Source of the DNA: a virus
Taxonomy: Duplodnaviria > Heunggongvirae > Uroviricota > Caudoviricetes
DNA length: 64,000 nucleotides
Direction: 5' to 3' (one strand)
Virus record (IMG/VR): IMGVR_UViG_2595698394_000001
Coordinates: 81,866 to 145,865 of that record
Below the pieces are notes generated by a model that was not told the origin of the DNA, ran no database searches, and saw only the letters and a list, made by a program, of their open reading frames with translations. The translations under genes and the position numbers were made by a program. Below, piece after piece: positions 1 through 64,000 of the stretch; positions within the stretch are counted from its first letter, which is position 1; each line of letters opens with the position of its first letter.

Positions 1-2148
1 TAAACCCTATATCTTCGTTCTCCATTAGACATATAGCGTTGTAACCATCTAAAAGCATTTTTATTTGCCTGTAAAATTTGGTATGGGGAGCTGGTCTGGT
101 AACTAAGGAGGCAGCTATTTTATAACTATACTGGTCATTTATAAGTTGCCTTTTAAAAATATATATTGCTCCAAGAGAATCACCATCGGACTTCTCCTGT
201 TTGTAATCATCTAGTCCTGCAACGTATAGTCCATAAGGAGGCCTTACCTCAGGTACATCCTCAAACATAAGGATAGGGCACTCAATATTTCCTCCATTAT
301 GTGGGAATGTAGGCATAGGTTTTGAAGAGAAATCATAGGTTATCTGACCATTAACCTCAAAAAAATCTACTTTCTTGCCTGTTCTTCCTTCTTCTATTAT
401 TTTATTTCTGTGTCTTTTTCCTACTTCTACTGGGAAAGGATTACTGTTACCTGATTGGAATATTTCCTCTGGATCTATAGGGTAATATACTATTTCTTTC
501 ACAAGAGATTTTCTATTCTTTTTAAGCTTTTCTCTATCTGCAAGAATTATCTCATTACATCTCTTCCAATCAGTTACATTTATTCTAACTTGGTCCAGTT
601 CTTTTGTTTTATCTACTCCAAGATACTCCCAAAGACCGATTTCTCTTTTTATCATACCATCTTTGGCCGACATTTGTGCTGGAGCAAAAGTTCCAAATTT
701 CTGTCTTTTCCATGTAATATCTTCCTTAGGGATATTTCTTTCTAACTTCTCCCAGTTCATATCTAGGATACCATTATTTCTAGGGTCTGCAAGTACAGTT
801 AAAGCATCTGCACTAAGTTCCTCATTACCACCTGTACCTGATAGTATAGGGATACATCTTTTACCATAAGGAGAGTCAAATGAAGGTTTAGCAGCGTCTA
901 ATTGCTCGATAAAAGCCGCTTTCATAACCTCATCAATTGCAAAGCCATCTGGTGTATATCCTGCTAATACCTCCGAAGACTTCTCACCCCCTGCATTAAG
1001 ATTTATCACATGCAAAACACACTGAGGTATTTTTTTACCGCTCTTCTTTTTTAACCCTAATTCTACTTTAGTAGACCAGTCGTTCGTTAAATTATTAAGC
1101 GCAAATGCACCTTCAGCACCTTGGACAGACTTTTTGTAGTTCTTGGCCACTTGCCCTAAATCTTTTGCACTTGCTCCTGCAATAAGAAGTTCTTTAGCTC
1201 CTATAGTTGTCTTCCACTGGAAGTGAGATGCTAACCCAGTAGACTTGAAAAGTCTTCTTGTAGCGGCTATAAATAGTATTAGTTGCTCTGTTTCAGCTTC
1301 TCTATAAGCATCTTGAATTATATACCACTCATTGTCTCTGAGTGGAGGGTGCATAAATATATCCTTAGACTCAATTTGTTTTGTAAACTTATTTAAAACT
1401 GGCATTGGAATATCCGTTTTAAAAACGTTTAAGTGGAAATACAGCCAAGGATGAATGTATACTCCACTTATTTCTATCCCATTCCTAATTTTCTTAAATT
1501 CGTCTACATAAAACTGTAAAGTATCTCTATCCTGTTCAAAATAATGTTTCTCGGTATTCCACTCAGGAATATTTTTCTTATGTATAAGAAATTCATTATC
1601 AGGAGGGCTATCGAAATCAATAGCCATTGCTTCTATCTTGCTTTTAATATCTGGGTACATGTCTACTAGTATCCAGTGCATAGATAACGGAGCCTTAACA
1701 TTATCAAAAAAAGTTATTCCAGATAAATCTTTATTATCCTCATCAATATTTAAGTTAAGAAGATCATCCTTTAACTTCTCTACTTCCTTGAATAACTTGT
1801 TCTGTAAGCTTATTTCATTCGTTTTATTTTTTGAATTTTTAAGCTCTGTAATATCGAATGCATTTAAATAGCTATCAACTCTATCTGTATGGGTTCTGAT
1901 TATGCCTGACATTAAGTCAAGAATTTTTCTAGCATCTTTTAAATGGAGATCTGCTTCTGCTTTAGAGGCAAAATGTTTTAATCTAGTAAATATAGTTGTA
2001 CAAATACTTTGCTGTACTTTGTACTCATCTTCTTTATCAAAAACATCCTCTTTCTCCGTCCAATTGTTTGCCTTATCTTCTATATAGTCTTTAAACTTTT
2101 CAAGCTGAGGTTCATTTTGTTTAGAAAAGTTACTTACATAATCAGACA
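1..2148 (-). CDS. Probable terminase large subunit; N-terminus at 2148, C-terminus runs off the window start
   Basis: Uninterrupted minus-strand frame from ATG (revcomp 2146-2148) to window edge; hand translation (may contain errors) shows an RNaseH-like nuclease motif YVAGLDDYKQEKSDGDSLGAIYIF typical of TerL. Confidence 0.4.
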
Positions 2149-2151
2149 TAC

Positions 2152-2628
2152 TTACTTTTTATTTAATTCTCTCTCCAGCTGTTCTGTTAAAGCACCTATG
2201 CCCACAGTCTGAGATACTCCTTTATAGAAGTTTTCTTCAAATTCAGCTATTTTTTTAGTGTCAATGGCTACAAACTTTTTCTCTTTTGATAGAGCATAAA
2301 ACTGTTTTGTATGTTTTGTTATTAAAGCTTTAAATGCAGACGAAATCTCTTCGTCAAACTTTATCTCGCTATCCGAAACTAAAGTATCTTCATAACCAAA
2401 TTTAAACCTCATCTCTAGCAGCATTACATCCATTTGATGTAAGTTTTGTTCTGAGAACAACTTGAAAGCTGTCTGAAGTATTTCTTCCTCGGAAGCGTTT
2501 TTTAGTTCTTCTAAATTACCTTTAAAAGCTTCTTTTCTAGTAACCTCTTTCTTTACTTCTAAAGCTTCTACATAATCTTTCCACTCATAGTAGTATATTT
2601 CAGTTAACTCTTTTAAATCTTTACTCAT
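2152..2628 (-). CDS. Hypothetical protein (~158 aa); position upstream of TerL suggests a terminase small subunit
   Basis: ORF track 2152..2685, start moved to the internal Met (MSKDLKE) that abuts the stop of the upstream gene. Position only, no motif. Confidence 0.4.
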   Translation of the reverse strand: MSKDLKELTEIYYYEWKDYVEALEVKKEVTRKEAFKGNLEELKNASEEEILQTAFKLFSEQNLHQMDVMLLEMRFKFGYEDTLVSDSEIKFDEEISSAFKALITKHTKQFYALSKEKKFVAIDTKKIAEFEENFYKGVSQTVGIGALTEQLERELNKK

Positions 2629-2815
2629 CTTCTTTTTCTTTAGCATCTTGAACCGCTGTAAAAAAGTCTTCGTCAGAGACCTCATAAAGCCAAGCTTGGG
2701 GAGTCCTATCTCCTTTTCCTGATGTAATTATTGAATGCATTATTTGACCAAAAGTCATTTCAGGATACTCATCCATAAACTTTTGAATTTCTTTTTCGAT
2801 ATATGTTTTGTACAT
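2621..2815 (-). CDS. Hypothetical small acidic protein (64 aa)
   Basis: ORF track; tightly packed in the minus-strand operon. Confidence 0.4.
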   Translation of the reverse strand: MYKTYIEKEIQKFMDEYPEMTFGQIMHSIITSGKGDRTPQAWLYEVSDEDFFTAVQDAKEKEDE

Positions 2816-2817
2816 TC

Positions 2818-3162
2818 TTATTTTTTATATGTTCCTACTATTTGCCTTGACTCTCTTTCTCTTTGTCTTTCCTCCATCCAATGTAAAGCTTCTTGTAACT
2901 TTGTTATGGCCGTAGCACTTTCTCTTGAAGGAACTAAAGAGTTTTTAAACTTTAAGTCCTCAATCATCATTGAAAGTAAGGTCTCATGAAGAATACCATC
3001 TACTTTGTCTACTGCCTCTTCTTTTAACCTAGATCCTCTTACAAATCTAATAACTTGAGATACTCCAGGAACTTCTTGAATACCTTTTCCTTCTACTATT
3101 GTCCATATAGGAAGCTCATAATGAGTTCCTACCTCTACTGTTTTAAATTCTCTTTTACTCAT
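2818..3162 (-). CDS. Hypothetical protein (114 aa)
   Basis: ORF track; start and stop abut neighbours. Confidence 0.5.
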   Translation of the reverse strand: MSKREFKTVEVGTHYELPIWTIVEGKGIQEVPGVSQVIRFVRGSRLKEEAVDKVDGILHETLLSMMIEDLKFKNSLVPSRESATAITKLQEALHWMEERQRERESRQIVGTYKK

Positions 3163-3782
3163 CTTGATACGTTGCCTTTTATTAAAAATGTTATTTCTAC
3201 TCTAATATTAGATTTTACATACAAAAACTTTACAGTTTTACCTAAAATCTTACCTAACAAATTAGTGTTATATTTAACTTTAAATGTATAGTCATTTTCA
3301 TTTGGAGTTACTGTAGTTTCTAAACAGCCACAACTCCCTTTTGATGTTACTTTAGCCGCTCCTTCTACTTCTATTTTTAACTCGAAAGTACTATCCTCTC
3401 CATACTTAAGCTCCCCAAGATCAGCTGAAAAGTATAAACCTTCTTTAGCTATCTTTACTTTAGAAGGGGTCATATTAGTTATTTTATGAAGGCTAGATAC
3501 TATCGCCTCTTCTTCTTGCCTTACAGATAACCATTTTTTTATGGGGCAAAACTCAGTATCTATTTTAGCTTTCTCACTTATTGTACAACCACAAGTAGGG
3601 TCAGTACAATGTGCACCTGCTATAAGTTCCCAAGCTTTTCTCCCTGAAGTCTTCTGGTCTTTATCTATGTTCTTACTATTCAAAGTACAAGATGCACATA
3701 TCTCCAGTCTCTTTTCATACCAGTCAGGAAGGGACTCTCCTTGTATAAATCTGGATCTTACTATATTTATAAGCTTACTCAT
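3159..3782 (-). CDS. Hypothetical Cys-rich protein (207 aa)
   Basis: ORF track; 4-nt overlap with the downstream gene; multiple Cys pairs (CASC, CTDPTCGC, CGC). Confidence 0.55.
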   Translation of the reverse strand: MSKLINIVRSRFIQGESLPDWYEKRLEICASCTLNSKNIDKDQKTSGRKAWELIAGAHCTDPTCGCTISEKAKIDTEFCPIKKWLSVRQEEEAIVSSLHKITNMTPSKVKIAKEGLYFSADLGELKYGEDSTFELKIEVEGAAKVTSKGSCGCLETTVTPNENDYTFKVKYNTNLLGKILGKTVKFLYVKSNIRVEITFLIKGNVSR

Positions 3783-4242
3783 TCTCTTTATTTTGTATTT
3801 CTGCTATTTTACTCCACAACCTATCTGGATTTCTAGTTACATTTACATTAAAGTCTAGTTTCTTTTTAAGTTTCCTTTTTAGTAAGTAGATAAAAGGTTT
3901 TTTAGTATACTTTGTATTATGTTTCTTATCTTCTGGTAATGTTTTTATAAACTCCTCCAGAATATTTTTTCTGGGTCTAAATATGGTCTCAGACCAAATT
4001 TTATACTCTTTTACTGGGCTTTTTTCTTTATCTTTTATCTCAGTGCCTAGCTTCCACAAGTTACAGTATAAGGTTCCTAAATTTTTTCCTACATATATGC
4101 TAGTTGTTTTAGGATCTTTAGCTTTAGATTTAATAAAAGCTATATCTAATTTTATGATTTCTTCAACTTCTTTATAATCTAGACCCAGTTCCTTTGATAC
4201 TTCATCAATCAACTCTTCATGAAACTTAACAGCTGTATCCAT
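3775..4242 (-). CDS. Hypothetical protein (155 aa)
   Basis: ORF track; overlapping start and stop with neighbours. Confidence 0.55.
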   Translation of the reverse strand: MDTAVKFHEELIDEVSKELGLDYKEVEEIIKLDIAFIKSKAKDPKTTSIYVGKNLGTLYCNLWKLGTEIKDKEKSPVKEYKIWSETIFRPRKNILEEFIKTLPEDKKHNTKYTKKPFIYLLKRKLKKKLDFNVNVTRNPDRLWSKIAEIQNKENE

Positions 4243-4661
4243 TACTTACTTTTTTTAAACTCTAAAACAAGAACTTTAGTTTTGTCTGCCATAAAAGAAT
4301 CAACCATCTCTTTTAACTCTTTATCTACATAGCCCTTAGTCTTATTCCTGGACTCTGCTTTCAAGTACCCTTTTGTTCTTAGGTTAGAATTAGTAGTATT
4401 TATTTGGTTATCATTCTTCTTAAGTCTTTTCTTAGCTTCTTCTTTAGTCTCTTTTGAAAATCCGAAAAGGCAATAATAAATTAGTAACTCCTTTTCAAAA
4501 GGAAGTATTCTATCATCTTCTGCTTTATTTGTTATAGAGTATATAGATATCAATTTATCTACAAAATCTATGTCGTTTTTATACTTAACATCACATCTAT
4601 ACATTTTACCTGTAATGGCGATAAGCGTATTTTTGTAGTAATTCTCATCTTTTATACCCAC
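4242..4661 (-). CDS. Hypothetical protein (139 aa); first gene of the leftward operon
   Basis: ORF track; divergent intergenic region 4662-4828 upstream. Confidence 0.55.
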   Translation of the reverse strand: MGIKDENYYKNTLIAITGKMYRCDVKYKNDIDFVDKLISIYSITNKAEDDRILPFEKELLIYYCLFGFSKETKEEAKKRLKKNDNQINTTNSNLRTKGYLKAESRNKTKGYVDKELKEMVDSFMADKTKVLVLEFKKSK

Positions 4662-4774
4662 TGTACTTAGTTTTAAGAGGCAAACTTACAAAAATAAAAC
4701 GACTTTAACAAATATTTTACAATATATATTTTGTTTTGTAGTTTTAATTTTGTATGTGACCTAATTTTATTTAA

Positions 4775-4808
4775 TATCTTTGGCTATGTTATGCTATTAT
4801 TGTAGCTT
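4775..4808 (+). promoter_or_regulatory. Bacteroidetes-type promoter (TTTG-N20-TAgcTTTG) for the rightward genes
   Basis: tcTTTGg..(20 nt)..TAGCTTTG immediately upstream of ATG 4829. Confidence 0.4.
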
Positions 4809-4828
4809 TGTCAAAAACCTAGAGTACT

Positions 4829-5104
4829 ATGAAAAAATTAGATTACCATGAATTTTATGAGTACATATGGATGTCCGAGGACTTTGTAGATGTAATCTCA
4901 GACAATTTCATTGATGCTGAAGAAGAATTTATACGAGAGTTTACTCTACAACTGTGGAGATTATATGATTTGAAATTTGAAAGTAATGATCCTTTATCTT
5001 CAAGCTCTATTAAAAGAGTTTTTAGTATATTATTTTCAAGTTTAGCTTTGTTCACCCCGAAGTTAGAAAGTTTAAAACCTATATCTGATAAAGGGAGATT
5101 TTAA
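4829..5104 (+). CDS. Hypothetical protein (91 aa)
   Basis: ORF track; followed by a hairpin+T terminator. Confidence 0.5.
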   Translation: MKKLDYHEFYEYIWMSEDFVDVISDNFIDAEEEFIREFTLQLWRLYDLKFESNDPLSSSSIKRVFSILFSSLALFTPKLESLKPISDKGRF

Positions 5105-5124
5105 TTGATTGTTTTATTAGTATA

Positions 5125-5155
5125 ACCCTGTAATTAATAGTTACAGGGTTTTTAT
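5125..5155 (+). terminator. Rho-independent terminator
   Basis: accctgtaa-ttaatag-ttacagggt hairpin followed by TTTTTATTT. Confidence 0.6.
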
Positions 5156-5163
5156 TTATATAA

Positions 5164-5195
5164 TTTGTTTTATCCAATTATTTGTTGTATGTTTG
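5164..5195 (+). promoter_or_regulatory. Bacteroidetes sigma-A type promoter (TTTG-N20-TATGTTTG), copy 1 of a 38-nt repeat
   Basis: aaTTTG..20 nt..TATGTTTG; an identical 38-nt block recurs at 6102-6140. Confidence 0.5.
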
Positions 5196-5294
5196 CCAAA
5201 TGAAAATACAACGTTTACATTTACAAGAGCTAGAACAGCCGATTATATCGGGAGGTACTGGTGTGTAGATGAATCATTTTCATTAAAGCATTTA

Positions 5295-5327
5295 AAGCCT
5301 CTCATTAATTTGGGAGGCTTTTTTATT
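5295..5327 (+). other. Leader hairpin + T-run immediately 5' of tRNA-Pro
   Basis: agcctc-tcattaatttgg-gaggct followed by TTTTTTAT, 4 nt before the tRNA start. Confidence 0.5.
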
Positions 5328-5330
5328 TTA

Positions 5331-5407
5331 CGGGTAATAGAGGAGTCTGGTTTATCTCGCTGCATTTGGGATGCAGAGCACGCAGGTTCGAATCCTGCTT
5401 ATCCGAC
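5331..5407 (+). tRNA. tRNA-Pro (TGG)
   Basis: Cloverleaf by hand: acceptor cgggtaa/ttatccg, anticodon loop tttggga, T-arm gcaggTTCGAATcctgc. Confidence 0.7.
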
Positions 5408-5486
5408 AAGTAGACTGTTATTAATTCATAGAGGACACGTACAGTAGCTTAATGCGAGATCGGTATGTCCAGCATAGAATTAACCT

Positions 5487-5558
5487 GCTGCCATCGTCTA
5501 ACGGCTAGGACCTCAGGTTTTCATCCTGGTAATCGGAGTTCGATTCTCCGTGGCAGTA
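5487..5558 (+). tRNA. tRNA-Glu (TTC)
   Basis: Acceptor gctgcca/tggcagt, anticodon loop ttttcat, T-arm cggagTTCGATTctccg. Confidence 0.65.
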
Positions 5559-5629
5559 CAGAATCTTAAGTTTAGGCTGAATTTAAGCGTTGAGTTGCTT
5601 CTCATAACAAGTACGTTAAGCTTGTATAC

Positions 5630-5702
5630 TGGAATATGGTGTAATTGGTAACACGTCTGGTTTTGGTCCAGAAGAGTGGGGGTTCGAGACCCTCTATTCC
5701 AA
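5630..5702 (+). tRNA. tRNA-Gln (TTG)
   Basis: Acceptor tggaata/tattcca, anticodon stem tctgg/ccaga, loop ttttggt, T-arm gggggTTCGAGAccctc. Confidence 0.7.
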
Positions 5703-5704
5703 CT

Positions 5705-5778
5705 GTGTTAGAAGCTAAAGTGGTCGAAGCGTCTGGTTGTGGTCCAGAAGATAGTGAGTTCGAGTCTCATTTAACACC
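5705..5778 (+). tRNA. tRNA-His (GTG)
   Basis: Acceptor gtgttag/ttaacac, anticodon loop ttgtggt, T-arm gtgagTTCGAGTctcat; no encoded G-1. Confidence 0.65.
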
Positions 5779-5837
5779 CTATGTTCATTTAAAACTAATG
5801 TTCAGTGTACATGAACATCTATAAATTGTGAACACAT

Positions 5838-5912
5838 GCAGAGGTGGGTAAACTGGTAAAGCCGCCCGATTTAGGATCGGGAGTTCTGAGGGTTCGACTC
5901 CCTCTCTCTGTA
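5838..5912 (+). tRNA. tRNA with anticodon TAG (Leu codon CUA) but a short, type-I variable loop; identity uncertain
   Basis: Acceptor gcagagg/tctctgt (2 G-U), anticodon stem cccga/tcggg, loop tttagga, T-arm gagggTTCGACTccctc. Confidence 0.5.
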
Positions 5913-5919
5913 CTTATAT

Positions 5920-6000
5920 GCCCCAATGGTGAAACTGGTTATACACGTAGCACTTAAAATGCTATGCTTAGGCTTGCAGGTTCGATCCCTGCTTGGGGTA
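5920..6000 (+). tRNA. tRNA-Leu (TAA), type II
   Basis: Acceptor gccccaa/ttggggt, anticodon stem tagca/tgcta, loop cttaaaa, 11-nt variable arm, T-arm gcaggTTCGATCcctgc. Confidence 0.65.
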
Positions 6001-6005
6001 CAAAT

Positions 6006-6078
6006 TTTCTCATAGTTTAACTGGAAAAACACAGAGTTACGGCCTTTGAGAGTAGGGGTTCGAGTCCCTTTGAGAAAA
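6006..6078 (+). tRNA. tRNA-Arg (ACG)
   Basis: Acceptor tttctca/tgagaaa, anticodon loop ttacggc, T-arm aggggTTCGAGTccctt. Confidence 0.6.
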
Positions 6079-6105
6079 CTTTATATACAAAAATAATTTA
6101 GATAA

Positions 6106-6137
6106 TTTGTTTTATCCAATTATTTGTTGTATGTTTG
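6106..6137 (+). promoter_or_regulatory. Bacteroidetes-type promoter, copy 2 of the 38-nt repeat
   Basis: Same TTTG-N20-TATGTTTG block as 5164-5195. Confidence 0.5.
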
Positions 6138-6269
6138 CCAAGAATTTAAAAAGATAAAAGTGCAACTAACAAAAACAGGCATAACAGTTATTGATAAAAC
6201 CAAGGGAGCGAGAGCTTATCTAGGGGATACTGTTATTGGCTAATTTTTAGTTAATTCAAATATAACAGA

Positions 6270-6299
6270 AACCCTCCTAGAAATAGAGAGGGTTTTTTC
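6270..6299 (+). other. Leader hairpin + T-run 5' of a tRNA
   Basis: accctc-ctagaaataga-gagggt + TTTTTT, 6 nt before tRNA 6305. Confidence 0.5.
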
Positions 6300-6304
6300 A
6301 TTAT

Positions 6305-6377
6305 GGCCCAGTAGCTAAACTGGCTTAGCACCTCCTTTGCAAGGAGAAGTATGTGGGTTCGAGCCCCATCTGGCCCA
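6305..6377 (+). tRNA. tRNA-Ala (TGC)? The 3:70 pair is C:C rather than the G:U Ala identity element
   Basis: Acceptor ggcccag/ctggccc (one mismatch), D-arm gcta/tagc, anticodon loop tttgcaa, T-arm gtgggTTCGAGCcccat. Confidence 0.5.
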
Positions 6378-6459
6378 CTAAAATTAAAACTATGGAAAAT
6401 ATTAGAGTATTTTGTAAACAGAATTAATTACCTTCGTTTAACTAATGAGGGTAACAACT

Positions 6460-6531
6460 ACCCTCGTAGCTTAATGGCAAAGCTCCTCTCTTTTAAAGAG
6501 GCGACCGCAAGATCGGTACTTGTCGGGGGTA
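6460..6531 (+). tRNA. tRNA-Lys (TTT) with a non-canonical T-loop (ATCGGTA)
   Basis: Acceptor accctcg/cgggggt, anticodon stem cctct/agagg, loop cttttaa. Confidence 0.55.
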
Positions 6532-6546
6532 CAAAAATTAGAAAAT

Positions 6547-6831
6547 ATGAAATTTAAGTTTATATTTAGGGCTTTAAAGTATCAACTACCTTTGGAAAGA
6601 TTACTTAGAAATTTTTTTATAACTGGTAATGGTTGGGGTATGTTTAGTGTACATGCCCATGTAAATAAAAAAGGAAACCCTAAAGTTGGATATAACACTT
6701 TGGAGACAGCATTAAAATCCGCTAACAGCATGCAAAAAAAGAACGGATTTCACTATTCCTCTTATATGTGTCCTAGGTGTGGAAAGTTTCACTTAGGTAA
6801 AAACAGAGATAGTATTAACAAAGGAATATAG
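6547..6831 (+). CDS. Small zinc-ribbon protein (94 aa; ...YMCPRCGKFHLG) embedded in the tRNA array
   Basis: ORF track 6520..6831 trimmed to the internal Met (MKFKFIF); CPRC...H motif; overlaps tRNA-Ile start by 10 nt. Confidence 0.35.
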   Translation: MKFKFIFRALKYQLPLERLLRNFFITGNGWGMFSVHAHVNKKGNPKVGYNTLETALKSANSMQKKNGFHYSSYMCPRCGKFHLGKNRDSINKGI

Positions 6832-6895
6832 CTCAGTTGGTTAGAGTACTTCGCTGATACCGAAGATGTCACAAGTTCGAATCTTGTTATTCCTA
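6822..6895 (+). tRNA. tRNA-Ile (GAT)
   Basis: Acceptor aggaata/tattcct, D-arm gctc/gagt, anticodon stem cttcg/cgaag, loop ctgatac, T-arm acaagTTCGAATcttgt. Confidence 0.7.
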
Positions 6896-6999
6896 CTATA
6901 AGCCTTATCGGGTTAAGGGAAGAGTCACCTGCATTCTTGGTAACAAGATAAAACCTTTAAAAGAAAGACTACACGATAGGAAGAGGTTGCCTATCATTT

Positions 7000-7073
7000 G
7001 CAGCAATCGCATAGCGGCCTATTGCACCTGACTTCCAATCAGGATCTCGTGAGTTCGAATCTCACTTGCTGCA
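7000..7073 (+). tRNA. tRNA-Gly (TCC)
   Basis: Acceptor gcagcaa/ttgctgc, anticodon stem cctga/tcagg, loop cttccaa, T-arm gtgagTTCGAATctcac. Confidence 0.75.
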
Positions 7074-7078
7074 CAAAT

Positions 7079-7152
7079 AGCGAGGTAGAGCAGCTGGTTA
7101 GCTCGCTAGGCTCATAACCTAGAGGTCGGGAGTTCGAGTCTCCCCTTCGCCA
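7079..7152 (+). tRNA. tRNA-Met (CAT), elongator-like (or Ile2); 1:72 is A:C
   Basis: D-arm gagc/gctc, anticodon stem ctagg/cctag, loop ctcataa, T-arm gggagTTCGAGTctccc. Confidence 0.65.
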
Positions 7153-7231
7153 CAAAAGTCGCCCTATGTGTGAAAGCAGCATAGGTTAAGGAGCCTGTAC
7201 ACCTCCAGCAGTTAAGCGACAACTGCTTTAA

Positions 7232-7304
7232 AGTCTATCGGTCCAGTGGAGTGGACGCTGCCCTGTCACGGCAGAGATCACGGGTTCGAGTCCCGTATAG
7301 ACTG
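7232..7304 (+). tRNA. tRNA-Asp (GTC)
   Basis: Acceptor agtctat/atagact, D-arm gtcc/ggac, anticodon stem ctgcc/ggcag, loop ctgtcac, T-arm acgggTTCGAGTcccgt. Confidence 0.75.
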
Positions 7305-7383
7305 CTAAGAGTAAAGAAACGTGATTAAGATAGGATGCCAGCTATGCTGAAGCACTAATACGCTAAAACTTTACTCTTTTTAT

Positions 7384-7457
7384 TCCCTACGTAGCTCAAT
7401 TGGTGGAGCACTGGTTTTGTAAACCAAAGGTTGTCGGTTCGAGTCCGACCTAGGGAT
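7384..7457 (+). tRNA. tRNA-Thr (TGT)? One extra nucleotide at the acceptor/D junction
   Basis: Acceptor tccctac/ctaggga (6 of 7 pairs), anticodon loop tttgtaa, T-arm gtcggTTCGAGTccgac. Confidence 0.55.
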
Positions 7458-7604
7458 CAAAATACACCTCTCGTGAAGTTTTGAAGTGTATTATAAGGTG
7501 AATGCGAAAATACTTTGCTAGCTTTGGGTGGGACATCTACACATGCAACAAAGGACAACTGTTTAGACAACCAGGTATTTTCTGTAAAGCCCACCACCTT
7601 TTTT

Positions 7605-7678
7605 ACCAGATTAGCTCAGGGGTTTAGAGCAACTCTTTTACAAGGAGAAGGTCGATAGTTCGAATCTATCATTTGGTA
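7605..7678 (+). tRNA. tRNA-Val (TAC)
   Basis: Acceptor accagat/atttggt, D-arm gctc/gagc, anticodon loop tttacaa, T-arm gatagTTCGAATctatc. Confidence 0.65.
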
Positions 7679-7689
7679 CTTTATTTTAT

Positions 7690-7762
7690 GGGGGATTAGT
7701 TTAACTGGAAAAACTATAGGCTTCTATCCTATCGAGTAGGGGTTCGAATCCCTTATCCCCTT
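7690..7762 (+). tRNA. tRNA-Arg (TCT)
   Basis: Acceptor gggggat/atcccct, D-arm gttt/aaac, anticodon stem atagg/cctat, loop cttctat, T-arm aggggTTCGAATccctt. Confidence 0.7.
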
Positions 7763-7772
7763 CAATATTTAT

Positions 7773-7846
7773 GGCCTTGTAGCTCAGTTGGTTAGAGCAG
7801 CTCACTCATAATGAGAAGGTCTCAGGTTCGAGTCCTGACTAGGCCA
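7773..7846 (+). tRNA. tRNA with CAT anticodon (Met or lysidine-Ile2), second CAT tRNA
   Basis: Acceptor ggccttg/ctaggcc (one mismatch), D-arm gctc/gagc, anticodon loop ctcataa, T-arm tcaggTTCGAGTcctga. Confidence 0.65.
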
Positions 7847-8025
7847 CAGCATAAATAATAATTAATATATTTGGTAGTTCCATTTATATTTTGTAGTATT
7901 GCAGTATGAAAACAAATTATTGTACATATAACAATTCCAATTGGTCGTTTAGTTACGACACAGGATCGGTATGTACTCTAGGCAGTGATGGATTAATAGG
8001 TTAATTCATTTATAAAGTATATAAA

Positions 8026-8060
8026 GATCCTGTTACGAAAGTAACGGGATTTTTTATTTT
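8026..8060 (+). other. Leader hairpin + T-run 5' of tRNA-Tyr
   Basis: atcctgttac-gaaa-gtaacgggat + TTTTTTATTTT, ending 1 nt before tRNA 8061. Confidence 0.5.
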
Positions 8061-8144
8061 GGGACGGTTGCTCGGCTGGAAGAGGCGCAGGACTGTAAAT
8101 TCTGTAATCCACTAGGAATGGAGGTTCGAGTCCTCCTCGTCCCA
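8061..8144 (+). tRNA. tRNA-Tyr (GTA), type II
   Basis: Acceptor gggacgg/tcgtccc, anticodon stem cagga/ttctg, loop ctgtaaa, ~15-nt variable arm, T-arm ggaggTTCGAGTcctcc. Confidence 0.7.
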
Positions 8145-8243
8145 CGACTACTAAAACAGGTGTAGGTAAGAACTTAAGATAACTTACTTATATGCGGTAC
8201 TTATGTAAAAGAAAACTGTTGGTGTGCCGAGTTGTTTTATAAG

Positions 8244-8331
8244 GAAGGTGAATGAATCGTTGGGATGAGCCTGGTCTTGAAAACCAGTGGAGGTTTAAAA
8301 GCCTTGGGGATCGTGCCCTCCGTCTTCCGCA
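8244..8331 (+). tRNA. Degenerate tRNA-Ser(TGA)-like element, possibly a pseudogene
   Basis: Anticodon arm ctggt-cttgaaa-accag and acceptor gaaggtg/cgtcttc can be paired, but the D- and T-arms are non-canonical. Confidence 0.25.
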
Positions 8332-8414
8332 AGTGCATTATAAAGCACTATAAAGTGTAATGGGTAAGATTTTTCCCAAATATACATAAATTAGTGCCTT
8401 ATATTGCACATTAT

Positions 8415-8501
8415 AGAAAGGTGTCAGAGTGGCTTATTGAGCTAGGTTGCTAACTTAGTGGAGTGAAATACCTTCCGTGGGTTCGAATCCCATCCTTTCT
8501 T
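8415..8501 (+). tRNA. tRNA-Ser (GCT), type II
   Basis: Acceptor agaaagg/cctttct, 3-bp D-stem with a long D-loop, anticodon stem ctagg/cttag, loop ttgctaa, long variable arm, T-arm gtgggTTCGAATcccat. Confidence 0.7.
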
Positions 8502-8531
8502 CTACATATCGCATATCGCAATATGGAATAT

Positions 8532-8619
8532 TCTTGAGTTGCCGTAGTTGGCCGAACGGTCCAGACTGTTAATCTGGTGAGATTTATCTCCATCGTAGGT
8601 TCGAATCCTACCTCAAGAG
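8532..8619 (+). tRNA. Type-II (long variable arm) tRNA carrying anticodon GTT (Asn codon AAC); atypical
   Basis: Acceptor tcttgag/ctcaaga (perfect), anticodon stem ccaga/tctgg (perfect), loop ctgttaa, 17-nt variable arm with gagat/atctc stem, T-arm gtaggTTCGAATcctac. Confidence 0.5.
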
Positions 8620-8763
8620 CTTAGTATAAACTGTGGGTTTACTTGCAGAAGAACAGTCGAAAGTAGAGTGTCCAAAGCTCGTGTTCTTTACCTACCGAGG
8701 GGTTTTGCGTTCAGCGTAAAATTGACCCAAAAGGAATATCGGTTAGCAAGGATACTTTTATAT

Positions 8764-8836
8764 ACTTGAGTAGCTCAGTTGGTAGAGCAGTGGTCTCCAA
8801 AACCAAAGGTCGTAGGTTCGAGTCCTACCTCTCGTG
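8764..8836 (+). tRNA. tRNA-Trp (CCA) with two mismatches in the acceptor stem
   Basis: D-arm gctc/gagc, anticodon loop ctccaaa, T-arm gtaggTTCGAGTcctac; acceptor acttgag vs ctctcgt (pairs 3:70 and 4:69 mismatched). Confidence 0.5.
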
Positions 8837-8858
8837 CTAGTGTGTAACACTATACAAC

Positions 8859-8932
8859 GGGGTTGTAGCTGAGTTGGTACAAGCGTCCGATTGAAGCTCG
8901 GAAGTACGAAGGGTCGAAGCCTTCCTTCCCCA
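8859..8932 (+). tRNA. tRNA-Phe (GAA) with two acceptor mismatches and a G54 T-loop
   Basis: Anticodon stem tccga/tcgga, loop ttgaagc, T-arm gaaggGTCGAAGccttc; acceptor ggggttg vs cttcccc (5:68 and 6:67 are T:T). Confidence 0.5.
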
Positions 8933-8987
8933 CAACGTTGCTTATTAACCACTAAAGTTAATGTTTTGTTTATAATAAGCAACAAAT

Positions 8988-9061
8988 AGTGCTGTGCCTG
9001 AGTGGTCCAAAGGAGATGATTGCAAACCTGAAAATCGTCGGTTCGAATCCGACCAGCACCT
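8988..9061 (+). tRNA. tRNA-Cys(GCA)-like; the ttgcaaa loop is present but the anticodon stem pairs poorly
   Basis: T-arm gtcggTTCGAATccgac, acceptor agtgctg/cagcacc, loop ttgcaaa identical to the canonical Cys loop; only ~1 Watson-Crick pair in the stem. Confidence 0.4.
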
Positions 9062-9090
9062 CTAAATATTTACAATCTACGCACTTTTTA

Positions 9091-9122
9091 CTTGCATATG
9101 TCATTTATTTTTTTTACTTTTG
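9091..9122 (+). promoter_or_regulatory. Promoter-like element (cTTG-N20-TACTTTTG) within a 22-nt repeat ttgcatatgtcatttatttttt
   Basis: Repeat shared with 9731-9752; the -7 box matches TAnnTTTG. Confidence 0.4.
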
Positions 9123-9269
9123 ACATGGCGGGTAGCAGTTACAAGTCGCTATTGTTTCTGTGAATGGTAATATTATATTCTAAAGTCCCTTTAAGCAAAT
9201 AACGTTTAAGACTTAAAATCTTTAAGATCCATGATATTTAAAGAGAGTTCGATTCTCTCCCTGCTATCT

Positions 9270-9386
9270 GGAGTTATAATAGTGTGAATACTAGTTGGCA
9301 TGGATTAGGGTGCAACTTGTAAAACTTAATAGTCTTTTTAAGATGTTTCTTTTTACTTTCCACAGGTTCGATTCCTGTTAACTCTA
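9270..9386 (+). ncRNA. Over-length tRNA-like element (117 nt): good acceptor and T-arm, irregular core
   Basis: Acceptor ggagtta/taactct with T-arm acaggTTCGATTcctgt, but ~45 extra nt between the D-region and the T-arm; a T-arm+acceptor remnant gagagTTCGATTctctc-cctgcta lies immediately upstream (9243-9267). Confidence 0.25.
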
Positions 9387-9572
9387 CATAGTCTCCTTCA
9401 CCGATAAGTAGCTCTTTGAAACAGATTACTTATAATTATCCCTGAGTGAGAATCAGGTTATTTAATTATATAGGTGAAGTAAAACATTCACAGTGAGAGA
9501 ACCGTTAGTTGTGGCATTTTATGCTATAAACGAGCAAACGTCATACTCACTGTGTTTTTATTTTAAGAAGAT

Positions 9573-9725
9573 ATGAAAAGAAGTAAAAAACGATGGAACT
9601 GGACAAATAAATTTAAACGTAAGACATTAAGTCAAGGAAGGCGTAAATGCAAATGCAATTGGTGTCTCAGTATTGAATGGAGAAATAGAAAAAGAATAAC
9701 TGTTAAAAAAGATTTAGAATTATAA
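9573..9725 (+). CDS. Small, highly basic Cys-containing protein (50 aa)
   Basis: ATG..TAA frame translated by hand as MKRSKKRWNWTNKFKRKTLSQGRRKCKCNWCLSIEWRNRKRITVKKDLEL; below the ORF-track cutoff. Confidence 0.3.
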   Translation: MKRSKKRWNWTNKFKRKTLSQGRRKCKCNWCLSIEWRNRKRITVKKDLEL

Positions 9726-9729
9726 GTAA

Positions 9730-9761
9730 TTTGCATATGTCATTTATTTTTTGTACGTTTG
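9730..9761 (+). promoter_or_regulatory. Bacteroidetes-type promoter (TTTG-N20-TACGTTTG), second copy of the 22-nt repeat
   Basis: aTTTGcatatgtcatttattttttg-TACGTTTG. Confidence 0.45.
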
Positions 9762-9762
9762 C

Positions 9763-9882
9763 GGTTCGCTGAGTTTTATTTCTTCTTAATTGATAAATAA
9801 TCTTAAGGGTCCGTAAAAAGACTTATTAAACCTACCTAGGAAGAATTGGCTCAGCGGCTTTGAAAACGGGTAGGTTTTTTTG
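9763..9882 (+). ncRNA. Candidate small RNA (~120 nt) bounded by a promoter and a terminator, no ORF
   Basis: Promoter 9730-9761, then ~70 nt, then hairpin aacctacc...gggtaggtt + TTTTTTT (9828-9882). Confidence 0.35.
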
Positions 9883-10443
9883 TGCTTAAAATTGACGTAA
9901 TAACTTCGAACCGAAAGGGGAGTCAGGCCAAACAGAATCGTAACGGAGAACTGTGGTCTTTACGGGTTTAGTAACTGCACCTTTGGAATAATAAGGATAA
10001 ATAGTGGTGATGTTTGAAGAGGAGGTGAAATCTTCTCGCAATCCGATAAGTTGAAAGTCTAAGGATATAAAAGAGTAAGAGCTTAGCTCTACTAAAGTAG
10101 GAATAACGAAACTACTTTTTTGGTGAGGCCGTAAGGCAAAAACGGCTCTTTTAGAAACCACAGATAAAATCTAATAAGCTGAAAATCAAGTAATTATGAT
10201 TTTTGGTTCTGGACGTGTTCTGTCTGATTGTCAAGGTATTTTAATAGCCTGTCTCTTACTCTTGTGGGTGTTATCTATTTATATTCTACACCTAATAATT
10301 CCCCGAAAGTATTTAGATAACACCTCGTAACCACAGCAATCTAGCTAAATAGATTACACTAGTACTAGGTATTTTGGAATAGTCGTATTTTGTTTAAAAA
10401 TAATTGCTTAAACATTTGGTTTTCTGGTATTTAAGTACTAAAT

Positions 10444-12000
10444 TTGTCTATGACAAAAAATGTAACTATGGGGTTAACTCCTTTTCCAAGACAAGCTATA
10501 GCTATAAGTAAACAAGTCGCTTTTTTAGAAAGTGGTACTACCAAAAAGGGAATATTCGTGTATCCTGTTGCCTTTGGGAAATCTGTTGTTATTGCTAATG
10601 TAGCTCAAAAATTTCCTAACAAGTACTTTATAAACATTTGCCCTAATAAAGAACTTACTGATCAGAACTATAAAAAATTTATTTCTTATGGTTATGAGGC
10701 AGCAGTTTGTTGTGCTTCATTAAATAGAAATGAAATAGGTCAAGTTACTTTTGCAACCATTGGGACTTTAAAAAAACATTTAAATTTCTTTAAGGATAAG
10801 GAAGTAGTTATTTTAGTAGATGAGTGCCAGAACCATTCATTGAAAGGATCCTCCTTGCACACTTTTATCCAGTCAATAAAAAAAGTATTTGTTTTAGGTA
10901 CTACTGCAACTCCTCTAAGGTTAAAATCAGGAATGGGTGGAAGTGAGCTTAGAATGATGAACAGCTACAGAGATTGTTTCTACTCATCTATTGAAGATGT
11001 TGTGCAAATTAGTGAAGTAGTTGCAAATAAAAGGTGGTCGAAACTTATCTATGAGGTAGAGGATATAGATGAGTCATTTTTAAAACTTAATACTACTGGA
11101 ACTGAATATACTGTTTCCTCGTTAAAAGTTTTCTCAGAAAAAAACAATATTTTAGATAAAGCTAAAATTGCTGTAGAAAAACTTATAGCAGAAGGTAGAA
11201 AATCTATCCTAGTTTATATGCCTTTTATAGAAGATGCTGATGCACTAGGCGCAAGTATTGAAGGCTCTGTAGTTTTACACTCAAAAGTATCTGATAGAGT
11301 TAGATTCGATGCAATAGAAGGTTTTAAGTCAGGAAGAATAAAAGTACTGATAAATTGTTTAATTCTTGTTGAAGGGTTTGACTATCCAGAATTATCCTCT
11401 ATAGTAATGTGCAGACCTACTAACTCTATAAATCAGTACTACCAGGCATTAGGAAGGTTAACTAGAGTACATAAAAACAAAAATGACGGTAAGGTTATAG
11501 ATATCTCTGGTAACTTTAACAAGTTTGGTAAGATAGAGGATATTACTTTTGAGAATGAGGAGTGGTGTGGTGGATGGGCAGCTTTTTCTGGAGAAAGGTT
11601 ATTGACAAACTATCCTTTAAACAGTAAAATAGTTCCTACAAAACAGTCTTTAATAGAAGACTACGAAAGGAAGCTTAGAAAAGAGGATCCACTAGACCCT
11701 GTATTTAATTTTGGACAATACAAAGGTAAAAGTTTATTATCTCTGTTAAAAGATAAGACTTATGATTTCAAGTTTAAAATGACAGTAGGGGATAGGGTTG
11801 AAAGTTATATAAATTGGATAGTACAAGAAGATGCCAAAGGGAAATTCTCTTTTTATGGAGAATCAGGGGAAAAACTTAAAAGAGGTATTTACCAGCATTT
11901 AAAACTGCCAATGCCTAATAACAGTAAAAATGTTATAAGTACTACCATAGAAGAAAAACCTGTGACAAGAAATAGTTTAGGCTTCATTGTACCCTTTTAA
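10444..12000 (+). CDS. Superfamily-2 DEAD/DEAH-type helicase
   Basis: Walker A AFGKS, motif II VDECQN, motif III GTTATP, motif VI QALGRLTR. Confidence 0.7.
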   Translation: MSMTKNVTMGLTPFPRQAIAISKQVAFLESGTTKKGIFVYPVAFGKSVVIANVAQKFPNKYFINICPNKELTDQNYKKFISYGYEAAVCCASLNRNEIGQVTFATIGTLKKHLNFFKDKEVVILVDECQNHSLKGSSLHTFIQSIKKVFVLGTTATPLRLKSGMGGSELRMMNSYRDCFYSSIEDVVQISEVVANKRWSKLIYEVEDIDESFLKLNTTGTEYTVSSLKVFSEKNNILDKAKIAVEKLIAEGRKSILVYMPFIEDADALGASIEGSVVLHSKVSDRVRFDAIEGFKSGRIKVLINCLILVEGFDYPELSSIVMCRPTNSINQYYQALGRLTRVHKNKNDGKVIDISGNFNKFGKIEDITFENEEWCGGWAAFSGERLLTNYPLNSKIVPTKQSLIEDYERKLRKEDPLDPVFNFGQYKGKSLLSLLKDKTYDFKFKMTVGDRVESYINWIVQEDAKGKFSFYGESGEKLKRGIYQHLKLPMPNNSKNVISTTIEEKPVTRNSLGFIVPF

Positions 12001-12343
12001 AAATTTAGATATGAATAAAAGAGAAGTTAGAGAAGCAGTAGAGTACGTATTTCAACAAGAAAGTAAGAAGCCTGAAAGGAGGTTTATTAAATTAGTTTCT
12101 TACTGCAAAGGAAATGATGGGCCTAGAAATTATGGTACAAGTATGACTGGAGTATGCAATGACCCTGAGTGTAATAACTGCCGTAATTTTTCCAGGTTAA
12201 TGCAAGAAGAGCTTACCCTACAAATAGAGGAACTAGAATCCATAACAGCTACTAAGTACTTGACAGAAGAGGAAATAATAGACAAATATGGGTTAACAAA
12301 AGAGGATATAGAAAAACTTAAAAGTAAATACAATGATATATAA
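11987..12343 (+). CDS. Hypothetical protein (118 aa) with CNDPECNNC motif
   Basis: ORF track; overlaps the helicase stop. Confidence 0.5.
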   Translation: MYPFKNLDMNKREVREAVEYVFQQESKKPERRFIKLVSYCKGNDGPRNYGTSMTGVCNDPECNNCRNFSRLMQEELTLQIEELESITATKYLTEEEIIDKYGLTKEDIEKLKSKYNDI

Positions 12344-12542
12344 TTACCATCCAATACTAGGACTACAATATAGTTGTATGGAAATACCTATTGTTTCAAT
12401 AGATCTTGGAGCCTTACCTGTTTTAAGCAAGGAGGATTTAAATAAGTTTTTAACTGAATGGAGAGAAATTGAGAAATTAAGTATTTCATCAACAAGTGTT
12501 GTTACTGAAACTATCTATAGTCCTATAATATCAAATTTTTAA
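12333..12542 (+). CDS. Hypothetical protein (69 aa)
   Basis: ORF track. Confidence 0.4.
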   Translation: MIYNYHPILGLQYSCMEIPIVSIDLGALPVLSKEDLNKFLTEWREIEKLSISSTSVVTETIYSPIISNF

Positions 12543-12544
12543 TT

Positions 12545-12766
12545 ATGGAACAAAGAAATAATTATTTAGTCTGGGGGCATTATTATAAAAGGGAAATAAC
12601 AAGCTTAGAATACTATTGTGATGTTGTAGGAGAGTACTGGTATGAGGATGAGAATACTTCCAATTGGGTATATATCTTAGAAAGGCTTTGGGATAAGACA
12701 GAGGAGGAAGTTAAAGCTTTCTGTAATAAATATAAAACTGAAACTATATGGTACGAAATTATTTAA
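12545..12766 (+). CDS. Hypothetical Trp/Tyr-rich protein (73 aa)
   Basis: ORF track. Confidence 0.45.
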   Translation: MEQRNNYLVWGHYYKREITSLEYYCDVVGEYWYEDENTSNWVYILERLWDKTEEEVKAFCNKYKTETIWYEII

Positions 12767-13254
12767 CACTGATAATAGCATTAGTAAGTATAGTAGTATC
12801 CTCTCAGGATATTTTGTATAAAGTCATAGAAAATGACAGTACTTACATTTTTGCAGTAAGTAAGCCTCTAGTCCCTATTGTAGATGACTTTTTTACTCAC
12901 GCAAAGAAAAACAACTACTCAATTTCTAAAGTAGCTGACTTACACGGAGTCTACAAAACAAATGTGATTTCTCATTACACAGGTTCACAAGATGCTGGAT
13001 TAACTATGATAAGCAGAGATTTTAAAGATATAATATTTATAAATGATAATCTACCCACCTATTTACCCACCCTTATAGAGGTGGTAGTTTATCATGAGTT
13101 TTATCACTTCTTTGCTAATAACAAGGATCACTGTGACACTATATTTTGCCCTTATATTTTACAAAGTGGAGATAAAATAGATGTTGAGTATGTAATAAGA
13201 ACATGGGGAGAAGATGATAAAAAAGAGTACTTTGAATATTTAAAGATAAACTAG
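12748..13254 (+). CDS. Secreted or membrane-anchored protein with an HExxH motif, possibly a small zinc metallopeptidase
   Basis: N-terminal hydrophobic segment LTLIIALVSIVVSS; VVYHEFYHF contains HEFYH. Confidence 0.45.
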   Translation: MVRNYLTLIIALVSIVVSSQDILYKVIENDSTYIFAVSKPLVPIVDDFFTHAKKNNYSISKVADLHGVYKTNVISHYTGSQDAGLTMISRDFKDIIFINDNLPTYLPTLIEVVVYHEFYHFFANNKDHCDTIFCPYILQSGDKIDVEYVIRTWGEDDKKEYFEYLKIN

Positions 13255-13742
13255 TGAAACATTATAAATACTTCAGCGAAGAAATAACCGAAGAATCTGT
13301 CCAGGAATTAATAGATTCTTTATGTAGGAATAACACAGAGGTGTTATACTTTGCTACTAATGGAGGGGATACTAATTCTATGGAAGTACTAGTCTCTTTT
13401 TTGTCAGACAATGAAATAAAAGTTATTTTAACAGATAGAATAGCTAGTTGTGGTGTGGACCTACTGACAGAGTACGGAGGCTCGTTATCTATCTCTAGGA
13501 ATTTAGAGTATATACTATTTCATTTATGTGACAGAAGTTTCTCTACTACCCTTAAGGAGACTGTTTCTTCTAAAGTATTAAAAAAGGACTTAGATGATTA
13601 TAATAAAGAGCTCTTAAAAAGATATAAAACTTTAGGCCTAAGCAGTAAGCAGCTAAAGAAGATAAGCGAAGGCAAAGATGTTATTGTTTATAGAAAAGAT
13701 TTTAATAAGTTAAACCTAGAAGATGTTTCCGAAGAAAATTGA
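13254..13742 (+). CDS. ClpP-fold serine-protease-like protein (162 aa)
   Basis: ATNGGDTNSMEVLVSFL...DRIASCGVDLL resembles ClpP SPGG...GQAASMGAFLL. Confidence 0.4.
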   Translation: MKHYKYFSEEITEESVQELIDSLCRNNTEVLYFATNGGDTNSMEVLVSFLSDNEIKVILTDRIASCGVDLLTEYGGSLSISRNLEYILFHLCDRSFSTTLKETVSSKVLKKDLDDYNKELLKRYKTLGLSSKQLKKISEGKDVIVYRKDFNKLNLEDVSEEN

Positions 13743-14178
13743 TTTTAATACAGACGACTTCTCTAAACTTAAGATGTCCTCTTTAAAAAGAATGGCAGAC
13801 TACTGGTTAAGACAGTACTTACTTTCAAAAGCAAAAAGAAAAGGCTTATCTAAGAGAATATATTGCCCTATAAAAAATAGTTGGTATCCAGAAAATAAAA
13901 TTCATGTAGCTCACTATGTAGACAGAGCGTGTATGAACCTTAGGTACGATCTAAGGAACGTTAAACTTATTTCCGAACAAAGTAACATGTGGGATTCAAA
14001 AGTCCCTCACGAGGGCTATAAAAGCAAACATCATTTTGAATACTCGCAAATTTTATCTAAAAAAGACAAAGAGTACTTGGAAAGTAACAATGTTATTAAT
14101 ATATTTGCCAGACAAGACTATGTTACCTTGATAGTCAAGTTTAGAAATAAGGTAGCGTTAAAAAATAAAAATTCATAA
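13723..14178 (+). CDS. Putative HNH-like nuclease (151 aa)
   Basis: CP...HVAHYVDRA...N...N arrangement; weak. Confidence 0.35.
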   Translation: MFPKKIDFNTDDFSKLKMSSLKRMADYWLRQYLLSKAKRKGLSKRIYCPIKNSWYPENKIHVAHYVDRACMNLRYDLRNVKLISEQSNMWDSKVPHEGYKSKHHFEYSQILSKKDKEYLESNNVINIFARQDYVTLIVKFRNKVALKNKNS

Positions 14179-14179
14179 T

Positions 14180-14590
14180 ATGGAAAAAAAAGAGCATCCT
14201 TTCACCAGACTATCTAACTTGATTGCTGACTATGAAGCTAATAAAGAAAGCTTTGACTTAGACAAGCTAATTACTATGCGAGAAGACATAAGTATAACTA
14301 CTTTTAATATGTCCGATAGTGCTAGTGAAGCTTTAAGCAGGTATGATTTAGCAGAGCATGTAAGAAAAATGAAAATGGCTGAAAGAGAACAATACCATAG
14401 AGCTGGTACAGGATCTAACGGAAAGCCTATGACAGTTGCTGAGGCAGAGAATTTATCTAGGATAGAGTGCAAACAAGAAGTAGAGGATTGTAAAGAAAGT
14501 TTAAGAAAGAAAAAAAGAGTAGAAATAATCTTAAAAAGTACAGAGCAAATATTACATGCAATAAGCTCTAGAATAAAAATGATAGAATAA
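14180..14590 (+). CDS. Hypothetical protein (136 aa)
   Basis: ORF track. Confidence 0.5.
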   Translation: MEKKEHPFTRLSNLIADYEANKESFDLDKLITMREDISITTFNMSDSASEALSRYDLAEHVRKMKMAEREQYHRAGTGSNGKPMTVAEAENLSRIECKQEVEDCKESLRKKKRVEIILKSTEQILHAISSRIKMIE

Positions 14591-14591
14591 T

Positions 14592-15587
14592 ATGGCTAAG
14601 AAAAAAAATGAAATTGATAATGCCTCTTCTGCTTTAGATAAACTGTACAGCAAGTATAGTAAAACAGAGAACGTTTACAAGGCTCCAGATAAACTAGAAG
14701 ATATAGATCCTTCAGTATCTAGAATGAAATCCCCTTTCTTATCTTTTGATAGATATCTAGGAGGAGGACCTGCATATGGTAAGATCACAACTTACTCTGC
14801 TTTTGCAAGCATGGGTAAAACGTCTTTAGCTTTAGCACATGCAGGAGAAAACCCTGATAAAATAGTAGGTTTTGTCGATGCAGAGTTTAACTGGGATGAT
14901 GCTTCTTATTTATGGGTAGATAAGTATTTTGGCATAGAGAAAGAAAGAATACATATCTTACATCCTACTTATTTAGAAGAAGGGGCAGAAATGATAGAGG
15001 ATTTATGTGATGCCTGTGATATAGTAATATATGATGGATTTGACTCTATAGCTCCTAAAGGAGAGTATGAAGGCAGTATGGAAGACAACTCTATGGGGCT
15101 TCAAGCTAGGGCATACAAAAAGTTCTTTAGACGTAGTATGGGTAAAATATACAAAAGCAAAGCAGCTTTAATAATTACAAATCACCTTTATGAAAATATA
15201 GGGAATGTCTATGAACCTTTTAAGGAACCAGGAGGAAAGGCTATTGCTGATTATGCATCTCAAAAATTATTCTTAACTAGAGGCAACTTAAAGGATTCAG
15301 AAAAAAATATTACTGGACAAACTGTTAGAGTCAATGTAAATAAAGATAAACTTACTGGTAGCAGGGGTATAAAATTTGAGATACCTTATGATAACAAGAC
15401 AGGATTCGATGTAGTAGGAGACATCATAAACAATGCTATTGACCTAGGAGTTATTAAGCAAGCAGGATCTTGGTTTTCTTATGATGAAACCAAGCTAGGG
15501 CAAGGAGGAAATGCTGTAAGAGGACTGTTGGAAGATAATGTGGAGCTTCTTGAGGAAATAGTTTTAAAATGTAAATCTTTATTTTAA
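14592..15587 (+). CDS. RecA-superfamily recombinase (UvsX/Sak4/RadA-like)
   Basis: Walker A SAFASMGKTSLAL, Walker B-like IVIYDGFDS; typical RecA length and layout. Confidence 0.65.
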   Translation: MAKKKNEIDNASSALDKLYSKYSKTENVYKAPDKLEDIDPSVSRMKSPFLSFDRYLGGGPAYGKITTYSAFASMGKTSLALAHAGENPDKIVGFVDAEFNWDDASYLWVDKYFGIEKERIHILHPTYLEEGAEMIEDLCDACDIVIYDGFDSIAPKGEYEGSMEDNSMGLQARAYKKFFRRSMGKIYKSKAALIITNHLYENIGNVYEPFKEPGGKAIADYASQKLFLTRGNLKDSEKNITGQTVRVNVNKDKLTGSRGIKFEIPYDNKTGFDVVGDIINNAIDLGVIKQAGSWFSYDETKLGQGGNAVRGLLEDNVELLEEIVLKCKSLF

Positions 15588-15758
15588 CATGAGTTTTTTA
15601 GCCTTAATAGTATTACTTTATTTTGGATATAATTGGGCTTCAACCGCTTTAAAAATAGAAGAAGGAGAGCTTAAGGATAACAAAAAAACAAAATTTCTAG
15701 GGTTCCTGTTTATGGTTCCCTATGAAATTTTTATAAAAATAAAAAAATATATAAGTAA

Positions 15759-16211
15759 ATGGTAAATTGGTATCACCAAGGAATAGAAATTTTAGATGTT
15801 TCCCAAATACCAGAAGGAGTTATTGGGTTTGTTTATAGAATTGACAATTTAAATAATGGTAAAATTTATATTGGTCGAAAAGCTATACAATCTAAGCGAA
15901 AAAGAAAATTTGGGAAAAGAGAGATTGCAGCTATGCCTAATAAAAGGCTTAAAAAATGGGAACTGGTAATATCAGAAATGAAAGGCTGGAAATCCTATAC
16001 TGGAAGTTCAGAAGAGCTAAATAAGGACATAGCTAAAGGAGATAAGATCCACAAACAAATACTAGTTTATTGTACAAGTAAAAAAGAATTAGCTTACTGG
16101 GAATCGAAATATTTATTTTGTGAAGGTACAATAGAATCAGAAAATTATTATAACGGTAACATAATGGGAAAATTCTTCCCAAAAGATTTAAAAAAAGATG
16201 GCGAAGATTGA
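15759..16211 (+). CDS. GIY-YIG family endonuclease (homing-endonuclease-like)
   Basis: GFVYRIDNLNNGKIYIGRKA matches the I-TevI motif GIYQIKNTLNNKVYVGSAK; conserved downstream KRKFGKRE and ELAYWESKY. Confidence 0.65.
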   Translation: MVNWYHQGIEILDVSQIPEGVIGFVYRIDNLNNGKIYIGRKAIQSKRKRKFGKREIAAMPNKRLKKWELVISEMKGWKSYTGSSEELNKDIAKGDKIHKQILVYCTSKKELAYWESKYLFCEGTIESENYYNGNIMGKFFPKDLKKDGED

Positions 16212-17235
16212 TCACACATTTAGAGACTTATGCTCTAAAATACAACTAGAAGGCAGAGAGTACGAAAATAAAAACAGAGGGGTAAAAAGATTGCAAATAC
16301 CTAGTTATACATTAAAGCATTCTTTTGAAGACGGCTTTCCTGCAATAACAAATAAAGGGTTATTTTGGAAAGGTATTACTGGAGAGTTGATATGGTTCCT
16401 TAGAGGAGATAATGATATCGAGTATTTAAAACTCAATAAGATCGATATTTGGGACAAAGATGCATACAACTGGTACGCAAAACACCACTCTGGATTAAAA
16501 GAAGACTCAGATGAGCCATTTAGAATGTTAACATTTGAAGAATTTCAGTTGGAGGGAAAAGGGTCTGTAGGTAAAAACTACTCTGTGCAGTGGAGGGACT
16601 TCCAAGGAGTAGACCAAATCCTTAGATTAGTGACTGATATGAAAAAAGACATCATGTCCTCAAGGTTAAAAGTAAATGCCTGGAATCCTGCTGAAATATT
16701 TGAAACTGCTTTACCTCCTTGTCATTCAGAATTTCAAGTTATTGGAGTACCTTTAACAACAGATGAAAGATTTAAAATAGCAAACTTATCAGAAGAAGAA
16801 ATTGCCTATGTCGTAGATAATGACTTAGTTATGGAAGCTTTAGAAGATGTTCCTGAATTTGGGTTTGAGTTACACTGGAATCAAAGATCAGTTGATACAT
16901 TTTTAGGGTTACCGTTTAATATTGCTTCTTACGGATTACTAGCAAAAATGCTGGAGATGTTAACTGGTTACAAAGCTTTAGGAATAGAAGGCACATTGAA
17001 GTGTGTACATTTCTATGATAATCAGTATGAAGCTGTGAATCAGTTATTAGAAAGAGATCCTGATACTCATGCTAACTGTGAATTAGTTATTAGTGACTAT
17101 GTAAAAAGTTTAGACCCTTTTAAATTAGAATTAGATGAATTTTTAATGAGTATTGCTATACCAGATTTTACCTTAAAAGGGTATACTTCAGATAAAAGAA
17201 TACCTGTAAAAATGTTAGCACCTAAAAGTATTTAA
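16198..17235 (+). CDS. thyA: Thymidylate synthase (ThyA type)
   Basis: ALPPCH active-site motif and the conserved block VQWRDF within the TS-like N-terminus. Confidence 0.8.
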   Translation: MAKIDHTFRDLCSKIQLEGREYENKNRGVKRLQIPSYTLKHSFEDGFPAITNKGLFWKGITGELIWFLRGDNDIEYLKLNKIDIWDKDAYNWYAKHHSGLKEDSDEPFRMLTFEEFQLEGKGSVGKNYSVQWRDFQGVDQILRLVTDMKKDIMSSRLKVNAWNPAEIFETALPPCHSEFQVIGVPLTTDERFKIANLSEEEIAYVVDNDLVMEALEDVPEFGFELHWNQRSVDTFLGLPFNIASYGLLAKMLEMLTGYKALGIEGTLKCVHFYDNQYEAVNQLLERDPDTHANCELVISDYVKSLDPFKLELDEFLMSIAIPDFTLKGYTSDKRIPVKMLAPKSI

Positions 17236-17299
17236 AATAAAAGAGAAAATCCTTGCATATTAAATATTAAAGAATTAAATTTGTAATGAACAAAAGCAT

Positions 17300-17704
17300 A
17301 TGTATATAAAAGCAACTAAAATAGATAGGGAGTTAAATGAACAGGCCCAACTAAAGTACAAAGAATTTATTGGCCAAACCCTAAACCCTATAGAAAGGGG
17401 GCAAATTGCAGATGAAGAAGGCAGGACCAGTAAGTGGTATGAGGACTTAAATATTCCAGTTCCAGAAGAACTTAAGCCTAAAAATTCTAAGCCTTTACCT
17501 TCAAGTATATCTTTTGATGCTGTAGCTGATTACGATATAAAAAGGGTCCAAGTACAAATTAACTTAAATGAGGTCGAAGAGTTTGAAAGGGTAATAGGGG
17601 AAGAAGGTATTGAAGATTATACAGTAGTAATATACAAAAGTGGAAGAGAAATAACAATTGACGAGGAAGTGAATAGTCATGACCTCAATTCTAAATTAAA
17701 TTAA
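17300..17704 (+). CDS. Hypothetical protein (134 aa)
   Basis: ORF track. Confidence 0.5.
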   Translation: MYIKATKIDRELNEQAQLKYKEFIGQTLNPIERGQIADEEGRTSKWYEDLNIPVPEELKPKNSKPLPSSISFDAVADYDIKRVQVQINLNEVEEFERVIGEEGIEDYTVVIYKSGREITIDEEVNSHDLNSKLN

Positions 17705-17711
17705 ATAAAAG

Positions 17712-18482
17712 ATGGCAGCAAATAATGGGTCAACAGGACCAAACCAAAACTTCTATAACATAGCTTATGGAATGTTTAAATCAAAGTTTAAAAATAAACC
17801 AGAGGACAAAGAGGAAATATCCTTAACAGAGCTTAAGAGAAAAACATTAGCAGTAGAAAATGTAGATCTTAGAAAACTTTATGTAAAAGGAGAAGGTGAT
17901 TATCCTTATGCAGAGTTTTTCAGTTCTATATCAGGTAAAATTCTTAGTGTAGAAAAAGACGTTTACGATCAAGGAATATCTCTTAAAATAACCATTTTAG
18001 ACTTAGATAACGAGCAGAGTGTTCTTACAACAAGTTTCTATGGTAAGGTAGCTTCTAACTTAATGAATAGATTAGTAGCCTTAGAGTCAACTACAGACAT
18101 AGTAACTTTTAATCCTTATGCGGTTCCTGATAATTACGAAGGTAGAGCTTTTTACCAGTCTGGTGTAGTTTTATACCAAAATGATAAGAAGGTTCTAACT
18201 AAGTTTAAGCAGACAGATGGTTTGCCTAGTTCTGAGAGAGTTCAAGATGCTCAAGGTAAAGAAGTAACTTCTAGAGTTAAACAAAATAACTTTCTTTGGT
18301 TACATTTAGAGCCTATGTTTGCAAAAGAAGAAGCTAAGTTTAATGCACCTCCTGCACAGACTAACACAGCTCCTGCACAGACTAACACAGCTCCTGCACA
18401 GACTAACACAGCTCCTGCACAGACTAACACAGCTCCTGCACAGACTAACACAGCTGAAGAAGACGACGACTTACCTTTTTAA
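17712..18482 (+). CDS. SSB-like protein: N-terminal domain, (APAQTNT)x5 linker, acidic tip EEDDDLPF
   Basis: C-terminal DDDLPF mirrors the bacterial SSB tip DDDIPF; repetitive linker precedes it. Confidence 0.5.
   Translation: MAANNGSTGPNQNFYNIAYGMFKSKFKNKPEDKEEISLTELKRKTLAVENVDLRKLYVKGEGDYPYAEFFSSISGKILSVEKDVYDQGISLKITILDLDNEQSVLTTSFYGKVASNLMNRLVALESTTDIVTFNPYAVPDNYEGRAFYQSGVVLYQNDKKVLTKFKQTDGLPSSERVQDAQGKEVTSRVKQNNFLWLHLEPMFAKEEAKFNAPPAQTNTAPAQTNTAPAQTNTAPAQTNTAPAQTNTAEEDDDLPF
18351..18455 (+). repeat. Five perfect tandem copies of a 21-nt unit cctgcacagactaacacagct (in-frame, inside 17712..18482)
   Basis: Direct reading; unit boundaries at 18351/18372/18393/18414/18435. Confidence 0.9.
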
Positions 18483-18531
18483 ACAAATTACTAATATGCC
18501 CCTCTAACTATGAGGGGCTTAATTCCAAAAA

Positions 18532-19107
18532 ATGAAAGTAGTAGAAGACAAAGAAAATAAAGAAGAGAAAAAAGATTACACTAAGTACACTTTTGAAGAT
18601 AACACTGCTTTATCTATAGATACTAGTTTATATGCACACCTTTTACAAGGAATGCAAAAGCTAGTAGAGGAGTATGAGTACCAACATGATAAATATAAAG
18701 TAGTATCTAATTTACTTTTTGCTTATTTACAGAAAGAAAAAGTAGATGAGAACAACGTATCTTTAAAGTATAGCATTTTTGAATATTGTAATGATACTTT
18801 GAAAGGTTTGTTCGACAAAGAGTTGATTACGCTAGTACCTTTGAAATTCGATATCGTAAATACAGATACAGATAAAGTAGTAGCTAAAAAAGTAAAAGGT
18901 AAGAACTATAAGGATGTATTTAGTGTAGCTAAAACAGCTAGTTCCGAAAATCTTTCAAGCCAATATTTATCAGCTAATGGTCAAGTTATTCTAAGAATGT
19001 TAGATGCTTTACAAGGTGTATATATAGCTAACGTGGATTTAGGTAACGGTATAACCTTAGAAGACTTAGCTGCTAAAACAAAAGAGACGAAAGATGGAAA
19101 CAACTAA
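18532..19107 (+). CDS. Hypothetical protein (191 aa)
   Basis: ORF track. Confidence 0.5.
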   Translation: MKVVEDKENKEEKKDYTKYTFEDNTALSIDTSLYAHLLQGMQKLVEEYEYQHDKYKVVSNLLFAYLQKEKVDENNVSLKYSIFEYCNDTLKGLFDKELITLVPLKFDIVNTDTDKVVAKKVKGKNYKDVFSVAKTASSENLSSQYLSANGQVILRMLDALQGVYIANVDLGNGITLEDLAAKTKETKDGNN

Positions 19108-19450
19108 ACAGGATTTTGTACAGGAAGCTTTAGAAGAAGAATTTCTTTCTCAAACACCTTTAATCGAAAAAAAAGAGGAACCTCTTGTTATACAAACTAA
19201 CTTTGAAAAAAGCCTAGAGCTTTTTAAAAAGATACAGTTTCATAAGTCAGGTCTTAAATTAATCAAGGACAGGCTAGGTAATAAATGTAGTTACCTATCC
19301 TGGACAAGAAATGGTAATGATTATGGGATTAAGGCTATAATCAGTGGGAAAGAAATAGAAGTTGTTTTAGGAGGTACTCCTGATGATGTTGGATACGAAG
19401 AGTATGAAAGTCTTTTCGAAAAATTAAATGTGTATGGCAAAGAAAATTAG
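19094..19450 (+). CDS. Hypothetical protein (118 aa)
   Basis: ORF track. Confidence 0.5.
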   Translation: METTKQDFVQEALEEEFLSQTPLIEKKEEPLVIQTNFEKSLELFKKIQFHKSGLKLIKDRLGNKCSYLSWTRNGNDYGIKAIISGKEIEVVLGGTPDDVGYEEYESLFEKLNVYGKEN

Positions 19451-19628
19451 TAGAGAGGCTAGAGAAATGTATTTAATCTTTTTAGATGCAGGTATATTTG
19501 AAGATGAGAACTGTGATTACAAAGGTATGGTAGGAGACTACGATAAAGATATAGATTCTTTTGCATCACAGTGGGGAAAAATAAATAAGAAGATAAAGGA
19601 TATTAACATTAAATCAGAGGAAGTTTGA
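19428..19628 (+). CDS. Hypothetical protein (66 aa)
   Basis: ORF track. Confidence 0.4.
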   Translation: MCMAKKISREAREMYLIFLDAGIFEDENCDYKGMVGDYDKDIDSFASQWGKINKKIKDINIKSEEV

Positions 19629-19945
19629 GAATAAAGTCACTAGATATGATTTGGGTCAAAACCCGAACAAAGAAACAAACAGATACAGGGATTATTTTAG
19701 GAGCAGGGCAATCTTGGAGTAGCAGATTAAAAGGTAATTTTTTTGAAGCTGAAGTGATTATAATTGGGTCCTCGATCCCTAAAGAGCTTTTAGGGGATAA
19801 AGATGGAACTTTAGAAGTAGGAGATACTATTTTTATACAAAAATGGAGTGACGAGATAGAGTGGCAAAGAGCTATTGTGGTAGACAACGAAGAGTTTCTG
19901 CTTCTAAGTACTCACGATATTCTTGGATTTGAAAAGAAAAAGTAA
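19625..19945 (+). CDS. GroES / T4 gp31-like co-chaperonin
   Basis: IKSLDMIWVK...TDTGIIL...LEVGDTIFI...EEFLLLSTHDILGFE aligns with GroES IRPLHDRVIVK...SAGGIVL...VKVGDIVIF...EEVLIMSESDILAIVE. Confidence 0.65.
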   Translation: MRIKSLDMIWVKTRTKKQTDTGIILGAGQSWSSRLKGNFFEAEVIIIGSSIPKELLGDKDGTLEVGDTIFIQKWSDEIEWQRAIVVDNEEFLLLSTHDILGFEKKK

Positions 19946-19947
19946 TA

Positions 19948-20163
19948 ATGGCAAAAAAGAATAGTCCTATACCTAGTAGAGATTCTGAGGTAATGTTACT
20001 CTTAGACACATTTCTTAAAGATAAGTGTCAAACTATAGATAAAGACTATAGCCCTGATAAGGTTACTGCCATAACGTTTGAAGGGAGTGACCTAGTACAA
20101 AATTTTTTCTTAAACGGGAAGGATTATATAATGACAATTGACTGGAGATTAGTTCAGGAATAA
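19948..20163 (+). CDS. Hypothetical protein (71 aa)
   Basis: ORF track. Confidence 0.45.
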   Translation: MAKKNSPIPSRDSEVMLLLDTFLKDKCQTIDKDYSPDKVTAITFEGSDLVQNFFLNGKDYIMTIDWRLVQE

Positions 20164-20230
20164 TTAAAAGGCCTACAAATAAGTAGGTCTTTTTTTGTTT
20201 TACAAATATTTTTAATTTATCTTTGTTAAG

Positions 20231-20551
20231 ATGAAAAGATATAGTTTTTATTTAGAGAATAGTAAGTGGTATGTGTCTATGCCTGAATGGTTAGGAGACA
20301 AAGAAGACCTAGAGATGGTGTGTGGAGCTGATACAATGCTGGATATAATTAGCCAAGGTCAGGCCTCAGCCTCTGTAGTTATTAGTGAGGAACCTTTTGA
20401 AGGTTATACTAATCACCTAAAGCTAGTAGATGAAAGTAATGGAGGAGGAGACTATATACTAATAAGTGAGTTCTCATCTTTTGAGGTTTGGTTGTGTTCA
20501 GTAGTAAAATTTGTTTATGGTAAAATACCTAATAATTTATATTTAAGATGA
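20231..20551 (+). CDS. Hypothetical protein (106 aa)
   Basis: ORF track. Confidence 0.5.
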   Translation: MKRYSFYLENSKWYVSMPEWLGDKEDLEMVCGADTMLDIISQGQASASVVISEEPFEGYTNHLKLVDESNGGGDYILISEFSSFEVWLCSVVKFVYGKIPNNLYLR

Positions 20552-20805
20552 AAGAATTTAAAGTAACTCAGAATTATGGTAAAGGTACAAAGGCCTTTCT
20601 CTACTTTAGTGTAGTAGGAGTGCCACACCTTGATTTAGTGGAGAGAATTGCAATTAAAAAGGCAAAAGAAGACTGGAAGAAAGTAAAATCAGGGCCTACA
20701 TTTTTTAGTACTCCAGAGAAAGCAAGACCAACTATAAAAGTAGAAGAAGTAATAGAAGGTAAAAAAGTAAAAAATGGTATTAATTTTAAATGTAAGTGGA
20801 GATGA
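20548..20805 (+). CDS. Hypothetical protein (85 aa)
   Basis: ORF track; 4-nt overlap. Confidence 0.5.
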   Translation: MKEFKVTQNYGKGTKAFLYFSVVGVPHLDLVERIAIKKAKEDWKKVKSGPTFFSTPEKARPTIKVEEVIEGKKVKNGINFKCKWR

Positions 20806-21044
20806 TAAAATACTATCCTAAAAATACTTCTAGTGCACCAGAAAGGTACAAGTCAAGAATGTTACACGGCATGGATGTAATTGATTTAGTTAAGTTTTGG
20901 GATTTAGACTTTAATGAGGGAAATATACTAAAGTACTTATTAAGAGATAAAGGTGAAGACATCAGTGACATGGATAAGATAGCTGATTACGCAACAAGAC
21001 AATCAAACCATTTAAAAAAAGTAGAAGATGATAGTAGAAAATAG
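20796..21044 (+). CDS. Hypothetical protein (82 aa)
   Basis: ORF track. Confidence 0.45.
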   Translation: MEMIKYYPKNTSSAPERYKSRMLHGMDVIDLVKFWDLDFNEGNILKYLLRDKGEDISDMDKIADYATRQSNHLKKVEDDSRK

Positions 21045-21486
21045 ATTAGTAAAAGATAAAACGTTTGCAACCAGGTTCTATTCGTTTGTAAAAGATATGA
21101 GGGGCAACTGTGCTTGCTCTGAGGAGGAAGTAGAATCCATGCAGAGTTATGCTAAGGAACTTCTAAAATTACAATGCACTACAGCAACGGATAAAGATGA
21201 AATATTATATTTAAAAAGAGTTGGTGTATATGATGAGTTTTCCAAACCTATTTTAACGACTTATGATAAAATAAAAGTTTATGACCCTAATAAGATAATA
21301 TTCACTTGCTTAAAAAATCCAGATGTTAATGACGATCTTATATCTGTATTGGCATCCAAGCCATTAAAACCTAACAGAGTCTACTTTAGTGATAGATCAC
21401 ACGCATATGTCTATCTTGAATTAAACAAGATTCAATTCTCTAAAAAGGATATGATAGCTTGGGCAGAAAAACAAAAGAATGTTTAA
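21028..21486 (+). CDS. Hypothetical protein (152 aa)
   Basis: ORF track. Confidence 0.5.
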   Translation: MIVENRLVKDKTFATRFYSFVKDMRGNCACSEEEVESMQSYAKELLKLQCTTATDKDEILYLKRVGVYDEFSKPILTTYDKIKVYDPNKIIFTCLKNPDVNDDLISVLASKPLKPNRVYFSDRSHAYVYLELNKIQFSKKDMIAWAEKQKNV

Positions 21487-21661
21487 GGAGTGGCTAGTAA
21501 GAAACTTTGTGGTTTTAACTACAGAGCAAGCTAAAGAAAAAGGACTTAAATTTACATTTAATGTTTATGGTGATAAAATAAATACACTAAATTGTAGAAG
21601 TGTCTGGGAGAATGATAAAGGTAAAAAATATAGAGTACAAGAGTTATGGGAAAAGTATTAG
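21479..21661 (+). CDS. Hypothetical protein (60 aa)
   Basis: ORF track. Confidence 0.35.
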   Translation: MFKEWLVRNFVVLTTEQAKEKGLKFTFNVYGDKINTLNCRSVWENDKGKKYRVQELWEKY

Positions 21662-22005
21662 TAAACACAAGTTGTATAGAGTCAGCATATTTGACTAGGG
21701 AAAAGTCTACAGAGTATTTGTTTATGCCTGAGGTTAAGAAAAAATCTTTTTTTAGCAGAAAAGAGAAAATACTATACAAAGCAGGGTACTGGGAATATGG
21801 AGAGTATAGGGATGGCCTCTTTAATTTTTATGAAACTATTCCTGATGAGTATACAGAAAAAAATGGTAGGCTAATAGCTAAAGCTAAAGTAGAAGGATAT
21901 ACAGGAAAACACTTAATATTTAGAAAACGATTTTCCTCTAATAGAGAAGCAGAACTTTTCTGTAGTACTCATTTATCTAATTTAAATCTAACATTCGAAA
22001 ACTAA
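21646..22005 (+). CDS. Hypothetical protein (119 aa)
   Basis: ORF track. Confidence 0.5.
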   Translation: MGKVLVNTSCIESAYLTREKSTEYLFMPEVKKKSFFSRKEKILYKAGYWEYGEYRDGLFNFYETIPDEYTEKNGRLIAKAKVEGYTGKHLIFRKRFSSNREAELFCSTHLSNLNLTFEN

Positions 22006-22009
22006 TAAT

Positions 22010-22393
22010 ATGAATCAAAACGATACACCTTACCATGAACTGTTTTTATCAATTAAAGGAGCAGACGATTATTGGCCAGTAGAGGAAAGAGAGGAAGTTC
22101 TATCTCTAGTTAAAAAATTGCACGATAGAGAGCAAGATAGGTTAGCAGAAGAAGATGAGGAAGGAAAATATGGTCTTAGGTACAAGACTATACATGATGA
22201 CTCTAGATTTTCTGATACTCATGAACAATTCTTCTCCAGTAAGAGTAAGAGGGAGAAAGTCTTCTTAGATTGGAAGAAAGGTGTTACTTGGGATAGCATT
22301 TTTGAGACTGAACTAGAGTACCCTACTCCAGGAGGCAATTTTCACGGGATGGTGAAAATATTTAAAGAGGGAACTAAAACATATGAAGAATGA
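22010..22393 (+). CDS. Hypothetical protein (127 aa)
   Basis: ORF track. Confidence 0.5.
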   Translation: MNQNDTPYHELFLSIKGADDYWPVEEREEVLSLVKKLHDREQDRLAEEDEEGKYGLRYKTIHDDSRFSDTHEQFFSSKSKREKVFLDWKKGVTWDSIFETELEYPTPGGNFHGMVKIFKEGTKTYEE

Positions 22394-22647
22394 GTAAATA
22401 TAAGAAAAAGCTTAAGGCCTTCTTAGAGGGGCTTGAGATGCAAGATATAGATAGTTTATTAGAGAAAGATGCAAGTGCTTTTAAATTCTTAGGAGAAGTG
22501 ATGGCCGTTAGGGTAAAAATCAAACAGGAGAGTTTTGACAAAGTATATAGTGTAGGTATTGATCCTATAACTGAAGGTACTAGTTTTGGTACCTGTAACT
22601 GTGGAATCACATGTGTAAATAAAAGTAATTGTAGATGGAGGAGTTAA
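22390..22647 (+). CDS. Hypothetical protein (85 aa)
   Basis: ORF track. Confidence 0.45.
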   Translation: MSKYKKKLKAFLEGLEMQDIDSLLEKDASAFKFLGEVMAVRVKIKQESFDKVYSVGIDPITEGTSFGTCNCGITCVNKSNCRWRS

Positions 22648-23072
22648 AAGAACTAATAGCAAAAGCGTGGGCAGAGTTAATAGGGGATGTATATATTTTG
22701 TACAGACATTCAATAGACTCAGAGGGATGGTTAGAAGTAAATGAAAGTGATTATCGCTTTCAATATAATACTTCTATAGCTGGTAGGTGGAGTGGTAAAG
22801 GGTACAATCCACTAGCAAAAGGGAAAAGGACTCAAAACAAACTGTATGTCAGGCCTAAAAGTATAGATAAAATAATGCTTAATAATGGATGGACAGTTTT
22901 AAATAGTAGAGATGACCTCCCAACTGAAGAAGGGAGTTTTTACACAGTAGTAGACACTGAGGGAAGAATAGTAGAATATCACTACAAAGAAACTGAGCAG
23001 CTAAAAAAATATTGGCTTGAAAATTTTACCCATTATAAGAAAGTAGTCCCTCTTAAGCCTCCTTTATGGTAA
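22635..23072 (+). CDS. Hypothetical protein (145 aa)
   Basis: ORF track. Confidence 0.5.
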   Translation: MEELKELIAKAWAELIGDVYILYRHSIDSEGWLEVNESDYRFQYNTSIAGRWSGKGYNPLAKGKRTQNKLYVRPKSIDKIMLNNGWTVLNSRDDLPTEEGSFYTVVDTEGRIVEYHYKETEQLKKYWLENFTHYKKVVPLKPPLW

Positions 23073-23251
23073 GGTTAAACAAAAATATATTATATAACTA
23101 GTAATTAAATTTAACATAAGAAAATAATTTAATATGATATATTGGAATATTAAAACTCCAAAACGACTATTTGCTAGTTGTATATGGAATTTAAGTGAAT
23201 ACTTTGAATTTGGACTTGGAAGATATGGTCCTATTGTTTTTGGATGGATGA

Positions 23252-23674
23252 TTGGATCTAATGGAAATAAAAAATAAAATAATGAAAACACTCCTAACCA
23301 TATTAACCATTTTAATGCTATTATCCTGTGGAAAGCACGAAACACAATACGAAGAACTAAACATGTCTTTTACAGTTCCTACGTTCTTAGATAAGTGTGG
23401 GGAGCCTGTAGAAGCGATATTAGTAATTAACGGTGTATTGCATCAATCAAAATTAAATGCGATCTCAGGAGGTTGGAAAATGGATGGCATACTAGTGGAA
23501 GATGGAAAAAGCACAATTACAAAACTAGTATTAATAGACAAACAGGGAACAGAACTATACACCGCTGTAGGATATATGGATAGATACCGATTTGATTTGA
23601 TTAACGATAGCAATCCAATGAGGGTATCAAGATATACTAAGATAGGTGTTGGAGTGGCTGTAATTTGTTTATGA
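23252..23674 (+). CDS. Putative lipoprotein (140 aa)
   Basis: Signal peptide + lipobox LLSCG. Confidence 0.5.
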   Translation: MDLMEIKNKIMKTLLTILTILMLLSCGKHETQYEELNMSFTVPTFLDKCGEPVEAILVINGVLHQSKLNAISGGWKMDGILVEDGKSTITKLVLIDKQGTELYTAVGYMDRYRFDLINDSNPMRVSRYTKIGVGVAVICL

Positions 23675-23687
23675 AAATTTAATTAAA

Positions 23688-23978
23688 ATGACAATAGAAG
23701 AACTGATAGCAAGCAAAACAAAAACGATGACTGATTTGGGTGGAAAGAAAACAAAAGTTCTCTACCTTAAAGATGAAAGTGAAATAGAAGACTTTAAAAA
23801 TCAATTACTTATGTATAGTGTTAGCGACACGTTTAAGGATTTTTACAAGCCTACGTTTGAGCAATTTATTAAAGGCAGCAAACTGACCCAAGGTGTTGAT
23901 GGAAAGTATTTTTATGAAGATAGCCTTTACACTTACGCTCAATTGTTTTGTAAATACAAAAAATTATTCGACTTATAA
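23688..23978 (+). CDS. Hypothetical protein (96 aa)
   Basis: ORF track. Confidence 0.5.
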   Translation: MTIEELIASKTKTMTDLGGKKTKVLYLKDESEIEDFKNQLLMYSVSDTFKDFYKPTFEQFIKGSKLTQGVDGKYFYEDSLYTYAQLFCKYKKLFDL

Positions 23979-24246
23979 ACTTAAATTATGACAACAACAT
24001 TATTTTGGATAGGACTGATATTAGTGGTAATAGTATGCAGTAAACTTAAACTCGTAAAGTCTCCAGACTATAGAGATAAAGTAGAGGAAGATGATTGGCT
24101 GGTATAAAAAAGCCTTCCCTAAATAAACAGAGAAGGCTCAAAACTAACTAACCAAAATGAATAGCCAACGCTCAAAGATAAATATAAACAAGCGATTTAT
24201 GAAAATAATTTCGTAAATTTGATAAAATAATTAAAAATTAAGTAAG

Positions 24247-24438
24247 ATGAAATTAGATATTAAAGAAAACAAGCCTAAAAAAGAGGAAGTTATATTGTTT
24301 AAAGATAAGCTTTCAACACATCCAGAAGTTGGAATTTATCAAGAGTTTGATGATGTTTGTAAAGTGTATGTAATTAGCTGCGATGATGTTGCTGACTTAG
24401 ATACTATTGATTGGTGGATGAAAATACCTCAAGATTAA
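24247..24438 (+). CDS. Hypothetical protein (63 aa)
   Basis: ORF track. Confidence 0.4.
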   Translation: MKLDIKENKPKKEEVILFKDKLSTHPEVGIYQEFDDVCKVYVISCDDVADLDTIDWWMKIPQD

Positions 24439-24648
24439 TATGGCGTACATGGTAAAAAGCAAATTAACAAGCTAACTAAATGAAAATATTTAAAAGAATA
24501 AAATCAGGAGTTTTAAAAGGATACACAATAAGAGTATCTAAAAATGGATGGTATGATTTATATTCAGAAAATGGAATAAGCCAAAGTAGTAAAAAAAATA
24601 CACTTGAAGAAATAGAAAGCGTAATTAACAAACTAACAAGTAAGTGAT

Positions 24649-24870
24649 ATGACTGATATAATGAATGGTGGAATAATAGCTAACATATTAAAATATATTC
24701 AAGATAAAGGTGGTATATTGAAAAAAGAGGACGAAGAATTTATGAATAAAATGCTTGACTTACCTAAAAATGAATGGATTTCTCTAGATGCTAATGGCGA
24801 ACCCATAACACAAAAACAAGCAAATGAAGAGTTTATGTCTGAATTAACTAAATACAGACATATAAAATAG
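24649..24870 (+). CDS. Hypothetical protein (73 aa)
   Basis: ORF track. Confidence 0.45.
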   Translation: MTDIMNGGIIANILKYIQDKGGILKKEDEEFMNKMLDLPKNEWISLDANGEPITQKQANEEFMSELTKYRHIK

Positions 24871-24885
24871 GGTAATTTATAAAAC

Positions 24886-25095
24886 ATGAAAAACGCACCT
24901 CTATCCGATTTAATACTACTTCTATTTATAGGTTTAAAGCTTACTAATGAAATAGATTGGAATTGGATATTAGTGTTATCTCCTTTTATATTAAAGGTCA
25001 TATACTTAACTTATGTAGATTTTAAAAGAAACAAGGTTAAGCCAAAGGATAAGATTAAAGAATTAATTAATAATATTAACAAACAACAAAACTAA
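24886..25095 (+). CDS. Small membrane protein, 2 predicted TM segments (69 aa)
   Basis: Hydrophobic stretches LILLLFIGLKL and WILVLSPFILKVIYL. Confidence 0.45.
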   Translation: MKNAPLSDLILLLFIGLKLTNEIDWNWILVLSPFILKVIYLTYVDFKRNKVKPKDKIKELINNINKQQN

Positions 25096-25096
25096 G

Positions 25097-25291
25097 ATGG
25101 AATACATAAGCGTAAAAGAAAGATTACCAGAAAACAATAGATTCAGACACGTTATTTGTAGAGATGGAGCTAATATAGGTTTTTATTGTGATGCCGGGAA
25201 AAACTGGTTTAATAGACAGAATACTTTTGTTTACAATGTCGTATCATGGCAAGAACTACCAGATGAAGTAGAAGTAAATATATCAATGTAA
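25097..25291 (+). CDS. Hypothetical protein (64 aa)
   Basis: ORF track. Confidence 0.4.
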   Translation: MEYISVKERLPENNRFRHVICRDGANIGFYCDAGKNWFNRQNTFVYNVVSWQELPDEVEVNISM

Positions 25292-25330
25292 TGAAACTAC
25301 TATCTAACGGTAAATTTTACAAGTAAACAT

Positions 25331-26122
25331 ATGAAATATTTTTTAGACACAGAATTTATAGAAGGAACCCAAAAGAAAAAAATACTTGGAATACCTTACG
25401 GAGAAACACAAAATACTATAGACTTGATCTCTATTGGAATTGTATCTGAAGACAAAAGAGAGTATTACGCTATATCAAAAGACTTCAACATTAAAGAAGC
25501 CTGGAATAGATATCAAATAAAGGAAGTCCGTGGTAGTGATTATTGGGATGAGGTAAAAGAATATTGGATAAGAGAAAATGTTCTTAAGCCAATATTTGAT
25601 GAAATGGAATTTTGGTACCGTAGGGATTTTCAATGGAGACTAAAAGAAGAAGGGGAGTACATCTATTCTAAAAAAGCTAAGTTCACTCTCAATCAATTTA
25701 AATACCTATTATCTGTATATGGAAAGACCAATAAGGAGATAGCTAAGGAAGTAATAGACTTTTGTAGTGGATTTGAAGGGGATTTTAATCAAGTAATGGA
25801 TGATAACATACAATTTTACGCATATTACTGTTCTTACGACTGGGTAGTATTTTGCTGGTTATTTGGAAAGATGATTGACTTACCAAAAGGATTTCCAAAG
25901 TACTGTAACGATCTTAAAGTTATGTTAAATGATATAGCGGCCAGAAGAGATTTACAATTAGCAGTTAATGACAGTATCCCATTAAAAGGGATAGATCAAT
26001 TAGAATTACACCCTGATTACCCTAAAAAAGAAGGAGAACACAATGCACTACAGGATGCTTGGTGGGACTTCAGATTATATAACTTTATAAACAAAGTAAG
26101 TAAACAAGATGACAAAATTTAG
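25331..26122 (+). CDS. DEDDh (DnaQ-like) 3'-5' exonuclease
   Basis: Exo I FLDTEF, C-terminal Exo III HNALQDAW. Confidence 0.6.
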   Translation: MKYFLDTEFIEGTQKKKILGIPYGETQNTIDLISIGIVSEDKREYYAISKDFNIKEAWNRYQIKEVRGSDYWDEVKEYWIRENVLKPIFDEMEFWYRRDFQWRLKEEGEYIYSKKAKFTLNQFKYLLSVYGKTNKEIAKEVIDFCSGFEGDFNQVMDDNIQFYAYYCSYDWVVFCWLFGKMIDLPKGFPKYCNDLKVMLNDIAARRDLQLAVNDSIPLKGIDQLELHPDYPKKEGEHNALQDAWWDFRLYNFINKVSKQDDKI

Positions 26123-26375
26123 AAAGAAACCAGTAGTAATAGATGCAATAAAATTTACCAGAAATACATTTGATGAGGTAAAAGCATTTACAGAAGGACA
26201 AGCGCATACTTTATCTATTGAAAGAAGTATAAATGGTAAGTGTACATGTGTAATACCTACATTAGAAGGTCCTATGACCGCTTCTGAGAATGATTGGATT
26301 ATAAAAGGAGTAAGTGGAGAGTTCTACCCTTGCAAACCTGATATATTCGAAAAGACCTATGAGGAAGTAGGATAA
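26109..26375 (+). CDS. Hypothetical protein (88 aa)
   Basis: ORF track. Confidence 0.45.
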   Translation: MTKFRKKPVVIDAIKFTRNTFDEVKAFTEGQAHTLSIERSINGKCTCVIPTLEGPMTASENDWIIKGVSGEFYPCKPDIFEKTYEEVG

Positions 26376-26628
26376 TATCATTTCAGAAAATTTTGTATGT
26401 ACGCCCTCCAGACAAGGTACCCTAGCAGAAGACCTCCCCCCGTTCTTCGACTTTTCGGATACCCCCTGGGGTCAGGACCAATTGACTTTTTCCATGCCTT
26501 AGATCTCTTTAAAATGAGTCTAGGGCTTTTTTATTTTTACTACTTATAAACTCACTCTATTTAGTTACTATTTAAACTAGTTTAGGAGTATAGATATATT
26601 TTATGTTTTAGAAACTGTATATTTATTT

Positions 26629-26643
26629 ATATATATATATATA
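26629..26643. repeat. (TA)n microsatellite in an AT-rich intergenic region, followed by gttaaaatt direct repeats
   Basis: Direct reading. Confidence 0.8.
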
Positions 26644-26766
26644 GGGCTTACTTATATTTTAATTGCAAAATGTTAAAATTGTTAAAATTTTGTTAAGAAT
26701 AGTTTAGTATCGATTTTGTTTAGATATCTTTGTCAAAGAATTAATTAACCCACTAAATTTAATACT

Positions 26767-26991
26767 ATGCAAGTACTAACATTAACACACTTAATTATTA
26801 AAATAGAAGCGCTACCAATTAAAGAACGTTTAATTGAACTTAACACTTTAGAAGAAATTAAGACAAAGGAAATTGAACGCTGTGAGTGCTCACCGTTACC
26901 CTTTATGCGTGGCAACGTTAATAATTTAAAGGCAGAACGTATGGAAATTAGAAGGGCTATAAATACAGCTAAAAACTTAACAATATATTAA
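26767..26991 (+). CDS. Hypothetical protein (74 aa)
   Basis: ORF track; TAtcTTTG promoter-like box ~25 nt upstream. Confidence 0.45.
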   Translation: MQVLTLTHLIIKIEALPIKERLIELNTLEEIKTKEIERCECSPLPFMRGNVNNLKAERMEIRRAINTAKNLTIY

Positions 26992-27010
26992 TATAATAAT
27001 ACTTACAACT

Positions 27011-27511
27011 ATGAAATATTTTGAAGACTGCCAAACTTTAGACGCTGCAAAGACTGCATTTAAAAAACTTTGTTTTAAGTTACACCCAGATACTAGTGGT
27101 TTTGATTCGCAACAATTGTTTATTGATATGCAAAGGGAATTTAAGACCGTTAGTAATACCTTAAAATTTAAAACGGGTTTTGATACAGACAAAAATTTTA
27201 ACGCTGACAAATTTTACAATATTGTGAGAAAGTTTGACGGTTTAATAGATATTAATATAATGTTTATAGGTGATTTTATATGGCTTAATGATATTGTAGA
27301 GGGTGCAACAAAATCACAGAAAGAAACTATTAAAAGTATATTAATTGAAGGGTACAAAGATGTGTTTTGGCATCGTACTCAAAAGTGTTGGGTGTTTAGT
27401 CCCTTAAGTTATAAAGCAAAGTATAGCAAAAAAGGACAAAGTTTAAACGATATTAAACAAAAATATGGTAGTACAGAGTTTAAAAGCAAATCAGTAACTA
27501 GATTAAATTAA
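27011..27511 (+). CDS. J-domain (DnaJ-like) protein
   Basis: FKKLCFKLHPDTSG contains the HPD motif in a J-domain-like N-terminus. Confidence 0.5.
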   Translation: MKYFEDCQTLDAAKTAFKKLCFKLHPDTSGFDSQQLFIDMQREFKTVSNTLKFKTGFDTDKNFNADKFYNIVRKFDGLIDINIMFIGDFIWLNDIVEGATKSQKETIKSILIEGYKDVFWHRTQKCWVFSPLSYKAKYSKKGQSLNDIKQKYGSTEFKSKSVTRLN

Positions 27512-27573
27512 CAAATTATTAACAAATAGGTGTAATTAAATTACTAAATTGCACCTAATTAAAAAATTATATT

Positions 27574-27885
27574 ATGACTTTAATAGGATATTTAGCAGAA
27601 ACACCAATAAAAGAACTTTTAAGAGCGGTTAATAGTGACAAAGAATATTTATTTTTTGATATATCAGTCTTTAATGTAGGTACGGCAATAACTGTAAAAT
27701 GTACAGACACGTACAAAGAAATAAATCGTAATACTTGGAACGGTTACGATTTTATAATAGAGAATAATGAAACTACAAAAAACTTTATTGCAAATAGTTT
27801 ATTTGACAGATACAAAGAAGACAAAAAACAATTTACACCGAACCAATTAGCAAGAACTATAAAAGCAATTAAAAGCCATGCGTAA
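27574..27885 (+). CDS. Hypothetical protein (103 aa)
   Basis: ORF track. Confidence 0.45.
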   Translation: MTLIGYLAETPIKELLRAVNSDKEYLFFDISVFNVGTAITVKCTDTYKEINRNTWNGYDFIIENNETTKNFIANSLFDRYKEDKKQFTPNQLARTIKAIKSHA

Positions 27886-28014
27886 ACAGTTAAGAGAGTA
27901 CTTAAAACATGTATATACTTACAAAGAAGCCTATATAATTTTATCACTAGCATTTTTAGCCTTAATTTATACGGCTGCATTAATCAATTTAGCAATAGAA
28001 AAAATATAAATACC

Positions 28015-28224
28015 ATGCAAGCAATTAAAACACACTTACAAGCAATTAAAGAAGATACTTTAAATACTGAGACGTTAACGAATTTAATTATGGCTAGGCA
28101 AAATAAAACAGTTATCAATGGCATAGAAATAATTTTACCTATACAAGGCAATAAGATGACTTTTAAAGAACGATTAAGGGACGCAAAGAAACAAGCTGAA
28201 ACAATTGTTAAACTTTTAAATTAG
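28015..28224 (+). CDS. Hypothetical protein (69 aa)
   Basis: ORF track. Confidence 0.4.
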   Translation: MQAIKTHLQAIKEDTLNTETLTNLIMARQNKTVINGIEIILPIQGNKMTFKERLRDAKKQAETIVKLLN

Positions 28225-28228
28225 TACT

Positions 28229-28498
28229 ATGCAATCAATTGAAAAAATGTTAATTAGTAAGCTTATTGAGTCGGGTTTCAGTGAACCACAAGCAATTGAA
28301 GCGATAGAAACGCAAAGAGAGCCAATAAATAAGGATCTTAAAATACATGGTTTATCATTGAGCTCTTATGATTACGATACACTTATAAATAGCTTAATAT
28401 TTGAAACTATGAAACCACATATTTTAAATTATATTGATACCTATAAACCAAATGCATGGTTTAGAGCCTTATTCACCGCCACAAATTTAAAAAGATAA
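28229..28498 (+). CDS. Hypothetical protein (89 aa)
   Basis: ORF track. Confidence 0.45.
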   Translation: MQSIEKMLISKLIESGFSEPQAIEAIETQREPINKDLKIHGLSLSSYDYDTLINSLIFETMKPHILNYIDTYKPNAWFRALFTATNLKR

Positions 28499-28502
28499 GA
28501 TT

Positions 28503-28649
28503 ATGAGTAGTAAAAAGAAACTACAGATTGCAATAGGGGCACTAATAGTTACTATAGGCATAACATACCCCGAAAACGTCCCAAAGGAGTGTTTATATAT
28601 AGTGGGAATAGGGGTGCTTTTAATACTTGATGTAGTTTTAAGCGATTGA
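28503..28649 (+). CDS. Small 2-TM membrane protein (48 aa)
   Basis: Hand translation MSSKKKLQIAIGALIVTIGITYPENVPKECLYIVGIGVLLILDVVLSD; starts 2 nt after the upstream stop. Confidence 0.35.
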   Translation: MSSKKKLQIAIGALIVTIGITYPENVPKECLYIVGIGVLLILDVVLSD

Positions 28650-28974
28650 AAGAGAGAAAGACAATGAAGGGATACACTAAAAGCCCTTAATAAAGGTTTT
28701 AGCGTCTTAAATAATGGGGCGATATGTTACATAGTTATATACACAATAAACATACATAGAGCCTTTTTAAGAGTTCTTTGTTTTACTATAGGTATATTAT
28801 ATACTTATTATGATAAAAGTTATTAGGAAGGCTTATTTATCTTTATTAGGATGTTTAAACCTTTGCGCAAAAGTTTAATTATTAATAGATATAACATTTG
28901 TTAAAATTTAGTTAAAAGCAATTAAGAAACAATATTGTTTTAGTACATTTACAAAGCAATTAAAGAAGTATAAA

Positions 28975-29187
28975 ATGAAGTACAATTATATGTTATTAGG
29001 TAGGCTACAAATGGACTTGGATTATTATTTAGGTTTTGGAGGTAGAAACGAAAAACATTTATTTTATAGTAGTATAGAGGAACACATAAGAGAAACTATA
29101 AATTTATGGAAATTGTTACCTGTTAAGCCTGAATGGTTACGAGCTACAAAGTTAATTGAATATAAAAATAAAGCACTTAAAAACTAG
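28975..29187 (+). CDS. Hypothetical protein (70 aa)
   Basis: ORF track. Confidence 0.4.
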   Translation: MKYNYMLLGRLQMDLDYYLGFGGRNEKHLFYSSIEEHIRETINLWKLLPVKPEWLRATKLIEYKNKALKN

Positions 29188-29191
29188 TATT

Positions 29192-29377
29192 ATGACTATA
29201 GAGGTATCAGAAGAAACGTTTTACAAAGTATTTGATAAGCCTATTAAGATTGAGGTAGAAAGAAACGGAGTATTAGAAAAACATCATTATAATTGCAAAG
29301 AACAACGGGGTGTTAAAATATGGAACTTTGCAAGCTCAAAAAAGCATCAATACTATTTATTTGATATAAACTACTAA
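29192..29377 (+). CDS. Hypothetical protein (61 aa from the internal Met)
   Basis: ORF track 29156..29377 trimmed to the Met after the upstream stop. Confidence 0.35.
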   Translation: MTIEVSEETFYKVFDKPIKIEVERNGVLEKHHYNCKEQRGVKIWNFASSKKHQYYLFDINY

Positions 29378-29388
29378 AAACTATTTTT

Positions 29389-29748
29389 ATGTTATCATAT
29401 AGCACTATATTACAAGGGCATACAACCACAGAAGAAGCAGCAAAAGAATGGGCACAAGGTTTTGATTTCTCACAAGATGAGGTAGAAGAAAATAGCTACA
29501 GTCATTCTAGGTATATTGACACTATTAATAATATTGAAATTCATTATTGTTATGGTGCAGATTATTACTTTTTTTGTGATGCTGCCACGGAGGATAAAAA
29601 AATTAAAGACTTCAAAGAAGGTATTGAAGGTATTGAGTTTTTAAGAAATGCCGTTCAATGGTTTAATTACAGAGATGAACATTTAAATGCAGAGAAAACG
29701 CCTAAACAATTGTTAAACGAATATTTAGAAGAGGTCAATCATGGTTAA
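29389..29748 (+). CDS. Hypothetical protein (119 aa)
   Basis: ORF track. Confidence 0.5.
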   Translation: MLSYSTILQGHTTTEEAAKEWAQGFDFSQDEVEENSYSHSRYIDTINNIEIHYCYGADYYFFCDAATEDKKIKDFKEGIEGIEFLRNAVQWFNYRDEHLNAEKTPKQLLNEYLEEVNHG

Positions 29749-30001
29749 ACTAAACTATAATAAATTAATAGCGTTAAAACCAACTGTTTTAACTACTATA
29801 AAAAATCAAATTGGGCAAACAATAGAAATTGTAGAGCACCCAACAAAAGGAGATTCTAGCCCAACAATTGCAATATTTCACGAAGAAAAAGAAGCTGTTT
29901 TAACTGATTTTTTTGATACTGAGGACTTATACGAAGGTAGCGACTACAACCCTGTATATATGAACGGGAAAATTAATTTAGCTTACGAACTAGGACTTTA
30001 A
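29741..30001 (+). CDS. Hypothetical protein (86 aa)
   Basis: ORF track. Confidence 0.45.
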   Translation: MVKLNYNKLIALKPTVLTTIKNQIGQTIEIVEHPTKGDSSPTIAIFHEEKEAVLTDFFDTEDLYEGSDYNPVYMNGKINLAYELGL

Positions 30002-30012
30002 AAATTAATAGA

Positions 30013-30540
30013 ATGAACTTAGAAGAAATTAGAACGGCATTAAAAGAAGGTAAAACAGTATACTGGCATAATAGCAATTATAAGGTAGTCGAAGACAATA
30101 ACAATAAACTATTTATTACATGCTTATTAAATAGTAATATTGTGTTATTAGATGAAGGTGGTGAAAATTTCTTCTTTGATTTATTTGAACACTATGAAAA
30201 TCAGCCTAAAAACTTAGAAGGGATACTACTAAAGTGGTCCGAAAAAATTGATGAGGGGTTAAATTATTTTGAAAATGAAGAACTCTTAAAAGAAGTTAAA
30301 GACATAGGTTATACTTTTAATTATCAATTAAATAGCGAGCCTTTTAATTTGCGCTTAATGGTAGAAGAAGAAAGAAATGAGCATATTAATAAGCATGGGT
30401 TAAATTTTGATTTATACTTGTTAAGTGATACAGTTATAAAAACAGAAGAAAATATATACAAGAATCAGGAAACCCAATATAAAAAAAGCTTTACTAAGAA
30501 AGATCTTAAAAAGTGGTATTTTAGAGAATACTCAAATTAA
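30013..30540 (+). CDS. Hypothetical protein (175 aa)
   Basis: ORF track. Confidence 0.5.
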   Translation: MNLEEIRTALKEGKTVYWHNSNYKVVEDNNNKLFITCLLNSNIVLLDEGGENFFFDLFEHYENQPKNLEGILLKWSEKIDEGLNYFENEELLKEVKDIGYTFNYQLNSEPFNLRLMVEEERNEHINKHGLNFDLYLLSDTVIKTEENIYKNQETQYKKSFTKKDLKKWYFREYSN

Positions 30541-30616
30541 TAAATTTTTTAACAATTAGTTAACAAAAAATAGGAACTAAAGCACTATCTTTACACCAAG
30601 CAAAAACAAAAATATT

Positions 30617-31276
30617 ATGGTAAATACAACAGAGTTAAGAGACACTAAAACAATTAGAGAAGATATAAGAGTACTACTAAAAGACTACAATAAATTAAAC
30701 CTAATAAATGGCGAAGACTACCAAGCATTAAAAAAAGAGTTGGACTATACTATAAAGGAGTTAAAGAACAACGAAATGTATTTATTTATTGAAGCTCAAA
30801 ACATAACACATAAAAGGCTAAACAAAGTAATTCCAAATGCTTTAATTCTTATTAAAAATATAATAGGGGAAAAGTATTTAAATATGGATAACAGCATAAA
30901 CCATAAGTATAAAAATTACTTTGATTCTGTAGAGCAAGAAGAGAAAAAAGAGCTTAAAAATTATACTTACAGAATAACAACAAGAACAAGAGTTGTGCAT
31001 AATAATTTTGTTATTGATGTTAGTATAAGAGTATGGAATAAAAACGGAAGCGCAGATTATTCGAATGTAAAGTATTTAGCAACATTTGAAAATGGCACAA
31101 GTTTTAAAGATTTGTATGGTTTTGACGAAGAATTTAATACATACAATTTAAAAGCAGAAGTAAAAAAGATGCATAAATACGAGCAACTAAAAAAGGAATT
31201 GGAAGAAACAAGACTAAAACTAAATACTAGTTTTACGGAAAAATTTTTGTACGGATACAGAAAAGACTCATACTAA
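30617..31276 (+). CDS. Hypothetical protein (219 aa)
   Basis: ORF track. Confidence 0.5.
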   Translation: MVNTTELRDTKTIREDIRVLLKDYNKLNLINGEDYQALKKELDYTIKELKNNEMYLFIEAQNITHKRLNKVIPNALILIKNIIGEKYLNMDNSINHKYKNYFDSVEQEEKKELKNYTYRITTRTRVVHNNFVIDVSIRVWNKNGSADYSNVKYLATFENGTSFKDLYGFDEEFNTYNLKAEVKKMHKYEQLKKELEETRLKLNTSFTEKFLYGYRKDSY

Positions 31277-31318
31277 TAAAACAATCAATAATATTTACCC
31301 TTTTAAATATATAAAAAA

Positions 31319-33439
31319 ATGGATACATTCAACAAATATTTCAAGATATCAAAAGAAGTTTATACCAAAGAATTAACAATTGAAGAATATTTTAAAAACC
31401 TGCAAATAATAAAGGATGCAGAGGAAGAAATTAAAGCAGAGTTAAAAAGTAAAACTGTAAAGGTTTTAAAAAGTGTTAACTACCAGTTGGGGAATTGGTC
31501 AGACAACAGAGATAAAAAAGCCGACTTAATAAACAAAGCTTTTAAAGCCTTAATAGAATACTTTTATTTAAATAGAAATATCAGTTATTTTGTAGGGGAA
31601 GAAACACACCAAAGCGCACAAGACAAGTTAATACAAGGTACAACAGCCGAAACGCTAGAGAGCTTCTACAAAGAAAGAAGAGAAAAAAAAGAAGCTATTA
31701 AAAAATCGATTGAAAACCCTCAAACAATAGCAGAGTTTAACAAGTTTATTGAAATAGAAGGAAAAGAAAAACTAACTGCGGAGCAGCTAACACAGTACGA
31801 AAAACTTTTAGCCGATGTAGCACTAGAAAGGCAACAAAGAGCCAAGGAACAGGAAGCAAAAATTACTAAAATAGAGAATGCAAATGTAGAGTTTGCACTA
31901 CATGAAACAAAACATAGTAAGACAGGCGAAGATATTTTTACAGTCTTAATGATTAATAGAGTTGAACGAGAAGAGTTTAACACGCTCAAAACAAAAGCTA
32001 AAAAAATAGGAGGTTACTATTCAAGATTTACAAATCTAAGAGCAGAGCCACCAATTAAAGCAGGTTTTAACTTTGAGACTTTAGAAGACGCTCAAAAATT
32101 TATGTCTTTAAAAGAAGGAGAACAAGACACAACCGAAAAGACAGAAGCGAAAGAAGAGGAGAAGCAGCAAACAGCAGGAGAAAGAATGAAGGAAAGAGCT
32201 GAGAAAATGATTTCAAAGGCTGAGGAGAGTTTAAACCAAGAAAGAAGAACTAACACCCACCGCCAAGCAGGGCAAGCAGCAAGCGCAGAAGATAAAGCAA
32301 GAAAGGAAATAATCTTTGCAAAGAAATTGATTAAAATTGCTGAAGGTTTTGATAATGGAACTATCAAATACTTACATGCATTAAGAAACGGCAAGCAGTT
32401 GGAACAGTTAGAGAGTATTTTAAAGTATGGGAAGTATAACAGAATACACGAAATGAAGTTAACACATACACAGCGTTTAAATGAAGAGGCAGAAAGTAAG
32501 CCTTTAGAAGATGTAAATTATATAAAATACCCTTTTCCTGTTTTTTACATTGAAATGATAAAGAGTATTTTATTACCTTATTCTGATACAAAAGGAATGA
32601 AACAAGCAGTTAACAAAATATTAAAAAACTACTCTAATCTACCTAAAGACCAAAACGATAAAATAGTATTAAAAGGGGATTATATAATACAACTATTTAA
32701 GGAGACAGCAAATAAAATTCCAGACCAGTGGGAAAAAGAGAGAATTTTAACACCAATTAAGGACTACGAAAGAGTACAAAAAATGGGGTTAACTAATGAA
32801 GCGCTTTTAAAAACTGCATTAAGAGAATTAATACAACTAAGTGAAGGAACAAAATTAAGCCAAGAAGAGAAAGAAAAAATAAAATTAAAAGAGCTCGAAA
32901 GGTCATTTATAGGGAAGAAAATAGAGGGCTTTTTCCCTACTCCAGAGCCTTTAATTAATAGAATGTTTTCAATGGGAAAAGTTTTCGAGGGGGAAACAGT
33001 AAGAGAGCCGAGTGCAGGACTAGGACACATAGCCGAAGCAATTAAAAACAAGTACCCAAAAAATAAATTAATTGTAAACGAGTACAACAGCAGTTTGTCT
33101 GATGTGTTAAAATTAAAAGGTTTTGAAGTTTCAGAAAATTTTAACTTTCTACACGAGACAGAAAAAACGGATGTTATTTTTATGAATCCTCCTTTTGAGA
33201 AGCATCAAGATATAGAGCACGTAAACCATGCTTTTAACTTATTGAATCCTGGTGGTCGATTGGTTGCTATAATGGCAGGAAATAAGTACGAAGAGAGTAA
33301 GAACAAAAAAATAACTGATTTCTTAGAAATGGTTAAAAAGTATGGATATAGCCAACAAAATGAAGAGGGCAGTTTTAAAAGTGCTTTTAATAGTACTAAT
33401 GTAAATACTATTACTGTATACTTAGAGAGACCACTTTAA
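31319..33439 (+). CDS. 706-aa protein: long charged/coiled-coil N-terminal region fused to a C-terminal N6-adenine DNA methyltransferase domain
   Basis: Motif I-like EPSAGLGHIAEAI and motif IV VIFMNPPF (NPPF) in the last ~150 aa. Confidence 0.6.
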   Translation: MDTFNKYFKISKEVYTKELTIEEYFKNLQIIKDAEEEIKAELKSKTVKVLKSVNYQLGNWSDNRDKKADLINKAFKALIEYFYLNRNISYFVGEETHQSAQDKLIQGTTAETLESFYKERREKKEAIKKSIENPQTIAEFNKFIEIEGKEKLTAEQLTQYEKLLADVALERQQRAKEQEAKITKIENANVEFALHETKHSKTGEDIFTVLMINRVEREEFNTLKTKAKKIGGYYSRFTNLRAEPPIKAGFNFETLEDAQKFMSLKEGEQDTTEKTEAKEEEKQQTAGERMKERAEKMISKAEESLNQERRTNTHRQAGQAASAEDKARKEIIFAKKLIKIAEGFDNGTIKYLHALRNGKQLEQLESILKYGKYNRIHEMKLTHTQRLNEEAESKPLEDVNYIKYPFPVFYIEMIKSILLPYSDTKGMKQAVNKILKNYSNLPKDQNDKIVLKGDYIIQLFKETANKIPDQWEKERILTPIKDYERVQKMGLTNEALLKTALRELIQLSEGTKLSQEEKEKIKLKELERSFIGKKIEGFFPTPEPLINRMFSMGKVFEGETVREPSAGLGHIAEAIKNKYPKNKLIVNEYNSSLSDVLKLKGFEVSENFNFLHETEKTDVIFMNPPFEKHQDIEHVNHAFNLLNPGGRLVAIMAGNKYEESKNKKITDFLEMVKKYGYSQQNEEGSFKSAFNSTNVNTITVYLERPL

Positions 33440-33597
33440 ATAATTAGTATGATAACATTAACAGCTAAAAGAGAAGGTACTAGCGTAGCTGTATACAACA
33501 GTAAAGGGGAATTTAAAGGTAGATTCCCCAATACGGGATATAGACCAACAAAGGCAACTAAAACAATTATATTAAACTGTTTCAAATTTAAATTAGA

Positions 33598-34278
33598 ATG
33601 GAAAAAAGAAAATTATATTTATTGATTGCAAAAGCTTTAGACGATGTAAATAACTCATTAGCTCACCTTCGTAGTATTTGGGAAGATAACGAAGAAGCAG
33701 AAGAAATTTTAAACAATGATGAGTATCCTTTTGCTGGGGACTTAGGGGATAACTGTATTTTTTCAGACTATGCAGAAACTTGTTTAAAGCTACTTATTGA
33801 GAGAGAGGAAAAAAGATTTAAAGTACTAAACAAGTATGAATACAAATTATCAACTGGTACAATTTGGGGTTCTTTTGACCACGGGGAAGTGATCGCAGAA
33901 AATGAAGAAGAAGCAATAAAAAAAGCTAAAAAAGAACTTACAGAAAACCTAGAAAAAATTAATCTAGCTATGAAACATTGCGATATAACAAGCGGTTTTG
34001 TTTTAGATATGAATATTGATAGTTTAGAATTTGAGTTTATAGGAGTAAGTTCAGTAGAAGGAAAAGGTAAAACAGTAAAAAAGCTAAATCGTTTAGTTAA
34101 AGCCCTTAATACAGAGCGAATACCTTTTACATTGATAAGGGAACAAGAACAATTTAGAATAAATATCGATAATAGTCCTACTGTATATTTTATAATTAAC
34201 AGCAAAGGTTATTTTACTTATGATAGTATTAGTATTACTATTATGGATATAAAAAAATTTGCACAAGAGCATAAATAA
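33598..34278 (+). CDS. Hypothetical protein (226 aa)
   Basis: ORF track. Confidence 0.5.
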   Translation: MEKRKLYLLIAKALDDVNNSLAHLRSIWEDNEEAEEILNNDEYPFAGDLGDNCIFSDYAETCLKLLIEREEKRFKVLNKYEYKLSTGTIWGSFDHGEVIAENEEEAIKKAKKELTENLEKINLAMKHCDITSGFVLDMNIDSLEFEFIGVSSVEGKGKTVKKLNRLVKALNTERIPFTLIREQEQFRINIDNSPTVYFIINSKGYFTYDSISITIMDIKKFAQEHK

Positions 34279-34445
34279 ATTAGGTTTTTAAAAAAGTTAT
34301 TACTATCTTTGGAGTCGATAAGTACATTATGTTAACTTAACAGAGTGTTAACCTTAAAAATTTTAATTATGAAGTAGCAATGAAGGTGGCGACCAAGGAC
34401 GCATGTATTATAAATTTAAATAAATAAGATCTAAACATTTAAAAA

Positions 34446-34478
34446 ACTCCTATAACTTGTGTATAGGAGTTTTTTTTA
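34446..34478 (+). terminator. Rho-independent terminator
   Basis: actcctata-cttgtg-tataggagt + TTTTTTTT. Confidence 0.65.
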
Positions 34479-34487
34479 TGCCTTAAA

Positions 34488-34552
34488 AATAAAAGTTAAA
34501 ACTTTGTTAACTGCACCTCAAAATCAAGTACAATAAACTATCTTTGGTGTAA
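34488..34552 (+). promoter_or_regulatory. ~60-nt repeated intergenic element containing aaactTTGttaa and TAtcTTTG (copy 1)
   Basis: Near-identical element at 36940-37000 (gtacaataNactatctttgNgtNtaag). Confidence 0.45.
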
Positions 34553-34699
34553 GTAAAATAATAGGATTATGAAAAATGGACTCAGCTAAAAAATGGTTTG
34601 ATAGATTTAATTAATGCTAACGGATTTATTAAAACGAGGTTTGAAACCTCAAAAAGGAAGGTATAACCATTTTTTTAAAAATCAAATAAATTAAACAAT

Positions 34700-34963
34700 A
34701 TGAAAAAACATTTTCTAATAACAGACAACGACAGCAATTTAGGGGTATTTGAATACTCAACAAACGAAGAAGCCGACAGATTAATAATGCAAATAGTTTG
34801 TGAGTATTACTGTACTGAGGATTGCCATTTAGATCACGGTTTTAAAATTGAAAATTGTAGTTTTAAATACTTTAGAATGACAGGGCAAATGTTAGATAAT
34901 GGCGAAGACACAAACTACGAAATTTACATTGAACAAATAGGAGTATACTCAACTAAAAAATAA
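34700..34963 (+). CDS. Hypothetical protein (87 aa)
   Basis: ORF track. Confidence 0.45.
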   Translation: MKKHFLITDNDSNLGVFEYSTNEEADRLIMQIVCEYYCTEDCHLDHGFKIENCSFKYFRMTGQMLDNGEDTNYEIYIEQIGVYSTKK

Positions 34964-34974
34964 AACATAGACAC

Positions 34975-35397
34975 ATGGTAAGAAAATATAGAAGTAAGGA
35001 AGAGTTAAAAAGTTATTTCGGGAGAACTTTATTTTTCGTTATGACAACCTTAAAAGAAGGCTACATAACTACAGTGATAAATACAAGAGAAGTGTACAAT
35101 CCTCTAGACTTTAAAAGACTCCATAGGAGTACACCTTGTGAAGGCTGTGATATTGTAATAGGGCATAATTCAACTAATAGTGACTATATCTACGATATAA
35201 ATAAAGAAGCTAACCACAATATTGGGAGCTTTTCACTTCATAGGTATAACGAAATAAACTATTTTAACTACTGTGAAGAGAACCAAGTCGAAGAGGTTAA
35301 AGCAATGTATTTAGAAGCTATTAAAAAGGATGTTTCAGGGCTTATATTAGAATTAAAAGAAGAGATAAGCACGTTAGAAAAAATAGTAATCAACTAA
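34975..35397 (+). CDS. Hypothetical protein (140 aa)
   Basis: ORF track. Confidence 0.5.
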   Translation: MVRKYRSKEELKSYFGRTLFFVMTTLKEGYITTVINTREVYNPLDFKRLHRSTPCEGCDIVIGHNSTNSDYIYDINKEANHNIGSFSLHRYNEINYFNYCEENQVEEVKAMYLEAIKKDVSGLILELKEEISTLEKIVIN

Positions 35398-35408
35398 AAA
35401 ATATAAAA

Positions 35409-35597
35409 ATGAAAAAGGCAAACAAAATAATGGCAAGAATAGGTTTTGAAGATGTAATACTCCCGATAGAGGACGTAGAAAAAAGCTTATCTGTAGTAGA
35501 TGAAAAAGGAGATACTTTTGGAGGAACATACCTAATAGGTTATGAAGACGAAGACGGAGAAGAGTGCGAAGAGGATGGAACTTACTTAAATCAATAA
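35409..35597 (+). CDS. Small acidic protein (62 aa)
   Basis: ORF track. Confidence 0.4.
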   Translation: MKKANKIMARIGFEDVILPIEDVEKSLSVVDEKGDTFGGTYLIGYEDEDGEECEEDGTYLNQ

Positions 35598-35624
35598 TCA
35601 AAAGACAAAATAAATACTAAAGAA

Positions 35625-36230
35625 ATGAGCACTTCACAAACAAATTGGACAAACGCTAGTACTAGTAAAATAGAAATATTAGAGGGATTAAAAAATGCTT
35701 TATTAACAGGTAAGAATGCTTGGATAGAGATAAGAAATAATATTTATGGAGAAGGAAAAGAGGGGTGCAAGTTTCCTTTAACAACTAAAAATAGTGGGTT
35801 AAATAATCCTTTTAATTGGACAATGGCATACGGAACTATATTTTCTAAGGATTACCCAAGCAAGTTTCACAATGATACAGAAAAAGATCTACACCTAAAT
35901 TGGACTGTCTTATTCTCGACTAAAGAAGCAAGAGAGATATATATAAAAGAAGGTAGAGTCATAGAAGGTTTAAATAACGGTATGGGTGTATGTACTCCAG
36001 TTAAAATAGCAGACGCTGATAAAACTAGAAAGGATGGATACAAACATAGTCCAAGAACTATAGTTTGGAAGGCTTTAGATTCAGCTTATAGGGTACCTGA
36101 TGGGAGTATTAAAAAAGTTTTTGTTGTTGTTACAGAAGGAAGCTTAGAAGGGTACGAAGATGAAATTTTAGACAAAATTGGCAATGCTACTGTATTTTTA
36201 AAAAATAATAAACTAGAAAATGGCAACTAA
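35625..36230 (+). CDS. Hypothetical protein (201 aa)
   Basis: ORF track. Confidence 0.5.
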   Translation: MSTSQTNWTNASTSKIEILEGLKNALLTGKNAWIEIRNNIYGEGKEGCKFPLTTKNSGLNNPFNWTMAYGTIFSKDYPSKFHNDTEKDLHLNWTVLFSTKEAREIYIKEGRVIEGLNNGMGVCTPVKIADADKTRKDGYKHSPRTIVWKALDSAYRVPDGSIKKVFVVVTEGSLEGYEDEILDKIGNATVFLKNNKLENGN

Positions 36231-36939
36231 AAAAGCAAAAATAGCAATGTTACCTACAGAAGACCTTTATGAAGGTGTTATACTGTTAAGACATATATGG
36301 AAAGGTCACCGATTAGAATGTAGAAGTTTATGGCAATACAAAGATACTGAAGTTATTGGTGGAGTAACACAATACACCACATTAAATGGCAGTTTTAGAG
36401 ACCAAACTGAATGTTTTGAACCTCAACATCTATATTTAACTGTAGACGAGAAGCCTAGAAGTGGAGATTGGTTTGTATTAGAGGGTAAAGAAGTGTTTAA
36501 GGCTTATAACAGCACTAACTCTGGTATATGGTTTAGAAGAGATGGAAAAAGTGGTTATGAAGCAAGTATTAAGGACTGTCGTAAAATAGTAGCTACAACT
36601 GATACATCATTAAGATTTGGGCATGATGATACAGTACCTTACCCAAAAAGAAAGACATTACCATCACCATCACAAGCATTTATCAAGAAGTATTGTGACT
36701 TAGGTGGTATTGATGAGGTGCTGATTGAGTATACATTAAAAGGTCATCCAAGTATACCTTCTAAGCATTGGGATATAATACCTAAAGTAGATTCTCATAA
36801 CACTATTACAATTAAACCTTTTAAAGATAGTTGGAGTAAAGAAGAGGTAACAAAAGTATTACTAGAGTACTCTAAAGAACAGTATGGTACTGCGAAAAAT
36901 AGTAAGTATGTGCTAGATTGGGTTGAAGAGAATTTATAG
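36220..36939 (+). CDS. Hypothetical protein (239 aa); paralog of 48791..49573
   Basis: Shares ATTDTSL...LPSPSQAFIKKYC(D/E)LGGIDEVL(I/V)EY...NTITIK with the 48.8 kb gene. Confidence 0.55.
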   Translation: MATKKAKIAMLPTEDLYEGVILLRHIWKGHRLECRSLWQYKDTEVIGGVTQYTTLNGSFRDQTECFEPQHLYLTVDEKPRSGDWFVLEGKEVFKAYNSTNSGIWFRRDGKSGYEASIKDCRKIVATTDTSLRFGHDDTVPYPKRKTLPSPSQAFIKKYCDLGGIDEVLIEYTLKGHPSIPSKHWDIIPKVDSHNTITIKPFKDSWSKEEVTKVLLEYSKEQYGTAKNSKYVLDWVEENL

Positions 36940-37000
36940 TTAAAACTTTGTTAAACGGAGTTTAAAAGTGAGTACAATACACTATCTTTGAGTAAGCAAA
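36940..37000 (+). promoter_or_regulatory. Repeated intergenic promoter-like element (copy 2)
   Basis: Matches 34488-34552. Confidence 0.45.
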
Positions 37001-37023
37001 ACATTAACAGTAGATAAATAATC

Positions 37024-37848
37024 ATGACACAAGAACAACAAAAAATATTAGCACAAATCAGTACAGATACTATTTTATACTTTTTAAGAGAAGTAAGGTG
37101 CACAGCAATTCAAATATGGCAGCCTTTGGATGTTATAGGAAAAGCTAAAGAGATGGGTTTTGAAATAACAGAGGAACAAGCTATAGATATTATAGCAGAT
37201 ATTAGAAAAAATAAGGATTGTGTTATAGGGATAACATGGGACACAATAGAAAATCACATCGAGGATTTAATTATTAAGAACTCTTTTACACTAAATACAG
37301 TTGAGTCTGGAGAAGTTAAATTTTGTTCTTTAGAGACTAATGATGAGGTAGGGAACTACTGGGATGATGATTCTTTTGGTTACTATGGCTTAACTAAGGA
37401 ACAAATTTTAAATGGTGAGTGCGAATCTTTTACAGTAAAAAAGGAGAAGGCTATAGTATTTATGGATGGATATGATGAAGTAAGACTTGCAAAGGATCAC
37501 TCAGTAATTTTTTCTACAAAGATTCCTGAAACAATTGCAGAATATTTTGACAGGGAAACTATAGTTCATAGTGTAATAGATGAGGTGGTCAGTATATGGA
37601 ACGAAACTGAAGACCTAAGTAAAGTGGATAACTACTTATTAGATGAAGGCGAGTGTACCCAAGAGGAGAGAGAAGTGATTACTGAAATGTTGTATAAATT
37701 TTTTACAGTAAAAAAGGAATTAACTAAGGAAAGAGTAAAGGAAGAGATGGAACTTCATAATAATGATGAAGCAGGAATAAACAACCAATGGACTTATGAA
37801 GATGCAGAGTACCATCTTTTATTAAGTGATGAATTTTATAAAAACTAA
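37024..37848 (+). CDS. Hypothetical acidic protein (274 aa)
   Basis: ORF track. Confidence 0.5.
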   Translation: MTQEQQKILAQISTDTILYFLREVRCTAIQIWQPLDVIGKAKEMGFEITEEQAIDIIADIRKNKDCVIGITWDTIENHIEDLIIKNSFTLNTVESGEVKFCSLETNDEVGNYWDDDSFGYYGLTKEQILNGECESFTVKKEKAIVFMDGYDEVRLAKDHSVIFSTKIPETIAEYFDRETIVHSVIDEVVSIWNETEDLSKVDNYLLDEGECTQEEREVITEMLYKFFTVKKELTKERVKEEMELHNNDEAGINNQWTYEDAEYHLLLSDEFYKN

Positions 37849-37850
37849 TT

Positions 37851-38435
37851 ATGAAAATAGAAACATATTTACCAATTTTTCCAGGATTCTATGGAACTGA
37901 CTTTGACTGTAACGAAGAAGACCAAATTTGTGAAGAGGAAAATCTTGAATACTCAGAAATAAATTGGAACTATAAAGATTATAGAGAAAGAGTTGCAATA
38001 GCTAGTTGCCAAATTATAGAGGAGTATCTTAAACATGATGGGTTTAATTTTGAGTTTAAATTTCAAGAGGTAGTTTCTCCAAGAGAATACAACTTTGTAA
38101 ATGACAGTATTAATGTAGAAGTGATCTTACTTAAGACAGAGTTTAATATTTTAATAGGCTATTTAAAAAGTAATTTAAGCGATTTTAAGGAGTTTTTAGA
38201 GGAGCACTATACATCTAGATCAGGATTCTGTAGTTTCTATGAGACAGCCCCTGAAATATGGATTAATGAGTATTTAAAACCATCTAGTGATAAGTATGAG
38301 CATTGTTTTGGTGCAGTACTAGGATTTTATTTAATAAATGAAGGGTTTACAGAAGATGAACTATTAAGTCAAGTAAGCCATGAAACTGGGACAATAGACT
38401 GGGAAGTAAAAGAAGAACTAATTGAAATGGAGTAA
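37851..38435 (+). CDS. Hypothetical protein (194 aa)
   Basis: ORF track. Confidence 0.5.
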   Translation: MKIETYLPIFPGFYGTDFDCNEEDQICEEENLEYSEINWNYKDYRERVAIASCQIIEEYLKHDGFNFEFKFQEVVSPREYNFVNDSINVEVILLKTEFNILIGYLKSNLSDFKEFLEEHYTSRSGFCSFYETAPEIWINEYLKPSSDKYEHCFGAVLGFYLINEGFTEDELLSQVSHETGTIDWEVKEELIEME

Positions 38436-38437
38436 TT

Positions 38438-38743
38438 ATGTTAGATTTTGTAAAAAAAGTTTTAGAAGATAAAGATACTTTTGGAGGATTTGAAATAGTC
38501 TCTTATAAACAGGGGAGTTTTCCTAGTAAAGAAGGTCCAACTTGGTATGGTAAGGCTAAGGATAGAACAGGAATGACTATTATACACTGGAATACAGAAG
38601 GACACTGTTGTACTTATTTTGGAGAAGAGTTGAAACCAAACATAAGTGTTTGCATTAGTAAAGATGGAGACACCAGAACAGTGTTCAATGGGTATTGTTT
38701 TACAAAAACAGATTTAAAAAAAGTGTTAAAATTGACTTGGTAA
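38438..38743 (+). CDS. Hypothetical protein (101 aa)
   Basis: ORF track. Confidence 0.5.
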   Translation: MLDFVKKVLEDKDTFGGFEIVSYKQGSFPSKEGPTWYGKAKDRTGMTIIHWNTEGHCCTYFGEELKPNISVCISKDGDTRTVFNGYCFTKTDLKKVLKLTW

Positions 38744-38744
38744 T

Positions 38745-39002
38745 ATGAATCATAAGCAAAAATTTCCAAACGGGTTTACTAGTTGGCAAGAAACTCATTT
38801 TGAAGTAGTGTCAAAACTAGTTAAAACAGTACATTTTTCAGGGAGTACTGCCCATAGAAAAAATGAAGAACAAGGAACTGGAGGTCTATATGAATTAGCA
38901 GAAGACTTAACAGATAAATTTGAGAAAGGTAATAAAGGGGCTGATTGGGAAGAGAAAAGCTTCTTTGACACAATAGAAACCTTCTTAAAAAAAGAGTTGT
39001 AG
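38745..39002 (+). CDS. Hypothetical protein (85 aa)
   Basis: ORF track. Confidence 0.45.
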   Translation: MNHKQKFPNGFTSWQETHFEVVSKLVKTVHFSGSTAHRKNEEQGTGGLYELAEDLTDKFEKGNKGADWEEKSFFDTIETFLKKEL

Positions 39003-39003
39003 T

Positions 39004-39468
39004 ATGGAAAAAATCGATTTTCACGGAGGTTGTAGGGGATGTACAATGCAAGAAGACCACGGAGTAACTAAGTGTGTAGGATGCCAGTACTTTAAAGCTG
39101 ATTGGAACTTACCTGATTTAAACACAGGTAAAAGTGAAGAAAAGGAAAGAACTGAGACTAGACTACTCGCAATAGAATTAACTGAAAAAGGAGCAAAATT
39201 TTCAAAAGGACACTGGTACTCTAAAAGAGAGTTTAGTATCTATAAATATAGAGCTAAATTTATAGCAGAAAATGGTAAGGGAGAAGATTTAGTAAACATG
39301 GATGTTTATACTACCAATACTAGTAAAGAAGAGCTTAAGTTTATTTTAACTGTAGCCGCACAAAAAAAGTTTTTGAGCAGTAATGTAAGAGGTAAAATAG
39401 TAAATTGGAGTAGTAAGGAAGCAGACCTTAAAATGGAAAACGATATAGATTTTTTATTAGATTTTTAA
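39004..39468 (+). CDS. Hypothetical protein (154 aa) with N-terminal CxxC...CxxC
   Basis: GGCRGCTMQ...CVGCQY. Confidence 0.5.
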   Translation: MEKIDFHGGCRGCTMQEDHGVTKCVGCQYFKADWNLPDLNTGKSEEKERTETRLLAIELTEKGAKFSKGHWYSKREFSIYKYRAKFIAENGKGEDLVNMDVYTTNTSKEELKFILTVAAQKKFLSSNVRGKIVNWSSKEADLKMENDIDFLLDF

Positions 39469-39470
39469 TT

Positions 39471-39659
39471 ATGAAAACATTAGTTAGTATTATAACAGGA
39501 AGAAAAGATTATCCTATATTTACAGGAAATAGTAATAATGAAGCTATATTAAAATACCTATCAGTGACAGAAGCAATAGAAGCTAAGTTAGATGAAGATA
39601 TTATAATTACAGACTCGGATGAGTTTAAAATAATAAATGTTGAGGAGGTAGTATTATGA
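39471..39659 (+). CDS. Hypothetical protein (62 aa)
   Basis: ORF track. Confidence 0.4.
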   Translation: MKTLVSIITGRKDYPIFTGNSNNEAILKYLSVTEAIEAKLDEDIIITDSDEFKIINVEEVVL

Positions 39660-39850
39660 GTAAAATATTAACAAAACTTTCGCAGTTTATTTCTACAGAA
39701 GAACTTACTTTGCAGGAATCTTATGATAAACTACTAAATCAAGAGAATTTAGATAGCACAGTTATAGCAGATGATGTTATAGATATGTGGGAGCCTCTGG
39801 AATACAGTTTAACAGTAGGTGATTTATTAAGAATAATTAGGAAAGAATAG
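39656..39850 (+). CDS. Hypothetical protein (64 aa)
   Basis: ORF track. Confidence 0.4.
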   Translation: MSKILTKLSQFISTEELTLQESYDKLLNQENLDSTVIADDVIDMWEPLEYSLTVGDLLRIIRKE

Positions 39851-40189
39851 ATGAGACAAATAGATTCATTTTTTAGGAGTAATGTAGAAGAGGATGACCA
39901 TAGTATATATAAAATGTTTCTAGTCATCTTAAAAAGAGAAGGAACCACTATAATACAAAAAGGTATTGATAGCTATATTCTTTTAAATGAAAAAGAAGAG
40001 GAGTGTCTGGTAATAGGGAGTAGGCTGATAGAGATTATTCAGAAAGGAAATATAATTATGGTTGCTCCACATGATTATATTAGAGAAAAAATAATTGAGA
40101 GGACTAAAGAAGAGATAGACTCCAAGATACAAAATATTAAAACAAAAGTAGATATACTTAGAATTAACCAAATTAAAAATTTATTATGA
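39851..40189 (+). CDS. Hypothetical protein (112 aa)
   Basis: ORF track. Confidence 0.5.
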   Translation: MRQIDSFFRSNVEEDDHSIYKMFLVILKREGTTIIQKGIDSYILLNEKEEECLVIGSRLIEIIQKGNIIMVAPHDYIREKIIERTKEEIDSKIQNIKTKVDILRINQIKNLL

Positions 40190-40482
40190 GCGAATCGTTA
40201 GAATTATATGCAAAAGATGATAAAGGAGTTCTAAGAGAAGTTACCCTTTTTGCTGTGCTATCAGCTGAATTTGAAAGAGCTGGCTTTAAAATGGACTCTG
40301 GAGCTTGGAAAGATGAAGACCATAATTGGTTAGGGATAGTACAAGAGAACTCTAAGTCTGAACAAATTGTGACTAACATAACTTTCCAAAACAATATGAA
40401 TACCATAACTGGCTTAGACATTTATGTTACTCCAATCAAAAGAGTTGTAGATGAAGATGAATCTGTAAATATCACTGGATAA
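40186..40482 (+). CDS. Hypothetical protein (98 aa)
   Basis: ORF track. Confidence 0.5.
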   Translation: MSESLELYAKDDKGVLREVTLFAVLSAEFERAGFKMDSGAWKDEDHNWLGIVQENSKSEQIVTNITFQNNMNTITGLDIYVTPIKRVVDEDESVNITG

Positions 40483-40706
40483 TGGCTGTAATTAAACTAG
40501 AAATAGAGAGTTGCAAAGATTGCCCAAATTTCAGAAGAGAAAGACACTATACTGGAGATAGTTGGGAAGAAGCATATAATTGGCATTGTAAAGCAAAAGA
40601 AGATAAAAAAATTCAAGGGTATGTAGAGTGGATGGATGAAAAGCACATAAAGATTCCTGAATGGTGCCCTATTAAAGAAAAAGAAGATGAAAGTATACCT
40701 AAGTAG
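40482..40706 (+). CDS. Small zinc-ribbon-like protein (74 aa)
   Basis: CKDCPNF...HC...WCP. Confidence 0.45.
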   Translation: MAVIKLEIESCKDCPNFRRERHYTGDSWEEAYNWHCKAKEDKKIQGYVEWMDEKHIKIPEWCPIKEKEDESIPK

Positions 40707-40890
40707 ATATAGCAATAAAGATACATATATAAAAGGCTTCCCTGATAAAAAAGAAGTCGTTGTGTCAATGGGAGAAGCAGTTAAACTTGCCAGGGAGAAA
40801 ATAGCAGAGACTAGGGGTACAACTACTTTTGTAGGGTTTAAGATCCATGATTTAGACGAAAATTTAAAACACAGTTTACCAAGCTATTAA
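40687..40890 (+). CDS. Hypothetical protein (67 aa)
   Basis: ORF track. Confidence 0.4.
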   Translation: MKVYLSRYSNKDTYIKGFPDKKEVVVSMGEAVKLAREKIAETRGTTTFVGFKIHDLDENLKHSLPSY

Positions 40891-40893
40891 GAT

Positions 40894-41364
40894 ATGACAG
40901 AATACGAAATATTAGGTATCAGAAAATGGGCTACAGTAGAAGAAGCTAAGGTAGCGTATAAGAAACTTGCAAAGAAATACCATCCAGATAAAACTGGAGG
41001 AGATGAAACTGCAACAAAAAGATTTTTAGCTATTAAAAAGGCTTATGAAAAGTTGTCCTCAGAAAAAAATACTTTGAGAAGTGGAGAAATAACAAGTGTA
41101 AACGAGAATGCAGATGGTTCTATAGAGTTTCAGGTTAGGTTTACTAAAGGAGTAAGTAGCGTACATATTGGTGACCTTGTATTCACTCCTAGGTTTGATA
41201 ATCTTTTTGGTAGAATAACTTTAGAAAAAGCTTACTTAGAAAAAAGGGAGTATTTACTTATAATACGTTTTGTAGATATTCTAGGCAATGTTGTATCCTC
41301 TTACACATACAATGACAATTCAAAAAATAGTTGGTGGGTAAAACTTAAAAACTTTTTTAGGTAA
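40894..41364 (+). CDS. J-domain (DnaJ-like) protein
   Basis: YEILGIRKWATVEEAKVAYKKLAKKYHPDK with the HPD motif. Confidence 0.6.
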   Translation: MTEYEILGIRKWATVEEAKVAYKKLAKKYHPDKTGGDETATKRFLAIKKAYEKLSSEKNTLRSGEITSVNENADGSIEFQVRFTKGVSSVHIGDLVFTPRFDNLFGRITLEKAYLEKREYLLIIRFVDILGNVVSSYTYNDNSKNSWWVKLKNFFR

Positions 41365-41469
41365 TATGGAAAAAGAAGAGAAATGCCAGTACGTAAAAAG
41401 AGAGGGCGAAAGTTGTACCTTAAATAATAACTGCACTTTCCCAAATTGTATAGATAAAACCTTAAAGAA

Positions 41470-41802
41470 ATGAAGTATATATCTGAGGAAGATTTTTTAG
41501 CTAGTGCTGACAAAAGTTTAATTGCTGCTGTAATTAAATCAATAAAGAACGCCATAATTAAGAGTAATCATATAGAGGGAGATATAGGGGAGGGGTTCTC
41601 TAATTATACTTTTGATAACTCTGAAACTATAGTTGTTATAATATATAAGTACAAATTACTTAAAGAATTAAAAGCTGAGACAAGTTTTGACGCTTATATA
41701 GGTAAGGAAGTAAATGATTTAGTATTAGACAAAATAAATGCTATTAAAGCAAGGGCAGAAGCTAGAGGAGACGGTTTTACTTGGGAAGAAAAACAAAAGT
41801 AA
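41470..41802 (+). CDS. Hypothetical protein (110 aa)
   Basis: ORF track. Confidence 0.5.
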   Translation: MKYISEEDFLASADKSLIAAVIKSIKNAIIKSNHIEGDIGEGFSNYTFDNSETIVVIIYKYKLLKELKAETSFDAYIGKEVNDLVLDKINAIKARAEARGDGFTWEEKQK

Positions 41803-41803
41803 T

Positions 41804-42142
41804 ATGGAAATATTGAGTATTAAAGAAGGTCTATTTAAAGAAATATACGAGCATCAAGCTTTTCAAGAACTAAGGATAACTATGGATTGGGATGTAGATG
41901 AAGCAATATATCAACAAGAAAATTACTTATTTGATTGGTTACCATCTTATTACATTGTGTTTGACTTATATATTCGAGAGATAATTCAAGGAAGGGATCC
42001 TCACAGAGAGCGAGTAAGAGTAAACCTAGATATAGAAGATATTAGAGTCTACCCTAAAGAAAATAATGTTAAGCTTGAGTTAAAGTACTTGGACAAAGAC
42101 TTTATAAAGCAGTATATTTGTGGCATACTAAAAACAGAGTAG
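41804..42142 (+). CDS. Hypothetical protein (~112 aa)
   Basis: ORF track 41738..42142 trimmed to the Met (MEILS) that follows the upstream stop. Confidence 0.45.
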   Translation: MEILSIKEGLFKEIYEHQAFQELRITMDWDVDEAIYQQENYLFDWLPSYYIVFDLYIREIIQGRDPHRERVRVNLDIEDIRVYPKENNVKLELKYLDKDFIKQYICGILKTE

Positions 42143-42210
42143 ATGAAGATAAAAAAATATAACCCAAAACACTATAGTAAAAGTAAGGCTGAAATGCATC
42201 TTACTCCTTT

Positions 42211-42471
42211 TTGGCCTATAGTGGTAATTATAGGCTCTTTTATAATAGGGATCTTAATAGCTGTCTTATGTTTTACTTAGGAGCTATAGTAGCTGCAACT
42301 AGGAAGAAAAGGCAGGGAAAAAGAAAAAATAAGAGAAAAAAGGACTCTCATCCAATACATAATACAAGTAAGGAAGAGTATTACCATAGAATTAGTAAAG
42401 GTAAATGTGGAAGTTGTGGTGAAGACTCTGGAGAGTACTTGGGCATCTGTGACGAGTGTAGATATAGTTAG
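42211..42471 (+). CDS. Basic protein with a C-terminal CxxC...CxxC zinc ribbon (86 aa)
   Basis: KRQGKRKNKRKK...CGSCG...CDEC. Confidence 0.45.
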   Translation: MAYSGNYRLFYNRDLNSCLMFYLGAIVAATRKKRQGKRKNKRKKDSHPIHNTSKEEYYHRISKGKCGSCGEDSGEYLGICDECRYS

Positions 42472-42487
42472 TAAAAATATCATAAAA

Positions 42488-42691
42488 ATGAATAGTGAAT
42501 CAAAATTTTTTGACGGGGAAGAGGATTATATATTTTGGGAACAAAGACCTTTTATTCCTACAAATAATAGAAAACTAAATGTTATTGAAGCAAATGACAT
42601 TGTAAATAAATTAATGCTATCTTGTCAAGATGCAAAGACTTTAGAAGAAGCGGAACAGCTTAAAAGCTGGATCAAAAATAGAGAGGTATGA
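42488..42691 (+). CDS. Hypothetical protein (67 aa)
   Basis: ORF track 42407..42691 trimmed to the Met after the upstream stop. Confidence 0.35.
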   Translation: MNSESKFFDGEEDYIFWEQRPFIPTNNRKLNVIEANDIVNKLMLSCQDAKTLEEAEQLKSWIKNREV

Positions 42692-42808
42692 AATGGCTAA
42701 AAAAAGCTTTTTTGTACTACTTAATGGTAGAAATTAGAGAGTTAGATACCCCAGAAGGGAGAATTATTTATAGATGGGCTAGGTTAAATCATCACAAATT
42801 AAAGAAAA

Positions 42809-43609
42809 ATGAAAGTAGGATACAAAAGTACCAGTATTGAAGGTAAATGTTTAAAAAATACCTACGAGGTAGGGAAAGAATACATCGTAGATAAAAAGGA
42901 AGTGATTAGAGAAATAAGTACTCTTGGAGCATCACCTGTTGAAGATAAAAGCTTACGAGTACATTCTGAGGAAGTGATACATTACTGTGATAATTTTTCT
43001 GACTGCCAAAATTGGGCAAAGCCTAAGTACCACACTAGGTTTTTTGAAATCCAAGTTTTAGGAAGGTTCAAAAATGAACTTACTAAGAGTGGTACAACTC
43101 ATATTAAAATATTAAAAGAATTATCAGAAAGTGATATTAAAAGCTTAAAAGAGAAGGCTCTTGAAAATGCAGTAGATACAATTTTAGGGCTTAAGAAGTT
43201 AAGAAAATTACAAAAGGCTTTCCCTAATTTAATAGTAGGAGGAAGCATTTCTTTGTTTTTACAAGGAGTAAAGTTAGGAAGATTAACAGCTAGAGACCGT
43301 GATCCGAGTGATTTTGATTTAATTAGCCCTTACTGGATTAATTTAGAAGACGTAGGAGCAGAATTACTAGACTCCAAAAATAGTGGAAACTCATTTAATG
43401 AGACCTATACTTATGAAGGCATAAAATTAGACTTAGCTATATCTAATACTAGCAAGTTTAGTATTGTAGAACACAACGGACATAAGTACAAAGTTAATAG
43501 CATATTTGAGATTTTAGGACATAAAATAAGTTATGCAACACAAAAAAATGGGCATAAACACAGGAAGGATATTATGGAGATTATTGGAATTAAAACAGAG
43601 AACAAATGA
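42809..43609 (+). CDS. Hypothetical protein (266 aa)
   Basis: ORF track; overlaps the downstream exonuclease start. Confidence 0.5.
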   Translation: MKVGYKSTSIEGKCLKNTYEVGKEYIVDKKEVIREISTLGASPVEDKSLRVHSEEVIHYCDNFSDCQNWAKPKYHTRFFEIQVLGRFKNELTKSGTTHIKILKELSESDIKSLKEKALENAVDTILGLKKLRKLQKAFPNLIVGGSISLFLQGVKLGRLTARDRDPSDFDLISPYWINLEDVGAELLDSKNSGNSFNETYTYEGIKLDLAISNTSKFSIVEHNGHKYKVNSIFEILGHKISYATQKNGHKHRKDIMEIIGIKTENK

Positions 43610-44586
43610 ACAACAAAGTTAGAACAGTAAACATTGAGAGTTTATTATTTTTAGACATAGAGACTGTCTCTAGAAATAAGGAGTTAGATTTAGAGGGAGA
43701 AGAGTATGATCTTTTTGCCTGGAAGCAAAGGGATAGAGATACAGACCGTCTTAAAATAAACACTGAGTTAGAGCTACTTTATACCACCAAAGCAGCCTTA
43801 TCTCCAGTTTTTAATAGGATAGTTTGTGTTACTGTAGCTTATGTAAGAGGTACTACAGTGTACTATAAGGCTATTACAGGGCATGAGAAAGACATTCTTG
43901 AAGAAGTGTATTCAATATTAAACTCAGAAAATTGGATGCCTTGTGGGTACAATATCACTAATTTTGACATGCCTGTTATGAGGTTAAAAGCTTATCAAAG
44001 TAAAGTAGAAACAATCTTAAAAGATACTCTATCTGACAGTGGTAAAAAGCCTTGGGATATGTCAAAATATTTCTTAGATTTAATGGACGTGTTTAGAGGG
44101 ACTATATTCAGTAACATGTCTTTAGAAGAAGCTTGTTATTTATCTGGAATACCTTCACCAAAAACAACTATAAAAGGGCATGAGGTTACCAGAACATTCT
44201 ATAGAGCAGAAAATGGGTTAGAGACAATAGCAAATTATTGTAATGCAGATACTATAGCCTGTGTAAAATTGGTTGCTCAGATGAAAGGTATGGACATATC
44301 CCTTTTAAACTATGTAGATAGAACAGGAGTTCAGAAAAAAGAAGTTGTAGACAACAGAACTACGTTAGAGAAACTTTATGATAACAATGGTTTTACTGCT
44401 GATATTAAAGAAGAACTTACAGTTGCTCTTAGAAAAAAGAGAATGACTAAAAAAGATAAAGAGAACATCTTTACTATTTTAAGAGGAGTATTGGTAAGAG
44501 CAGACTTTGAAAATAACGACCAAGATTCTAAGGCGAAAATAAAAGAAAAAGAAGACAGTATTAATGAATTTATAAGCACATTATAA
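43606..44586 (+). CDS. DEDDy-type 3'-5' exonuclease (RNase H-like fold)
   Basis: Exo I LFLDIETV, Exo II YNITNFDMPVM, Exo III YCNADTIACVKL. Confidence 0.6.
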   Translation: MNNKVRTVNIESLLFLDIETVSRNKELDLEGEEYDLFAWKQRDRDTDRLKINTELELLYTTKAALSPVFNRIVCVTVAYVRGTTVYYKAITGHEKDILEEVYSILNSENWMPCGYNITNFDMPVMRLKAYQSKVETILKDTLSDSGKKPWDMSKYFLDLMDVFRGTIFSNMSLEEACYLSGIPSPKTTIKGHEVTRTFYRAENGLETIANYCNADTIACVKLVAQMKGMDISLLNYVDRTGVQKKEVVDNRTTLEKLYDNNGFTADIKEELTVALRKKRMTKKDKENIFTILRGVLVRADFENNDQDSKAKIKEKEDSINEFISTL

Positions 44587-45338
44587 TGGCCAGAGCAAAA
44601 ATAGTATTACCCAGTATCTTAACAAAAGACAGTTGGTTTTATAAAGAAAACAAAGATATATGTGATCCACATTTAGGTAAACCTTATATTTCTTATTCAA
44701 CATCAACCTCTTGGATAAGTTATAGAGAAGATTTGATTAAGCAAAAGTTTGCTAAAATTAAATTAGATGCCAAAAAACTTTATGCCGAGTTAGGTAATTA
44801 CTTAGGGGAAGCAGTAGAAAATGGTAAGTTTGGAGAGAACCCTAATCAATTTACAGGGCAAGAGAACTTTAGGCTTATACCAAGACCAGAAGGTGCTGAG
44901 TATGAAAAAATGATCTTAATTGATATGGGAGACTATATAATTTTAGGATTCATTGATATTTTCTTAGAAACCTCAGAGTTTGAACTTCCAGAGAAAGTAG
45001 GAGGTAAAACTAATGTTAAGGTAGCTGTAGCCAATGTACAGGATTTAAAGACTGGAGGTAAGAAAAAAGAAGATGAGTATGCTTCAGAAGACTATACACA
45101 AGTTATCTTGTATGCCAAAGCTTTAGAGAATAGAGGGTATAAGATAGGAAAAACAAGTGTTTGGTTTGTTCGTAGAACAGGGAGTCATATAAACCCTCCT
45201 TTACATATATCAGATGAACAGTTTGAAATTCCTTTAGAGTATAATGAGGCTAGAGTTGACTTTGCACTAAAAAAGATAGATAAGTCAGTTAGAGAAATAT
45301 CTGACTGTTATAAAACGTACCTTAAGTTTTTTGGATAA
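44586..45338 (+). CDS. Possible PD-(D/E)xK nuclease (250 aa)
   Basis: ILGFIDIFLE...ELPEK D...E.K pattern; weak. Confidence 0.3.
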   Translation: MARAKIVLPSILTKDSWFYKENKDICDPHLGKPYISYSTSTSWISYREDLIKQKFAKIKLDAKKLYAELGNYLGEAVENGKFGENPNQFTGQENFRLIPRPEGAEYEKMILIDMGDYIILGFIDIFLETSEFELPEKVGGKTNVKVAVANVQDLKTGGKKKEDEYASEDYTQVILYAKALENRGYKIGKTSVWFVRRTGSHINPPLHISDEQFEIPLEYNEARVDFALKKIDKSVREISDCYKTYLKFFG

Positions 45339-45495
45339 TGGATGAGGATATAATTAAGTATATATTTTATAGGTTAGTAGTTTTGGTTCTTATTTTATGC
45401 TCACTAATATTTGCAGCAGGATATTTTTTAGGACAACATTAACATATACTTCCAAATAAAAGAGTACCTTTGACAAAGAAACCAATAGCAACAAA

Positions 45496-45669
45496 ATGAA
45501 CAAAAGTGTAAAAGCAATAATTTTAACAGGGTTGGCAGTAATTTTTGCAATAGGTGCTCTTATTGGAGTATGTATTTGTTTAGCAGCAGAAAATCTTAGG
45601 TTAGGTTGGATAACAACAACCTTTGCAGTATTAAGTGGGGTAACACTCTTATTAAAAAATGAAATATAA
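45496..45669 (+). CDS. Small 2-TM membrane protein (57 aa)
   Basis: Hand translation MNKSVKAIILTGLAVIFAIGALIGVCICLAAENLRLGWITTTFAVLSGVTLLLKNEI; below the ORF-track cutoff. Confidence 0.4.
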   Translation: MNKSVKAIILTGLAVIFAIGALIGVCICLAAENLRLGWITTTFAVLSGVTLLLKNEI

Positions 45670-45840
45670 ATGGAAACAAGGAGCAAATTATTGAAGTATT
45701 TACTGTATATTTGTCAGGCAATAGCAGTAGCGTACATAGCTATGTACATGTTTAGATCGGATTACCCCTTTTTAGTGGTTCCTCTTATTATTGGAGTAGC
45801 GATTGTATTAATTTTAGTTTTAACAAGAAAAAAGAAGTAA
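45670..45840 (+). CDS. Small 2-TM membrane protein with a basic C-terminus (56 aa); holin-like topology
   Basis: METRSKLLKYLLYICQAIAVAYIAMYMFRSDYPFLVVPLIIGVAIVLILVLTRKKK; abuts the upstream stop and the downstream ATG. Confidence 0.4.
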   Translation: METRSKLLKYLLYICQAIAVAYIAMYMFRSDYPFLVVPLIIGVAIVLILVLTRKKK

Positions 45841-45843
45841 AGA

Positions 45844-46623
45844 ATGAAAAAGTTTATTGGATTATTATTAGTAGCATCAGTTTTTATGTCATGTAACAGG
45901 CCAGAGCCTAACTATGAAGGGGTGCTAATGACAGATTACGGTAGAAATGGCATAGAGTCATTTAAAGTAGTAACAGGAGCACAAGGCCCTTTAGGACCAG
46001 GATCAGAGTTGTATGAAGTTCCTATGTGGGAGCAAAAAGGAGATCCTAGAGTTGTAGAAATTTCTGCAAAAGATGCTGGAGTGTTTACAGTGGATCCTGC
46101 CTACACTTATATTCCTATTAGAGGTAAAGGACCTGAAATTGTGTTAGCTTATAAAAATTATAATGTAAATAACCCTAACTCTTTCTTTGAGTCAGTTGAG
46201 GAAAATGTAATTAATAAAAGGGTGACAGACGCTTACAGAGAAGAAGCTAGAGGGTACACGACAGACTCTTTAATGAATAATTTAACAGGTTACGAGAATG
46301 CAGTACAAAACAGATTAAAGAAGGAGTTTAATTCTAAGTACTTTGAGTTGACTACACTTACCTCAGGATTAAAACCACCAAAGTCTATGGCTGACGCTAT
46401 TGAAAGAAGAAATAGGTCAATACAAGAAGCTAATGAGGTAGAGAATCAGTTAAGGACTGCTGAAATGTTATTACAGAAAGCCACTATTGACGCTGAAACT
46501 AATAGAGTGTCTTCTTTAGGGTTAACAAAAGAAATTTTAACAGCTAGGTATATTGAAGCTCTTAGAAATTCTAAGAATAGAATAATTATAACAGATGGCA
46601 AGACTCCAGTAATTTTAAATTAA
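45844..46623 (+). CDS. SPFH/band-7 (stomatin/prohibitin-like) lipoprotein
   Basis: Lipobox VFMSCN; C-terminal ...TARYIEALRNSKNRIIITDGKTPVILN typical of the SPFH family. Confidence 0.55.
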   Translation: MKKFIGLLLVASVFMSCNRPEPNYEGVLMTDYGRNGIESFKVVTGAQGPLGPGSELYEVPMWEQKGDPRVVEISAKDAGVFTVDPAYTYIPIRGKGPEIVLAYKNYNVNNPNSFFESVEENVINKRVTDAYREEARGYTTDSLMNNLTGYENAVQNRLKKEFNSKYFELTTLTSGLKPPKSMADAIERRNRSIQEANEVENQLRTAEMLLQKATIDAETNRVSSLGLTKEILTARYIEALRNSKNRIIITDGKTPVILN

Positions 46624-46743
46624 AATGAGTGTTCAATCAGATTACAAGGCAATAAAAGACTTCAGTGGTGATTGGAGTAAATCTCTAAGAGAGAAATACA
46701 ACATGACAGAGGAAGAAGTATTAAATAACATAGAACTATAAAA

Positions 46744-47727
46744 ATGAAACAATTTAAAATTATTACAGCTATAATGCTGTTAAGTGTATTTACAGTTAGT
46801 GCCCAAGAGTATTCTAAGTCATCTATCCAAGTAACAGCAGGAGGAACTAAAATACAAGACATAACATCAGTTGAGCTTTTTAATGTTGACTTAGCTTATA
46901 GGTATATGGCTAATACAAAGTTTGGAGCAGAAGTAAACGTAAATTACACGTCTATTCCTGATTATACTACTAAGTATTACACTGCTGGGTTACATGGTGT
47001 AGTGAATGTAGGTAGAGTATTAGGTTTTGAGTCTTTCTCTAAAGATTATACCATCTTAGCAGGGCTTGGAGGGACTTATTCAGACTCTAATGATCCTACT
47101 AATATTTTAGTTTATCATAGAAAATCGAACTTCCATGTGTCTTGGTTTATAGATAATGAGTTTAGGTTAAATAACACTTTATTTTTAAAAGCTGGATTAG
47201 ATGTAATAACAGATGTTAATCATAGACCATTTACAACTGGGCTAAACTCTGAGACAACTAACATAATAAACTTCAATGTAGGAGTAGTTATTAACTTAGG
47301 TAAAAAAGAACATGCCGATTGGCATATTCCAGAAGTAGTTACTAACACTATTGTTGAAAAACATTTTACTACAGTTGAACAACCTATTGATAGAACTATT
47401 ACTAACTATTATCCAGAGAAGGATAACACAGAGTATGTATACTTTGCCAATGATAGTTTTAATATTACACAAGAAGGTTATGATAACATTGAGAACATAG
47501 CTTCAACTAAGGCTCAAATGATATACATTGATGCTTATTGTTCTAATGTAGGTACAGTAGATTATAATAAGACATTAGCAAAGGCTAGAGCTACTGCTAT
47601 TAAATTCTATTTGTTAGAATTAGGTGTATCGGAAGATAGAATAGAAATTACTGCACATGGTATAGATAATAATAGGTCATATAAGATACCTGAATTAGCT
47701 AGACGTGTAGTATTAAGAGCAGAGTAA
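46744..47727 (+). CDS. OmpA-family protein: signal peptide, beta-rich N-terminal region, C-terminal OmpA peptidoglycan-binding domain
   Basis: Signal LLSVFTVSAQE; C-terminus NKTLAKARATAIKFYLLELGVSEDRIEITAHG matches the OmpA_C consensus. Confidence 0.55.
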   Translation: MKQFKIITAIMLLSVFTVSAQEYSKSSIQVTAGGTKIQDITSVELFNVDLAYRYMANTKFGAEVNVNYTSIPDYTTKYYTAGLHGVVNVGRVLGFESFSKDYTILAGLGGTYSDSNDPTNILVYHRKSNFHVSWFIDNEFRLNNTLFLKAGLDVITDVNHRPFTTGLNSETTNIINFNVGVVINLGKKEHADWHIPEVVTNTIVEKHFTTVEQPIDRTITNYYPEKDNTEYVYFANDSFNITQEGYDNIENIASTKAQMIYIDAYCSNVGTVDYNKTLAKARATAIKFYLLELGVSEDRIEITAHGIDNNRSYKIPELARRVVLRAE

Positions 47728-48110
47728 AAATATAAACTCTTTGTTCAAAGATGAGCATCATACTCAGATTGGTAACTCCTCTGCTTAGGCATGAAACTGA
47801 GAGTCCCTGTAAACTGTATCAGCAGTTGTGTTTATTCGAGATGTATAAAGTGAGACGTTTTCTGCAACTAAGTGCCCAAATGAGACACGCAGATTTATAT
47901 CCAGACTGATATTCTGGCGAAGAGTTTTTAAAACAGTAGGTAGCATATTAGGTTTAATGCGTTTACTAAGAATGGAAGCCTATACCTGAATGCGTGTATA
48001 ATGTACTAAAAAGCGCTAGTATGGTTAGTTTTTGTTTGGTGTATAGGTCTTGGTAGCTCCTTGACTGATAAGAGAAGGAGGGTTCGAGCCCCTCTCCTGC
48101 TACTATAATT

Positions 48111-48413
48111 ATGAGTTGTACCTTAAACAACTGTTTTACTAATTTAAAATTAAGATTGATGGCGACAAAAGTAAGGCTGTTTATATGTACTAAAGGTAAT
48201 GGTAGGGGAATATTTGAAGGTCAAACATTAGAAATTTATGGTTCTATGTTTATGATGCATGGTTACTATATATCTCATATTAAAACATATAAAGACTTTT
48301 ATAATAGTACATCTAAATGGAAAGAGGTAAGGACTATAAAAGATTTAACTGAGGAGGAAAGAAATAGTGTGTATATAAAGAGATTATTTCTAGAACATAT
48401 TCCTGTAGTGTAA
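48111..48413 (+). CDS. Hypothetical protein (100 aa)
   Basis: ORF track. Confidence 0.45.
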   Translation: MSCTLNNCFTNLKLRLMATKVRLFICTKGNGRGIFEGQTLEIYGSMFMMHGYYISHIKTYKDFYNSTSKWKEVRTIKDLTEEERNSVYIKRLFLEHIPVV

Positions 48414-48435
48414 ATTATAACTAAAACTAAGACCA

Positions 48436-48798
48436 ATGGGCACATTAAAAGAAAAGAAATTATTTTACAGGGTAGTAAATGATGATAGTAAAGAAGGATT
48501 GTGGTATAACTATTCTGGGGAGTTTCATGGTAATATTCATGATAAATACTCATTTTGTTTGAATAACGAATTAAAAATGCCATTTGATGAAAATGTAGTT
48601 GGGTGGTTATCAACTGCTGATACATTAGAATCTTTATTCCAATGGTTTCCTAAAAAAGATATAGTAGAGTTACAAAACCATGGCTTTAAATTATATTTGT
48701 TTGAATCTGAAGAATATAAAATGTATAAGAATCATTGGATTATCAAACAAGATTCAGCTAAAATTATAGGGGGTATTAAAATATACAATCATGATTAA
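48436..48798 (+). CDS. Hypothetical protein (120 aa)
   Basis: ORF track. Confidence 0.5.
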   Translation: MGTLKEKKLFYRVVNDDSKEGLWYNYSGEFHGNIHDKYSFCLNNELKMPFDENVVGWLSTADTLESLFQWFPKKDIVELQNHGFKLYLFESEEYKMYKNHWIIKQDSAKIIGGIKIYNHD

Positions 48799-49573
48799 AG
48801 AAATAGAAGGTAAATACTTCAAAGAATGTAATGCAGTAATGATGGCTGTAAATAAAAATAATGCCCCAAAAGAGGGAGAATTTTGCATATGTGATCATAG
48901 AACTAATTTAGGATGTGGACCAAGAGGTGAATCTAAGTATTTAGCGAAGACAATATCAGGAAAGACCTTAGAGGAAATAATCATATCTAAATATAAACAT
49001 CTATATCTAACTGTAGATGAGGAGATTAAAGAGGGTGATTGTGTACTCTATAATCAGAAAGAAATACTTCAAGTACAAATGGTAACTTCAGAATCTTATC
49101 ATTTTACAAATGGAGAATACGAAATGAAAACTAATATATTTTTATTAGTTAAAATAATAGCTACAACTGATACATCATTGACCAAGAAGGTAATGGACTA
49201 CAGTAAACCTGATAAATATGATGTAGGGAATGAAATGTTCAAGGGTAAACCACAGTATAAGAAAGAACATTTACCATCACCATCACAAGCATTCATCAAG
49301 AAGTATTGCGAATTAGGTGGTATTGATGAGGTGTTAGTTGAGTATGAATTAGATGATAGAAATATGTTACCTTTTAGTGATACGAATTATCCTGCTAAAC
49401 TTAAAACAGATTCTTATAATACTATCACAATTAAATCTGTAGAAGAAAAGACTTATAGTAAATCAGAGTTGCAAGTATTAAAATCTGATATCCAACATCT
49501 ATGCACTTGGTATCAAGGCAGAGATGTAGATAGATGTGAAAGAGTAGAAAATTGGATTAAAGAAAACTTATAA
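48791..49573 (+). CDS. Hypothetical protein (260 aa); paralog of 36220..36939
   Basis: Conserved block IATTDTSL...LPSPSQAFIKKYCELGGIDEVLVEY...NTITIK. Confidence 0.55.
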   Translation: MIKEIEGKYFKECNAVMMAVNKNNAPKEGEFCICDHRTNLGCGPRGESKYLAKTISGKTLEEIIISKYKHLYLTVDEEIKEGDCVLYNQKEILQVQMVTSESYHFTNGEYEMKTNIFLLVKIIATTDTSLTKKVMDYSKPDKYDVGNEMFKGKPQYKKEHLPSPSQAFIKKYCELGGIDEVLVEYELDDRNMLPFSDTNYPAKLKTDSYNTITIKSVEEKTYSKSELQVLKSDIQHLCTWYQGRDVDRCERVENWIKENL

Positions 49574-49716
49574 ACGGGAAAATAAAAGTAAGTAATATGC
49601 ATGATTTAAATAAGCTGCAATATACCATCATGACCCTACTCTTATTAGTGGACTAGTTAATCTTAAATGAATAGGATTCAGCTAATAAGAAAGAGGGCGC
49701 TAATAAAACAAGTAAT

Positions 49717-50058
49717 ATGAATAAATTAAGAATAAATAGTTTAATTTTAGTTGAGGGAGAAGTACACTATATATCTGAACTCTTTAAAGAGGCCTGTATT
49801 AGTAAAAGAGGAGGAAAATTGAGTTGTACTGCATACTCTCAAATTGAGGTCATACCTTTAACTACAGACTGGCTAATTGATTTAGGATTAAAAAAGTTTG
49901 GAGTGAGTACGTTTTATATTGGCACTTTTAAAATCCACAAAAGAAAAGCAGGATTTTTTATAGCAAAAAGGTATAAAGAAGTAAAATATGTGCACGAATT
50001 GCAAAATATAGTTTTAGATTTAATAGATAAAGAGTTACATTATGATAAGATTAAATAA
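49717..50058 (+). CDS. Hypothetical protein (113 aa)
   Basis: ORF track. Confidence 0.5.
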   Translation: MNKLRINSLILVEGEVHYISELFKEACISKRGGKLSCTAYSQIEVIPLTTDWLIDLGLKKFGVSTFYIGTFKIHKRKAGFFIAKRYKEVKYVHELQNIVLDLIDKELHYDKIK

Positions 50059-50296
50059 GTACTACACAATATCAAGTGACAAGAATAACTGGATATTGAA
50101 CTATGAAAAAGAAAGGTTTGATGAAGTGAAAGGAAAAACAATAACTTCAAAAGATGAGTGGTTTTTTAGTAAGCTAGAGGACGCTTTGAAAAACTTTATT
50201 AATGCCTCAATAAAAGATGTAGAGAAAGGTCAAACAATTCTCGATGCAATAAACAGTGCACATGAAACTATAAAAAATGTAAAATGGGACAAGTAA
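50042..50296 (+). CDS. Hypothetical protein (84 aa)
   Basis: ORF track. Confidence 0.45.
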   Translation: MIRLNKYYTISSDKNNWILNYEKERFDEVKGKTITSKDEWFFSKLEDALKNFINASIKDVEKGQTILDAINSAHETIKNVKWDK

Positions 50297-50306
50297 ATTC
50301 AGGAAC

Positions 50307-50567
50307 ATGGTAATAACAGTCAAAAGCGAATACACAGGGAAAAAAGATTATTTTGTCCACGACAATATCTTAATGAAATGTTTAAAAGACTTAGGGTACA
50401 AAAACATTTACTTGGGATTTGGCGAGTGGGATGCTCAAAAGTGGTACCTATTTGGACTTATTAAAATAAATGTAGAAGGAGAAGTTTCTCCAGCAGCAAA
50501 CGAACAATTAAAGTATCTTTCAGACAACCCTTGGCCTGTTGATACAGAAATAGACTTAACTATATAA
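50307..50567 (+). CDS. Hypothetical protein (86 aa)
   Basis: ORF track. Confidence 0.45.
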   Translation: MVITVKSEYTGKKDYFVHDNILMKCLKDLGYKNIYLGFGEWDAQKWYLFGLIKINVEGEVSPAANEQLKYLSDNPWPVDTEIDLTI

Positions 50568-50568
50568 T

Positions 50569-50760
50569 ATGACCCCAGACAGCCCACTAACCCCCGAAAG
50601 TGATTGGGAAAAAATAAGAAACAAATTAACTGTTTTTCTAATGGTACTAGAAAGTGCTGAAAGGAAAGAGATAAAAGCAGAGCTAATAAAAATAGCTTAT
50701 GTTAGTATAGAAGAAGCAAAAGAATTACTGGACACTCTTGAAAAGAGATATAAGAAATGA
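50569..50760 (+). CDS. Hypothetical protein (63 aa)
   Basis: ORF track. Confidence 0.4.
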   Translation: MTPDSPLTPESDWEKIRNKLTVFLMVLESAERKEIKAELIKIAYVSIEEAKELLDTLEKRYKK

Positions 50761-50861
50761 GTGTTTATAAATACTCCCAGAGTAATGTTCTATACAACAA
50801 ACATAAATATTTAATAGTTTTGATTTTGTAACATAAAATGTATACTTTTGTACTTTACATA

Positions 50862-50896
50862 ACCCTCTGGGAAATAAAACCTCAGAGGGTTTTTTA
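50862..50896 (+). terminator. Rho-independent terminator
   Basis: ccctctg-ggaaataaaacct-cagaggg + TTTTTT. Confidence 0.65.
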
Positions 50897-50921
50897 GCCT
50901 TAATAATTAAATTAATAGTAA

Positions 50922-51905
50922 ATGTCAGTATTTGTAAAAACACATCATATAGATCCCAAGTATAACCACTTGAAAAAGTATGTTAATGTTATGTATAAAG
51001 GACTGTGGACTCCTGCTAAGTACGAAAAACTTATATCAGAGGTAGACGCTCCTCAGTATTTTAATGAGATGTCAGATCTAAACAAGGAAATAATAAAACG
51101 TTGTATTGTAGCAGTGTCTATGGTAGAAGATAAAGTAAAACTTTACTGGCCAACGATAGCTATAGACTTCCCTCAAACTATAATTGGAGACATAGGAGGC
51201 CTTTTTGGACAATCTGAGGTAACTCATAGAATATCTTATCATTCGTTGGCAGAGGTCCTAAAAATAGACACAGCAGAGATGGAAAAGCATCCTGCTTTAA
51301 AGGATAGGTTAGCTTACCTCCAGAAACATTTAGAGAAAGACCCTAAAATAATAGGTAAGAAAAGAGTACTGAAGAAATTAGTTCTTTTCACCTCTTTAAT
51401 AGAAAAAGGAAGCCTTTTTACCCAGTTCTATATTTTAATGAAGTATGATAAGGAGAAAAAAGGGTTGGCTACAATATCTGCTTTACAACAAAGTACTGCC
51501 ATAGAAGAAAATGTACATTTCAGTTTTGGGATAGAACTAATAAACATAGTTAAAAAAGAAAGTCCTCAACTATGGGATGAGTATCTAATTGATTTAGTTA
51601 CTAAAAATATAGATATGGCATATAAGGCTGAGCTAAAGTTAATAGACTGGTTTTTTGAAAAAGGATATCCAGATCATTTAAGCAAAGAGGAAGTAGTCAA
51701 TTTTTTAAACTACAACTTTAATTCTATAGCTAAGAGCTTAGGGTTAGAAAAAGAGTATGCATATGATGTAGATTTGTATAGAAAAGAGAATGAGTGGTTT
51801 ACAGTTAAAACTGTGGCTCCTGTTTCCCCAGATTTCTTTGACAATGCTGTTGGAGGGTATGCTCATGAAGAAGAAGAAGTGAATTTTAACAATTTTAAAT
51901 TTTAA
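50922..51905 (+). CDS. nrdB: Ribonucleotide reductase small subunit (class I, R2/NrdB-like)
   Basis: Ferritin-like blocks ...SLIEKGSLFTQFY... and ...EENVHFSFGIELIN; directly upstream of the large subunit. Confidence 0.65.
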   Translation: MSVFVKTHHIDPKYNHLKKYVNVMYKGLWTPAKYEKLISEVDAPQYFNEMSDLNKEIIKRCIVAVSMVEDKVKLYWPTIAIDFPQTIIGDIGGLFGQSEVTHRISYHSLAEVLKIDTAEMEKHPALKDRLAYLQKHLEKDPKIIGKKRVLKKLVLFTSLIEKGSLFTQFYILMKYDKEKKGLATISALQQSTAIEENVHFSFGIELINIVKKESPQLWDEYLIDLVTKNIDMAYKAELKLIDWFFEKGYPDHLSKEEVVNFLNYNFNSIAKSLGLEKEYAYDVDLYRKENEWFTVKTVAPVSPDFFDNAVGGYAHEEEEVNFNNFKF

Positions 51906-51908
51906 TAA

Positions 51909-53591
51909 ATGTTTGGACCAAAACAACTAGAGTTCCTAAGAAAAAAGAAGTACTTAGAAAAAGGAGAAACCCCAGAATCTAGAATAAAAGACATAGTAGG
52001 TGTAGTTAGAAAGTATGAGAGTGAATACTCAAAAGGGTTGGCAGACCGTGTTGAGGCTTTAATTAAGAAAAAGAAACTCTCTCTTTCTACTCCACAACTA
52101 GCAAATTTAGGAAGGGAAAGAATACCTGGTAAAAATACTATAGATTTAAATTGTAGCTGTAATATAACTACAGTGCCTAACAGTATTTCTGGTATTTACT
52201 ACTCAATAGGGGAGACTGCTATGTTATCTAAGTTGGGTGCAGGGGTAGGAGGAAGTTGGTTAGAAGTAGCTGACAAAAACTCTTTCCTATCTGAGGGCTT
52301 TTATACTAATTCTAAATTGGATTGGGTAGAAGATCAACTAAGAGCTAGCCAAAAAGTATCTCAGGGAGCTAAAAGAAGAGGATACTCAGTTCCTTTCTTT
52401 AGTTTTGATGACCCTGAGTTTGGCACTATTTTAGAAAGAAATAGTAAAACAAATCCAGACAAGAAAGATCCTTTTATTACGAACAACATTGGATTTGTAA
52501 TGCCAGTAGGTTTTAGAACAAGAGTAAAAAATGGGGATGCAGAATCACAAAGAAGGTTTTTAAAAGTACTATCTCTTAGGAAAGCAACAGGAAAAGCTTA
52601 TTTAGTAGATATAGAGAATATGAATAAAAATCAATCTCCTGTATACAAAATACTAAAACAACAAGTAGTAGCTACTAATATTTGTACTGAAGTTGTTACT
52701 CCTTTTTATGAGGATAAAACTTTTGCTTGTATCATAGCATCTTTAAATGCCATGAAGATGGACGAAATTACAGACCAAGATATTAAAGACATGTTTATGT
52801 TTTTAGATATCAATGTATCTGAATACATTAAGGATACTGAAGGGGTACCTTTTCTAGAAAAAGCTAGAAGATCTGCTATTGAAAAGAGAGATATAGGTTT
52901 AGGAGTTTTAGGTTTTCATGACTTGCTTCAAAGTAAGGGGTACGCTGTAGGAGATATGTACAGTAGAAGCCTAAATAAGGCTATATTTTCTAGAATTAGA
53001 AAATTAGGGGAAGAAGTTACTAAAGAAATGGCTTTAAAACTTGGATCACCTAAAATGTGTGAAGAAGCAGGGCTTATAAGAAGAAATGTTTCTTTAATGA
53101 TGGTTGCTCCTAATAAGTCTACTGCATTTTTTATGGATACTACAGAAGGTTGTGGGTTAAGACTAAGTAACTATTTTATAAGTGCCTTAGCTGGTATCCA
53201 AGTAGTGGAGAAAAATAAGATTTTAATGAATTTATTAGAAGAAAAAGGAAAGAATACCCCAGAAATTTGGGAAAGTATTCTTACTAACTTAGGATCAGTT
53301 AAACATTTAGATTTTTTAGATGACAGAGAAAAGTCTATATTTAAAACAGCTTCTGAGGTTTCTCCTAAAGATATTTTAGATTTAGCAGCAGACAGACAAG
53401 AGTTTATAGATATGGCTCAAAGTATAAATCTATACAACCGTCCTAACTATTCTTTGCAAGATATTTATAATATTCACATGTATGCTTTTGATAAAGGTAT
53501 TAAAACCTTGTATTACTTCTACCCTCAAGCTCATGCAGCTTTGGAGCAAGAAGGTGAAAATTGGGATGCCTGTGAAGGGTGTGCAGATTAA
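51909..53591 (+). CDS. nrdA: Ribonucleotide reductase large subunit (NrdA-like; 560 aa, apparently lacking the ATP-cone)
   Basis: Active-site block TNICTEVVTP (cf. NLCTEI) and C-terminal redox pair CEGC; adjacent to nrdB. Confidence 0.65.
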   Translation: MFGPKQLEFLRKKKYLEKGETPESRIKDIVGVVRKYESEYSKGLADRVEALIKKKKLSLSTPQLANLGRERIPGKNTIDLNCSCNITTVPNSISGIYYSIGETAMLSKLGAGVGGSWLEVADKNSFLSEGFYTNSKLDWVEDQLRASQKVSQGAKRRGYSVPFFSFDDPEFGTILERNSKTNPDKKDPFITNNIGFVMPVGFRTRVKNGDAESQRRFLKVLSLRKATGKAYLVDIENMNKNQSPVYKILKQQVVATNICTEVVTPFYEDKTFACIIASLNAMKMDEITDQDIKDMFMFLDINVSEYIKDTEGVPFLEKARRSAIEKRDIGLGVLGFHDLLQSKGYAVGDMYSRSLNKAIFSRIRKLGEEVTKEMALKLGSPKMCEEAGLIRRNVSLMMVAPNKSTAFFMDTTEGCGLRLSNYFISALAGIQVVEKNKILMNLLEEKGKNTPEIWESILTNLGSVKHLDFLDDREKSIFKTASEVSPKDILDLAADRQEFIDMAQSINLYNRPNYSLQDIYNIHMYAFDKGIKTLYYFYPQAHAALEQEGENWDACEGCAD

Positions 53592-53613
53592 AATAAGTTA
53601 AAAAGAAGTTAAA

Positions 53614-53644
53614 ACCCTATCATTAATTTGGTAGGGTTTTTTAT
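53614..53644 (+). terminator. Rho-independent terminator
   Basis: ccctat-cattaatttg-gtaggg + TTTTTTATTT. Confidence 0.55.
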
Positions 53645-53675
53645 TTCTATACATTTGGAGTCTAATACAATAGAT

Positions 53676-54254
53676 ATGTTTAAAAAAGGAGATACAGTAC
53701 AAAGTTCAGTTGATTTGTTATTTAGAAGTAAAGGAGAGGTTTTTGAAGTTTTAGAGGTAAATGAAAAAACTCTTCAGATAAAATATCAACCTAATATGGA
53801 AGTTAATCCTAAATGGGGAGAAGCTGAGAGCTTTGAATCTACTCTTACCACATTCCCTGAAACAGGCTGGTGCCGAAAACTTTCTAAGACTCTTAAACAC
53901 GAAATGCGTAAGCTTGATTGGAATCACGGTCTTAAAATAGGGAATAATGGCGTGGCATGGGATTTAAGGAATAAGTCTTGTTGGCCAATACAAGGAGTAA
54001 GTAGCAAGAAAGAGTACAGTGAATCAGAGCTTATGAGTGCCTTGGGACCAGAAAGAAAAGTTATTTGTGGACACTCACACTCTAATGACAAGATGACAAT
54101 AACAGCCCCTAGCTTACTTTATAACCCTACTTTTCCATCAATTAATCTATTAACAGGAAGCCAAGCAGTAGGAAGATATTTAAGAGAAGATAAGGATGCT
54201 CCTTTGGTAATTAAAAAAAGAGAAAAAAGAAAAGCTAAGTTAATAATCTGTTAA
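53676..54254 (+). CDS. Hypothetical protein (~193 aa)
   Basis: ORF track 53628..54254 trimmed to the Met (MFKKGDT) because the upstream part overlaps the terminator hairpin. Confidence 0.45.
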   Translation: MFKKGDTVQSSVDLLFRSKGEVFEVLEVNEKTLQIKYQPNMEVNPKWGEAESFESTLTTFPETGWCRKLSKTLKHEMRKLDWNHGLKIGNNGVAWDLRNKSCWPIQGVSSKKEYSESELMSALGPERKVICGHSHSNDKMTITAPSLLYNPTFPSINLLTGSQAVGRYLREDKDAPLVIKKREKRKAKLIIC

Positions 54255-54316
54255 AAAGAGTTTATATTCAAATAAATAGACATACATTTGTATCAACATT
54301 AAAACAAAATTAAAAT

Positions 54317-54667
54317 ATGGAAACAACAATTATGAAAGCTTACGTTAGAAAAGTAATGGCAAAGTTAACTGGAGACAAAAACAAAGAGTTAGCAGAAAGA
54401 AACTTTATTAAAGCTACCTTAGGTGCAGATCAGCAAATTTCTTCTTTAAAGTATAAATTAGCAGAAGCTAAGATATCTTTAGAAGACAAAAAAAAGGAGG
54501 TTGATAACGCAAAATACCCTGAGACTCTTATAGGAGATGTCAAAGTATATTTTTCTGCTATTAAATCTGCTGAGGAATCTGTAGAAGTAGAAGAGGAGAA
54601 AATATTAGATTTAGAAAATTCAATAGAGTTTTTTGAGGCTCTAAAGGTAGAGTTTAACCAAGATTAA
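54317..54667 (+). CDS. Hypothetical coiled-coil protein (116 aa)
   Basis: ORF track. Confidence 0.5.
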   Translation: METTIMKAYVRKVMAKLTGDKNKELAERNFIKATLGADQQISSLKYKLAEAKISLEDKKKEVDNAKYPETLIGDVKVYFSAIKSAEESVEVEEEKILDLENSIEFFEALKVEFNQD

Positions 54668-54675
54668 TAAATAAT

Positions 54676-56817
54676 ATGAAAGAGTTTAATACAAAAATAC
54701 AAAAGCAATTAGATAAGATATCAAAAGGTGGAAAACTATTTAGAGTAGAATTGACAGGAGAAGAAATTTGGTCTTTGTACTTAAACTCTTTTGAAAAAGG
54801 GGATGACCCTGTATTTAGAGATCCTGAGTCTACAGTCCACAATTGTAACCATTGCAACAACTTTGTCCGAAGATATGGTAATGTAGTGGCAATAAATAAA
54901 GATATGGAGATTGAGTCTATATTTGATGTGGATATTGAAGGGGAATTTAAACCAGTTGCGGCAGCTATGGCCAAAGCTATTAGAAACTCTAAAATTAATA
55001 ATGTTTTCATAGAAACATTTCAAAACTTGAAAGAGGCTCCTTATGAGAAGTGCACTAAAAATAATGAAGTATTTCTTCTTGGAGTAGATAAAAACGCAAA
55101 AGCATACACAGAGTTAGAAGCTAAGAAATTTGGAGTAGTAAAGGCAGGTGATGTTAAACTGTTTAACCACTTGCATATGACTTTAGATAAGTCTTTTGTA
55201 GATATGTCAGGTAAATCTGAGGCTTCTATTTTAGCTAACTATAGAAGTAGCAAAGAGGTTTTTGAAAGAGCAATGGAGGAGATATCTTTAGATACCTTAA
55301 CTCTTGTTAAAGAGTTAATTAATCAAGGTTCATTACTTAATGGTGATGCTTTCTTACATAAAATAAAGTCTATATCTTCTAAGAAGAAAGCATATGACCT
55401 TGCTAAAAGGTTTTCTCCTTCTAGCCTTAACAATTGGTGCTGGGACAGATCTTACGGTTATGACCTAGCTAAGTTTAGAAATGAGCTTATTGGAGTCCTA
55501 TGTACTGAAATTACTGAAGGTAAAGATTTAACTAAAGCATGTCTTGCTTGGAACAAAAGAGTAGATCCTGCAAACTTTATGTTAGCTGTGGCTCCAATAA
55601 CTGAGACTCAGAAAAAGAATGCTAAGAAATTTGCGGAGGAAAATGGGTACTTAGATTCTTTTGATAGAGAATTTGCGAAGTTGGATGATATTTTAGTAGA
55701 TGAAATACAGCATATTAATTCAGGTGATGGTACTATTAAAGTTGCCTCTGTTTTTGATAAGGTAAAAACTCCTTCTACCCAACATAAAAGGAGTGAATTT
55801 AAAAACATTCCTGAGGTTGGTATAGATAAGTTTATGGCAGACATTCTGCCTGGTTGTACCTCTGTAGAAGTGTTTCTAGAGAATAAACATGAAAGAAATT
55901 TAGTCACCATGACTACTTCTAAAAATAAAGGCTGTAAACCTATGTTTAAATGGGACAATCCTTATTCTTGGACTTATAAAGGTAACTTAGCAGGTGTTTC
56001 TCTTATCAAAGAAGCTATTAAGTCTAGGGGTGGAGATACTACTGGATGCCTAAATATTAGAATGGCCTTTCCTGATACGACAAACGATTATGATCTCCAT
56101 ATGAAAGAGCCTACGAAAAATCTTATATACTATAATAATGTTAGACAGAGACATTCTTCTTCTGGTATGCTAGATTTAGACGCTCAAGGAGTAGATGGCA
56201 ATCAAACACCTGAAAATAGAGTAGAGAATATTAATTATCAAGATATTAACTCTATGCCTGAAGGTATTTATACAGTTTCAGTGGAGGACTATTCTGGAGG
56301 AAAATTTCCTGCAAATTGCTATTTAGAGGTAGAGTTTGGAGGGGAGACTACTTCTCTTGTGATTGAAGCTAAAAATACTAAAAATAATTCAGTTGAAGTG
56401 TGCCAAATTATTTTAAAGAATGGGGAATTTACTATAAAACCTTCTGATAAAGTAGTTTTAACAGGCTCAGAGAGCTTAACTAAAAATGTGTATGGATTAG
56501 ATACTAATAAGTTCCATAAGGTTAACTTAATGTGTCTATCCCCTAATTACTGGAGTAATAACGAAGTGGGCTTTAAGCACTTCTTCTTTATGCTAGATAA
56601 GTGTAAGACGGACACAGCTATCAAAAGTTTTCACACTGAGAACTTAAACCAAGATTTAGTGCCTCATAGAAAAGTACTTGATGTTTTAAGTGCTACAACT
56701 ATGATAGAGCCTAAAGGTGCTCAGCTTTCGGGGTTAGGGTTTAATGCTACAGTAAGAGATGAAGTAGTATTAAAATTATCTGGAAGTTTTAAAAGAACTA
56801 TCAAAGTTAAATTTTAA
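54676..56817 (+). CDS. Large hypothetical protein (713 aa) with an N-terminal His/Cys cluster (HNCNHCNNF)
   Basis: Longest ORF in the window; no recognisable catalytic motif by eye. Confidence 0.6.
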   Translation: MKEFNTKIQKQLDKISKGGKLFRVELTGEEIWSLYLNSFEKGDDPVFRDPESTVHNCNHCNNFVRRYGNVVAINKDMEIESIFDVDIEGEFKPVAAAMAKAIRNSKINNVFIETFQNLKEAPYEKCTKNNEVFLLGVDKNAKAYTELEAKKFGVVKAGDVKLFNHLHMTLDKSFVDMSGKSEASILANYRSSKEVFERAMEEISLDTLTLVKELINQGSLLNGDAFLHKIKSISSKKKAYDLAKRFSPSSLNNWCWDRSYGYDLAKFRNELIGVLCTEITEGKDLTKACLAWNKRVDPANFMLAVAPITETQKKNAKKFAEENGYLDSFDREFAKLDDILVDEIQHINSGDGTIKVASVFDKVKTPSTQHKRSEFKNIPEVGIDKFMADILPGCTSVEVFLENKHERNLVTMTTSKNKGCKPMFKWDNPYSWTYKGNLAGVSLIKEAIKSRGGDTTGCLNIRMAFPDTTNDYDLHMKEPTKNLIYYNNVRQRHSSSGMLDLDAQGVDGNQTPENRVENINYQDINSMPEGIYTVSVEDYSGGKFPANCYLEVEFGGETTSLVIEAKNTKNNSVEVCQIILKNGEFTIKPSDKVVLTGSESLTKNVYGLDTNKFHKVNLMCLSPNYWSNNEVGFKHFFFMLDKCKTDTAIKSFHTENLNQDLVPHRKVLDVLSATTMIEPKGAQLSGLGFNATVRDEVVLKLSGSFKRTIKVKF

Positions 56818-56834
56818 AGTATAGTAGCAATGTG

Positions 56835-56880
56835 TTAAACCTCTGTTAATTAATTTTAGCAGAGGTTTAAATGTTTTATA
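56835..56880 (+). terminator. Hairpin with T-rich tail (terminator-like)
   Basis: ttaaacctctg-ttaattaatttta-gcagaggtttaa, then atgTTTTaTaTTT. Confidence 0.4.
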
Positions 56881-56929
56881 TTTACAGTGTAAAAAGCAAA
56901 AATAGTAGTAATTTTTAAAAAATAAACAT

Positions 56930-57220
56930 ATGAAAAATTTAAAAACAAGAATAAGTTATGTATTATGTCTGTTACTGGCAGCTCTCTTATTTACAGGGTG
57001 TGCAGAAGTAACATTTATTGAACAATGTACCACAGTTGAACCTTATGGATTTTGGGGAGGATTATGGCATGGAATAATTGCACCTATTTCTTTTTTAGGT
57101 AGTCTGTTCTTTGATGATATAGCAATGTATGCTATAAATAATAATGGTGGATGGTATGACTTTGGATTTGCAATTGGTTCAGGAATAATTTTTACTGGTG
57201 GAAGTAGTTCTAGTAAATAA
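56930..57220 (+). CDS. Putative lipoprotein (96 aa)
   Basis: Signal + lipobox LFTGCAE. Confidence 0.5.
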   Translation: MKNLKTRISYVLCLLLAALLFTGCAEVTFIEQCTTVEPYGFWGGLWHGIIAPISFLGSLFFDDIAMYAINNNGGWYDFGFAIGSGIIFTGGSSSSK

Positions 57221-57435
57221 TGAAAGCCATAGACAAAATGCAAAGAGATTGCGACAACTTTATGAGGGAAGTAATTATATTTTGGGCTGCTATATTTGTA
57301 TTCCCATTTAAGACTGTTAGAATTTTAGCCTGGAAGTGGGAGAGATGGATTCAAAACTCTGAAGCCATTATAAAAGAAAGGCATAGAGTTATAAATGATT
57401 CAGTCTATGGTAAAGTAAAAAACTTAAAAAAATAA
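57220..57435 (+). CDS. Small membrane protein (71 aa)
   Basis: Hydrophobic segment IIFWAAIFVFPF. Confidence 0.4.
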   Translation: MKAIDKMQRDCDNFMREVIIFWAAIFVFPFKTVRILAWKWERWIQNSEAIIKERHRVINDSVYGKVKNLKK

Positions 57436-57437
57436 TT

Positions 57438-57686
57438 ATGAAAAACAAAGGATTAGCTGTTGTAATAAAAAATGAACTAGAGTTTAATTTAATTAAGGAG
57501 TTTTTAGGTAAAGAAAACTTGTATATTCACTTTGTCCCTCAAATGGCTGAAATAAAAACATCTATTGTTATTTTCGCAGACAGATGCACTTTTTTATCTA
57601 CAGGAACAGTAGGCAAGGCCGAAATGCAGGAGAATCTAGGATTAAGATTAGTTGAATTTAATAACTTTTTTAAACTAACAACATAA
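57438..57686 (+). CDS. Hypothetical protein (82 aa)
   Basis: ORF track. Confidence 0.45.
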   Translation: MKNKGLAVVIKNELEFNLIKEFLGKENLYIHFVPQMAEIKTSIVIFADRCTFLSTGTVGKAEMQENLGLRLVEFNNFFKLTT

Positions 57687-57690
57687 GAGT

Positions 57691-58101
57691 ATGAAAATAG
57701 AAAACAAAGAGAAATTAGAATTAAAACATATTGCACCTTACTTGCCTTATGAGTTAAGTATACTGGTAAAAACAAGAGGTAACTTTACCTGTGATCCTGA
57801 AGTCGTAGAAAAAACGATATTGACGCCAAATAACTTATTTAGATTTTTAGGTAAAAAGCCATATAGGTGCTTAAGTCAGAAACTTCTGCTAAAACCGTTA
57901 AGTGATTTAATTGAAGATGAGGAATTTTACGAATCTTTTTACACAACTTTTATCGAGGAAGATAATATTGGATATTTATGTGAATCAAAAAAAGATATCT
58001 CAAGAAGTGGACTAAGCTATTCATGCCTTATTTTTCTTATTGAAAATCATTTTGATGTTTTCGGACTTATAGAAAAAGGACTAGCAGAACCAATTAAATA
58101 A
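57691..58101 (+). CDS. Hypothetical protein (136 aa)
   Basis: ORF track. Confidence 0.5.
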   Translation: MKIENKEKLELKHIAPYLPYELSILVKTRGNFTCDPEVVEKTILTPNNLFRFLGKKPYRCLSQKLLLKPLSDLIEDEEFYESFYTTFIEEDNIGYLCESKKDISRSGLSYSCLIFLIENHFDVFGLIEKGLAEPIK

Positions 58102-58107
58102 AACGAT

Positions 58108-58854
58108 ATGAATACAATTAAAGAAAACAATTATAGAGTAGTAAGGTATTTTGATGACAATTTTGATGGTTTTGTAGGAGAAAAACACTTGTCAAAATCT
58201 GATGCTGAGGAACTAGCTAATAAGTATCGTAAAGGATCTAAGTACCTAACAACATTTAGTGTGAAAGAACAAGTAGCTATTTTAGGTATACAGAAATTTA
58301 ATGACGGGAAAGCATATATATTCAACAGGATTCCAGAGAAAGCAGAGAATGGAAATGTCTGTATTACAGCAGAATCTTATGAATCGTTAATGGATTGTTT
58401 TGTATTTTGTTCTTATCAAATGCATGAGAAGAAACTAGAGAATCTTGAAAAAGAGTACTATGCAAGAGGTGGTATTTTTTATGACACATACCAAGGATAT
58501 AAGGAAGAAGTATTGAATCCAGAGAAAGATAAAAGACGCAATGAGTTTAGGGTTGAACTTATTGAAAAATTACTTAAGCATAATTTCAGAGAAGTTGGGA
58601 AGCAAAAATACTACAATGAAGAACTTGGAATTACTGTTCAACAAGTAGATACAAACAGAGTAAGTCTTAGCCACCCTCATTGTAAAAAACATGAAGATAT
58701 TGAGAATATTGGATTCTTTAATAGAATGTTCCTTGGGTCCATGTTTTCTGAGTATACGGACGACTATAGACAGTTAACTCCTAACTTATTTAATATACCT
58801 TGCCAAAAAGATAATAAAGGGTATACCCACTTAGTATTTGAAGTGACAATTTAA
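58108..58854 (+). CDS. Hypothetical protein (248 aa)
   Basis: ORF track. Confidence 0.5.
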   Translation: MNTIKENNYRVVRYFDDNFDGFVGEKHLSKSDAEELANKYRKGSKYLTTFSVKEQVAILGIQKFNDGKAYIFNRIPEKAENGNVCITAESYESLMDCFVFCSYQMHEKKLENLEKEYYARGGIFYDTYQGYKEEVLNPEKDKRRNEFRVELIEKLLKHNFREVGKQKYYNEELGITVQQVDTNRVSLSHPHCKKHEDIENIGFFNRMFLGSMFSEYTDDYRQLTPNLFNIPCQKDNKGYTHLVFEVTI

Positions 58855-58869
58855 TATAACATCAGTAAT

Positions 58870-59112
58870 ATGGAGTACAAAAATAAAACACCAGAAGAGG
58901 TTGATTACATAATTAGTAAATATACACCTAACAAGCAATTACTTATACACGGTGTTAGTGAGAGTGCTTTTGAAATTAAGCCTATATCTATGGAATTAAG
59001 CGAAATCCTTAAACAGCATCTTGCAAGTATAGAACAAGCCAATAAGTTAGTAGAAACTTTAGTAAGTAAACTTGGAATACCTGAAAAAAACTTTGGTGAG
59101 CATTCTCACTAA
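58870..59112 (+). CDS. Hypothetical protein (80 aa)
   Basis: ORF track. Confidence 0.45.
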   Translation: MEYKNKTPEEVDYIISKYTPNKQLLIHGVSESAFEIKPISMELSEILKQHLASIEQANKLVETLVSKLGIPEKNFGEHSH

Positions 59113-59204
59113 CGGCTACGGCTATGAAGTGTTGCCGAAGAAAGACACTTTCAAAATTGCACCAATGCTGATAGCAATAATTTATAGCCGTTGTTAGCTA
59201 TCTG

Positions 59205-59393
59205 GTGCGGAAATTAAGAAAAATGATAAATAATACTTTAGATGCCTATAATAATTGGGGTAATGTAGCAGATTACGAATCTGACGAAACAACAGTTACT
59301 TTATTAGACAAAAATGGAGTTGCATTAGCAGAATTTAATTACCCTAAGTTTACTTCTACTGATTTTGAAAGGTATGTTAACACTTGTTGTTAA
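59205..59393 (+). CDS. Hypothetical protein (62 aa)
   Basis: ORF track. Confidence 0.4.
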   Translation: MRKLRKMINNTLDAYNNWGNVADYESDETTVTLLDKNGVALAEFNYPKFTSTDFERYVNTCC

Positions 59394-59441
59394 CAATGTT
59401 ATATAGTTAACTACACACAAAAAATTATTAAATTAAAACAA
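59394..59441 (+). promoter_or_regulatory. Duplicated ~50-nt leader caatgttatatagttaactacaca...aaaaaattattaaattaaaacaa (copy 1) ending at an ATG
   Basis: Near-identical copy at 59788-59840, also ending at an ATG. Confidence 0.45.
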
Positions 59442-59777
59442 ATGACTACAAAAGAAATAGCATTAACAATATGTGAGAAAATGCAGAATGAATACCCTAA
59501 AAGACCTATATGGCAAACTATGTTAGAAATAGAGGACTTAATAAATAAGCACGTAGAAAAGCAATTATCTATGCACGGTGTTGTATTTAACGAAGCGAAA
59601 ACAATTGATAAGCAAACGCAAAAGAAACATATTGAAGATATTATGCAATCAGATGAAGAACTTGGTTTGTATAGCGAACAGTTGTTTTGTGATTGTGGTA
59701 AAAACAAGCCTATAATAAAAGAACCTGCTTATATTCATTGCACTTGGTGTGATAAAACATATTCAGAAACAAAATAA
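59442..59777 (+). CDS. Hypothetical protein (111 aa) with C-terminal CDCG...HCTWCD zinc-ribbon-like motif
   Basis: ORF track; preceded by the duplicated leader. Confidence 0.5.
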   Translation: MTTKEIALTICEKMQNEYPKRPIWQTMLEIEDLINKHVEKQLSMHGVVFNEAKTIDKQTQKKHIEDIMQSDEELGLYSEQLFCDCGKNKPIIKEPAYIHCTWCDKTYSETK

Positions 59778-59787
59778 TTGTTTACAA

Positions 59788-59840
59788 CAATGTTATATAG
59801 TTAACTACACAACACACAAAAAATTATTAAATTAAAACAA
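59788..59840 (+). promoter_or_regulatory. Duplicated leader (copy 2)
   Basis: Matches 59394-59441. Confidence 0.45.
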
Positions 59841-60140
59841 ATGACTGAACAATTAAAAAATATTTTGCTAGAGATACTAACCCATTTTAAAACAGGCTTA
59901 GATGACATAGAGGCAGGAAGTGAAGAAAGACAGCCAATGCAAGATGAGATAGACTTCGCTCTGCCACTAGTTGAAAAATTATCTATACATAGTACTATAG
60001 ATCGTATTTCTAGAATGAAAGATGACTCTGGCAGACAAGGATGTACTTATGGTGATACTGAGTTTGATAGTCTGAGTGTAGTTTATGGTTATAACCGAGC
60101 GATTGATGATGTGATCGAAACTATTAAAAAGATTGAGTAA
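59841..60140 (+). CDS. Hypothetical protein (99 aa)
   Basis: ORF track; preceded by the duplicated leader. Confidence 0.5.
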   Translation: MTEQLKNILLEILTHFKTGLDDIEAGSEERQPMQDEIDFALPLVEKLSIHSTIDRISRMKDDSGRQGCTYGDTEFDSLSVVYGYNRAIDDVIETIKKIE

Positions 60141-60362
60141 AATATAATGAATTATGAAAAATGAAGAATTATTAGACTTATTAAACGATAACAACCAAGT
60201 TTTAAATGATGCTTTAGAGCAAATAGATTTCTCAACTTATGTTACCAATAAAATAAAAGAACAGATAAAAACAAATAATATTACCATAGAAGCTGTTAAA
60301 TAAAAGTTAAAGAGGATTATTAATCAAATATGTTTTAATACATTTGTATCAAACAAAACAAC

Positions 60363-60890
60363 ATGGAGACAAAGAGTAAAAGTATTTTTAGTAAAATAGT
60401 TAAGTATTCGGATTTAGTCCAGGCTATGGTAGATGGCCTTACTAAAGAGTGGGTTAAAGTAGATATGAGTACTTTTGGAGAATACAGAGTAGAAAATAAA
60501 AAAGGTATTTTAGGTTACTTCTCCTCTCCAAAAAAAGTATGCTACGGATGTGCAGCCACGAACACTTTATGCGAATTGATGGGAAAACCTTTTCCTGTTG
60601 ATACAGTAGGACTCAACTATAAAAGAGCTGAAACCTTAAATTTAACCCGTGCAGAGTTAACTAGTTTTGAATTATCTGTAGATGATTTAAGAAAGGGGCA
60701 TATAATATCTAGTACGGAACTCTTTTTAGATTATATGCAATGGGGTAATTCTTCTATATCTGAATCTGAAAGAGACGCTATCCTATCTATTGCAGGTAAA
60801 ATGGACCTACCTCTAATGTACTGTAAAGACTTAGAACAGTTAAATAAGTACCAACTTTTTGCTACAGAACTTAAAAATAATAATTTGTAA
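60363..60890 (+). CDS. Hypothetical protein (175 aa)
   Basis: ORF track. Confidence 0.5.
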   Translation: METKSKSIFSKIVKYSDLVQAMVDGLTKEWVKVDMSTFGEYRVENKKGILGYFSSPKKVCYGCAATNTLCELMGKPFPVDTVGLNYKRAETLNLTRAELTSFELSVDDLRKGHIISSTELFLDYMQWGNSSISESERDAILSIAGKMDLPLMYCKDLEQLNKYQLFATELKNNNL

Positions 60891-60961
60891 AAATCTTGCA
60901 TAATTAAATATAGTAGTATATATTTGCATCAATATAAAAATTAATCCTTAATTATTTTAAC

Positions 60962-61162
60962 ATGAAAAAAGTAACATTATTATTATCTATGCTAATGATT
61001 TTAGCATTTACATTTACGCCAACAGAAGTGGATGCCCAGGTCGCTCTGCCGAATCCAGATACAAACAGGATTTGTAAGACTGTTAAGGTAACTAAGTATT
61101 TTCTGATGTTTATACCTTATGAAAGTTATGAAACTCGTTGTAGATACCAGTATACTTATTAA
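60962..61162 (+). CDS. Small secreted protein (66 aa)
   Basis: Signal peptide MKKVTLLLSMLMILAFTFTPTEVDAQ. Confidence 0.45.
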   Translation: MKKVTLLLSMLMILAFTFTPTEVDAQVALPNPDTNRICKTVKVTKYFLMFIPYESYETRCRYQYTY

Positions 61163-61333
61163 CATGGCATAAAAATAGAATTGTAAGTTCAAAGTAATAA
61201 AACTCATACTGACCGAAGGCGTGTAAAGAGGGTCGAGCCTCAAAATAAAAGTACACAGTAGGAGGTATAGCATTCTAGAAGGCAGGTAAAGAGCCTGAAG
61301 AGCTTACAATTCTTATTATATTAAAAGTAAATA

Positions 61334-61481
61334 TTCGGATATAGCTCAGTTGGTAGAGCGTAGCACCAATCGGGTAGTTCAATTGGTAGAACATCACACT
61401 GATAATGTGAAGGTTGTGGGTTCGAGTCCCATCCCGATTACCATAAAAGCTAAGGTCGGTGGTTCGATTCCATCTATCCGT
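61334..61481 (+). ncRNA. Split tRNA-like gene whose anticodon-loop region is interrupted by a complete tRNA-Ile
   Basis: 5' half tcggata-ta-gctc-agttggta-gagc-g-tagca-cc (61334-61366) and 3' half ccataaa-agcta-aggtc-ggtggTTCGATTccatc-tatccgt (61440-61480) pair as acceptor, D-arm, anticodon stem and T-arm around the 73-nt insert. Confidence 0.35.
61367..61439 (+). tRNA. tRNA-Ile (GAT), second copy, nested inside the split tRNA-like gene
   Basis: Perfect cloverleaf: aatcggg-ta-gttc-aattggta-gaac-a-tcaca-ctgataa-tgtga-aggtt-gtgggTTCGAGTcccat-cccgatt-a. Confidence 0.7.
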
Positions 61482-61506
61482 ACTAATAATTAATAAACAA
61501 GTAATA

Positions 61507-61893
61507 ATGGAAATTTTTAAACAAGCAGCTAAAGAGAAACTTAGATTTGAAACCTCTAAAGGTTTTGTCACAGTAGAGCAGTTATTCGACTTAAATATAA
61601 CAGCTTTAACTAGAATAATTAAAAATCTTAAAAAAGAACTTTCTAAAGATAACGATGACGAGTTATCTTTTTTAGATGAAACTTCTGCTCCAGTAAATAA
61701 AAAAGTTACTTTGCAATTTAATATTGCTAAAGAAGTTTATTTAGAGCGTAAGAAAGAAAATGAGGATGCAGCTGAAGCCTTAGCTAAAAAAGAGGCTAGA
61801 CAAAAAGCTATTGAAGAAAAAGCTAGGAGACAAGAAAAAGCTATCACAACTATCAGTGATGATGAGTTGGAGGCTATTATAAACCAAAAATAA
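61507..61893 (+). CDS. Hypothetical coiled-coil protein (~129 aa)
   Basis: ORF track 61459..61893 trimmed to the Met (MEIFKQAA), since the upstream part overlaps the tRNA. Confidence 0.45.
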   Translation: MEIFKQAAKEKLRFETSKGFVTVEQLFDLNITALTRIIKNLKKELSKDNDDELSFLDETSAPVNKKVTLQFNIAKEVYLERKKENEDAAEALAKKEARQKAIEEKARRQEKAITTISDDELEAIINQK

Positions 61894-62020
61894 TGGGTGT
61901 AATAGCAATAATCATTGCTTATTTTTACTTTAAACCATTTATTGCTCTAGATAAAGAAAGCAATAAATGGTTTATCCATTATTGGAGTATAGATAGGTCT
62001 AAAATTTTAAAATACGAATT

Positions 62021-62233
62021 ATGAAAGATAGCTATTTAGAAAGAAGAGTAAACTCTGCTGTAGATGACGGAGTTTCTGCTGTAGATGAGCTTAGGAGCGT
62101 GGCTGAAGACTTAGTACAGGAAATTGAGAAGTTAGAAGATGAAGTAGCTGACTATGAGAACAAGGTTAGTGAGTTAGAACAAAGGATTGAAGATCTTAAA
62201 ATAGAGATCGAGGAACTAGAGAACGAAGACTAG
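62021..62233 (+). CDS. Small acidic coiled-coil protein (70 aa)
   Basis: ORF track. Confidence 0.45.
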   Translation: MKDSYLERRVNSAVDDGVSAVDELRSVAEDLVQEIEKLEDEVADYENKVSELEQRIEDLKIEIEELENED

Positions 62234-62234
62234 T

Positions 62235-62831
62235 ATGTACTTGAACATAAAACTTATCCATGAATTAGGTTTTGACGCTATTGATATTTTGCAGATGCAA
62301 TTGTTAAAGCAGAACAGAAACGAAGACTTAACAGAAATACTTCCAGAGTATTTTGAAGAGGAGGTTATAGAAAAACTAAGTACCCAAGGTATTCTAGTAA
62401 AAGTTAAAAAGAAAAAGAAGTCTGACAGTGATATGTCTATTATCAGGCTCTCTAAAAAAGGACAAGATATATTAGATAAAGTTTGTACTCCAAAAGTAGA
62501 AGAAAGAGACTACCAAATGTTAGAGTACTTAACTGAGATGTATCTTTCTCATGAAGACTCTGAAAGAAAAGTAGGGAATAAGAAAAAAGTTGTCCAGTAT
62601 ATCTCTATCTTTAGAAATCATATGGGGTTCTCTATCCACCAAACTTATTGGTTATTATGGAGATTTTTACAAGACTTTTCATATACAAAAGTTCTGGAGT
62701 ATCTATTTTTTAATAGTAATAAGAATAGGTATGGAACTTTTGAGGCTAATATTGAAGATAGTCCAATATACCAGTACTATGAAGAGAACAAAGAAAGTAT
62801 TGAACAACTTTGGAAAAATAAAATAAAATAG
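62235..62831 (+). CDS. Hypothetical protein (198 aa); position suggests a helicase accessory/loader role, with no motif support
   Basis: ORF track; immediately upstream of the RecA-fold ATPase. Confidence 0.5.
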   Translation: MYLNIKLIHELGFDAIDILQMQLLKQNRNEDLTEILPEYFEEEVIEKLSTQGILVKVKKKKKSDSDMSIIRLSKKGQDILDKVCTPKVEERDYQMLEYLTEMYLSHEDSERKVGNKKKVVQYISIFRNHMGFSIHQTYWLLWRFLQDFSYTKVLEYLFFNSNKNRYGTFEANIEDSPIYQYYEENKESIEQLWKNKIK

Positions 62832-62834
62832 AGT

Positions 62835-63941
62835 ATGGATATAAAGTTATTCAAAGATTTTACAAAAGAAGCTTTTTTAGAGTTGAATAAGCTTCAAAAA
62901 GGGGAGAAGAGGTTGCCTAAAACAGGTGAGGATTTTATTGATAGTCATATAGGGTGTATTTTACCAGGAGATGTTATTCTTATCTCAGCTCTTTCTGGCC
63001 AAGGTAAGACTGAGACTCTTCAAAGAATGAAAAAGAAAATACTTAGTTTAACTGTAAATCCAGATGCTGAAAATTATGTCTTTTTAGATGTGTCTTTAGA
63101 AATGAAAGTTTTCAATATCCTTTTAAGAGGTATAGCTGGAACCATAAAAAAGAAAAAATCTGATATTCTTTTTAAAGAATTTACAGAAGAAGAAAAAGAG
63201 GAAGTAAATAAGTATTATAAAGGTGTTAATGACAAAAGGCACTACCTTTCTCAGTCTCCTACAACTGTAGACCAATTTGAAGAAAAGGTTAGGGAGTTTT
63301 TAACTGAACATAAGGACAAGGAGGCTGTTTTTGTAGCTTTAGATCACGTATTACTTTTTAAAGGGGCTGAGAAACAGAGTTTGTTAGAAAAGCTTTGTGA
63401 GGCTGTTAATCAGTTGAAATTAGAGTTTTCTAACGTGTATTTTATTTTAATTTCTCAAAATAACAGAGCTCTTGTGGGTAGGATAGCTGAAAAAAGTAAC
63501 AGTGCGTCACCAAATGCTGGTGATGTCTTTGGAAGTAGTTTCTTAGATCAATTATGTAGCTTTAACATTATTCTATATGATGCTTTTAAAATGGGGATTA
63601 GTCAATACATGAAGGTTAATCCTGATAGATATGATTATCTTAGCGAGTACTTTGGAGATGAGGATAGTAAAGGTAAAGTAAGTTTTGAAACTGAAAATAA
63701 GATCTTTGTCCATCTTATTAAAACCAGAGAGTCTGATACTCCTTATAAAGATATATTTGTAATTGAAAAAGATGTATCCGAAGAAAGTAAGGCTAGAGTA
63801 TCCTTTAAAGAGAAGACTCCTTCAGGACCTAAGTTTACCTTACCTGATGAAAAGACTGTTTTTGCAGAGCCAGAAATAAAAGTTCTTTCCCCTTTTGAGG
63901 CCTTCGGAGGACCAGAGGAAGAAGACGATAAACCGTTTTAA
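62835..63941 (+). CDS. RecA-fold / DnaB-like ATPase (probable replicative helicase) with an acidic C-terminal tail ...EEEDDKPF
   Basis: Walker A SALSGQGKTETL; Walker B-like VFVALDHVLLF; C-terminal acidic tail ending in Phe. Confidence 0.55.
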   Translation: MDIKLFKDFTKEAFLELNKLQKGEKRLPKTGEDFIDSHIGCILPGDVILISALSGQGKTETLQRMKKKILSLTVNPDAENYVFLDVSLEMKVFNILLRGIAGTIKKKKSDILFKEFTEEEKEEVNKYYKGVNDKRHYLSQSPTTVDQFEEKVREFLTEHKDKEAVFVALDHVLLFKGAEKQSLLEKLCEAVNQLKLEFSNVYFILISQNNRALVGRIAEKSNSASPNAGDVFGSSFLDQLCSFNIILYDAFKMGISQYMKVNPDRYDYLSEYFGDEDSKGKVSFETENKIFVHLIKTRESDTPYKDIFVIEKDVSEESKARVSFKEKTPSGPKFTLPDEKTVFAEPEIKVLSPFEAFGGPEEEDDKPF

Positions 63942-63957
63942 TGTTAAAAAAATCCCA

Positions 63958-63994
63958 ATTATTAAGTTAGTTGGGATTTTTTGTTTTACATTTG
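63958..63994 (+). terminator. Rho-independent terminator
   Basis: aatcccaa-ttattaagttag-ttgggatt + TTTTTGTTTT. Confidence 0.6.
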
Positions 63995-64000
63995 TAAGGT

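Follow-up and report, generated by a model that had tools for sequence, protein, structure and literature searches.

A candidate structured RNA family beside an interrupted tRNA-Leu-like gene in an intergenic island of Cellulophaga phage phi4:1

Related RNAs and the phi4:1 island

Few phage non-coding RNAs with a complex fold are known. The closest to the element described below are GOLLD (RF02032; ~800 nt) and ROOL (~580 nt), which are phage-borne and highly structured, combine variable with conserved parts and often lie among phage tRNA genes; the assemblies of GOLLD, ROOL and OLE are built through loop–loop contacts. In the pRNA of phage phi29 the Watson–Crick complementarity of two loops drives RNA–RNA assembly, and to our knowledge this RNA is confined to phi29-like Bacillus phages, where it is found at the genome end. 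Riboswitch aptamers are typically closed by a P1 helix, have conserved bases at a multi-way junction and make a tertiary contact through a loop, and small ribozymes (the twister, hatchet and theta ribozymes) have been found in phage and tRNA-array settings similar to those discussed here. Introns in archaeal and eukaryotic tRNA genes usually interrupt the anticodon loop at position 37/38; we know of no tRNA-splicing endonuclease in Bacteria. The smallest group I introns are ~200 nt in length. A cryo-EM report describes GOLLD, ROOL and OLE as homo-oligomeric RNA-only complexes (PMC12286853).

The 64 kb stretch of DNA analysed here (the window) comes from the marine Cellulophaga phage phi4:1. 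Within it, an island at 47728–48110 separates the stop codon of an OmpA-domain gene (46744–47727) from the next annotated gene (48111–48413). A preliminary description had singled out this island as GC-richer than its surroundings, free of ORFs and ending in a tRNA-like T-arm and 3′ acceptor strand. The composition is as described: the GC content is 0.389 compared with a window mean of 0.321, which places the island at the 95th percentile of 380 nt windows (about +1.8 SD). It matches the GC content of the phi4:1 tRNA array (0.39–0.41), and among the ORF-poor gaps of the window only those with tRNA genes have an island-like value. The T-arm and acceptor ending, gaaggaGGGTTCGAGCCCCtctcctgctacta, is likewise present at 48073–48105 and forms a 5 bp T-stem (48078–48082 with 48090–48094) closed by a TTCGAGC T-loop. 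The island is not, however, the single object that had been described, as it divides into two genes 6 nt apart. On balance, it is probably a pair of plus-strand RNA genes: a structured RNA, here called RNA X, followed by a tRNA-Leu-derived RNA (Table 1).

The thermodynamic signal is flat, with neither strand of the island folding better than shuffled sequence in minimum free-energy calculations (z-score of +0.97 for the plus strand), and the case for the island RNAs rests on comparative evidence rather than on folding energy. Rfam 15 gave no match in the island when the whole window was searched at the gathering threshold. An Rfam search of 47600–48250 with all families at E ≤ 10, of the kind that the preliminary description had proposed, returned a chance match to SNORD93 (17 bits, E = 2.7) and nothing else.

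Table 1. Features of the phi4:1 island in window coordinates.
Feature	Sequence	Position	Strand	Remarks
RNA X, whole element		47733–47928	+	Only window match to covariance model R1; full length, 107.1 bits, E = 2.6e-22
P1, 5′ strand	AAACTCTTTG	47734–47743	+	Pairs with 47918–47927
J1/2 junction	TTCAAA	47744–47749	+	Single-stranded; family consensus YTTGAA; kept in types A and B
P2, 5′ strand	GATGAGCA	47750–47757	+	Pairs with 47829–47836
P3 variable arm		47758–47810	+	Length and sequence vary in the family; base of the arm covaries
Hairpin H	loop TATCAG	47812–47827	+	Stem 47812–47816 with 47823–47827; loop 47817–47822
P2, 3′ strand	TGTTTATT	47829–47836	+	Pairs with 47750–47757
J2/4 junction	CGAGAT	47837–47842	+	Type A consensus GTAGAK; kept in type A, differs in type B
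P4 variable arm	base GTATAAA/TTTATAT	47843–47900	+	Base 47843–47849 pairs with 47894–47900
P5 hairpin	CCAGA/TCTGG, loop CTGATAT	47901–47917	+	Loop 47906–47912
P1, 3′ strand	CGAAGAGTTT	47918–47927	+	Pairs with 47734–47743
ORF gp168 (52 aa)		47751–47909	+	GenBank annotation; wholly inside RNA X
tRNA-Leu(AAG)-like gene		47935–48103	+	With 88 nt insert; ARAGORN intron mode, default thresholds
Acceptor, 5′ strand	AGTAGGT	47935–47941	+	Pairs with 48095–48101; six of seven pairs form
D-arm	GCAT, loop ATTAGGTTTA, ATGC	47943–47960	+	4 bp stem; equivalents of A14, G18–G19 and A21 in loop (sequence and ARAGORN)
88 nt insert		47972–48059	+	Anticodon-loop position 37/38
T-arm	GAGGG, TTCGAGC, CCCTC	48078–48094	+	T-arm of the preliminary description
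Acceptor, 3′ strand	TCCTGCT + discriminator A	48095–48102	+	ARAGORN cloverleaf

Fold and family of RNA X

A core 17-mer and two other conserved motifs recover the same architecture as that of the window element in many viral contigs and in at least 120 marine metagenome contigs. Searches with model R1 gave 72 + 98 matches, which reduce to 143 distinct copies, so that the family comprises at least 143 copies from viral and marine metagenome contigs, with lengths of about 160–340 nt; among deposited phages X is found in Cellulophaga phages only. The window copy has every part by which the family is defined, namely P1, P2, H, P4, P5, the core ACUGUAUCAGCAGUUGUGUUUAUU and the loop pair UAUCAG/CUGAxA. 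As most members were found by exact core motifs, part of the core's invariance stems from the way in which they were collected. A search with a core 20-mer of one bacterial or archaeal genome per species yielded only four MAG contigs, and no host-genome homologue has thus emerged.

The comparative analysis shows a predicted fold in which P1 joins the two ends of X and opens into a four-way junction of P1, P2, P4 and P5, with P2 leading to a three-way junction that bears the variable arm P3 and the invariant hairpin H. In a plain MAFFT alignment 86.2% of the cells are paired, compared with 42–53% when the partners are slid, and changes on both sides occur in 21 of 36 pairs; none of 500 shuffles reaches any of these measures. 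In a model-fitted alignment the values are 91.2% and 26 pairs, where the pair counts of both alignments ignore kinship and those of the second depend on the fitted model. All ten P1 pairs have changed on both sides somewhere in the family (95–97% of cells paired). P2 is paired in 98–99.6% of cells and shows a U–A to C–G double change in four members, and it also contains an almost invariant G–U pair (61 of 62 sequences) that is possible only in the plus-strand RNA. Hairpin H is paired in 99–100% of cells, with a closing pair that is G–C in 52 members and A–U in ten. Changes on both sides are seen in all five basal pairs of P4 across the family, and all four modelled pairs of P5 covary (TCCA/TGGA, CCCA/TGGG, TACA/TGTA, CCTA/TAGG, CTTAA/TTAAG and others).

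The loops of H (UAUCAG) and P5 (CUGAUA) are complementary over 6 bp and the alignments show them to covary, which points to a predicted tertiary contact. A compensatory change is found in one contig (CTAA with TTAG in L144), type B variants pair TTCAG with CTGAA, and a further member (L150) has a different complementary pair; among the 95 P5 loops that face a UAUCAG loop in H, 85 or more retain CUGA. The loop–loop covariation amounts to some two to three independent changes and fits intramolecular and intermolecular contacts alike. The run of T residues that follows P1 is largely paired with the 5′ AAA, and this pairing also covaries (A–U in 37, G–C in 16). The run is therefore part of P1 and not a free terminator tail, a role that was considered for it and ruled out on these grounds. 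The sole terminator-like match in the region comes from the T-arm in antisense orientation.

The sequence of X is identical in phi4:1 isolates and differs by one substitution and one indel in phi17:2, where the substitution (G47919A, in the 3′ strand of P1) converts a U–G pair to U–A. Over 186 nt of X (47733–47918) phi4:1 and phi17:2 show no substitution, compared with 15 differences within 140 nt of the OmpA gene. Comparison of phi4:1 with phi14:2, an unrelated crAss-like phage, gives 87% identity for the 5′ 110 nt of X and 46% for the adjacent OmpA proteins. The two variable arms behave differently in this pair: the P3 arm is 91% identical, while the P4 arms are wholly unlike each other. Across the family, P3 and P4 have been swapped independently between otherwise identical elements (10 discordant versus 13 concordant pairs), which shows recombination within the conserved core. 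A 14-mer from the P3 arm, CTCCTCTGCTTAGG, occurs in 49 viral loci, among which only the entry of phi14:2 itself (L035) also has the core 17-mer of the family.

Taken together, these sequence comparisons make it highly probable that X has a function as a structured RNA and that its family is missing from Rfam. The suggestion of the preliminary description that the island might hold some other large structured RNA thus holds for its 5′ half (47733–47928); the Rfam search through which this was to be recognized gave no family name for X. Rfam also gave no match to X in 14 canonical member loci and nine more (gathering threshold only), and its recovery of GOLLD elsewhere on one of these contigs (L073) shows that the search works. 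No description of X was found in the literature searched, and X may be an unnamed entry among 8,495 candidate viral RNAs (PMC10690425).

X has no sequence or model similarity to GOLLD or ROOL, is smaller than both and, in most of its copies, lies away from tRNAs. It nevertheless has two mutually complementary loops that could by analogy assemble as those of GOLLD and ROOL do, and in contig L073 a single tRNA array contains both X and a genuine GOLLD. With the pRNA of phi29 it shares the presence of two covarying complementary loops in a phage non-coding RNA; it has a different fold, no match to the Rfam pRNA family and variable positions in large Bacteroidota phages with ordinary terminases. 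A topological resemblance, and no more than that, links X to tRNA. In both, the 5′ and 3′ ends pair to close a four-way junction, P5 directly precedes the 3′ half of this closing stem (0–1 nt between them) as the T-arm does, the H loop would meet the P5 loop as the D-loop meets the T-loop at the elbow, and X fills tRNA-sized slots in arrays, 6–8 nt behind one tRNA and 2–14 nt ahead of the next. X differs from tRNA in having no T-loop or D-loop consensus, no anticodon loop, an additional three-way junction and junction strands of 6 nt rather than 1–2 nt, and neither the Rfam tRNA model nor ARAGORN gives it a score.

An interrupted tRNA-Leu-like gene

The preliminary description had reported no 5′ acceptor strand to match the T-arm at tRNA distance. 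Such a strand is present and is followed by a canonical D-arm; it was overlooked because of the 88 nt insert in the anticodon loop. A partner inside the conserved 5′ block of the island was also considered and is rejected because the 3′ acceptor strands of phi4:1 and phi14:2 differ, whereas their 5′ blocks are nearly identical. The gene is the sole extra call of ARAGORN in intron mode in the 64 kb window, and 20 random 64 kb sequences gave one call in total. In default mode ARAGORN found nothing at 47935–48103, and the Rfam tRNA model (RF00005) had no match in 47600–48250 even at E ≤ 10; a gene interrupted in this way is missed by default tRNA finders. The nearest match to the T-arm in the window is the corresponding arm, at 5888–5906, of the tRNA-Leu(TAG) that the phage itself encodes.

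In intron mode the acceptor stem, a D-arm with G18–G19 and a GTTCRA T-arm are found in the register of a tRNA cloverleaf. The gene resembles a class II tRNA-Leu in its 6–7 bp acceptor stem, A73, G18–G19 D-arm, GTTCGA T-loop and the anticodon-loop context CU-AAG-A ahead of the insert. It departs from tRNA-Leu in that a residue is missing between the acceptor and the D-stem (equivalently, 7:66 is mismatched) and in that the variable region has lost its stem, while the tRNA-Leu(CAA)-like counterpart in phi14:2 keeps a long class II variable arm. There is also no arm with a continuous 7 nt anticodon loop: the insert falls at 37/38, as reported by the intron mode, and the five positions of the anticodon stem include one wobble and one mismatch. 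The insert folded alone gives one long irregular hairpin (−19.7 kcal/mol), and in the fold of the whole molecule it forms a continuous helix that extends the anticodon stem. In phi17:2 it is 89 nt in length, with the additional T in the apical loop. A group I intron in a tRNA gene does not fit an 88 nt insert that forms a single hairpin and has no intron family match at E ≤ 10, and the suggestion of an intron or mobile-element remnant likewise found no match among the Rfam group I and group II intron models.

That the gene derives from a tRNA is thus very likely. Its sequence suggests a tRNA-Leu-derived RNA that has kept the acceptor stem, D-arm and T-arm and that is probably unable to decode, because the 88 nt hairpin interrupts the anticodon loop. 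Homologues of 47930–48110 in all of the collected family loci were limited to T-arm matches to ordinary tRNAs.

Two readings of what the gene now does come into question. It could well be a decaying pseudogene without a function of its own, the relic of a tRNA that once stood behind X as tRNAs do in other phages, although we would not call this probable. The split anticodon loop, the variable arm without a stem (unlike that of phi14:2), the acceptor mismatch and the failure of the Rfam tRNA model all point this way, as does the distribution of changes: five of the seven differences between the phi4:1 and phi17:2 islands are in or beside the gene and none is in 47733–47918 of X. One of the five, C48094A, breaks a T-stem pair, and the phi17:2 gene is called only at relaxed thresholds. 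On the other hand, the two acceptor substitutions (A47938G and G48099A) both leave their pairs intact and the fifth change is the apical-loop insertion. The D-arm and T-loop remain canonical, the insert stacks as a continuous helix on the anticodon stem without disturbing the fold, and the gene starts 6 nt past X, within the range of 2–14 nt seen at real tRNAs. In the other reading, the gene would persist because its tRNA shape marks X for processing, or as a tRNA mimic that does not decode. The role of processing signal is put forward here tentatively, as one possibility. It does not extend to the phi14:2 homologue, which cannot set the 3′ end of X there because it follows X only after 190 nt and a terminator-like hairpin.

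Genomic setting and possible roles of RNA X

In the window, X begins 6 nt past the stop codon of the OmpA gene and lacks a promoter-like site. Across the family, the start of 46 of 125 copies (37%) lies at most 30 nt, and usually at most 10 nt, from a stop codon on the same strand, and 48 of 125 (38%) have a same-strand ORF within 80 nt downstream. Some copies stand alone with what is, by its sequence, a Bacteroidetes-type promoter of their own. In the lineage of L092, L072 and L086 a TAnnTTTG motif lies 17–22 nt upstream of X and all substantial neighbouring ORFs are on the opposite strand. A tRNA (Ala, Cys, Pro or Gln), a tmRNA or the phi4:1 Leu-like gene lies 2–14 nt downstream of ten of 134 copies, and 10–11 of 130 copies sit within 12 nt after a tRNA. 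About 8% of the copies are in tRNA or tmRNA arrays and most are not next to tRNAs; the idea of a universal tRNA partner (a tRNA-Cys always downstream of X) was dropped on account of this low share and the range of neighbours found by ARAGORN. Likely phage tmRNAs also travel with X: they were found beside it in three contigs (L055, L073 and L192) and occur in phi14:2 as well.

No conserved protein partner of X appeared when 633 flanking ORFs were clustered, the largest family being present at nine of 65 loci. Pfam searches of the neighbours gave no match for the largest family, and their only matches, to ERF and HNH domains, were in minor clusters; nothing was found for gp169–gp171 of phi4:1 or g003–g004 of phi14:2 either. 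The phi14:2 copy of X belongs to the early module, which is transcribed rightward, and the RNA-seq paper on this phage highlights two intergenic regions, neither of which is X (bioRxiv 10.1101/2020.03.07.982082). An RNA that accompanies X is among the most abundant phi14:2 transcripts (Drobysheva et al.). Together, X and its companion RNAs suggest that early takeover by Bacteroidota phages involves an RNA-based module.

The role that we favour for X, inferred from this context, is that of a trans-acting binder or scaffold, a plausible role that we would place somewhat short of probable. X would be cut out of longer early transcripts; in those copies that have a tRNA, tmRNA or tRNA-like gene 2–14 nt downstream, its 3′ end would come from RNase P cleavage there. 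The H–P5 contact would either lock X into a compact shape or link copies of X into oligomers, and X would then bind or titrate a conserved host factor of Flavobacteriia. An action in trans is suggested because no phage protein travels with X.

A more far-reaching version, in which X founds a new machine-like class of phage RNA, is doubtful. X might form head-to-tail rings or cages, which would assemble through the covarying H–P5 contact in the manner of GOLLD, ROOL and pRNA, or it might be a new ribozyme or a mimic of the tRNA elbow through which Flavobacteriia factors for tRNA processing or translation are hijacked. In either case the swappable P3 and P4 arms would act as modules that set specificity, and X would be part of an RNA island, conserved and expressed early, that marine Bacteroidota phages share, a crAss-like phage among them. 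This island would also hold the tRNA-like gene, a second RNA that reaches very high levels during phi14:2 infection, and a phage tmRNA.

An action of X in cis on its own transcript, whether as a 3′-UTR stabilizer or exonuclease block, an elaborate terminator, an operon processing site or a P1-controlled riboswitch, is unlikely. It would suit the window copy, placed directly behind the OmpA gene and without a promoter-like site, and the many copies with a same-strand stop codon or ORF close by, and the closing P1, the multi-way junction with conserved bases and the tertiary loop contact are traits of riboswitch aptamers. However, X has no consistent place upstream of functionally related genes, its flanking genes being heterogeneous, with no family at more than nine of 65 loci. 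The lineage with its own promoter motif has its substantial neighbours on the opposite strand, other copies lie between tRNAs, and the covarying T-run offers no free terminator tail.

It is less probable still that X is a new self-cleaving or catalytic RNA that processes polycistronic and tRNA-array transcripts of the phage. The compact multi-junction fold with invariant junction nucleotides and a tertiary loop–loop contact would be in keeping with a ribozyme, as would the phage intergenic and tRNA-array settings, but the ribozyme families of Rfam gave no match even at E ≤ 10, and a conserved dinucleotide that could be the cleavage site was not found.

Conservation at the DNA level, with X as a small cassette prone to movement or recombination (MITE-like or PeSL-like) and P1 as its 10 bp terminal inverted repeat, is very improbable. 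Copies do occur in many unrelated contexts, including unrelated phages of the same host, and the independent exchange of the P3 and P4 arms could be read in the same way. Against this, the covariation extends beyond the ends to five internal helices and the loop–loop contact, and no transposase or recombinase is consistently adjacent. Many positions, moreover, allow only G–U-compatible changes, and there is the almost invariant G–U pair; as it would be a C–A mismatch on the other strand, the constraint acts on the plus-strand RNA.

Whichever role applies, X enlarges the set of known phage RNAs by a compact family, strongly supported by covariation and with a defined tertiary contact, that is common in marine metagenomes. 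It is also present in cultured phage–host pairs, which is unusual for such RNAs: phi4:1, phi17:2 and the crAss-like phi14:2 all grow on Cellulophaga baltica. With these hosts and the public strand-specific RNA-seq data from phi14:2 infection (GSE133609), studies of expression, RNA ends, knock-outs and structure are directly feasible.

The weakest readings of the island see in it a protein gene that is small or has decayed (gp168), a tmRNA or an att-type fragment of a tRNA. They are refuted as far as sequence analysis reaches, even though GenBank annotates a 52 aa ORF here and a tmRNA 3′ end or an attachment site would look superficially similar to the T-arm and acceptor strand. For the att site or tRNA 3′ fragment, the 5′ acceptor strand and D-arm that belong to the T-arm are present in cis, and no integrase is found among 18 annotated neighbours. 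A tmRNA has in common with 47935–48103 a tRNA-like acceptor and T-arm that enclose a long intervening structure; the gene differs in its 3:70 pair (U–G rather than G3–U70), its true D-stem and its length of only 169 nt. As in the preliminary description, no ALAA-type or other tag frame was found. The Rfam tmRNA models gave no match at E ≤ 10 and ARAGORN, also in tmRNA mode and at relaxed thresholds, made no such call at the island, while the same tools find real phage tmRNAs in related loci. The one default ARAGORN 'tmRNA*' call in the window, at 8054–8715, is a false positive of the permuted type that covers three tRNAs.

The statement that the island has no ORF goes too far, in that three ORFs of 52–54 aa overlap it and gp168 is annotated there; the gp168 ORF is not conserved. 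The preliminary description had named homology to a decayed protein gene as grounds for abandoning an RNA, and the homologues argue the other way. The gp168 start codon is present in six of 128 family members and missing in 122, it is also missing in phi14:2, and the indels are not multiples of three: the lengths of the 128 elements are spread evenly over the three remainders modulo 3 (41, 45 and 42). The longest stop-free run in the family has a median of 40 codons. Both gp168 of phi4:1 and gp172 of phi17:2 are probably mis-annotations, and RefSeq has dropped the equivalent ORFs from phi14:2.

Composition and division of the island

The island at 47731-48110 lies in the 145.9 kb genome of Cellulophaga phage phi4:1, a Lightbulbvirus (record positions 129515-130065 match window 47650-48200 with 100% identity), between the stop-codon side of an OmpA-domain gene (46744-47727) and gp169 (48111-48413). 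It is GC-richer, as the preliminary description held: its GC content of 0.389, against 0.321 for the window, is at the 95th percentile among 380-nt windows and is close to that of the phi4:1 tRNA array. The remaining ORF-poor gaps of similar GC in the window all contain tRNA genes. The same description found no ORF, but ORFs of 52-54 aa overlap the island, one of them annotated as gp168.

The standard detectors returned little. Rfam at gathering thresholds gave 24 tRNAs and nothing else over the whole window, and at E<=10 over 47600-48250 it gave a single chance snoRNA match, with no tmRNA, intron or other family on the island. ARAGORN made no call there in either default or tmRNA mode, and the folding energy of the island was not better than that of shuffled sequence on either strand. 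Comparative evidence indicates that the island is made up of two parts. The large structured RNA suggested earlier is supported by covariation in the 5' half, which belongs to an RNA family termed X here; the 3' half is a tRNA-Leu-like gene (gene 2).

Features of X and of gene 2 in the window
Feature	Position	Strand	Remarks
P1	47734-47743 with 47918-47927	+	
J1/2	47744-47749	+	
P2	47750-47757 with 47829-47836	+	
Variable arm P3	47758-47810	+	
Hairpin H	47812-47827	+	loop UAUCAG
J2/4	47837-47842	+	
Variable arm P4	47843-47900	+	
Hairpin P5	47901-47917	+	loop CUGAUAU
Gene 2	47935-48103	+	ARAGORN intron mode
Gene 2 insert, 88 nt	47972-48059	+	position 37/38
Gene 2 acceptor			AGTAGGT with TCCTGCT, one mismatch
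Gene 2 D-arm			GCAT-ATTAGGTTTA-ATGC
Gene 2 T-arm			GAGGG-TTCGAGC-CCCTC
Gene 2 discriminator			A

The RNA family X

Phage phi14:2 is a crAss-like Cellulophaga phage, unrelated to phi4:1, with which it has a host species in common. Its layout is similar, with an OmpA gene followed by a long non-coding stretch, and a match of 87% identity starts 27 nt ahead of the OmpA stop codon and continues for ~110 nt into that stretch. The exact 17-mer CTGTATCAGCAGTTGTG from the conserved block occurs in 83 viral contigs, ~55 of which have a larger pattern in common: CTCTTTGaTTGAAGATAAAC, a variable hairpin, AAACTGTATCAGCAGTTGTGTTTATTGTAGAgGT, a second variable hairpin and CCAtAACTGAAATTTGGaCAAAGAGTTTT. Scans with 5' and 3' motifs added members with a deviating core, and at least 120 marine metagenome contigs matched in the motif scan. 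The covariance model R1, built from a plain MAFFT alignment of 31 sequences, found a single copy in the window (47733-47928, 107 bits, E 2.6e-22), 72 copies in viral loci and at least 98 in metagenome loci, with at least 143 distinct sequences. Gathering members by exact motifs accounts for part of the invariance seen in the core. A search of 50,697 deposited phage records found X in Cellulophaga phages phi4:1, phi17:2 and phi14:2 alone, and a scan of one genome per bacterial or archaeal species found the core 20-mer in only four MAG contigs. Rfam matched no family to canonical members, while the same scans detected tRNAs, GOLLD RNA and phage tmRNAs in these loci. No description of X was found in the literature searched; we rate the family as new, although it may stand unnamed among the 8,495 candidate viral RNAs catalogued in PMC10690425.

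The structure was drawn by eye and then tested on the plain MAFFT alignment. Standard pairs occupy 86.2% of cells; the share falls to 42-53% if the 3' partners are shifted by 1-3 columns. Of the 36 pairs, 21 show changes in both partners (counts that ignore kinship); none of 500 shuffles matched any of five measures. An alignment fitted to the model, and hence biased towards the proposed structure, has 91.2% of cells paired and 26 pairs changed on both sides, again ignoring kinship. No base separates P5 from the 3' strand of P1, which places P1, P2, P4 and P5 around a four-way junction; a three-way junction joins P2, P3 and H. In 61 of 62 sequences one of the P2 pairs is G-U, and most of the remaining variation there consists of G-U-compatible changes, which indicates that the constraint acts on the RNA of the + strand of the window. 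Between phi4:1 and phi17:2, positions 47733-47918 are unchanged and the sole P1 substitution converts U-G to U-A. Homologues also speak against X being a coding sequence or the remnant of a protein gene: the ATG of gp168 is present in just 6 of 128 members, and member lengths are spread evenly modulo 3 (41/45/42). Taken together, the comparisons show X to be a conserved RNA, predicted to be compactly folded, whose family is not represented in Rfam 15.

Complementarity between the H loop (UAUCAG) and the P5 loop covers 4 bp (CUGA) in most members and 6 bp (CUGAUA) in the window copy. CUGA is kept in at least 85 of 95 P5 loops where the H loop is UAUCAG. In locus L144 the loops read UAUUAG and CUAAAA, a compensatory change from G-C to A-U; in the divergent subfamily, type B, they are CAUUUCAGAG and ..ACUGAA.., in which UUCAG pairs with CUGAA; and in L150 UUAUC pairs with GAUAA. 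These changes, which represent few independent events, support a contact between H and P5, either intramolecular or intermolecular. Elements that are almost identical elsewhere have exchanged P3 and P4 independently of each other (10 discordant against 13 concordant pairs); this implies recombination within the conserved core. The window and phi14:2 copies are one discordant pair (P3 91%, P4 57% identity), and further swaps with nearly identical remainder and flanks are found, for example, among L072, L086 and L092, among L087, L090 and L078, and between L070 and L076. The swappable arms could possibly be specificity modules.

An interrupted tRNA-Leu-like gene

In intron mode at default thresholds, ARAGORN called a tRNA-Leu(AAG) of 81 nt with an 88-nt insert. 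This was the sole extra intron-mode call in the window, and 20 random 64-kb sequences of matched composition gave one call in total. The T-arm and acceptor noted earlier were found at 48073-48105, and the 5' acceptor strand that had been thought missing is present at 47935-47941. The insert folds as a long irregular hairpin continuing the anticodon stem, so the molecule would be tRNA-shaped, with a long arm and without an anticodon loop. In phi17:2 both acceptor-pair substitutions preserve pairing, a third (C47934T) lies immediately 5' of the acceptor strand, one disrupts a T-stem pair, and the apical loop of the insert has gained one insertion. In phi14:2 a tRNA-Leu(CAA)-like gene with a long variable arm (L002 1760-1851), detected only at relaxed thresholds, has the variable-region start ATAAGAG in common with gene 2. 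Since the Rfam tRNA model gives no score on gene 2 (47600-48250, E<=10), it is filed as probably tRNA-derived and not a working tRNA.

The other origins proposed for the T-arm did not hold. A tmRNA has neither a model match nor an ARAGORN call, and pair 3:70 is U-G; an att-like tRNA-3' fragment is contradicted by the presence of its own 5' half, with no integrase annotated nearby; and the insert, at 88 nt, matches no group I intron model.

In locus L131 (9300-9995) a remnant of a T-arm and acceptor is followed in tandem by a copy of X of type B (9335-9504), ~200 nt, an odd 65-nt tRNA-like unit missed by tRNA finders (9701-9765, AGAGAGT...ACTCTCT) and a copy of X of type A (9775-9995). Non-canonical tRNA-like genes near X are therefore not unique to phi4:1.

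Genomic setting, possible role and neighbouring RNAs

No protein family neighbours X in more than 9 of 65 loci, and Pfam named just two domains, ERF and HNH, both in minor clusters. In the L092/L072/L086 lineage all substantial neighbouring ORFs are on the opposite strand, so that X there is an independent gene, as it is evidently capable of being. Among the matches listed, a Bacteroidetes-type TAnnTTTG lies within 70 nt upstream of 23 of 135 copies, clustering at 17-22 nt, and 37% of copies, including that of the window, have a same-strand stop codon within 30 nt before their start. X repeatedly occupies tRNA-type slots: among the matches listed, a tRNA or tmRNA follows 2-14 nt after ~8% of copies and a tRNA ends within 12 nt before ~8%, and in the window the tRNA-shaped gene 2 begins 6 nt after X. 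In phi14:2, X lies within the rightward-transcribed early module; the published RNA-seq study of that phage singles out other intergenic regions and not this one (Drobysheva et al., bioRxiv 10.1101/2020.03.07.982082).

The gene directly before X in phi4:1 and in phi14:2 is of OmpA-domain outer-membrane type (L002 283-1278 in phi14:2), and the two proteins have only 46% amino-acid identity; in other contigs OmpA does not neighbour X. OmpA and X appear to have been transferred as a pair between a Lightbulbvirus and a crAss-like phage. Among X carriers, the tRNA array of L073 that includes X also contains a bona fide GOLLD (7898-8381, 184.7 bits) in which a tRNA is embedded, and L073 has a tmRNA too; L153 has a DUF805b motif at 463-494.

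We tentatively propose that X is released from early transcripts, that RNase P would form its 3' end where a tRNA-like gene follows, and that it would act in trans, its target being a host component that is itself conserved; the reasons for the latter are that unrelated phages have almost the same bases in the single-stranded junctions and loops of X, and that X has no phage protein as a regular companion. Gene 2 may be kept as a processing signal or non-decoding mimic. A cis-acting role for X is unlikely, catalysis by X would be somewhat less likely still, and a cassette acting at the DNA level is very improbable. The setting of X is like that of GOLLD and ROOL, its topology like that of tRNA, and its covarying complementary loops are like those of phi29 pRNA; by model it belongs to no Rfam family.

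Elsewhere in the window, an ARAGORN permuted 'tmRNA*' (8054-8715) is almost certainly false, as it covers three ordinary tRNAs (Tyr, Ser, Asn), and Rfam found an extra tRNA at 8988-9061 that ARAGORN missed. Long stretches without ORFs >=70 aa adjoin the tRNA array at 1-1658 (GC 0.36) and 9062-10449 (within the ORF-poor gap 6832-10449, GC 0.388); Rfam and R1 found nothing in either.

In phi14:2, NC_021806 4031-4502 (L307 1232-1703) matches the Rfam tmRNA model at 46.0 bits (gathering score 47; E 1.4e-16), begins with GGGGUCGA and carries a T-arm and an acceptor strand of canonical form. This stretch looks like a tmRNA encoded by a crAss-like phage, and falls within the g005-g006 junction, for which the RNA-seq study describes a long non-coding RNA that is very abundant, appears early and persists (Drobysheva et al., bioRxiv 10.1101/2020.03.07.982082). 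The same study names the g004-g005 junction as the other highly transcribed long non-coding RNA. A second intergenic island of the window (49574-49716; blastn match 49609-49708) has 75% identity over 111 nt to this junction RNA (record positions 2905-3589). Rfam gave no match for the phi14:2 copy (E<=0.01) or the window copy (gathering thresholds). Homologues occur in at least 28 loci, 18 of which also have X; in these the homologue is always on the X strand and usually lies 100-560 nt downstream of X. The second island looks like a further RNA family travelling with X.

What the first reader, a model, noticed from the sequence alone, without database searches (positions are those of the whole stretch)
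61334..61481. A complete tRNA-Ile nested inside the anticodon loop of a second, split tRNA-like gene
The two flanks (61334-61366 and 61440-61481) together form a conventional cloverleaf, with acceptor, D-arm, a 4-bp anticodon stem and a T-arm. They are separated by a 73-nt insert (61367-61439) that is itself a perfect tRNA-Ile(GAT). The outer loop that remains without the insert (cc|ccataaa) resembles a CAT (Met) loop. I know of no standard bacterial or phage feature with this arrangement. It could be a tRNA intron that folds as a tRNA, a permuted or split tRNA whose halves are released when the inner tRNA is processed, or an insertion-disrupted pseudogene.
Basis: seen in the sequence. Interest (0 to 1): 0.75.

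Follow-up and report, generated by a model that had tools for sequence, protein, structure and literature searches.

The report
A tRNA nested inside another tRNA
In Cellulophaga phage phi4:1 a complete isoleucine tRNA gene sits in the anticodon loop of a second, unusual tRNA gene that related phages carry uninterrupted; a few other phages show the same arrangement, and it fits no described kind of tRNA intron.

Summary
The window is Cellulophaga phage phi4:1/phi17:2. Positions 61368-61440 are a canonical tRNA-Ile(GAU), at 75 bits the best-scoring tRNA found in the window, followed by CCA. The flanks, 61335-61367 and 61441-61482, supply the acceptor, D, anticodon-stem and T arms of a second tRNA.

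The outer gene is not a chance resemblance. Related phage contigs carry an uninterrupted 74-75 nt tRNA, three of them just upstream of the same conserved gene. These share rare traits with the outer gene: a 9-nt anticodon loop, a weak or mismatched 1:72 pair, A73 and, in three, the same trailer. All stems covary.

At least five other phage lineages have a tRNA nested in a tRNA. In two of them, deleting inner tRNA+CCA restores perfect tRNA-Lys(UUU) and tRNA-Arg(UCU).

I found no group I intron core, no bulge-helix-bulge motif, no integration-site repeats and no phage RNA ligase.

Most likely this is a precise insertion. The two genes are co-transcribed, RNase P and 3' processing release tRNA-Ile, and the outer tRNA is left in two pieces. 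Whether the outer RNA still functions is unresolved: it could act as a paired two-piece RNA, be re-ligated, or be dead. I found no published description.

The parts
61335..61367 (+). Outer tRNA, 5' half: acceptor strand TCGGATA, U8 A9, complete D arm, G26, anticodon-stem strand TAGCA, and the first two loop bases CC
   Evidence: Read from the sequence. ARAGORN cloverleaf after deletion of the insert. Local hit of model R1 on the D arm, 61344-61359. Gap-free alignment to uninterrupted relatives.
61368..61440 (+). Inner tRNA-Ile(GAU), positions 1-73, canonical cloverleaf, discriminator A61440
   Evidence: Rfam RF00005 at 75.2 bits, full length. ARAGORN. Annotated as tRNA-Ile in GenBank.
61441..61443 (+). 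CCA directly after the inner discriminator; either the encoded 3' end of the inner tRNA or part of the outer loop
   Evidence: None of the 22 tRNA genes in the main cluster is followed by CCA. The CCA trinucleotide frequency in the window is 0.7-1.1%. The nested inner tRNAs of L015, L435 and L437 also end in CCA.
61444..61482 (+). Outer tRNA, 3' half: loop bases TAAA, anticodon-stem strand AGCTA, variable loop AGGTC, T arm GGTGG TTCGATT CCATC, acceptor strand TATCCGT, discriminator A
   Evidence: Read from the sequence. ARAGORN after deletion. R1 hit at 61453-61474. Alignment A2 and pair counts.
61507..61893 (+). gp193 (phrog_2018, function unknown): the conserved downstream gene that marks the syntenic position of the outer tRNA in relatives
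   Evidence: GenBank annotation. PHROG hit. Homologues preceded by the uninterrupted tRNA in L237, L316 and L230.

Best explanation
This is a gene within a gene. A complete tRNA-Ile(GAU) unit, most likely in its mature form ending in CCA, was inserted in the anticodon loop of a resident, atypical phage tRNA. That resident tRNA is a class-I body with A73, a weak or mismatched 1:72 pair and an enlarged 9-nt loop.

Inferred mechanism: the whole 148-nt unit is transcribed as one precursor. RNase P cuts at the 5' end of the inner tRNA, and 3' processing trims it to the discriminator or CCA, giving a normal tRNA-Ile. That processing necessarily cuts the outer RNA into a 33-nt 5' piece and a piece of about 40 nt.

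The two pieces can stay paired through the acceptor and anticodon stems as a two-piece, L-shaped tRNA-like RNA. The loop of this tRNA family is already non-canonical and variable, so the outer RNA probably does not depend on an intact anticodon loop, and the insertion is tolerated.

Shown: the anatomy, the insertion relative to uninterrupted orthologues, and the recurrence in other phages. Inferred: co-transcription, the processing steps, and the survival of the outer RNA in two pieces.
For: - The inner tRNA is fully canonical and the best-scoring tRNA found in the window.
- The outer flanks form a complete cloverleaf.
- Uninterrupted tRNAs of the same family lie upstream of the gp193 homologue in L237 (57.7 bits) and L316 (51.8 bits), about 24-27 nt from the gene. 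L230 (58.5 bits) has one about 330 nt upstream. L245 (55.9 bits) has one about 465 nt downstream of its homologue.
- Rfam's model independently shows two extra loop bases in all four, a non-standard 1:72 pair in L237 and L316, and A31.A39 in L316. The window shares the 1:72 and 31:39 features.
- In alignment A2, 94% of cells are paired and 12 of 21 pairs changed on both sides. Slid controls pair 35-44%.
- Nine-nucleotide loops are rare: 14 robust cases among about 2,200 unique phage tRNAs.
- After excision, the two halves cofold into exactly the outer cloverleaf: -20.9 kcal/mol at 37 C and -32.2 at 15 C.
- Nested tRNAs recur in L015, L045/L436/L437, L435, L090 and L225. In L435 and L437, removing inner+CCA restores perfect tRNA-Lys(UUU) and tRNA-Arg(UCU), so the inserted unit has mature-tRNA boundaries.
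- L090 and L225 have a long helix instead of an anticodon arm. That helix would hold the halves together after excision.
Against: - There are no expression or processing data.
- All copies of the window's unit are identical. Conservation of the outer stems since the insertion therefore cannot be measured, and a recent insertion would look the same.
- The residual outer loop matches the relatives either in length or in sequence, not both. CC|CCATAAA is 9 nt, the family length, but only 3 of 9 bases match. CC|TAAA matches 5 of 6 against L316 but is 3 nt short. The exact insertion boundaries are therefore ambiguous.
- No function is known for the uninterrupted family, so 'tolerated because the loop is not needed' is an inference.
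- The tRNA is absent from many gp193 loci, so it is dispensable in relatives.
Confidence: 0.45

Rival explanations
1. Insertion-disrupted pseudogene. The tRNA-Ile unit landed in a dispensable atypical tRNA gene. Only the inner tRNA matters. The outer halves are by-products that are degraded and will decay with time.
For: - The outer tRNA is absent from most gp193 loci, so it is dispensable.
- All known copies of the nested unit are identical, which fits a young event.
- The residual loop has no U33 or A37 pattern and does not match the relatives well.
- No RNA ligase was found in the phage.
- L438 shows a 5' tRNA half fused to a complete tRNA with no 3' half, as expected for decay of such arrangements.
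Against: - Every outer stem is intact. The only two non-pairs, U1.U72 and A31.A39, are family traits shared with uninterrupted relatives.
- Six independent nested cases all keep complete outer stems.
- L015 has a non-canonical residual loop but 21 of 21 outer pairs.
- L090 and L225 have a long, nearly perfect helix that random decay would not be expected to produce.
Confidence: 0.33
2. The tRNA acts as an intron. RNase P makes the 5' cut and a second activity cuts after the discriminator or CCA. The outer halves are then joined by a host ATP-dependent RNA ligase acting on 3'-OH and 5'-P ends, or by transesterification. One precursor yields two complete tRNAs.
For: - In L435 and L437, removing exactly inner+CCA regenerates flawless 7-nt anticodon loops, CUUUUAA and CUUCUAA, and ARAGORN calls normal tRNA-Lys(ttt) and tRNA-Arg(tct).
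- Neither array shows another copy of these isoacceptors in the stretch held.
- The inner tRNA carries CCA in the window and in L015, although none of the other tRNA genes of those phages that I examined does: 0 of 22 and 0 of 2.
- RNase P and RNase Z leave ends that an Rnl-type ligase can join (established enzymology).
- Nested and uninterrupted members are interleaved in the family. The window is closest to L237 and L015 is closest to L245. That pattern needs repeated gain or repeated precise loss.
Against: - No such pathway is known in bacteria or phages.
- No Rnl, RtcB or Pnkp domain was found among the 20 phi4:1 proteins scanned, and none is annotated in the genome.
- In the window, neither excision product has a canonical loop.
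- An encoded CCA is an anti-determinant for RNase Z in the bacteria studied (my own knowledge).
Confidence: 0.15
3. The outer tRNA-like structure is a cis-acting processing or stability element. It could serve as a natural 'tRNA scaffold' for the inner tRNA, or as tRNA punctuation that defines the 5' end of the gp193 mRNA. It would not be a tRNA with a function of its own.
For: - The tRNA ends 24-27 nt before the gp193 start codon in the window, L237 and L316.
- L318 has ordinary tRNAs, Ile(GAU) and Lys(UUU), in the same place.
- No promoter-like or terminator-like site above background lies between the tRNA and gp193.
Against: - Most gp193 homologues have no tRNA upstream.
- The family keeps all the tertiary-interaction bases of a real L-shaped tRNA and a specific loop motif, more than a cleavage signal needs.
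Confidence: 0.06
4. Chance resemblance of the flanks to tRNA halves, or a sequencing or assembly artefact.
For: None found.
Against: - The unit is identical in seven GenBank records from two isolates and in an independent metagenome contig.
- Uninterrupted orthologues exist at the syntenic site.
- A model built from relatives alone hits both flanks at E=3e-4.
Confidence: 0.01

Closest known systems
Group I introns in bacterial and phage tRNA anticodon loops (tRNA-Leu(UAA), tRNA-fMet, tRNA-Ile, tRNA-Arg; Patescibacteria tRNA-Asn/Asp/Thr, PMC13011429)
   Same: An insertion in the anticodon loop of a bacterial-type tRNA gene. The outer family mostly shows a UAA/CAA triplet at the anticodon position, and in L015 the insert lies at U|AA, the classic tRNA-Leu(UAA) intron site.
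   Different: The insert is 73-76 nt and is a bona fide tRNA, not a ribozyme. There is no Rfam group I hit at E<=10, so there is no means of self-splicing.
Archaeal and eukaryal tRNA introns cut at a bulge-helix-bulge (BHB) motif, some carrying a functional RNA (C/D box sRNA in the Haloferax tRNA-Trp intron)
   Same: One precursor carries two functional RNAs, one of them inside the tRNA's anticodon region.
   Different: There is no BHB motif at the junctions: a 4-bp helix, a 3 x 9 nt internal loop, then a 7-bp acceptor helix. The host is a bacterium, and no splicing endonuclease or RtcB is annotated.
Split and tri-split tRNA genes (Nanoarchaeum equitans, Caldivirga)
   Same: After the inner tRNA is released, the outer tRNA exists as a 5' and a 3' half held together by base pairing. 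The long helices in L090 and L225 resemble the complementary leaders of split tRNAs.
   Different: The halves lie on one transcript, in normal order, separated by a tRNA. No BHB or ligation machinery is evident.
Multimeric tRNA precursors of phage T4 and bacterial tRNA operons
   Same: Several tRNAs are released from one transcript by RNase P and 3' processing.
   Different: In those precursors the tRNAs are arranged in tandem, never one inside another.
Engineered 'tRNA scaffold' for recombinant RNA expression (Ponchon and Dardel)
   Same: A structured RNA is placed at the tip of a tRNA's anticodon stem, and the tRNA body gives folding and nuclease protection.
   Different: The scaffold is man-made, and its cargo is not released by RNase P.
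Genomic islands and prophages integrated in tRNA genes at the anticodon-loop sublocation
   Same: The anticodon loop is the target site.
   Different: Integration leaves a duplicated tRNA segment and an integrase gene. Here there is only a 4-nt ACCA repeat, a 76-nt insert and no integrase.

Membership tests
tRNA (Rfam RF00005): inner gene | Full-length cloverleaf scoring above the gathering threshold | tested here: met
   75.2 bits against a threshold of 29, model positions 1-71 of 71.
tRNA (Rfam RF00005): inner gene | 7-nt anticodon loop with U33 and a purine at position 37 | tested here: met
   The loop is CUGAUAA, with anticodon GAU.
tRNA: outer gene | Acceptor, D, anticodon and T stems, plus the conserved tertiary bases U8, A14, G18 G19, T54 T55 C56 and the 15-48 pair | tested here: met
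   19 of 21 pairs are standard. GCTCAGTTGGTAGAGC and GGTTCGATTCC are present, and G15-C48 can form.
tRNA: outer gene | Contiguous gene with a 7-nt anticodon loop | tested here: not met
   The gene is interrupted by 73-76 nt. The residual loop is 9 nt or 6 nt. ARAGORN's intron mode does not report it.
Atypical 9-nt-loop phage tRNA next to phrog_2018 genes (defined here: L237, L316, L230, L245) | Position next to a gp193 (phrog_2018) homologue | tested here: met
   The window tRNA ends 24 nt before the gp193 start codon. L237 and L316 end about 24-27 nt before theirs, L230 about 330 nt upstream, and L245 lies about 465 nt downstream.
Atypical 9-nt-loop phage tRNA next to phrog_2018 genes | Weak or mismatched 1:72 pair, A73 and a short variable loop | tested here: met
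   U1.U72 occurs in the window, L237 and L316. L230 has U-A and L245 has G.U. All have A73. The window, L237 and L245 share AGGTC; L316 has AGGTT and L230 has GTGTC.
Atypical 9-nt-loop phage tRNA next to phrog_2018 genes | 9-nt anticodon loop | tested here: inconclusive
   The loop is 9 nt if exactly 61368-61440 is removed, and the result aligns gap-free. It is 6 nt if the CCA goes with the inner tRNA, but that version matches L316's loop sequence better.
tRNA gene with a group I intron | Group I catalytic core in the insert | tested here: not met
   No group I family hit at E<=10 in 61200-61600. The insert is a 73-nt tRNA.
BHB-type tRNA intron or split tRNA | Bulge-helix-bulge motif at both junctions, plus a splicing endonuclease and RtcB | tested here: not met
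   By inspection, the junctions form a 3 x 9 nt internal loop between a 4-bp and a 7-bp helix. No such enzymes are annotated or found among the 20 proteins scanned. The protein scan was not exhaustive.
Integrative element in a tRNA gene | Direct repeat of the tRNA 3' segment flanking the insert, plus an integrase | tested here: not met
   Only a 4-nt ACCA repeat (61365-61368 and 61440-61443). The insert contains nothing but the tRNA.
tmRNA, including two-piece tmRNA | tRNA-like ends enclosing a tag reading frame and pseudoknots | tested here: not met
   ARAGORN and Rfam call no tmRNA here. There is only a 7-bit fragment hit on the T arm.

The most novel reading that the evidence does not exclude
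Phages carry a previously unrecognised class of interrupted tRNA genes in which the 'intron' is itself a complete tRNA with mature-tRNA boundaries (+1 to CCA). Two readings follow.

(a) The ordinary tRNA-processing enzymes plus a ligation step splice the precursor, so one transcript gives two complete tRNAs.

(b) The arrangement is the genomic footprint of an RNA-level accident. An RNA-repair ligase joined a mature tRNA into an anticodon loop that a nuclease had broken. The chimera was then copied back into DNA.

Under either reading, the Cellulophaga phage is the first cultured system I know of in which this can be tested.
Probability: 0.2. Interest if true: 0.95.

Novelty: new variant of a known kind. 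Interest (0 to 1): 0.75.

Why it matters
Interrupted tRNA genes are known in three forms: group I introns, protein-spliced BHB introns, and integrated mobile elements. A tRNA interrupted by another tRNA, with boundaries that coincide with the ends of a mature tRNA, fits none of them.

If the outer tRNA is restored or works in two pieces, this would be a new route of tRNA biogenesis in bacteria. It would be a natural counterpart of split tRNAs and of the engineered tRNA scaffold. If instead the unit is a fossil of RNA-level ligation followed by reverse transcription, it records tRNA cleavage and repair during phage-host conflict.

Either way it matters for annotation. Standard tRNA finders report only the inner gene, so the outer genes go unreported. 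In two other phages those are an apparently complete tRNA-Lys(UUU) and tRNA-Arg(UCU). Phi4:1 and its host are cultured, so small-RNA sequencing can settle the question directly.

Tried and rejected
- ARAGORN with introns allowed (0-150 nt) on the intact region reports only the inner tRNA.
- The Met(CAT) reading of the outer loop is rejected. It needs a 3-bp stem with two mismatches, and the relatives have no Met-type CAU loop.
- MFE folding of the whole unit does not return the double cloverleaf and is not significant (z=-1.0). I evaluated the energy of the specified structure instead.
- Searching IMG/VR with gp193 alone found nothing. It worked only with an alignment of homologues.
- The exact outer 3'-half pattern and an Ile-specific nested pattern found only L015. 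The other hits were a tRNA-Ile followed by the start of a tmRNA gene or by other sequence.
- Common descent of the window and L015 nested units is not supported by the inner tRNAs, which are 56% identical, below many unrelated Ile tRNAs. It is not excluded either. L015 has no relatives in IMG/VR.
- Acceptor-strand complementarity alone does not identify nested tRNAs: 13 observed against 11.3 expected.
- A covariance model built from the uninterrupted relatives cannot bridge the insert. It hits the two flanks separately and the inner tRNA as a generic tRNA.
- A target-site-duplication model based on the ACCA repeat gives a 7-nt loop, CCATAAA, without U33. Nothing supports it.
- The neighbouring proteins gp191-gp196 and gp180 have no known function. 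Pfam scans of 20 phi4:1 proteins found no RNA ligase, kinase-phosphatase or RtcB.
- BLAST of the L435 and L437 units against cultured phages gave only generic half-length tRNA matches.
- Seven literature searches found no description of a tRNA nested in a tRNA.

Full report
**Identity of the window.** The region is 100% identical to Cellulophaga phages phi4:1 and phi17:2 and their derivatives: seven GenBank records of 145 kb, genus Lightbulbvirus. Window position equals record position minus 81,865. GenBank annotates only 'tRNA-Ile' at the site, between gp192 and gp193. The phage has a main cluster of 22-23 tRNA genes at window 5331-9061. It encodes its own CCA-adding enzyme, gp032.

**The observation.** ARAGORN finds tRNA-Ile(gat) at 61368-61443. 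Rfam's tRNA model matches 61368-61440 over its full length at 75.2 bits, higher than any tRNA in the main cluster, where the maximum is 72.

The flanks read as the rest of a tRNA:
- 5' side: TCGGATA-TA-GCTC-AGTTGGTA-GAGC-G-TAGCA-CC (61335-61367).
- 3' side: CCATAAA-AGCTA-AGGTC-GGTGG-TTCGATT-CCATC-TATCCGT-A (61441-61482).

The acceptor stem has six pairs plus U1.U72. The anticodon stem has four pairs plus A31.A39. The D and T arms are perfect.

With the insert deleted in silico, ARAGORN calls a tRNA across the junction for most boundary choices. With the insert in place it does not, even in intron mode. The specified double cloverleaf costs -37.4 to -39.3 kcal/mol, against an MFE of -39.7. The unit is also present, identical, in an unrelated metagenome contig (L235). 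It is therefore neither a chance pattern nor an assembly error.

**The outer gene has uninterrupted relatives.** The downstream gene gp193 (phrog_2018, function unknown) has homologues in many large phage contigs. In the closest group (44-51% protein identity), three contigs carry a contiguous 75-nt tRNA in the same place:
- L237, 2126-2200, 57.7 bits.
- L316, 2899-2973, 51.8 bits.
- L230, 9595-9669, 58.5 bits.

A fourth contig, L245 (1354-1427, 55.9 bits), has one 465 nt downstream of its homologue.

Rfam's own alignments show two extra bases in the anticodon loop of all four, making 9 nt. They show a non-standard 1:72 pair in L237 and L316, and A31.A39 in L316. The window shares these last two oddities.

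All members have A73 and a 5-nt variable loop. The window, L237, L316 and L230 are followed by CTA. The window and L230 share the leader ATATT.

If exactly 61368-61440 is removed, the window's outer gene aligns to the three 75-nt relatives without a gap. On that alignment 94% of pair cells are standard pairs. Twelve of 21 pairs changed on both sides, no shuffle reaches this, and slid controls pair only 35-44%. Any set of tRNAs would covary, so the case for orthology rests on the shared position and the rare traits. The 22-nt variable-plus-T-arm motif of the window occurs in 2 of 2,228, and one of those two is L245.

A covariance model built from L237, L316 and L230 alone hits the window's outer D arm and its outer T arm separately, each at E=3e-4.

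Other gp193 loci have no tRNA at this position. One, L318, has ordinary Ile(GAU) and Lys(UUU) genes there. The nested state in phi4:1 is therefore derived: a tRNA was inserted in a pre-existing, dispensable, atypical tRNA gene.

**What exactly was inserted.** Two readings remain.
- (b) A 73-nt insert. The outer loop is then CC|CCATAAA, which has the family length of 9 nt but matches only 3 of 9 bases.
- (a) A 76-nt insert, tRNA plus CCA. The outer loop is then CC|TAAA. This matches the first six loop bases of L316 (CTTAAA) at 5 of 6 but is three bases short.

Three facts favour (a).
- None of the 22 cluster tRNA genes is followed by CCA, and CCA has a frequency of about 1% in this genome.
- A second nested case in the same tRNA family, L015, has an inner Ile(GAU) followed by CCA, in a contig whose other two tRNA genes lack it.
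- Removing inner+CCA from L015 leaves TTAACATTCA, which matches the loop of the uninterrupted L245 (GCTAACATT) at 7 of 8.

The two inner Ile tRNAs are only 56% identical. Common descent of the two nested units is therefore neither supported nor excluded.

**Recurrence.** Two pattern scans of IMG/VR looked for two T-loops only 22-50 nt apart. A third looked for two D-arms only 14-24 nt apart. Each hit was then tested by deleting the inner tRNA and rescanning. Five further lineages emerged:
- L015: Ile inside a family member.
- L045/L436/L437: Phe(GAA) inside Arg(UCU), from three samples.
- L435: Asn(GUU) inside Lys(UUU).
- L090 and L225: Arg(CCU) and Pro(UGG) at the tip of a 9-14 bp helix that replaces the anticodon arm of a tRNA-like body.

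In L435 and L437, deleting exactly inner+CCA gives flawless loops, CUUUUAA and CUUCUAA, and ARAGORN calls ordinary tRNA-Lys(ttt) and tRNA-Arg(tct). In those cases the inserted unit begins at +1 and ends at CCA, with no gain or loss of outer bases.

The arrangement is rare. About 5 of 126 T-loop-pair hits that contain a complete tRNA are nested; most of the rest are a tRNA followed by a 3' tRNA fragment. Only 20 D-arm-pair hits occur in 185,579 cellular genomes, and most of those are partial 5' duplications. BLAST of the L435 and L437 units against cultured-phage records found no counterpart. Phi4:1 is therefore the only cultured example I found.

**What it is not.**
- There is no group I intron signal.
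- The junctions form a 3 x 9 nt internal loop between a 4-bp and a 7-bp helix, not a bulge-helix-bulge.
- There is no repeat of a tRNA segment and no integrase; only ACCA occurs on both sides.
- There is no tmRNA.
- There is no promoter-like or terminator-like site above background nearby.
- The genome annotation and Pfam scans of 20 proteins show a DNA ligase (gp029), a CCA-adding enzyme, and PARP/WGR and macro domains. They show no Rnl-type ligase, RtcB or polynucleotide kinase-phosphatase.

**Mechanism.** Shown: a canonical tRNA lies inside the loop of a structurally intact atypical tRNA gene, and it is an insertion relative to relatives.

Inferred from general tRNA biology: the unit is one precursor, and RNase P cuts 5' of A61368. 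The 3' end of the inner tRNA is made by endonucleolytic or exonucleolytic trimming, and phage gp032 is available to add or repair CCA. This processing necessarily splits the outer RNA.

The two pieces cofold into exactly the outer cloverleaf, at -20.9 kcal/mol at 37 C and -32.2 at 15 C. I favour survival as a two-piece tRNA-like RNA whose function does not need an intact loop (0.45). The family's loop is already non-canonical and variable. All nested cases keep full outer stems. Two of them have elongated the arm into a helix that would clamp the halves together.

The main rival is a young, dead outer gene (0.33). Splicing by processing enzymes plus a ligase is attractive because of L435 and L437, but it has no enzymatic support here (0.15).

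The mature-tRNA boundaries and the CCA in CCA-less genomes also suggest a possible origin. A mature tRNA could have been ligated into a broken anticodon loop and copied back into DNA. This is speculation and rests on no direct evidence.

**Novelty.** Seven full-text searches, covering nested or embedded tRNA, enlarged anticodon loops, insertions in anticodon loops, tFind, and Cellulophaga phages, found no description. The nearest paper concerns group I introns in Patescibacteria tRNAs (PMC13011429). I file the finding as a new variant of interrupted tRNA genes. There is a real chance (about 0.2) that it represents a new processing or insertion mechanism.

Noticed in passing
L230:9792-9980: Directly upstream of the gp193 homologue, and with the same trailer (A-CTAAAT) as the window's outer tRNA, lies a T arm plus acceptor strand (GGAGG TTCGATT CCTTAC TCAGGGC A). 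Its perfect 7-nt partner GCCCTGA-TA lies 185 nt upstream. The 137 nt between them are not a tRNA, give no Rfam hit and do not fold significantly. This may be another interrupted tRNA-like gene with a different insert.
   Followed up: partly
L237:2126-2200, L316:2899-2973, L230:9595-9669, L245:1354-1427: A small family of phage tRNAs with a 9-nt anticodon loop (CTCAAACTT, CTTAAACAT, TTCCGAAAT, GCTAACATT), a weak or mismatched 1:72 pair, A73 and a class-I body. Most carry a YAA triplet at the anticodon position. Their function is unknown, and I found no description.
   Followed up: partly
L435:6105-6275; L437:2022-2185 (also L045:4972-5124 and L436): tRNA-Asn(GTT)+CCA lies inside tRNA-Lys(TTT), and tRNA-Phe(GAA)+CCA lies inside tRNA-Arg(TCT). 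Deleting inner+CCA restores perfect canonical tRNAs. L045 differs from L437 by CCA to CCC.
   Followed up: partly
L090:6612-6778; L225:590-750: tRNA-Arg(CCT) and tRNA-Pro(TGG) sit at the tip of a 9-14 bp, nearly perfect helix. That helix replaces the anticodon arm of an outer tRNA-like body with acceptor, D and T arms. Neither inner tRNA is followed by CCA.
   Followed up: partly
L015:4748-4975: The contig with the second Ile-in-tRNA case also has a 9-nt-loop tRNA (4748-4821, loop ATTCTTGGC). It has a tRNA-Arg(TCT) with a U1.U72 mismatch (4823-4894). It also has a truncated tRNA-like piece with loop TTAAACAGA (about 4915-4975).
   Followed up: no
L420:160-340; L424:3220-3400 (Saccharibacteria MAGs): A complete tRNA-Thr(GGT) is flanked by perfect 10-12 bp helices inside the 5' part of another tRNA-like gene. 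In L420 the outer gene also looks like tRNA-Thr(GGT). This may relate to the divergent introns reported in Patescibacteria tRNA-Thr genes.
   Followed up: no
L438:4116-4300 (minus strand of the locus): A 5' tRNA half that ends in its anticodon loop (…CCCCT CTAA) is fused directly to a complete tRNA-Lys(TTT). No matching 3' half follows.
   Followed up: no
window:8054-8715: ARAGORN's permuted 'tmRNA*' call spans several ordinary tRNA genes (Tyr, Ser, Asn) and is almost certainly a false positive.
   Followed up: no
window:8532-8620, 8988-9061, 8243-8328: Three odd members of the main tRNA cluster. The first is an 89-nt 'Asn(GTT)' with a long variable arm (44.9 bits). The second is a tRNA-like gene that ARAGORN misses (40.1 bits). 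GenBank marks both as pseudo. The third is a sub-threshold tRNA-Sec-like match (29 bits).
   Followed up: no
window:5331-8933: None of the 22 clustered tRNA genes encodes the 3' CCA, which fits the phage carrying its own CCA-adding enzyme (gp032, outside the window).
   Followed up: yes
L318:2810-2959: A relative has ordinary tRNA-Ile(GAT) and tRNA-Lys(TTT) at the same position upstream of the gp193 homologue. The Ile tRNA has C33 instead of U33 (loop CCGATAT).
   Followed up: no
Most are a complete tRNA followed by a 3' tRNA fragment. Many have no callable tRNA at all.
   Followed up: partly
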